Notes under the pieces: generated by a model
The model's database searches: none
Told to the model about the DNA's origin: nothing
The model's input: only the letters and a program-made list of their open reading frames with translations
Part shown: positions 1 to 32,000 of the stretch, in pieces
Layout: the number at the start of each line of letters is the position of its first letter
Position numbering within the stretch: position 1 is the first letter of the stretch
NCBI RefSeq assembly: GCF_000621645.1
Contig: NZ_JHXR01000016.1
Coordinates: 1 to 32,000, forward strand
DNA: 32,000 bases
Direction of reading: 5' to 3'
From: Vibrio cholerae ATCC 14035
Lineage (GTDB): Bacteria > Pseudomonadota > Gammaproteobacteria > Enterobacterales > Vibrionaceae
Position numbers and translations under genes: made by a program

Positions 1-1027
1 TGTGTGATTCATAGAGATGGTTTCAATTTTCTTAGCTGAAGATCGAGCTTGTAATTTTGCTCTTGAAACCGCTCTTTCTTGATCTGGTAGTTCTGAGATA
101 CCTCTTCAGACAAAGGAGTTTGATCAGATATCTCAGTAATCCTGTCTATCGGGGTTAGCCCATTTAACGAGCTGTGGGGCCGTTCCCAGTTGTAGTAGTG
201 TTGCCATTCAGCTAGTAGCAGATCCAGTTCTTGCAGCCCCACAGAGACATCTATGGTCGGATAGAACTCACTTTTATCTGTTTTCTGCGAGCGTTCCACT
301 TTGCCATTCAAGTGAGGTGAGCCAGGCTTATTTGGGCGAAACTTGATCCCATAAATCATGAGTTGTTTCTGGACTTTTTCAGCAAAGAATTCACGCCCTC
401 TGTCCGTCTGAATACGCTGGATAGGAAATGGCATCTCTTCCACGACACAATCGATAAAGTCGACTGTATTTGCTGCTGTGCGCCGAGAGTAGCACCTTAG
501 AACCCGATAGCGAGAGCAATCATCAATAGCTGTATACTGGTAAATTCCAGGCGCTATTTTACACGTGTCCATCTGGACTCTATCACCAGGAATTGGGCGC
601 TCATATCTTTGGAAATCTTTTTTGCGTCGGTAAGTTACGATGGGTTTGACTGATGCTTCGGATAAAACTTTATGGAGTGTCGCTGTGCTTAGGTGTATTT
701 TGTGAAGTCGGATTAATTCCGTTTGTAAACGTCGCGCCCCTAAATTGCGTTTGTCACGCATCGTAAGGATCAATGCTCTTAGCTCATCAGTGAGTTTGGT
801 ATCTGGAGATGAATGAGGGCGTCTGCTCTGGCTTTCCAGACCAGCGATTCCACATTGCTTATATCGCTTAGCCCACTTTCGTAATGTTGGTCTGGAAATA
901 CCACAGCGTCGACATACGAGGCCTGCATCACCACATTCCTCATACATTTTTACCCACTGTAGTCTTTGTTGGATTTCTCTGTCCATAGACACCCAGTATA
1001 GTTGAAAGGATGTCTATGAATCACACA
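1..1027 (-). mobile_element. Complete IS481-family insertion sequence (one transposase gene, 15-bp perfect terminal inverted repeats)
   Basis: TGTGTGATTCATAGA at 1-15 is the exact reverse complement of TCTATGAATCACACA at 1013-1027. The repeats bracket a single 327-aa DDE transposase ORF. The left flank and any target-site duplication lie outside the window. Confidence 0.85.
9..992 (-). CDS. IS481-family DDE transposase (integrase/rve catalytic core)
   Basis: 327-aa ORF with an N-terminal HTH-like region (CGISRPTLRKWAKRY). Catalytic-core signatures are VQMDTCKI, IQTDRGREF and NGKVERSQ (D, D, E), followed by W..YYN.ERPHSSL. It lies between the inverted repeats. Confidence 0.88.
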   Translation of the reverse strand: MSMDREIQQRLQWVKMYEECGDAGLVCRRCGISRPTLRKWAKRYKQCGIAGLESQSRRPHSSPDTKLTDELRALILTMRDKRNLGARRLQTELIRLHKIHLSTATLHKVLSEASVKPIVTYRRKKDFQRYERPIPGDRVQMDTCKIAPGIYQYTAIDDCSRYRVLRCYSRRTAANTVDFIDCVVEEMPFPIQRIQTDRGREFFAEKVQKQLMIYGIKFRPNKPGSPHLNGKVERSQKTDKSEFYPTIDVSVGLQELDLLLAEWQHYYNWERPHSSLNGLTPIDRITEISDQTPLSEEVSQNYQIKKERFQEQNYKLDLQLRKLKPSL

Positions 1028-1207
1028 CTTTAAGTCATTCACGCTACTGCTTTATCAGGGCCTATAAGCATGGATAAAAACTTAAAAAATAAATGAGACA
1101 GAAGTGCCATTGGGTAAGTAGCAACAATTTATGGGTACACTAAAAGGTACACCATTAAAAATCAAATCAATACAATTTAAATATAAACAATAAGTTAAAA
1201 AACAAGA

Positions 1208-1228
1208 TCAACTTACCCCAGCCCACCA
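1208..1228 (+). other. Degenerate copy of the tmRNA (ssrA) 3' end; probable att remnant of an ssrA-integrated island
   Basis: TCAACTTACCCCAGCCCACCA resembles the conserved tmRNA 3' terminus (E. coli ...TTCAACTCCCGCCAGCTCCACCA), sharing CAACT, CCAGC and CCACCA. No tRNA-like body lies upstream (AT-rich sequence instead). An intrinsic terminator follows 10 nt downstream, as expected for the original end of a small-RNA gene. Confidence 0.5.
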
Positions 1229-1237
1229 ATCACTAGT

Positions 1238-1270
1238 AACGGGACGTCTCAGGACGTCCCGTTTTCTTTT
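1238..1270 (+). terminator. Rho-independent terminator
   Basis: Perfect 11-bp stem AACGGGACGTC / GACGTCCCGTT (1238-1248 / 1253-1263), 4-nt loop TCAG, followed by TTTTCTTTT. Confidence 0.8.
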
Positions 1271-1466
1271 CTAAACTCTTATCCTATTTGGCTTTAAGTG
1301 GTTCAGAGCGTCTCATCAAGATTCACTTTGTTCATTTAAGGCAACTGTTCATTTATTACGAACAACCTGCATCACTGAACAAACAATTAACGCCCAGCTC
1401 CCTATCGCAGCTTTACATAGCTAAAACAATCCATCCTGCTCATCAACAAATTTTGACTTACAACTC

Positions 1467-1567
1467 ATGAGTAATAATTTACTCATAAATAGTATCCACA
1501 TACATTAATGAGTAATTTTTTACTCACAACTTGAAAGAAAATGGCTTTAAGAGTAAATTTTTACTCA
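1467..1567 (+). promoter_or_regulatory. Three palindromic operator-like sites upstream of the HipA-like gene
   Basis: (A)TGAGTAA-N4-TTACTCA(T) occurs at 1467-1486 and 1508-1527, and GAGTAA-N4-TTACTC at 1551-1566. The centres are exactly 41 bp apart. A possible promoter is TTGAAA (1531-1536), 17 nt, then TAAATT (1554-1559), overlapping the third palindrome. Confidence 0.6.
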
Positions 1568-1589
1568 TTGATAAGTAGAGGTGTTGTCG

Positions 1590-2951
1590 ATGGAAGAGCT
1601 AACCGTACAAGCTTTTATCAGAGGTGAATGGATAGATATTGGTATCATCTCATTCCCTAAAAGTAGCCAACATAATTTTCGAGTGACTGAACTCAACTAC
1701 CTCAGCGACTATGCGCTAGAACATTACGATAAAGATGACTTTCACGCTGTTTCACTAAACCACCCTGTCTCATTCATTTTTGATGACATGGGTAAGCCTG
1801 GATGGTTAAAGTTTCTAGACGATATTATGCCTAGTGGCGCTAGTAGACGATACTGGGTCAAACACCTAGATATTGAAGATCTTAGTTCTGATGAACAAGA
1901 CTATGTTTTGCTCAAATTTGGCACGATGTCGCCTATTGGTAACTTAAGAATAAAAGACTCCCTTCCTGAACGCTACGAAGTCGCAGACAACCTCTACTTC
2001 TCTGTTGATGATGTTAAAAATCGAGCAGGTGATTTCCTCGACTATGCACAGCAAAGAGGGGCAGCCGCAGGTGGTGCAACAGGGGCTGGAGGTGAAGCGC
2101 CAAAACTGATCCTCCGATGTGGTTTCGATCATGGATCTGGCAGCGAAAAAATATGGATTGATCCATACCAAGATGACAATAGCAGCCACGACTTACATTA
2201 CTTAGTAAAGTACCCTAGAGGCTCAAGAAGCACCATCGACTGTAATATTCTAAGAGCTGAGTTCTACTTCTACCACGAGCTAACTGAAATGGGAGTTGAA
2301 ACGATCTCCACCGACGGTATGCGCTTGGAGGAAGGATTAAACTACCCTTCCTTATGGCTTCCTCGATTTGATGTTCAAATTATTGATCAACAAATAGAGC
2401 GATTTGGCATGGAATCAGTGTATTCCATTTTGAACAAAGGCGCTGGAGTCACTCTTGATCACGAAACAACAATCCGAACTCTCATAGAAAAAATTACTGA
2501 AAGTAATATGGTTAAACACCAAGGGTATAGGTTTGATACCCAAGCTTTCGTTATTGAATGGGTGAAGAGAGATCTACTCAACATCTTGTTTGGTAATAGT
2601 GATAACCATGGCAGAAATACTTCATTCTTAAAGGGTGATGGAGTCATAAAGCTTGCTCCCATTTACGATTTCGCACCAATGAAAGCCGATCCTGCAGGAA
2701 TTCCAAGAACAACAAAATGGAAAGCCCCACTAGAGGTTGGCGGAACTTACGACTTTGTCGGCATTGCAGACACCTTATCTGATCTGGTGCCAAAGGAAAT
2801 GTTATTAAAAGAGCTAGCAATTACTGCAAGTAAATGCGTAGGCCTAAAGCAGAGACTCGCTTTACGAGGAGTACCAGAACAAATCTTGGAGATGCCGGCC
2901 GTTGGACTTAATTATTTATCAGAAAAGCTCACTAAATGGGGGCTACTATGA
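1590..2951 (+). CDS. HipA-family serine/threonine kinase (type II toxin-like)
   Basis: The catalytic loop GNSDNHGRNTSF (nt 2592-2627) and Mg-binding IYDFAP are HipA signatures. A Gly-rich GGATGAGGEAPK loop lies upstream. I prefer the ATG at 1590 (AGAGG 9 nt upstream) over the GTG at 1581 used by the ORF track. Confidence 0.82.
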   Translation: MEELTVQAFIRGEWIDIGIISFPKSSQHNFRVTELNYLSDYALEHYDKDDFHAVSLNHPVSFIFDDMGKPGWLKFLDDIMPSGASRRYWVKHLDIEDLSSDEQDYVLLKFGTMSPIGNLRIKDSLPERYEVADNLYFSVDDVKNRAGDFLDYAQQRGAAAGGATGAGGEAPKLILRCGFDHGSGSEKIWIDPYQDDNSSHDLHYLVKYPRGSRSTIDCNILRAEFYFYHELTEMGVETISTDGMRLEEGLNYPSLWLPRFDVQIIDQQIERFGMESVYSILNKGAGVTLDHETTIRTLIEKITESNMVKHQGYRFDTQAFVIEWVKRDLLNILFGNSDNHGRNTSFLKGDGVIKLAPIYDFAPMKADPAGIPRTTKWKAPLEVGGTYDFVGIADTLSDLVPKEMLLKELAITASKCVGLKQRLALRGVPEQILEMPAVGLNYLSEKLTKWGLL

Positions 2952-3415
2952 AGCCAAGCAATAAAGAGTCCGTACAAGATACGGTAGCTCGTCTAAGAGA
3001 AAACCGAAATCAACAGCAGTCCAAGGTTGGGAAGAATGCAACTCATTCGAGCAAAGAGCAAACACCACTCGATACTCCAACGAGATCGAAAGCCTCAAAA
3101 AACGCCAAAGCAGTAAGTGCAGCAGAGCGCAAAACCGAGGCAAACAAAATCATCAAACACTTATTGCTTGGAGAGCTAACACAGGGCCAAGCGCTGAAAA
3201 GTCTACGCATTAATATACTGGGACTCAAACAGGATGTATTCGCAAGACTTGTCGATGTCTCAAGAAAAACACTCTCAGACATAGAGAATGATCGGGGCAG
3301 CTACAATACAGAGATTCTCAACAAGGTATTCAAACCATTTAGCTTAAAAATCGGGCTGCTGCCTTCTTCCCCCGATGCGTTAAAATCGCTCTTAATGGAT
3401 GGTGAGGATGGGTAA
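2948..3415 (+). CDS. XRE-family helix-turn-helix protein (putative HipB-like partner) with a long low-complexity N-terminus
   Basis: C-terminal HTH: LTQGQALKSLRINILGLKQDVFARLVDVSRKTLSDIENDRGS. The ATG at 2948 overlaps the kinase TGA stop (ATGA, 2948-2951), implying translational coupling. The ORF track starts 12 nt earlier, at 2936. Confidence 0.75.
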   Translation: MKPSNKESVQDTVARLRENRNQQQSKVGKNATHSSKEQTPLDTPTRSKASKNAKAVSAAERKTEANKIIKHLLLGELTQGQALKSLRINILGLKQDVFARLVDVSRKTLSDIENDRGSYNTEILNKVFKPFSLKIGLLPSSPDALKSLLMDGEDG

Positions 3416-3842
3416 ATTGCTCCGTATCAGCTCTATTTATTTAGATTAAATTGCTATAACAAGCTAGCATTTTTAAATGATTTAGGAATACATGGACACG
3501 GGTTCAGTTCCTTTTGGGCTCCTAATTTATGGTTCCTAAACATGCCGTGACAGACAAAACCGCTATCCGCTACGGAAGTCAAAAACGCTGAGGTAAAGCG
3601 AATTAACTTGTAGACGCTCAAGAATTGAAACCACCGATGCTCCCTACTATTTAAACCATGATGCCATCTTCTAACTGACCCCGACTTGCCCAAGGCCGCT
3701 TGAGCTTACGAGGAGAGCATCTTGAACCGACAAGCCGTACATCCTCGATTTCACAAAGTAGCTCACAGTTACATTGCAACTCATTGAGCAATGAGGATGA
3801 GGAAGTTACACTCTGCATCCAATTCAGGAGGAGCTCACGCCA

Positions 3843-4421
3843 ATGTCTGTAGAATTTTACAATCAAAATGCACAGCAGTTTTTCTCTTCCACTGTCGAAG
3901 TCGATTCCACTTCCCTACTTGACCAGTTTGTACCTTACTTACCTCAAGGTGGATTAGTGTTAGATGCAGGGTGCGGCTCAGGACGAGATAGTAAACGATT
4001 TCTAGATATGGGCTATCAGATCGATGCTTTTGATGCCAGTGCACCTTTAGCGGCTTTGGCTGAAGAACTACTCAATCAATCTGTCACTGTGACTACCTTC
4101 GAGAACTTTACCTCTAGTAAACGCTATGACGGAATTTGGGCTTGTGCTTCCCTACTGCATGTCACGAGAGAATCGTTACCGGAGACGTTTGCTCACTTAG
4201 CAAAAATGCTCAAGTGTGGCGGTGCTTTTTACTGCTCATTTAAATATGGTCAGGACGAGGTAGAGAGAGATGGGCGTCGCTTCACCAACTGTAATGAAGT
4301 CCTTTTAAATCAATTACTCACCTCTTCACCGCTAGCCATCGACAAGCTTTGGGTGACACAAGATCTCAGAGCAGGGCGTGAACATGAACAATGGCTCAAT
4401 GCCATATTAATTAAGCGTTAA
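3843..4421 (+). CDS. Class I SAM-dependent methyltransferase (small-molecule type fold)
   Basis: Motif I VLDAGCGSGRDS followed by the acidic-loop FDAS. It is a compact 192-aa Methyltransf_11/23-like layout. AGGAGG lies at 3825-3830. No DPPY/NPPY or PC/ENV DNA-methyltransferase motifs were seen. Confidence 0.8.
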   Translation: MSVEFYNQNAQQFFSSTVEVDSTSLLDQFVPYLPQGGLVLDAGCGSGRDSKRFLDMGYQIDAFDASAPLAALAEELLNQSVTVTTFENFTSSKRYDGIWACASLLHVTRESLPETFAHLAKMLKCGGAFYCSFKYGQDEVERDGRRFTNCNEVLLNQLLTSSPLAIDKLWVTQDLRAGREHEQWLNAILIKR

Positions 4422-4424
4422 GTG

Positions 4425-7361
4425 ATGAGTGATAGACAAAGTTTTCTGTATTCAGGTCATAAGCTCTCTTCTGGTGGTGCAAACGATCCGCTCCTACCAA
4501 GACTTGTCCAAGCCATTAATCACGCGACTGAAATTGAAATTTCAGTCTCATTCATTCAGCCATCCGGTCTGGATTTACTGTTTGATCCTCTGTTTGATGC
4601 TGTGCAAAGTGGTGCTCAGGTAAAACTCCTAACATCAGATTATCTCTCGATTACTCATCCTGTTGCGCTGCGACGCCTAATGTTGCTAACAGAACGCGGC
4701 GCTCAGTGTCGTGTATTTGAATGTGGTCAGCACAGCTTTCATATGAAATCGTACATTTTTGTCCGATGTGAACAGGGAGAAATACTTGAAGGTTGCGCTT
4801 GGATTGGTTCCAACAACATCAGCAAAACAGCGTTATTAGACAGCCATGAATGGGCTCTACGTCACGACTTTGAACCACCTGAAACCAGTGCTGCTGCCCT
4901 TGAGTTTCTCCATATTCGTCAACAGTTTGCTTCCATTTTCAACCACACAAATAGTAAAGATTTAACGCATACTTGGATTGATCATTACCTTGAACGCTAT
5001 CAACAAGCGAAAAAGCAGCACGGCATGCCCATACTGGCCGATAGCCAAGATGAACAGTCAGAACCGCCAGCGCCGAATGCAGTTCAAGTAGAGGCGTTAA
5101 CCGCATTGAACGCCACTAGAGCCCAAGGATTTTCTCGTGGATTAGTCGTGCTAGCTACGGGCATGGGCAAAACGTGGTTAGCAGCATTTGATGCTCTACA
5201 AACTCAGTCGACAAAAGTCTTGTTCGTTGCGCATAGAGAAGAAATTCTTCTGCAAGCGGAAAAAACCTTCTGTCAGCTTATTCCCAATGCAAAAACGGGT
5301 CTCTACAACGGTGTAACGCAAAATACACAAGCGATGCTGCTGTTTGCTTCCGTGGCAACCATAGGTAAACAAAATCACCTGCAACGCTTTGCAGCGGATC
5401 ACTTTGATTACATTGTGGTGGATGAATTTCATCACGCGGCAGCGAGAAGTTACCGAAACTTACTCACCTATTTTAAGCCTAAATTTCTCCTCGGCCTAAC
5501 CGCAACACCGGAACGTTCAGATCAAGCGGATATTCTCTCGCTTTGCGACAGTAATTTAGTCTTTGAACGTAACCTTGTTCATGGAATTGATGAGAAAATT
5601 CTGGTTCCTTTTGACTATCACGGTATCTACGACCAAGCCGTGAACTACCAAGAAATCCCATGGCGTAACGGTAAATTCGACCCAGACTCACTCGATAATG
5701 CCCTAGCAACTCAACGCCGTGCCGAACACGTTTACCAGCATTGGCACCAGAAAAAACAAACCCGCACACTGGCTTTTTGTGTTTCTAAAAAACACGCAGA
5801 CTTCATGGCTGAGTTTTGTCTGAGTAAAGGCATAAAAGCGATTGCGGTTTACAGTGATTCAAAGGTTCGACGTAACCAAGCCTTACAGTGGCTAGATTCA
5901 GGAAAAATAGACATCCTTTTCTCCGTCGATCTTTTTAATGAAGGTACCGATCTGCCCGCTATTGATACCATTTTGATGCTTCGTCCAACGGAGTCTAAAA
6001 TTCTCTTTTTACAGCAGTTGGGACGGGGATTGCGTCGAAGCATTGAAACTCAAAAAAGTAAACTGGTTGTTATTGATTTTATTGGTAATCATGACTCGTT
6101 CTTAAATCGTCCAACCACACTCTACAATGTGAGTCATTTAAAAGACGCCTTAGCCAAACACCAACAACAAGCATTACCTGACGGATGCCATGTCACTTTT
6201 GATATCACTTTGCTCAACTTTTGGCAGCAATTAACCCGGAAAATGCGTTTCTCAGTGCAAGATGAGTATCAGCAACTTGCACACCAGCTCGCACATAGAC
6301 CAACTGCTAGTGAGTTTTTCTATCATGGAATTGAAATAAGTAAAGTGCGTAAACAAGCGCAAAGCTGGTTTCATTTGGTTGCGAGCCAAGAAAATGATCC
6401 CGAGTTGGCTGAGATTGTTACACGCTATGGTGATTTTCTTCTGCATGGCATTGAAAGCACCAGCATGAGTAAATCTTTCAAAGCAATTCTACTTGAGGCC
6501 TTACTCGAACTGGATGGATTAAGAACTCCGCCGACCTTAGCCACATTGGCTGAATGCAGTTACACTGTTATCGCACGCAGACCAGACCTCATGGCTGAAG
6601 ACCTAACTGAAAATGCCAAACAATTTAAAGCAGCAGATAAAGATTGGCTTAACTATTGGCGGAACAACCCTATTAAGGCCTTTACGAACAAAGCAACGAA
6701 ACAGGCCACTTGGTTTTCCATCGATAGCCAACAACGCTTCGTCGCTAACTTTGATATCCGAGAGCAAGATCTAGAACGGTTACACGATTGTATACAAGAA
6801 TTGGTTGATCTGCGTTTGGCGGAATATGCTCAGCGACCCAAGCAACATAAAGAAAATCTTATTAAGGCTAAGAGCAAAGCTGCTGTCATTTCATTAATAC
6901 CTGAACAAAAAACGATAGGAACACCTATCCCATTCTATCCAGAGCTCAAAATTGCCTGTGGCCATTTTAAGCGCGGTTCAGAGCGAGAAGTACAGACTTA
7001 TTTTGTTCCTGATGGCTATGGATTACTTGATCCCACACGGCATTTTGTCTCGCCAGCCTCTGGTAACTCAATGAATGGCGGTAAAAATCCTATTCAAGAT
7101 GGTGACTTATTATTGCTTGAGTGGGTGACACCAAGCAGTGCTGGCTCTATATCAAACCTCACCATGGCTATAGAAACTCAAGATGAAACGGGGGATAACC
7201 AGTACTTACTGCGGGTAGTACGTAAAATCGCACCAAACCAGTATGAACTACAAGCACAAAATCCAAGTTATCCAAATATGCCAGCAACCGATGCAATGAA
7301 AACGTTCGCACGGTTAAAAGCTGTGATAAAAAATAATAGTCAGCAATCACAGACTCGATGA
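4425..7361 (+). CDS. Fusion protein: PLD-family (single HKD) nuclease + SF2 DEAD/DEAH-type helicase + uncharacterised middle region + C-terminal UmuD/LexA-like S24 peptidase domain
   Basis: - HKD motif HMKSYIF...GSNNIS (aa 106-134).
- Helicase motifs ATGMGKT (I), VVDEFHH (II), LTATPER (III), FNEGTDLP and QQLGRGLRR (VI).
- C-terminus: PFYPELKIACGHF, ASGNSMNGG, IQDGDLLLL and RVVRK align with the UmuD cleavage site, Ser nucleophile and Lys base.
- The start is ATG 4425 or GTG 4422, directly abutting the methyltransferase TAA stop (4419-4421). Confidence 0.85.
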   Translation: MSDRQSFLYSGHKLSSGGANDPLLPRLVQAINHATEIEISVSFIQPSGLDLLFDPLFDAVQSGAQVKLLTSDYLSITHPVALRRLMLLTERGAQCRVFECGQHSFHMKSYIFVRCEQGEILEGCAWIGSNNISKTALLDSHEWALRHDFEPPETSAAALEFLHIRQQFASIFNHTNSKDLTHTWIDHYLERYQQAKKQHGMPILADSQDEQSEPPAPNAVQVEALTALNATRAQGFSRGLVVLATGMGKTWLAAFDALQTQSTKVLFVAHREEILLQAEKTFCQLIPNAKTGLYNGVTQNTQAMLLFASVATIGKQNHLQRFAADHFDYIVVDEFHHAAARSYRNLLTYFKPKFLLGLTATPERSDQADILSLCDSNLVFERNLVHGIDEKILVPFDYHGIYDQAVNYQEIPWRNGKFDPDSLDNALATQRRAEHVYQHWHQKKQTRTLAFCVSKKHADFMAEFCLSKGIKAIAVYSDSKVRRNQALQWLDSGKIDILFSVDLFNEGTDLPAIDTILMLRPTESKILFLQQLGRGLRRSIETQKSKLVVIDFIGNHDSFLNRPTTLYNVSHLKDALAKHQQQALPDGCHVTFDITLLNFWQQLTRKMRFSVQDEYQQLAHQLAHRPTASEFFYHGIEISKVRKQAQSWFHLVASQENDPELAEIVTRYGDFLLHGIESTSMSKSFKAILLEALLELDGLRTPPTLATLAECSYTVIARRPDLMAEDLTENAKQFKAADKDWLNYWRNNPIKAFTNKATKQATWFSIDSQQRFVANFDIREQDLERLHDCIQELVDLRLAEYAQRPKQHKENLIKAKSKAAVISLIPEQKTIGTPIPFYPELKIACGHFKRGSEREVQTYFVPDGYGLLDPTRHFVSPASGNSMNGGKNPIQDGDLLLLEWVTPSSAGSISNLTMAIETQDETGDNQYLLRVVRKIAPNQYELQAQNPSYPNMPATDAMKTFARLKAVIKNNSQQSQTR

Positions 7362-7430
7362 CGATGAATAAGGCATAATTCAAATATATAAATTTTAAAT
7401 AACAATATGTAAAAAAAAGGCTAGGTAGTT

Positions 7431-15564: not shown

Positions 15565-15692
15565 TATACCCAAACTACTTGGAGTTGCAGGTAGGCGGCA
15601 AGTGAGTTCATCCCCATGAGTATAGATAAACGATGTGATTGGGGTGAACGAACGTAGCCAACACCGCTGCAGCTTCAAATAGGAAGGGGATA
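15565..15692. repeat. ERIC-type repeat, copy 2 (inverted relative to copy 1)
   Basis: Its reverse complement aligns along the full length with 9028-9154. The core GTGAGTTCATCCCCATGAG...GTGATTGGGGTGAACG resembles the ERIC consensus. Confidence 0.8.
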
Positions 15693-15730
15693 TTCAGACA
15701 ATCATAACTGCGTGATTTAAGAAAAATGCA

Positions 15731-15758
15731 ATAAAAAGCCCTGCTGTCGAGGCAGGGC
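15731..15758 (-). terminator. Rho-independent terminator of the citCDEFXG operon
   Basis: GCCCTGC / GCAGGGC stem (15738-15744 / 15752-15758) with a 7-nt loop. On the minus strand it is followed by TTTTT (A-run 15733-15737), 29 nt downstream of the citG stop. Confidence 0.75.
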
Positions 15759-15786
15759 AGTATGAAAAATGGAATAACCGGTAAGC

Positions 15787-16728
15787 TTAGTGACGCACTT
15801 TAAATAACTGCACCAATTCGTAAATAAGCCAAGTGGCGGCCAATAAATCGGCGCTGCCGCCGGGGCTTAAGTGTTTTTCAATCAGCACGCTATCGAGCGC
15901 GGTAAGAGCTTGTTCGATTTCTTGATATAAAAAGCCACCTTTGGCGAGCAGTTGCTGCGCTTGTTCTTGCACAAAATGCAGCCCTGCTAATCCACCCCGT
16001 GAAACAAGATTGCTGTCGTTATTGTTGGCCATCAACACCAATAAGGTATGCCACAAGGCTTGCTCGGTGCTGGCTCCTTTGGTTAAACAGGCTTGGTAGG
16101 CTGGCAGCGCATGTTGCATCACCATCGCAAGGCCTGAAGCAGCTTCACCGCGTGCGCCAGTCAAACCATACTGGCGATAAATGCGCTCGCCTGCGGTTTC
16201 AGGTTCACAATCACGCTTGGCTTTTAGCTCATCGATAACCAAAAACTGGCACGCTTGGCGAATGGTTTCACCTATATGCTGCGCATCGATTTTGAGTTGA
16301 TTGGCTTTAAGCCACCCCACCGAGCCGCAAATAAGCCCCAAGATGAAAATCATCCCTTTGTGGGTATTCACCCCTTGTGTGGCCGCAAACATGGCTTGCT
16401 CAGCTTCTATGCCTATCGGGCGTAAGGCGCTCAGTAACTGAGCTGCCGGATTTCCCGCACTCTCCCAACCAGCACTGACAAAAGAGTGCAGATAAGGCGC
16501 GATCGCCTCGGCGCTGGCGATAAAAGTGTTGAGATCCATATCGCGATGCGCGCCATTATTGGCGGTATCCACCAAACCCGGTTTAGGGGTGAGATGCACC
16601 TCCAACATCATGGCATGGTAGGCCAGATGCCCCACTAAGCGGGGCAAGCTGAAGGTCCTTGAACCTGAAGAGGAAGACGCTTGGCTAGGCAGTTCAAGCA
16701 GCAGATCAAGCGCAGCAGGAATAGTCAT
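15787..16728 (-). CDS. citG: Triphosphoribosyl-dephospho-CoA synthase
   Basis: 313-aa CitG-like sequence (LTPKPGLVDT..NGAHRDMD...SRGG). It is the last gene of the citrate lyase operon and overlaps citX by 23 nt. Confidence 0.88.
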   Translation of the reverse strand: MTIPAALDLLLELPSQASSSSGSRTFSLPRLVGHLAYHAMMLEVHLTPKPGLVDTANNGAHRDMDLNTFIASAEAIAPYLHSFVSAGWESAGNPAAQLLSALRPIGIEAEQAMFAATQGVNTHKGMIFILGLICGSVGWLKANQLKIDAQHIGETIRQACQFLVIDELKAKRDCEPETAGERIYRQYGLTGARGEAASGLAMVMQHALPAYQACLTKGASTEQALWHTLLVLMANNNDSNLVSRGGLAGLHFVQEQAQQLLAKGGFLYQEIEQALTALDSVLIEKHLSPGGSADLLAATWLIYELVQLFKVRH

Positions 16729-17242
16729 GCGTCATCTCCTCAATTTTTGCCAGCAAAGCTTCGACACTGTGCCGCCGTGAGCGAGCACAGATCACCGCAT
16801 CGCGTTCACACAGCAGGCAGCGCCGTCTTGGCAACTGCGCACCTTGGCGCGAAATAATATGTCCATCGACATCAATTACATCCAGATCCATCAGTCGCCC
16901 CAGCGGGTGCTCGCGTTCAATCTTCATCATGGCTTTTTTCAACATGCTGGCCGATGGAGCCTGAATTACCACAAAGGCTTCCGGTCCGGTTTTTTCCACC
17001 AACAACTGACAAGCCACTTGCCGCCAGCCCGTTTTCTGACAGAGCTCTTGAATGGCACGCATACCTGCATCCATCACGGTTTGGCTGGCAGCGTTGAGCT
17101 TAAACGCGCCCGGCATGTTAACCGTGAAAGAAACCAGAGGCAGTGAATGGCGCTTTAGCCACTCACCTTGTTGCCGAACCCGCACTTCTTTACGCAGAAG
17201 GAGCTGGTCCAGACTGACTGAAAGATCCGGATGGTGACTCAT
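16706..17242 (-). CDS. citX: Apo-citrate lyase phosphoribosyl-dephospho-CoA transferase (holo-ACP synthase)
   Basis: 178 aa, positioned between citF and citG. Its ATG overlaps the citF stop (ATGA at 17239-17242). Confidence 0.82.
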   Translation of the reverse strand: MSHHPDLSVSLDQLLLRKEVRVRQQGEWLKRHSLPLVSFTVNMPGAFKLNAASQTVMDAGMRAIQELCQKTGWRQVACQLLVEKTGPEAFVVIQAPSASMLKKAMMKIEREHPLGRLMDLDVIDVDGHIISRQGAQLPRRRCLLCERDAVICARSRRHSVEALLAKIEEMTHDYSCCA

Positions 17243-18768
17243 AGGCTTTTTACCTGTTTGATAACATCAATGATCGAACCGTCACGGTAGTGAACAAAGG
17301 CAACGGTTTTGTCTTCAAATTGCAACGGCTGGGGTTTGCCCGTCAGCAACTCGGCACGCTGTTGCAACGCTTCAATCTCGACAACGGGCAGTTGCGCCTC
17401 GATGAAACGTGCTTTCAGTTCGGGACGATTCGGGTTTACCGCGATACCTTGATCCGTCACCAACACATCAATGGTGGATCCTGGGGTGATGACGTTAGTG
17501 ACCTTCTCGACCAAGGTCGGAATGCGGCCACGCACCAAAGGCGCCACAATAATCGATAAGTTTGCCGCAGCCGCCGTGTCGCAGTGGCCGCCGGATGCAC
17601 CGCGAATTACCCCATCAGAGCCGGTGATCACGTTAACGTTAAACTGGGTATCAATCTCCAGCGCACTCAAGATAACCACATCCAGCCTATCCACCGCCGC
17701 CCCTTTCGAGCTTGGGTTGGCGTATTCGTTAGCAGAGATTTCGAGATGATGCGGATTGCGCGCTAACGAGCCCGCCGCCACCGAATCGAAACACTGCACA
17801 TCGAGCAAGTAATCAATCAGCCCCTGCTCATGCATATCGACCATGGTTGCGGTGATACCACCGAGAGCGAAAGAAGCACGGATGTCTTGGCGCAGCATCT
17901 TCTCTTTCAAAAAGCGCGCAACCGCGAGCGATGCACCGCCCGAACCAGTCTGCATTGAAAAACCATCATAGAAATAGCCAGAATGCTCAATGACTTCCGC
18001 AGCGCGTTTGGCAATCAACAGCTCGCGTGGGTTGGTGGTCATGCGCGTGGCATCCCCACCGATTTTGCTTGGGTCGCCCACTTCGGCTACTTGTACCACC
18101 GCATCAACACGATCTTGAGTAATCGATGCAGGGAAATTCGGGAAACCGACGATCGCTTCGGTCAGCATCACCACTTTTTCAGCATGCTCGGCATCAACTT
18201 TGGCATAGCCGAGTGAGCCACAATTGGATTTACCTTTAAAACCGTTGGCGTTACCAAACTCATCGCAACAAGGCACGCCAATAAACGCCATGTCGATGTA
18301 CAGCTCACCACTTTGGATTAGATGTACACGACCACCGTGCGAATGAATATGCACTGGCTCATCAAGCAGGCCGTTAGAAATGCTGTCGGCCAGCGCTCCG
18401 CGGATCCCTGAGGTGTAAATCTTGCTCACCACGCCGTTTTTGATGTGTTCAATCAAAGGCGAATGACAAGAGGTGAGCGAGCTTGAGGCGAGCGTGAGGT
18501 TTTTAATCCCCAATTCAGCAATCTCCTCCATCACCAGATTGACGGTTTTATCGCCGCCACGAAATGCATGGTGGAAAGAGATGGTCATGCCATCTTTTAA
18601 GCCAAGATCGACAATCGCTTCGCGGATCGAACTTTTCACCTTACGGTTTTTCTTGGCAGGCTCATCCAGCAGATGCGGCGTGATCGCGTGCGCTTGGGTG
18701 TAAGGCGTCAACGCATAGCGTTCCACTTCCAGCACAGACAGAGGGTTATTTAATGTATTGATACTCAT
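17239..18768 (-). CDS. citF: Citrate lyase alpha subunit (citrate CoA-transferase)
   Basis: 509 aa from ATG 18768 (MSINTLNNPL...). The 68-aa N-terminal extension in the ORF track overlaps citE and looks non-coding. The sequence is CitF-like throughout (SFHHAFRGGD, GGASLA, RGASGGH). Confidence 0.9.
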   Translation of the reverse strand: MSINTLNNPLSVLEVERYALTPYTQAHAITPHLLDEPAKKNRKVKSSIREAIVDLGLKDGMTISFHHAFRGGDKTVNLVMEEIAELGIKNLTLASSSLTSCHSPLIEHIKNGVVSKIYTSGIRGALADSISNGLLDEPVHIHSHGGRVHLIQSGELYIDMAFIGVPCCDEFGNANGFKGKSNCGSLGYAKVDAEHAEKVVMLTEAIVGFPNFPASITQDRVDAVVQVAEVGDPSKIGGDATRMTTNPRELLIAKRAAEVIEHSGYFYDGFSMQTGSGGASLAVARFLKEKMLRQDIRASFALGGITATMVDMHEQGLIDYLLDVQCFDSVAAGSLARNPHHLEISANEYANPSSKGAAVDRLDVVILSALEIDTQFNVNVITGSDGVIRGASGGHCDTAAAANLSIIVAPLVRGRIPTLVEKVTNVITPGSTIDVLVTDQGIAVNPNRPELKARFIEAQLPVVEIEALQQRAELLTGKPQPLQFEDKTVAFVHYRDGSIIDVIKQVKSL

Positions 18769-18778
18769 GAGATGACCT

Positions 18779-19654
18779 TTAGTGTTTGGTGCCGGATTCA
18801 GCACGTTGCAGTGTCCAACGTGCGCGTTCGATGATGGGCCCATCGACCATTTTGCCGTTAAGGGAAACCACGCCCAGCCCTTTCGCCGCGGCTTCTTCGG
18901 CGGCTTCGATGACTGCGATGGCGTGATCGACCTCTTTTTGGGTTGGGGCAAACACGTTGTGCAGCAGGTCAATCTGGCGCGGGTTAATCAGTGACTTGCC
19001 ATCAAAGCCAAGCTGCTTGATGTGCTCCGCCTCACGCAAAAATCCCTCTTCGTTATTGGCATCGGAATAGACGGTATCAAACGCCATGATCCCGGCAGCA
19101 CGCGCCGCTTGCAGAATGGAGCCGCGTGCAAACAGCAGCTCAATCCCTTCCGCTGAACGCTGCGTGCGCAGATCGCGCACATAGTCTTCCGCGCCGAGCG
19201 CAATCCCAATCAGGCGGCGGGAGCTAAAGGCAATCTCAACCGCGTTGTTGATGCCTTGCGCGCTTTCAATCGCGGCCAACATACGCGTGCTACCCACTTC
19301 ACGTCCGCATTCACGCTCGATCTGCTCGATGACTTTTTCCATCTCAATCACATCGTTGGCGTTATCGGTTTTCGGCAGACGCACCACTTTGGCTCCGCCG
19401 CGCACCACGGCATTAAGGTCTTTGATGCCGAATTCAGAATCGAGCGGATTGACCCGCACCACGGTTTCCATCTCTTGATACATAGGGTGTTGCAGCGCAT
19501 GGAACACCAACATCCGCGCGGTGTCTTTTTCACGCAGCGCGACCGAATCTTCCAGATCGAACATGATCGAATCCGGTTGATAGATAAAGGTATTACTGAG
19601 CATGGCGGCATTCGCGCCCGGCACAAATAACATACTGCGACGAAGTTTGGTCAT
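18779..19654 (-). CDS. citE: Citrate lyase beta subunit (citryl-CoA lyase)
   Basis: [11 protein letters not shown]...DLEDSV...LPKT are HpcH/CitE signatures. ATG 19654 overlaps the citD stop (ATGA). An alternative upstream ATG lies at 19669. Confidence 0.9.
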
Positions 19655-19947
19655 GATAGCTGACTCCACTCAATGTTCTGAACATCACAAGCGCGCATCA
19701 CCGCCGCCTGTACGCGCGCGCGGATCACACAATCCAGCGCACCTTTGTCTTCGATGGTGACCAGCGCATCATGCACTTGCATCGCATCGAGGGTGTGCAG
19801 CACGACCTGACGAATCGCATGACCAAATCGCTGCTCGACGGTACTGTCTAACACCAGTTCAATACCGCCATCGTTATTGGGTTCAATCCGAACCTGAAGA
19901 TCACTGGATTCCAGTGTTCCCGCAAAGGCGGGATGGGCAATTTTCAT
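19651..19947 (-). CDS. citD: Citrate lyase acyl carrier protein (gamma subunit)
   Basis: 98 aa. [23 protein letters not shown] contains the prosthetic-group serine motif (ESSD). Confidence 0.9.
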
Positions 19948-19998
19948 GGGTACAACCTTGTTAATGAGTTATTGGATAAAACAGTGTCAGCACCGCGC

Positions 19999-21054
19999 TC
20001 ATACCGCTAACCGTTGCGGTGCGGTCTGTAGCGAATGTTCCGCATAGTGCTGGCAAAGGTAGGAATAGGTCGTTTTTGGCACGAGATCGGCAATCGCAGC
20101 AACGCCAAATTGTTTGAGCAAGTAACGCACGCGCGATGCTGAAATTGGCTGCGAGGCTTGCTGACTGCGCTCAATTTCAACCACTTGGATCGACGCACTG
20201 GCATCGTGCGCTTCTTCTAGCCAGCGGCGCATGGCTTGGTTGTAGTGACGCGTCACCGTACAAATCGGCTCACTACCGACAAAGCGGTGCGTAATGCCAA
20301 GGGCAGGCGCGATCGAATGGCGGAAAATACTTAAATCCAGCGCGGTATGGGATTGATTGACCACTTGCTGATCTTTAATAAAATAACTGGGGAAGGTCGC
20401 GCGCGAAATAATATAATCTGAACCGGAATGAATAGTTAAATTCAATAAATGTTTACTACCCGCCTTAATCATGGCCATGCGATCAGCGTAAGAAAAATCT
20501 TTATTCTCTGCTTTTACAACAAATAAATGCACCCAGTCACATTGTTCACAGGCTTGTTCAATTAAATATTGATGACCTAAGGTAAATGGATTGGCATTCA
20601 TCACAATACTGCCAATTTTACGGCCAGACATTTTTAATAACTGCAACTGTTTGCAATAAACAGAAAGGCGATTAGGGCTATTTTCTAATAAAGCAATATG
20701 CGGTTCGACTTTATCGACCAAGAAAAAACCACACTGTCTAAATAAATCAATATTGGCTGGCTTAGTAAATAGAAAGAGTGAAAAACGCCCCATTTCATAA
20801 GCGAAGTTGGTTAATTCGGTCATCAGTTTGAGCGCAAAACCAGTGCCTTGCAGCGCAGGAGAAACCGCGATGGACTTCAACACGTGCCCCGCAATTCCGC
20901 CGCAAGCGATGATTTGGTTTGTGCCATAAGCCACCACAAAATGCTCGACATCGTCATCCACGGTCAGCTGATGCTGGCAGAGAAACTCTTTGATCTGTAA
21001 GAGCTTGGTTCGATTCTTGGTTGAAACTCGCGAGAAGGTATAAATATCCACCAT
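19999..21054 (-). CDS. citC: [Citrate (pro-3S)-lyase] ligase
   Basis: An N-terminal GNAT-like region is followed by the cytidylyltransferase-like core NANPFTLGHQYLIEQA...ISRATFPSYF...ISASRVR. ATG 21054 is preceded by AGGAAG 6 nt upstream. The track starts at GTG 21069. Confidence 0.9.
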   Translation of the reverse strand: MVDIYTFSRVSTKNRTKLLQIKEFLCQHQLTVDDDVEHFVVAYGTNQIIACGGIAGHVLKSIAVSPALQGTGFALKLMTELTNFAYEMGRFSLFLFTKPANIDLFRQCGFFLVDKVEPHIALLENSPNRLSVYCKQLQLLKMSGRKIGSIVMNANPFTLGHQYLIEQACEQCDWVHLFVVKAENKDFSYADRMAMIKAGSKHLLNLTIHSGSDYIISRATFPSYFIKDQQVVNQSHTALDLSIFRHSIAPALGITHRFVGSEPICTVTRHYNQAMRRWLEEAHDASASIQVVEIERSQQASQPISASRVRYLLKQFGVAAIADLVPKTTYSYLCQHYAEHSLQTAPQRLAV

Positions 21055-21330
21055 GGTCGGCTTCCTCACCTATTTTTTCTGGCTTTATTATCTAAATTCA
21101 GCCGAAAAGGTTTAATGAGGGTAATCACTTTATTTCCCGCCGTTAACGCTCTTTATGGTTTTAATGAATTTAATTTATATCTCTTTGATTTTTAATTTTA
21201 TTTAAAATTTAAACCATAAAAACCATTGAGATTTTTAAAGCCACTGGTTTGGATGACTATTTTCACAATTATCACTGACTATTTTATTTAATGTAGTAAA
21301 GGTCTTAATAACCTCATTGGACATGGAATT
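21055..21330. promoter_or_regulatory. Divergent citC / citS control region
   Basis: A 276-bp, very AT-rich intergenic region lies between the divergently transcribed citCDEFXG and citS-oadGAB-citAB clusters. In Klebsiella the equivalent region carries the CitB- and CRP-dependent promoters. I could not place individual sites with confidence. Confidence 0.5.
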
Positions 21331-22677
21331 ATGAACGAGAAAACCCTACATTTAGATAAAAAGTCCGCAGTCGTAGGTGGATTGAATCTAAGCCAAACGA
21401 AAATATTTGGTACTCCACTCCCTTTATTTTTATTTTTACTGCTCACCGTATTAGCCGCTCATTTTACTGACACTTTACCTAGCGGTCTGGTGGGTGGTTT
21501 TGCGTTTATGTTTGTCATAGGCGCAATATTTGGCGAAGTTGGCAAACGTCTACCGATTTTTAATAAATACATCGGCGGTGCGCCAGTAATGATTTTCTTG
21601 GTGGCCGCTTGGTTCGTGCACATGGGCTGGCTCAGTGATCGCGAAATCAAAACCGTGACCGAAGTGATGGATAAGAGCAAATTCTTGGATCTGTTCATCG
21701 CAGTGCTGATCACTGGCTCAATTCTGGCGGTCAACCGTAAACTGCTGATCCGCTCTCTGGCCGGCTACATTCCAACCATTCTCGCTGCGGTAGCGGGTGC
21801 TGCGGTATTCGGTATCGCTATCGGCCTCGTATTTGGTATCACGCCTGATCGCATCATGATGCTGTACGTGCTACCGATTATGGGCGGTGGTAATGGCGCT
21901 GGCGCTATCCCGCTTTCCGAAATTTATGAATCGGTCACAGGTGGATCGAAAGAGCAATACTACTCGGTTGCTATCGCGATCCTGACTATCGCCAACATTG
22001 TGGCCATCGTCGCCGCGGCAGTCATCAACATCATTGGTGAAAAGATCCCATCCTTAACCGGCAATGGCGAACTGGTACGCAGCTCGAAACTGGATGTGAG
22101 CGAAGAAGCGAAAAACCTAACGGTGACCCACCGTGAAATCGCCATCGGTTTAATGCTGGCCGCTTGCGTCTACACCTTCTCTTATGCGCTATCGAAAGAG
22201 ATTTTGCCCGGTTTTGGTTCGATTCAAATCCACACCTTTGCTTACATGGTGGTGATCATCGCCATCCTTAACGCGGCGGGGTTGTGCAGTGATGAAATCA
22301 AAGAAGGCGCGAAACGTCTATCGAATTTCTTCTCAAAACAGATGCTGTGGCTATTGATGGTCGGCGTTGGTATTGCTTATACCGATCTGGCTGAAATCAT
22401 CAACGCTCTTACCTTTGCCAACGTGATCATTGCTACTGTGATTGTGCTTGGTGCAATTATCGGTGCTGCTTTAGGTGGCTGGGCGATGGGCTTCTACCCT
22501 GTTGAAGCTTCGATTACAGCAGGGCTATGTATGGCAAACCGCGGCGGCTCGGGCGACCTTGAAGTGCTTGCCGCCTCTAACCGTATGAGCTTGCTCTCTT
22601 ACGCACAAATCTCTTCACGTCTGGGTGGCGGCATTGTGCTGGTCATCGCCAGCGTCGTATTCGGAATGTTTGTTTAA
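21331..22677 (+). CDS. citS: Citrate:sodium symporter (2-hydroxycarboxylate transporter family)
   Basis: 448-aa polytopic membrane protein with 2-HCT signatures (GGGNGAGAIPLSE, ANRGGSGD). It sits at the head of the oad/citAB cluster. Confidence 0.9.
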   Translation: MNEKTLHLDKKSAVVGGLNLSQTKIFGTPLPLFLFLLLTVLAAHFTDTLPSGLVGGFAFMFVIGAIFGEVGKRLPIFNKYIGGAPVMIFLVAAWFVHMGWLSDREIKTVTEVMDKSKFLDLFIAVLITGSILAVNRKLLIRSLAGYIPTILAAVAGAAVFGIAIGLVFGITPDRIMMLYVLPIMGGGNGAGAIPLSEIYESVTGGSKEQYYSVAIAILTIANIVAIVAAAVINIIGEKIPSLTGNGELVRSSKLDVSEEAKNLTVTHREIAIGLMLAACVYTFSYALSKEILPGFGSIQIHTFAYMVVIIAILNAAGLCSDEIKEGAKRLSNFFSKQMLWLLMVGVGIAYTDLAEIINALTFANVIIATVIVLGAIIGAALGGWAMGFYPVEASITAGLCMANRGGSGDLEVLAASNRMSLLSYAQISSRLGGGIVLVIASVVFGMFV

Positions 22678-22707
22678 CCCTTTAACCCTTGCTCCTTGGG
22701 ATTATTT

Positions 22708-22731
22708 GGCGCGCTTAGCGCGCCTTTTTTT
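22708..22731 (+). terminator. Strong intrinsic terminator/attenuator between citS and oadG
   Basis: GGCGCGC TTA GCGCGCC (22708-22724) followed by T7 (22725-22731). Confidence 0.7.
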
Positions 22732-22771
22732 CTCTCCGTTTTCAACCCTGTTTTTACCACTGGAAGTGACC

Positions 22772-23044
22772 ATGCAATCAACCTCACTGTTCCTCGAAGG
22801 GATTAATTTGCTGACGCTGGGGATGGGCTTTGTGTTCATCTTTCTGATTTTCTTGGTGTATGCCACGCGTGCGATGTCGCAATTGATTGTGCGTTTTGCC
22901 CCGCCGGAAGTGCCAGCCAAAACCACCAATAAAAAAGCCTCTGCCAACAAGGCCAAAGCCAACCCAAATCAAAACCAAGGTGAATTGCTCGCGGTGCTCA
23001 CGGCCGCTGTCCATCACCATAAAACACAACAAAAACTATCTTAA
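22772..23044 (+). CDS. oadG: Oxaloacetate decarboxylase gamma subunit
   Basis: 90 aa from ATG 22772 (MQSTSLFLEGINLLTLGMGFVFIFLIFLV...): a single N-terminal TM helix followed by a Pro/Ala/Lys-rich linker. The upstream extension in the track runs through the terminator. Confidence 0.82.
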   Translation: MQSTSLFLEGINLLTLGMGFVFIFLIFLVYATRAMSQLIVRFAPPEVPAKTTNKKASANKAKANPNQNQGELLAVLTAAVHHHKTQQKLS

Positions 23045-23062
23045 GTGAAGGAGAAACCACAG

Positions 23063-24862
23063 ATGACTCAGGCGATCAAACGCGTTGGTGTTACGGATGT
23101 CGTATTGCGCGATGCTCACCAATCTCTTTTTGCCACCCGTTTACGAATTGACGACATGCTGCCGATTGCGCAGCAATTAGATCAGATCGGTTATTGGTCT
23201 TTGGAATGTTGGGGAGGCGCGACCTTTGACAGCTGCATCCGCTTTTTAGGCGAAGACCCATGGCAACGTCTACGTTTACTCAAACAAGCCATGCCCAATA
23301 CGCCACTGCAAATGCTGCTGCGCGGGCAAAACCTGCTCGGCTACCGTCACTATGCCGATGATGTGGTGGATACTTTTGTAGAGCGTGCGGTGAAAAACGG
23401 CATGGATGTATTTCGTGTCTTCGATGCGATGAACGATGTACGCAACATGCAACAGGCGCTGCAAGCGGTGAAAAAGATGGGCGCGCATGCGCAAGGCACG
23501 CTCTGCTACACCACCAGCCCAGTACACAATTTACAAACTTGGGTCGATGTGGCGCAGCAACTGGCGGAGCTCGGCGTCGACTCAATAGCCCTGAAAGATA
23601 TGGCCGGCATTTTGACCCCGTATGCCGCTGAAGAGCTAGTGTCTACCCTGAAAAAACAAGTGGATGTCGAGCTGCATCTGCACTGCCACTCCACCGCGGG
23701 CCTTGCCGATATGACTCTGCTTAAAGCGATTGAAGCGGGCGTGGATCGGGTTGATACCGCGATTTCCAGCATGAGTGGCACTTATGGTCATCCTGCGACC
23801 GAATCACTGGTCGCTACCTTGCAAGGCACCGGCTACGACACCGGATTGGATATCGCCAAACTCGAACAGATTGCGGCTTACTTCCGTGATGTACGCAAAA
23901 AATACCACGCCTTTGAAGGCATGATGAAAGGCAGCGATGCGCGCATTTTGGTGGCTCAGGTTCCTGGCGGCATGCTGACCAACATGGAAAGCCAACTCAA
24001 ACAACAAAACGCGCTGGATAAACTCGATTTAGTGCTCGAAGAGATCCCACGCGTGCGTGAAGAACTCGGCTTTTTGCCTCTGGTCACCCCTACCTCACAA
24101 ATTGTCGGTACACAAGCGGTGATCAACGTGGTGCTGGGTGAGCGTTACAAAACCATCACCAAGGAAACCAGCGGTGTGCTGAAAGGGGAATACGGCAAAA
24201 CGCCAGCACCGGTTAACACTGAGCTGCAAGCTCGCGTGTTGGCGGGCGCAGAAGCCATTACTTGTCGCCCTGCGGATTTGATTGCCGCCGAAATGCCAAC
24301 CTTGCAAGACCGCGTATTGCAGCAAGCTAAAGAGCAGCACATCACCCTCGCCGAGAATGCGATTGATGATGTACTGACCATTGCGCTGTTTGATCAGGTA
24401 GGCTGGAAGTTTTTAGCCAACCGCCATAACCCAGAAGCCTTTGAACCTGCGCCGCAAGCGATAAGTTCAGCCTGCACACCGAAAGCGCCAACAGAAAAAA
24501 GCAAAGTACAGCCAGTGGAAAGTCACGGTGTGTACACCATTACCGTCAACAACCAAAGCTATGTGGTGAAGGTGGATGAAGGCGGTGACCTGACGCATGT
24601 TGCGCCGACGGCATCAACCAACCACGCACCAGTCCCGAGTGCCGCAGAAGGTGAAAACCTCGCCGCGCCCCTTTCTGGCAACATCTGGAAAATTCATGCC
24701 TCAGCCGGTGATGAAGTGGCCGAAGGCGATGTCTTGCTGATTTTAGAAGCCATGAAGATGGAAACCGAAATCCGCGCGCCACGTGCCGGAGTGATCAGTG
24801 CGATTGAAGTCAATGAAGGCGATGCCGTACAAGTCGGCGATGCTTTGTTGGTATTGGCGTAA
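23063..24862 (+). CDS. oadA: Oxaloacetate decarboxylase alpha subunit (carboxyltransferase + biotinyl domain)
   Basis: It has the TIM-barrel carboxyltransferase motif [13 protein letters not shown] and a C-terminal biotin attachment site EAMKMET. AAGGAG lies 8 nt upstream of ATG 23063. Confidence 0.92.
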
Positions 24863-24877
24863 TCAGAGGCGGAAAGT

Positions 24878-26179
24878 ATGGAAAATATTTTAGCCATGGT
24901 GCGTGATTTTGGCCTGTTCCACCTTCAGTGGGGACAGGGCATCATGATCCTTGTTGGGTTAGTGTTGCTCTATCTTGCCATCGTCAAACGTTTCGAGCCT
25001 TTGCTGCTGGTACCCATAGGTTTTGGGGGAATCCTCTCAAATCTGCCCGATGCCGGGCTTGCCATGTCAGCCATCGAAAATGCGGTGTATGCGGCCAAGC
25101 CGGAAGTGATGACAGCGTTTTCAGAAGTGCTGCAACTCAGCTCCTACATGCCTGCCGACATCAAGCAAGCCTTGAGCAGCGCAACGCCACTGCAGATGAC
25201 CACCTTGCACCTGCTTGCTGAGCAGTACCAATACAGTGATGGCATGCTGTATCTGTTTTACAGCATTGCGATTGCTTCTGGCGCAGGCCCGTTAATCATC
25301 TTTATGGGCGTAGGCGCGATGACCGATTTTGGTCCTCTGCTCGCCAACCCTAAAACCCTGCTGCTCGGCGCGGCGGCTCAGTTTGGTATTTTCACCACCG
25401 TATTGGGCGCATTGGCATTAAGCAGTTTAGGGGTGATGGATTTTAGCGTGGCGCAAGCGGCGGCGATTGGCATCATCGGGGGAGCTGATGGCCCAACCGC
25501 GATATACGTATCGAGTATGCTCGCACCAGAATTATTGGGAGCGATTGCGGTCGCCGCTTACTCTTACATGGCGTTAGTGCCTATGATTCAGCCGCCGATC
25601 ATGCGGGCGTTGACCACACAAGAAGAGCGCAAAATTCAGATGCAGCAGCTGCGTCAGGTGCACAAGCTGGAAAAAATCGGCTTTCCGCTCCTACTGCTGA
25701 TCTTGATTGCTCTCTTGCTGCCTTCGGCAACGCCACTGCTCGGCATGTTCTGCTTTGGTAACTTGATGCGTGAATGTGGCGTGGTGGAGCGTTTATCCGA
25801 CACGGCGCAAAACGCCCTCATCAACATAGTGACCATTTTCCTTGGCTTGTCCGTCGGCTCCAAGCTGATGGCTGATAAGTTCCTGCAGCCTCAAACCATC
25901 GGCATTTTGGTGCTCGGTATTGTAGCGTTTTGTGTCGGCACCGCAGCTGGGGTGTTGATGGCGAAACTGATGAACCGTTTCACCACCACCAAACTCAATC
26001 CGCTGATTGGGTCGGCTGGAGTTTCGGCTGTACCGATGGCGGCACGCGTCTCCAACAAGGTTGGGCTTGAAGCCAATGCGCAGAACTTTTTGCTGATGCA
26101 TGCCATGGGTCCCAACGTCGCAGGGGTGATTGGCTCTGCGGTCGCCGCTGGGGTAATGATCAAATATGTGATGGGCTAA
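24878..26179 (+). CDS. oadB: Oxaloacetate decarboxylase beta subunit (Na+-pumping membrane subunit)
   Basis: 433-aa polytopic protein, OadB-like ([32 protein letters not shown]). Confidence 0.9.
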
Positions 26180-26249
26180 ACATAATTGGTTGGGGTTTCT
26201 TAGACCCCAATCAATAAGCCTCATTTATAGTAAGGATAGACTCGCCGGC

Positions 26250-27947
26250 ATGAACATATCCCTCACGCAATTTTTACACACCAAGGTCTGCCAGACGCTT
26301 TCGTTTCAACAGAGGGTTGGCGCTCTTTTGGTGGCTATGGTGGTGATCCAGCTTTCGCTGGTGGCTGGCTTTTTTCATCAAACCTTAAGTGAAACCTTAC
26401 AAGATCAGATCAGCACCAAAGCGCTAATCCAAGCGCGCGAAATTGCGACCGATCCCAATCTCATTGTGCTGATCCAACAAAATCGGCTTGCTGAAGTGCA
26501 GGCCAAAATCGATCGTTTACAACGCATCTCGGATGCCAATTTTATTGTGATTGGTGATGCCAATGGCATTCGCATCGCGCATCCAGATGAGCAAAAAATC
26601 GGTTTACCGATGCAAGGCGGTGACAGCCGTCGTGCATTAAAAGAGGGCGAATATTACACCTCAACCCAAAAAGGCAGCCTAGGCTGGGCCATTCGTGGCA
26701 AAGCCGCGATTGTCGCCCCTTCGGGAGAGATCCTCGGCGTGGTTTCTGTTGGCTACCTGCTCGATAACATCAGCAGTTGGCTGCGGGTTTACTCCTACCC
26801 AGTGATTTTCACTGTGCTGCTTTTAATGCTGCTTTCTGCGCTCGGCGCGTGGATCTTTACCCGCCATATCAAACAGCAGATGTTCAATATGGAGCCGGAA
26901 GAGATCGCCATGAACCTCAACCTACAGCAGTCGATTTTACAAAGTGTGTATGAAGGTATCGTCGCGATCAGCTTGAAAGGGGAAATCCTGTCCGTCAATG
27001 CTAAGGCACTGAATATTTTGGGTATTGCCCATCAGCCGACCCATTTGATTGGGCGTAATGTTCAAGAGTTCATCACTCCAACCTGCTTTTTTATGGGCGC
27101 AAGCCCGTTTGGCAAGTTGGCGCAGCAAAACCGTGTCAGCCAGCAAGATGAACTGATCAGCTGTAATGGTGAAACCTTGGTCGCGAATCGGGTACCGATC
27201 AATTCTGGCCAGCAGCAAATCGGCTGGGTGGTCAGCTTTCGTCGCCGCAATGATTTCAACACACTCACCTCGCAGCTCACCCAGATCCGTCAACATAACG
27301 ATAATCTGCACGTGATGAGTCACGAGTTTGCCAACCGCCTCTCGACCATCGGCGGCTTAATTCAAATCGGTGCGTACGACGAAGCAGTGAAAACCATTCG
27401 CCGCGAAACGGCAGAGCAGCAACAGCTGATCGATTTCATCGCCCAAACTTTTCACCCGAAAGTGATCGCGGGGTTACTGCTGGGAAAATACAGCCGCGCC
27501 AAAGAGTTAGGACTGTGTTTAGAGTTCGATCCGCTATCGCATCTGCACCAAGAGCCGCAGTGCATGACTTCAGATGAACTGGCGGCGGTACTTGGCAATC
27601 TGCTGGATAACGCGTTTGAAGCCACGCTAAAAAATCCACACAGCAATAAAACCATTTCTCTGCTGCTGACCGATAACGGTGCGGAGTTGGTGATTGAAGT
27701 GGCGGACAACGGCATCGGGATCTCGGCCGACATCGCCCAAACTTTGTTTCTCAAGGGAGTGAGTAGCAAAAACCAAGAAGGACACGGTATCGGACTTTAC
27801 CTTGTCCATCAATTTGTCACTCAGGCTCATGGATCGATTCTTATCGACAGTGCGGAGCCGCAAGGGACTATTTTTTCTATTTTTATTCCCAATAGACCCA
27901 AAACGCTTGCGGCGGAAAACCTTCCAGCGCTTGCCGAACGGGCATAA
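26250..27947 (+). CDS. citA: Citrate sensor histidine kinase (CitA/DcuS family)
   Basis: Two TM helices flank a periplasmic PAS-like domain, followed by a cytoplasmic PAS, the H-box HVMSHEFANRL, and an ATPase domain with N, G1 and G2 boxes (LLDNAFEA, DNGIGI, GHGIGL). I prefer ATG 26250 to the TTG at 26190. Confidence 0.88.
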   Translation: MNISLTQFLHTKVCQTLSFQQRVGALLVAMVVIQLSLVAGFFHQTLSETLQDQISTKALIQAREIATDPNLIVLIQQNRLAEVQAKIDRLQRISDANFIVIGDANGIRIAHPDEQKIGLPMQGGDSRRALKEGEYYTSTQKGSLGWAIRGKAAIVAPSGEILGVVSVGYLLDNISSWLRVYSYPVIFTVLLLMLLSALGAWIFTRHIKQQMFNMEPEEIAMNLNLQQSILQSVYEGIVAISLKGEILSVNAKALNILGIAHQPTHLIGRNVQEFITPTCFFMGASPFGKLAQQNRVSQQDELISCNGETLVANRVPINSGQQQIGWVVSFRRRNDFNTLTSQLTQIRQHNDNLHVMSHEFANRLSTIGGLIQIGAYDEAVKTIRRETAEQQQLIDFIAQTFHPKVIAGLLLGKYSRAKELGLCLEFDPLSHLHQEPQCMTSDELAAVLGNLLDNAFEATLKNPHSNKTISLLLTDNGAELVIEVADNGIGISADIAQTLFLKGVSSKNQEGHGIGLYLVHQFVTQAHGSILIDSAEPQGTIFSIFIPNRPKTLAAENLPALAERA

Positions 27948-27960
27948 GAAGAGTTTGATT

Positions 27961-28644
27961 ATGATGGAATTAATCGACGTATTGATCGTAGAGGATGAAA
28001 CGAGTATTGCTGACGTGCACAGCTTTTATCTCAAACAAACCGCCCGCTTTCGCCCAGTCGGCGTGGCTCAAAGTATCAACGAAGCGCGCAATATGGTGCG
28101 CATTCTCAAACCTAAACTGATTTTCTTGGATAACTACCTGCCTGATGGTCGTGGCATTGAGTTTTTGAAAGAGCTAACCCATCAACCACAAGCGCCGGAT
28201 GTCATTTTTATCACCGCCGCTTCGGATATGGAGACCGTGCGCGAAGCCGTACGCTGCGGGGTTTTTGATTACCTGTTAAAACCGATCGCCTACGATCGAG
28301 TACAAAACTCGCTGGAACGGTATCTGAAGTACATCAGCTCGCTGCGCGCCAATGACAGTGTGAATCAAAGACACGTCGATGAGCTATTTAATTTTCAAGC
28401 CAAAACCGAGCAGCTTGATGGGTTGCCGAAAGGGATTGATGAGCTGACCTTAATCAAAATCCAAGAGATTTATCACCATGAACCGCAAGCGGCCTACACC
28501 GCAGAATTGTTAGGACAAGCGATTGGGATCAGCAAAACCACGGCCAGACGTTATTTGGAATATTGTGTGGCCAGTGGTTTTCTGGAAGCCTGTATTCAGC
28601 ATGGTCGGGTGGGCCGTCCCGAACGACTTTATCAAAAGCGCTAA
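27961..28644 (+). CDS. citB: Citrate-responsive response regulator (CitB/DcuR family)
   Basis: The receiver domain begins MMELIDVLIVEDE...FLDNYLPDG. The C-terminal HTH is LLGQAIGISKTTARRYLE. ATG 27961 lies 11 nt after the citA stop. Confidence 0.88.
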   Translation: MMELIDVLIVEDETSIADVHSFYLKQTARFRPVGVAQSINEARNMVRILKPKLIFLDNYLPDGRGIEFLKELTHQPQAPDVIFITAASDMETVREAVRCGVFDYLLKPIAYDRVQNSLERYLKYISSLRANDSVNQRHVDELFNFQAKTEQLDGLPKGIDELTLIKIQEIYHHEPQAAYTAELLGQAIGISKTTARRYLEYCVASGFLEACIQHGRVGRPERLYQKR

Positions 28645-28677
28645 CCCACTCAGCATGCCGAATGCATCAGGCATGAG

Positions 28678-28950
28678 TTACAAAGTGTAGTGAAAGGGGA
28701 TCACTTCGGTGCTCTCCCCTATTTCCAACATTCCTTCTAAGTTGTTGCTGTGACACTGACAAAGTGGGATCACAAATACCCCTTCTTCATCTTTATCGCA
28801 TTTCACTAGCATCGCCTGAGAAGATGGCGTTAAGCAGTTAATCTCAGCGCAAAACGCCTGATTATCACGGCTAAAGTGCTGCCAATAGGCCAACCAATTT
28901 TCTCGCGCTTGGGCAGAAGCCAAATCTCTAGAAACTTTTCTTACTAACAT
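28678..28950 (-). CDS. Small Cys-rich hypothetical protein
   Basis: 90-aa ORF with Cys/His spaced as C-x5-C ... C ... C-x-C-H (FCAEINC, LVKCDKD, PLCQCHSN). No family recognised. Confidence 0.45.
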   Translation of the reverse strand: MLVRKVSRDLASAQARENWLAYWQHFSRDNQAFCAEINCLTPSSQAMLVKCDKDEEGVFVIPLCQCHSNNLEGMLEIGESTEVIPFHYTL

Positions 28951-29115
28951 CGCATCACCACTGTGGCTATTGAGTCGCCCTATTACAATGGATTTCGACT
29001 CCGCTAAGCATGAAGCGATTCAAAGTTCGCCGTAGCGATAAAAATCTTATTGGTTTTTATGTGGTTATCTTCAATTCCGATTTAATCAACTCGTTGAGTC
29101 ATCGACTAGGAGGAC

Positions 29116-29445
29116 TCACTGTGTATAACGGAAAATGGTGCGATTTAAACCTAGCGGCTCACCGAGCCAGCGGATACGGTCGTCTTGATGATCGTAAGCA
29201 TCATCGCCCGATACCGGATGGATCAGTACACTCAGCGCACCGCGATTTTCCTCTAACCATTCCAGTAAGCCGTGTTGGTTATCGCGAAAATGCATTTCAA
29301 ACATCGGCTTAACATGCGGGCCAACACGACGCGGAACTAAACCAAATAACGCGATCACATCACGGCGTTCACGGGCAATTTGTTGGCGAAAGCGCTCCGC
29401 GACAATCGCTTGGTCTGGGTCAAAATAAACATGGGCATGGAACAT
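29116..29445 (-). CDS. DOPA 4,5-dioxygenase family protein
   Basis: MFHAHVYFDP...VGPHVKPMFE...LSVLIHPVSGDD..DH...WLGEPL matches the DOPA_dioxygen family pattern. GGAG lies upstream. Confidence 0.72.
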   Translation of the reverse strand: MFHAHVYFDPDQAIVAERFRQQIARERRDVIALFGLVPRRVGPHVKPMFEMHFRDNQHGLLEWLEENRGALSVLIHPVSGDDAYDHQDDRIRWLGEPLGLNRTIFRYTQ

Positions 29446-29569
29446 AGTAACTCCTTAGGAGAGAACAACAGGACGAGGTCAGCATAGCGCTACACTAAAC
29501 ACAATATCAGCAGTCGAATTTGCACAATAAGGTCGATTTCTTCGAACGAGAGTGCAAAATACACCGCCC

Positions 29570-30502
29570 CTATAGCGTAGAATCGCGATCGGTTTGGCTA
29601 ACCTGCACCGGAATTTGCTTTTGCAACCACTGGCAAAAAACTTGCGTCGCGTCAGTGGCTTGGTGAGTAATCAAAAAGTAGCCAGCCTTGGCTCGAATGG
29701 GAGCAAACGGGGTAACCAAACGCCCTGTATCGAGTTCGTTTGAAAGTAAGGCAGTACGCGCCATTGCAATCCCCACTCCGGCCTCTGCAGCTGACATCGC
29801 CATATCCGTGCGGTTGAAGTAGTGATCACGCCGCTCAGGCAAGGTAATTCCCATCTGGTGAGCCCAGTAGTGCCACTCTTGGTCGCGTGCCGCATTCGCC
29901 CACGGCATTGCATCATGCAATAAAACCACTTGCTGCCAAGCTTCGGAGTTAGCCCAATCCTCCTGTAACCAAGAATGGGCTGCGAGATAGTTCGTGCTCA
30001 TCACGGGCAATAACCACTCCTCCATCAATAACTGCGCATCTCGCCGTGGATAAGGTAACGCGCCATAATCAATCGCCAGATCGTAATCACGCCGCTCACT
30101 ATCGACCAACGCGCCTTCCGCGAACGTCTGAATCTGAATCTCAGGATGACGGCGATAAAAGTCCTCTAGCCGCGGAACCAACCATTTAAACGCAAATGAT
30201 GGCGTCAGTTTCAGCCGGATCTCTTTTCGCTCCGTTGATGGCACTAAACTGTGAATTGTCTGCTCAATATCTTGATAGCTACGTTGCACCGTTGTCAGTA
30301 AGATTCGTCCTGCCTCAGTTAAACGTACCCCGCGAGAGTGCCGTTCAAATAAGCTAAAACCCAACTGCGCTTCTAACTGCAACATTTGTTGGCTGATCGC
30401 CCCCGTGGTGAGATGGAGAGCCGCAGCAGCTAAACTAAAGCTGGTGTATTGAGCTACCTGCATAAAAGTATGCAGACTGGCAACTTGCTGGCTTTTTAAC
30501 AT
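29570..30502 (-). CDS. LysR-family transcriptional regulator
   Basis: It has the N-terminal HTH LHTFMQVAQYTSFSLAAAALHLTTGAISQQMLQLE..LGFSLFER and a C-terminal LysR substrate-binding domain. It is divergent from dadA. Confidence 0.88.
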   Translation of the reverse strand: MLKSQQVASLHTFMQVAQYTSFSLAAAALHLTTGAISQQMLQLEAQLGFSLFERHSRGVRLTEAGRILLTTVQRSYQDIEQTIHSLVPSTERKEIRLKLTPSFAFKWLVPRLEDFYRRHPEIQIQTFAEGALVDSERRDYDLAIDYGALPYPRRDAQLLMEEWLLPVMSTNYLAAHSWLQEDWANSEAWQQVVLLHDAMPWANAARDQEWHYWAHQMGITLPERRDHYFNRTDMAMSAAEAGVGIAMARTALLSNELDTGRLVTPFAPIRAKAGYFLITHQATDATQVFCQWLQKQIPVQVSQTDRDSTL

Positions 30503-30512
30503 GGACTTGCTT

Positions 30513-30525
30513 TTAGTTTTACTAA
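30513..30525. promoter_or_regulatory. Candidate LysR box (T-N11-A) in the LysR/dadA divergent region
   Basis: TTAGTTTTACTAA is the inverted repeat TTAGT-N3-ACTAA and fits T-N11-A. It lies 11 nt from the LysR start codon. Confidence 0.4.
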
Positions 30526-30602
30526 AGGGTGGTGATAATTTTTATCGATTGTTAATGAAAAGTAAACCTCCGAAACTGAGCCGAAAATGAAGCAAGGAGT
30601 CA

Positions 30603-31868
30603 ATGATGGAAGTTTTGGTTTTAGGCAGTGGTGTGGTCGGATTAACCAGCGCTTGGTATCTTGCGCAGGCAGGCCATGATGTCACCGTCGTCGATCGCCA
30701 ACCACGTGGCGCCGAAGAAACCAGCTTTGCGAACGCAGGGCAAATCTCCTATGGCTACTCTTCCCCTTGGGCTGCGCCGGGCATTCCGCAAAAAGCGCTA
30801 AAATGGATGCTGGAAAAACATGCACCACTCAAAATCCAACCCTCGCTTGATCCTGCATTACTGAGCTGGATGGGCAAAATGCTGCTCAACTGCCAGTTGT
30901 CGCGCTACCAAGTTAACAAATCGCGGATGTTGGCGATTGCCAACTATAGCCGCGAGTGTTTAAAAGCGCTCAATCAAACCTATTCGCTCGATTACCAAGG
31001 CCGCCAACGCGGTACTTTGCAGGTATTTCGTGATGAAAAGCAGTTAACCGCGATTGAAAAAGACATGCAGCTTCTGGCGCAAAGTGGCGTACGTTTTGAG
31101 TTACTGAATGTCGCCCAGTGTCTGACTCATGAACCGGGGCTCGCCCCTGTGCAGGAAAAACTGGTGGGCGGCCTATGGCTGCCGGATGACGAAACGGGCG
31201 ATTATTACTTGTTTTGCCAACAGTTAACCGAACTGGCCAAGCAACAGGGTGTACGTTTTCATTTTGACTGCCACATTCAGCAACTGGTTTGTGAGGGCAA
31301 AAAGATCATCGGTGTCCAAACCGATTTAGGCTTGCTCAAAGCGGATGCTTATGTAGTCGCATTGGGCAGTTATTCGACCTCATTGCTTAAACCGCTGGGG
31401 ATTGAAATTCCTGTCTACCCAGTAAAAGGATACTCGTTAACCTTACCGATTATTGATGAAAAATTTGCGCCGCAATCGACCGTGATGGATGAAACCTATA
31501 AGGTTGCACTGACTCGCTTTTCCGATCGGATCCGCGTGGCGGGAACGGCTGAGTTAGCGGGTTTTGATCCAGCGATTCCAGAAGCACGTAAAGCGACGAT
31601 TGAGATGGTCGCGCGTGATTTGTTTCCGCACGGCGGCGATTTTGCAAAAGGGCAATTCTGGACCGGTTTTCGTCCCATGACTCCCGATGGCACACCAATC
31701 ATCGGTGCCACTCCCTATACCAATCTCTATACAAATACTGGGCATGGCACACTGGGATGGACCATGGCTTGCGGATCCGCCAGTATTCTGGCCGATGTGC
31801 TCACCCATGGCGAAAGCCCGCTCAGCCGTTTGGGGCTAGATCTGTTCCGTTATCCGAAAGCATCTTAA
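30603..31868 (+). CDS. dadA: D-amino acid dehydrogenase
   Basis: (M)MEVLVLGSGVVGLTSAWYLAQAGHDVTVVDR is an FAD Rossmann fold and the sequence is DadA-like throughout. AAGGAG lies upstream. The second ATG (30606) may be the true start. Confidence 0.9.
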   Translation: MMEVLVLGSGVVGLTSAWYLAQAGHDVTVVDRQPRGAEETSFANAGQISYGYSSPWAAPGIPQKALKWMLEKHAPLKIQPSLDPALLSWMGKMLLNCQLSRYQVNKSRMLAIANYSRECLKALNQTYSLDYQGRQRGTLQVFRDEKQLTAIEKDMQLLAQSGVRFELLNVAQCLTHEPGLAPVQEKLVGGLWLPDDETGDYYLFCQQLTELAKQQGVRFHFDCHIQQLVCEGKKIIGVQTDLGLLKADAYVVALGSYSTSLLKPLGIEIPVYPVKGYSLTLPIIDEKFAPQSTVMDETYKVALTRFSDRIRVAGTAELAGFDPAIPEARKATIEMVARDLFPHGGDFAKGQFWTGFRPMTPDGTPIIGATPYTNLYTNTGHGTLGWTMACGSASILADVLTHGESPLSRLGLDLFRYPKAS

Positions 31869-31921
31869 ATGCGCGGCTTTTTGGCTCTGCCTGCAGGAGC
31901 ATGGCAGAGTCATCTCTCACA

Positions 31922-31950
31922 ATCCGCACGCCATCCGCACGCCATCCGCA
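31922..31950. repeat. Short tandem 11-bp repeat (ATCCGCACGCC x2.6)
   Basis: ATCCGCACGCC ATCCGCACGCC ATCCGCA, downstream of dadA and just after a CTCTGCC/GGCAGAG hairpin (31885-31909). Confidence 0.6.
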
Positions 31951-32000
31951 GTGTAAAACTCCAATAAGCTGACTAAATTATGGTCATTTCTTATTTATTT

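Follow-up and report, generated by a model that had tools for sequence, protein, structure and literature searches.

A methyltransferase-linked PLD nuclease/SF2 ATPase of Vibrio cholerae with a C-terminal LexA/UmuD-type S24 domain: a possible RecA*-responsive restriction-like system

SauUSI, the type IV restriction enzyme of Staphylococcus aureus (PDB 7clg), carries a single-HKD PLD nuclease domain and an SF2 ATPase in one chain, together with a DUF3427 target-recognition domain. In the NgoAVII/CglI and Type ISP (LlaGI-like) systems, a nuclease (of the PLD type in NgoAVII/CglI) and an SF2 motor work with a methyltransferase; to our knowledge, none of these systems has an S24 module. The S24 domains of LexA, UmuD and lambda cI are dimerisation domains, and UmuD gains its activity through cleavage.

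The window (the whole 32,000-nt stretch of DNA analysed here) includes a 979-aa protein, encoded in one ORF (Table 1), which has 99% identity to a 720-sequence protein cluster of V. cholerae and is a SauUSI-related ATP-driven PLD nuclease/SF2 translocase. Residues 13–663 are homologous to residues 30–677 of SauUSI (7clg_A, E = 1e-86), a match that covers the single-HKD PLD domain, the SF2 ATPase and the beginning of the helical region behind it, in the same order. In PADLOC the protein matched mREase_IV (2.3e-88), the match ending at aa 591, and weak RE_NgoFVII Pfam matches appeared in several homologues. The series proposed in the earlier note, i.e., PLD nuclease, SF2 ATPase, a middle region of about 270 aa and S24, was confirmed, and its motifs were all found in place (FHMKSYIF...GSNNIS at 4737–4823, ATGMGKT at 5154–5174, DEFH at 5421–5432 and QQLGRGLRR at 6012–6038). 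Of the profiles that it had suggested, PLDc_2 (31.2 bits), ResIII, Helicase_C and Peptidase_S24 matched in Pfam. The H, K, G, S and N residues of the HKD motif are invariant in 25 homologues.

Table 1. Coordinates of the features of the two-gene unit and its downstream neighbour, numbered from the first nucleotide of the window.
Feature	Position	Strand	Remarks
Class-I SAM-dependent methyltransferase, 192 aa	3843..4421	+	Gene 1 of the unit; stop codon directly adjoins the GTG/ATG start of gene 2
PLD nuclease/SF2 ATPase/helical middle/S24 fusion	4422..7361	+	979 aa, one ORF; starts at 4422 (GTG)/4425 (ATG)
Single-HKD PLD nuclease domain	4503..4868	+	PLDc_2; His107, Lys109; HKD motif 4740-4823
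SF2 helicase-like ATPase	5073..6038	+	ResIII 6.9e-38, Helicase_C 2e-13 (Pfam); GMGKT, DEFH, QQLGRGLRR
Middle domain, ~250 aa, all-helical with a small hairpin	6102..6860	+	AF2 pLDDT 89
Lys/Ser-rich linker tethering the S24 module	6861..6929	+	Poorly conserved; zero conserved columns at aa ~805-835
Cleavage-site region PFYPELKIAC/GHFK	6930..6971	+	Putative scissile bond Cys846-Gly847 (6957-6962); His848 at P2'
S24 (LexA/UmuD/cI-like) beta domain	6948..7295	+	Pfam Peptidase_S24, AF2 and Foldseek
Ser883	7068..7070	+	Nucleophile position (LexA S119, UmuD S60); 169/169 in the clade
Lys888	7083..7085	+	SMNGGK loop after the nucleophile; candidate substitute base
Arg931	7212..7214	+	At the canonical general-base Lys position (LexA K156, UmuD K97, cI K192)
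Lys935	7224..7226	+	Four residues past the canonical general-base position; matches LexA K160
NERD-domain gene	7431..8135	+	Pfam NERD; neighbour downstream of the nuclease, outside the conserved unit

The first ~100 aa of the middle domain can still be aligned to SauUSI. The domain presents an HNH_repeat-type helix-turn-helix (HNH_repeat was matched in 20 of 26 family members), and neither a fold match nor a sequence match to it was found in the PDB. DUF3427 had no Pfam match in the 979-aa protein at E ≤ 0.1 and, when 26 middle domains were searched at E ≤ 1, did not appear among the top 25 families. The place of the SauUSI recognition domain is occupied by this helical, DNA-binding-like domain, which is followed by the flexible linker and by the S24 domain with its docked cleavage-site strand.

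The gene immediately upstream encodes a 192-aa protein with matches to Methyltransf_25, Methyltransf_23, Methyltransf_12, Methyltransf_11 and TehB in Pfam; its best relative in the PDB is the uncharacterised 3e23_A, followed by TehB. No DNA-methyltransferase motif of the types (D/N/S)PP(Y/F), PC or PCQ was found in its sequence, and it is predicted to be a methyltransferase of the small-molecule type. In about 70 of 80 species loci a homologue directly precedes the nuclease gene and shares its strand, and the two genes abut or overlap in several phyla; in P0131 they are fused into one chain, and in some relatives the methyltransferase is replaced by a HIT or possibly MazG-like domain. The family is widespread, with at least 584 species loci, and both genes probably constitute a conserved, restriction-like, two-gene defence unit. 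The larger 3843–8380 cassette proposed in the earlier note was not sustained as a unit, because the NERD gene that it includes, considered as a third component, is not conserved: it is also found downstream in Psychromonas and is missing downstream in 80 other loci.

The last ~140 aa of the protein have a genuine LexA/UmuD/lambda cI (S24) fold, far beyond chance. Peptidase_S24 (PF00717) matched aa 842–956 with 26.0 bits (cut-off 23.3), and the AF2 model of this region has a pLDDT of 89.8. When the C-terminal model was compared with the PDB in Foldseek, the top 24 matches were only C-terminal domains of lambda cI, LexA and UmuD (best E = 4.6e-6), which places the C-terminus in the S24 fold, as the earlier note had anticipated. 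The C-terminus as a single sequence found nothing relevant in the PDB with phmmer, and a profile was required: built from 25 C-terminal domains, it matched UmuD in the PDB (E = 0.002), with LKIAC-G opposite LVQC24-G25 and ASGNSM opposite ASGDS60M. The assignment of Cys846-Gly847 to the UmuD cleavage position (Cys24-Gly25) and that of Ser883 to the nucleophile UmuD S60, with its G-x-S-M context kept, agree with this alignment. The S24 subfamily is narrow, since the profile matched just 291 of 1.84 billion representatives at E ≤ 1e-3. In the AF2 model the cleavage-site region is packed onto the S24 domain (pLDDT 83–90), and the best fold matches are cleavage-competent cI and LexA, in structures that contain the docked cleavage-site region.

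Ala845, Cys846, Gly847, Ser883 and Arg931 are each present in all 169 members of the clade, despite an overall identity of about 50–60%. In conservation the S24 domain (56–66% identity among relatives) equals the enzymatic core (53–57%), and neither this nor the invariance of the Cys-Gly site, Ser and Arg is what a decayed pseudo-enzyme would keep. The description of the S24 module as apparently intact was not confirmed: the Cys-Gly site and the serine are invariant, but the lysine of the canonical Ser/Lys dyad is an arginine throughout the clade. The earlier note had taken Lys935, in RVVRK, as the dyad lysine. This candidate was rejected, since a bridging alignment via intermediate relatives puts LexA K156, UmuD K97 and cI K192 opposite Arg931 and leaves Lys935 about four strand positions off; estimated from beta-strand geometry, it lies too far along the strand to replace the canonical base. 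Relatives from the same protein family (K-type) do have the general-base Lys at the canonical position. Compared with them, His848 (160/169), Lys888 (K in 160/169 of the Arg931-containing, R-type clade versus 2/36 K-type relatives) and Lys935 (K in 166/169 versus K, R or S in K-type relatives) co-vary with Arg931, although the sequences counted are related to one another and do not represent independent events.

In LexA, the K156R substitution is reported as an uncleavable, SOS-deficient allele (PMC5760743), and the residues that contact RecA filaments are F111, L113, V153 and D150-E152 (PMC9926225). The equivalents of these contacts are kept in the clade, i.e., Phe875 (169/169), Tyr928 (159/169) and a conserved acidic hairpin (D921/G924/D925). 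As the Ser/Lys dyad is not canonical, self-cleavage at Cys846-Gly847 is no more than plausible.

Genes with a clean absence of S24 occur in at least five lineages, whose closest relatives carry the domain; L057 was left out of this set because a contig end falls there. Truncation into pseudogenes was ruled out for the S24-less forms, as the sequence downstream of the S24-less locus of Photobacterium damselae has no S24 remnant. Since such clean natural variants exist, S24 is better viewed as a regulatory accessory than as part of the catalytic core. In addition, a nested lineage has exchanged its S24 for a canonical Ser-Lys S24 at the same place: the P0064-type proteins share 59–60% identity with the query in the core and only 22–25% in S24, which presents an AAG site, GHSME and TIKRY. 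Other PLD-helicases and MTase-HNH fusions also carry a K-type S24. The replacement of the module and its occurrence on other proteins indicate that a generic property of S24 is what selection keeps.

A sister group (e.g., P0134, P0148, P0158, P0131 and P0243), which includes R-type members, shares with the query the PLD-SF2-middle-S24 series, the ACGHF site and a methyltransferase upstream or fused, with N-terminal methyltransferase or HIT fusions in some members. In this group S24 is internal and is followed by positions ~123–280 of the DUF3427 profile, whereas S24 is the last domain of the V. cholerae form. We considered S24 as a stand-in for the N-terminal half of DUF3427 and rejected it, since in a Paracoccus relative that lacks S24 the match is likewise limited to positions 128–274; the partial match is therefore a property of the Pfam profile.

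The two-gene unit lies in a horizontally acquired, low-GC island, which also contains an IS481 transposase, a HipA-like pair and the PADLOC candidate PDC-S62. No tRNA or tmRNA gene was found within the window. Carriage by plasmids or phages was discarded, with just one full-length plasmid/chromid match and zero full-length phage matches. In pandemic V. cholerae, the nuclease gene adjoins VPI-1. A search for LexA boxes (CTGT-N8-ACAG, 1 mismatch) returned 7 matches versus 10.5 expected, with none in the promoter region, so that an independent link to the SOS response is missing.

We tentatively favor, at somewhat less than even confidence, a restriction-like system, ATP-dependent and linked to a methyltransferase, in which a RecA*-responsive S24 module acts as a damage-triggered off-switch. 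The module, which may tie DNA restriction to a DNA-damage signal, would couple the enzyme to RecA-ssDNA filaments (RecA*). Binding of RecA* would promote an intramolecular cut between Cys846 and Gly847 by Ser883; with Arg931 in the position of the canonical Lys, the role of the base may have passed to a re-wired combination of His848, Lys888 and Lys935. The cut would detach the dimer-forming S24 domain, possibly followed by degradation of the fragment ending in ...IAC. The most likely outcome would be the down-regulation of restriction during chromosome repair, as a built-in restriction alleviation. The off direction is favored because EcoKI, acted on by ClpXP, provides an established case of damage-induced proteolytic alleviation, because the near-universal methyltransferase partner suggests a constitutive self/non-self logic, and because cleavage in the sister group, where S24 stands between the motor and DUF3427, would separate the recognition part from the nuclease, as in LexA/cI. 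As the methyltransferase is of the small-molecule type and lacks DNA-methyltransferase motifs, the restriction-modification logic behind this direction is itself something that we infer. The clade-wide Arg in place of the general-base Lys, the uncleavable LexA K156R and the lack of a LexA box upstream count against the off-switch.

The first two of these points would be explained if the S24 domain of the Arg931 clade no longer cuts and is a stable dimerisation and/or RecA-filament docking module, which seems to us rather unlikely. Such a domain would pair two single-HKD PLD domains or recruit the nuclease-helicase to RecA-coated ssDNA, e.g., phage replication or recombination intermediates, with the Cys-Gly strand as a permanently docked pseudo-substrate. 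The conserved RecA-contact equivalents are consistent with it, as are the dimers in the matched structures of LexA, UmuD and cI. On the other hand, an invariant Ser883 and a scissile Cys-Gly bond are unusual for a dead protease, and the nested lineage took a fully canonical Ser-Lys S24 instead. SauUSI functions without such a domain, and the repeated loss of S24, with the gene pair persisting, argues against an essential dimeriser or recruiter; S24 merely as an obligatory dimerisation module, which the earlier note gave as its alternative, is unlikely for the same reason.

The main idea of that note was the opposite direction, in which the intact S24 domain auto-inhibits the enzyme and self-cleavage triggered by RecA* on phage or damaged DNA frees an active nuclease-helicase, in the style of UmuD to UmuD', the system being an infection or damage sensor. 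The same fold, cleavage-site and conservation evidence agrees with this on-switch as with the off-switch, UmuD being a precedent for activation by cleavage, and S24-less variants would fit a constitutively active form tolerated thanks to the methyltransferase. But a universally linked methyltransferase would be needless if the nuclease were silent before infection, cleavage in the sister architecture would remove the DUF3427 recognition part, and the caveat of Arg931 holds equally; we regard the on-switch as improbable. An ordinary SauUSI-type type IV (modification-dependent) enzyme, whose C-terminal domain would take part in target recognition, is suggested by the PADLOC and SauUSI matches. 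These matches, however, end at aa ~591–663, DUF3427 is absent, the C-terminal fold matches LexA, UmuD and cI only, and a methyltransferase partner is present in most loci. The type IV layout with a C-terminal recognition domain, to which the earlier note had referred, fails on the missing DUF3427, and the type IV reading is largely refuted, with a very small probability left to it. In a form that covers both directions, off or on, a restriction-like nuclease/translocase family wired to SOS by RecA*-triggered self-cleavage, through Ser883 with Arg931/His848/Lys888 and with a non-DNA-type methyltransferase as obligatory partner, is a possible reading that we hold with limited confidence.

Should the S24 domain prove to cleave, the protein would rank as the first restriction or defence nuclease to sense RecA* directly, a one-protein answer to sparing the host during DNA repair or to infection sensing, and LexA-type autoproteolysis would be extended to an enzyme, beyond repressors and UmuD. 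With its invariant change of Lys to Arg and its co-varying His and Lys, the clade offers a natural experiment in how S24 catalysis works. The linkage to a methyltransferase of small-molecule type, with HIT or possibly MazG-like swaps, suggests that the system has a second component that has gone unrecognised, and the nuclease gene may affect the phage and plasmid susceptibility of pandemic V. cholerae. A literature search found no paper describing a PLD-SF2-S24 fusion, in line with the earlier statement that no characterised restriction or defence enzyme has such a combination of domains; the mentions of 'VC0812' were typos for VCA0812, and the matches to 'S24' in defence papers were supplementary-table numbers.

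In comparison with known systems, the query differs from SauUSI by the absence of DUF3427, a different middle domain, the C-terminal S24 and the conserved upstream methyltransferase, type IV enzymes such as SauUSI being solitary. With LexA, UmuD and lambda cI (MEROPS S24) it shares the fold, the position of the Cys/Ala-Gly site, the G-x-S-M nucleophile, equivalents of the RecA-contact residues and a module on a flexible hinge. It differs from them in Arg931 for the general-base Lys, with the co-varying His848, Lys888 and Lys935, and in the partner of S24, which is an 845-aa nuclease/motor here and a DNA-binding domain or polymerase subunit there. The gene linkage of classical ATP-dependent restriction-modification is present, but the DNA-methyltransferase motifs are absent: NgoAVII/CglI and Type ISP use true DNA methyltransferases (C5 or N6A), while the enzyme here is a TehB/UbiG-like class-I protein of 192 aa. 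P0131 resembles Type ISP in having methyltransferase, nuclease and motor in a single chain. The functional analogue of the proposed off-switch is the restriction alleviation of EcoKI, in which ClpXP proteolytically removes the nuclease/motor subunit after DNA damage and so protects the chromosome (PMC12707154). In EcoKI the protease is a separate housekeeping machine, whereas the protease proposed here would be part of the enzyme's own chain and would respond to RecA* directly.

The nuclease gene is a single open reading frame with a GTG start at 4422 or an ATG start at 4425 and a stop at 7361 (979 residues counted from 4422), and the motifs quoted in the earlier note all translate as written there, at the nucleotides assigned to them. 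Residues 13–663 match the structure of the type IV restriction enzyme SauUSI (7clg_A, E = 1e-86), and residues 31–591 are covered by the PADLOC type IV model. The middle domain (residues ~560–812) is helical in a confident model, and in 20 of 26 members a helix-turn-helix of the HNH_repeat type was recognised in it; it has no match in the PDB by sequence or by fold, and it is not DUF3427. A linker of about 30 unconserved residues separates it from the S24 domain. The query is 99% identical to a protein of V. cholerae (strain given as HC-61A2) that stands for a 720-sequence cluster; genera with full-length homologues (52–84% identity) include Vibrio, Shewanella, Psychromonas and Pseudoalteromonas, and most of these homologues share the set of five Pfam domains.

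Domains of the nuclease (aa) and genes of the surrounding island (nt)
Feature	Position	Strand	Remark
PLDc_2	aa 27–148		Pfam
ResIII	aa 217–364		Pfam
Helicase_C	aa 435–537		Pfam
Peptidase_S24	aa 842–956		Pfam, 26.0 bits; curated cut-off 23.3
IS481-family transposase	9–992	-	island edge; 267.8 bits, cut-off 224
HipA_C kinase gene	1581–2951	+	Pfam
HTH_3/HipB-like gene	2936–3415	+	downstream of HipA_C gene, 16-nt overlap
NERD-domain gene	7431–8135	+	matches only N-terminal NERD parts of PglW (BREX) and MAD6 kinases
SWIM zinc-finger protein, 589 aa	9176–10945	-	full-length match to PDC-S62, a PADLOC candidate for phage defence, E = 7e-266

The S24 assignment of the C-terminus, first made by eye, was borne out by Pfam, by profile comparison and by structure prediction, which together indicate a genuine S24 as a fold. 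A PDB search with the single C-terminal sequence gave no S24 match; a profile of 25 C-terminal domains matched UmuD (E = 0.002), aligning ASGNSM with ASGDS60M and LKIAC/G with LVQC24/G25, so that the Cys-Gly pair lies at the UmuD cleavage position, as had been proposed. When the AF2 model of the C-terminal 153 residues (pLDDT 89.8, pTM 0.84; pLDDT 83–90 in the cleavage-site segment) was compared with the PDB by Foldseek, the top 24 matches were all C-terminal domains of lambda cI, LexA or UmuD, the strongest being structures with a docked cleavage-site region: RecA-bound cI (8gmu), hyper-cleavable cI fragments (2hnf/2ho0) and RecA-bound LexA (8gms).

The catalytic residues were placed by aligning the query, 44 S24-subfamily members from an exhaustive profile search and five 'alternative' S24 domains of close homologues with E. 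coli LexA, UmuD and lambda cI (for UmuD, the stretch used is consistent with the alignment to the PDB). Arg931 (YLLR931VVRK935) is aligned with LexA K156, UmuD K97 and cI K192, and intermediate relatives, gap-free against the query, show Y-V/A-L-K-R/K-I-x-K; Lys935, which the earlier note had taken for the dyad lysine, lies outside this general-base column. Since LexA K156R serves as an uncleavable, SOS-deficient allele (PMC5760743), to call the module apparently intact was too strong. Conservation of a Ser/Lys dyad and a Cys-Gly site among homologues holds for the serine and the dipeptide and fails for the lysine: in the clade with arginine at this position (R-type), Ala845, Cys846, Gly847, Ser883 and Arg931 are each present in 169/169, and the canonical lysine is found in 36 K-type relatives. 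Column counts over 260 domains gave 166 complete sequences with the A-C-G / S / R / K combination. Three positions co-vary with the Lys-to-Arg change, namely His848 at P2' (160/169 R-type, 2/36 K-type), Lys888 in the SMNGGK loop (likewise 160/169 and 2/36) and Lys935 (166/169 in R-type; K15, R13 and S5 in K-type), these counts coming from kin sequences and not from independent events. The S24 domain (56–66% identity) is conserved equally to the enzymatic core (53–57%). With nucleophile and scissile dipeptide invariant at ~55% overall identity, the sequences do not show the pattern of a pseudo-enzyme in decay.

In 11 or 12 of ~78 complete loci the protein stops at about residue 804–832. One example is an 804-aa gene of Photobacterium damselae, behind its methyltransferase on contigs of >200 kb, where no S24 remnant was found in the 480-bp downstream spacer. 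The S24-less forms are spread over at least five groups, each closest to relatives that have S24, and one has a core 93% identical to an R-type enzyme. S24 is thus accessory, and the nuclease/motor evidently functions without it, which argues for a regulatory role rather than obligatory dimerisation or recruitment. In a large sister group (P0131, P0134, P0148, P0158, P0221, P0237, P0243, P0244 and P0246), the PLD-SF2-middle-S24 order is followed by DUF3427 profile positions ~123–280. As this part of DUF3427 is also what a Paracoccus plasmid relative lacking S24 matches, S24 is inserted here between the motor and the SauUSI-type recognition part. Cleavage of LexA and cI parts DNA binding from dimerisation; in the sister architecture it would similarly part recognition from nuclease.

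The module has also been exchanged. One lineage that lies within the close homologues (P0064, P0084, P0086, P0096 and P0105) shares 59–60% identity with the V. cholerae enzyme over residues 1–812 and only 22–25% in S24, where it has the textbook set EIAA/GGF, HGHSMEP and FTIKRY; a canonical Ser-Lys S24 has been swapped in at the same place, behind the same LPFYP lead-in. This is sequence evidence that selection acts on a generic S24 function. K-type domains of the same subfamily terminate other PLD-SF2 enzymes (P0168, P0177), a DEAD+UvrD double helicase (P0201) and methyltransferase-HNH nuclease fusions (P0174, P0176). The latter are ~730-aa single chains in which a methyltransferase of the same type as the one encoded at 3843–4421 is joined to an HNH_4 nuclease and to a K-type S24, without helicase; the methyltransferase-nuclease-S24 triad is seen again here with a different nuclease. 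The subfamily is narrow: in a set of 1.84 billion representative proteins its profile finds only 291 at E <= 1e-3, no ordinary LexA among them.

The nuclease gene is not solitary. The gene of a 192-aa class-I SAM methyltransferase (3843–4421) stops a single base short of the nuclease start, and the pair is also present in Psychromonas, Shewanella and Photobacterium as well as on metagenomic contigs. When one genome was scanned for each species, at least 584 loci of the family came up, spanning Gamma- and Betaproteobacteria, Geomonas, Acidobacteria, Verrucomicrobia, Cloacimonadota and a Thermotogaceae MAG. Among the best 80 of these, ~70 have a methyltransferase homologue directly upstream on the same strand; for 3 the upstream sequence is missing, and a divergent homologue is present in at least 2 more. 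The two genes are fused in P0131; the methyltransferase's place is taken by an N-terminally fused HIT domain in P0243 and P0268, and possibly by a PRA-PH/MazG-like domain in P0182 (a sub-threshold match, E = 0.01); for P0177 no such match was found. The methyltransferase has generic or TehB-type family matches, its closest structure is an uncharacterised protein, and no DNA-methyltransferase motif was found in its sequence. The small-molecule or nucleotide enzymes that occupy its place in relatives hint at a nucleotide, instead of DNA, as the partner's possible substrate. Between methyltransferase and nuclease, one MAG (L019, 538–5001) has two additional genes, for a RecQ-like 699-aa helicase and for a 421-aa protein; in another (L045, ~4000–4900) the methyltransferase is apparently split and has transposase-like ORFs beside it. 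In a 'Bacteriophage sp.' contig of 9.7 kb from human faeces (MT836554.1; hits H23, H25), a 27%-identical PLD-helicase is followed 1.4 kb downstream, in the same orientation, by a 39%-identical methyltransferase homologue.

The system belongs to the chromosome rather than to plasmids or phages. It lies in a low-GC island (window 1–~9000) adjoining the cit/oad genes, with 32–46% GC in 1–9000 against ~50% in the citrate-lyase/oxaloacetate-decarboxylase core (9000–32000); the minimum, 32%, is at 8001–9000, around an ORF (8469–8984, minus strand) without family match. At segment level the island corresponds to VC_0809–VC_0816 beside VPI-1, a segment still present in an O139 strain that is non-toxigenic (PMC6458141). 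The SWIM protein is a second putative defence gene in it, and the HipA-like pair has the toxin gene first, the reverse of classical hipBA. The NERD gene had been counted in a cassette of 3843–8380; it is shared with Psychromonas only, is absent downstream in the best 80 of the at least 584 loci, and is thus not conserved. In a Psychromonas homologue a NERD + Top1 zinc-ribbon gene follows, and in a Photobacterium one a NERD-UvrD helicase precedes.

Cryo-EM of RecA filaments with LexA, UmuD and cI showed a shared hydrophobic pocket (LexA F111/L113/V153, UmuD F94, cI F189) and a second contact, an acidic hairpin right before the catalytic strand (LexA D150–E152) (PMC9926225). The aligned pocket positions are Phe875 (169/169), Ala/Ser877 and Tyr928 (159/169), and the hairpin is D921-E922-x-G924-D925 (D921 143/169, G924 165/169, D925 151/169). 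By homology, these equivalents are compatible with binding to RecA-ssDNA filaments (RecA*); no LexA box was found before the operon. We infer that S24 is a RecA*-responsive switch, which would work by cleavage of the Cys846–Gly847 bond. Arg931 speaks for a non-cleaving pseudo-protease that docks on RecA or dimerises, and we give even chances to the V. cholerae protein self-cleaving at all; as an obligatory dimeriser or recruiter, however, such a domain fits poorly with a nuclease/motor that evidently functions without it.

If cleavage occurs, it could activate the nuclease or inactivate it. We favour an off-switch, that is, autonomous restriction alleviation, because the constantly linked methyltransferase suggests constitutive self/non-self discrimination, because the sister architecture implies a function lost upon cleavage, and because, to our knowledge, cleavage inactivates every S24 substrate except UmuD. 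LexA's N-terminal fragment, with its ...VAA end, turns into a substrate of ClpXP; the ends predicted here are ...IAC and, for the canonical variant, ...IAA, which is no more than a lead. The off-switch also has a precedent in EcoKI/ClpXP, where a restriction motor subunit is proteolysed upon DNA damage (PMC12707154).

The domain combination is already visible in automatic annotations, JGI naming homologues 'helicase/HKD family nuclease/SOS-response transcriptional repressor LexA', yet it is uncharacterised. In agreement with the earlier note, a full-text literature search turned up no restriction or defence nuclease described as carrying an S24 domain, and a 2025 review of restriction-modification biology (270,000 characters) contains neither 'S24', 'LexA' nor 'autoproteolysis'. 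The parts are known, as SauUSI-like nuclease/motors and as S24 switches; the enzyme shares a homologous PLD-SF2 part with SauUSI and differs from it in a middle domain that is not DUF3427.
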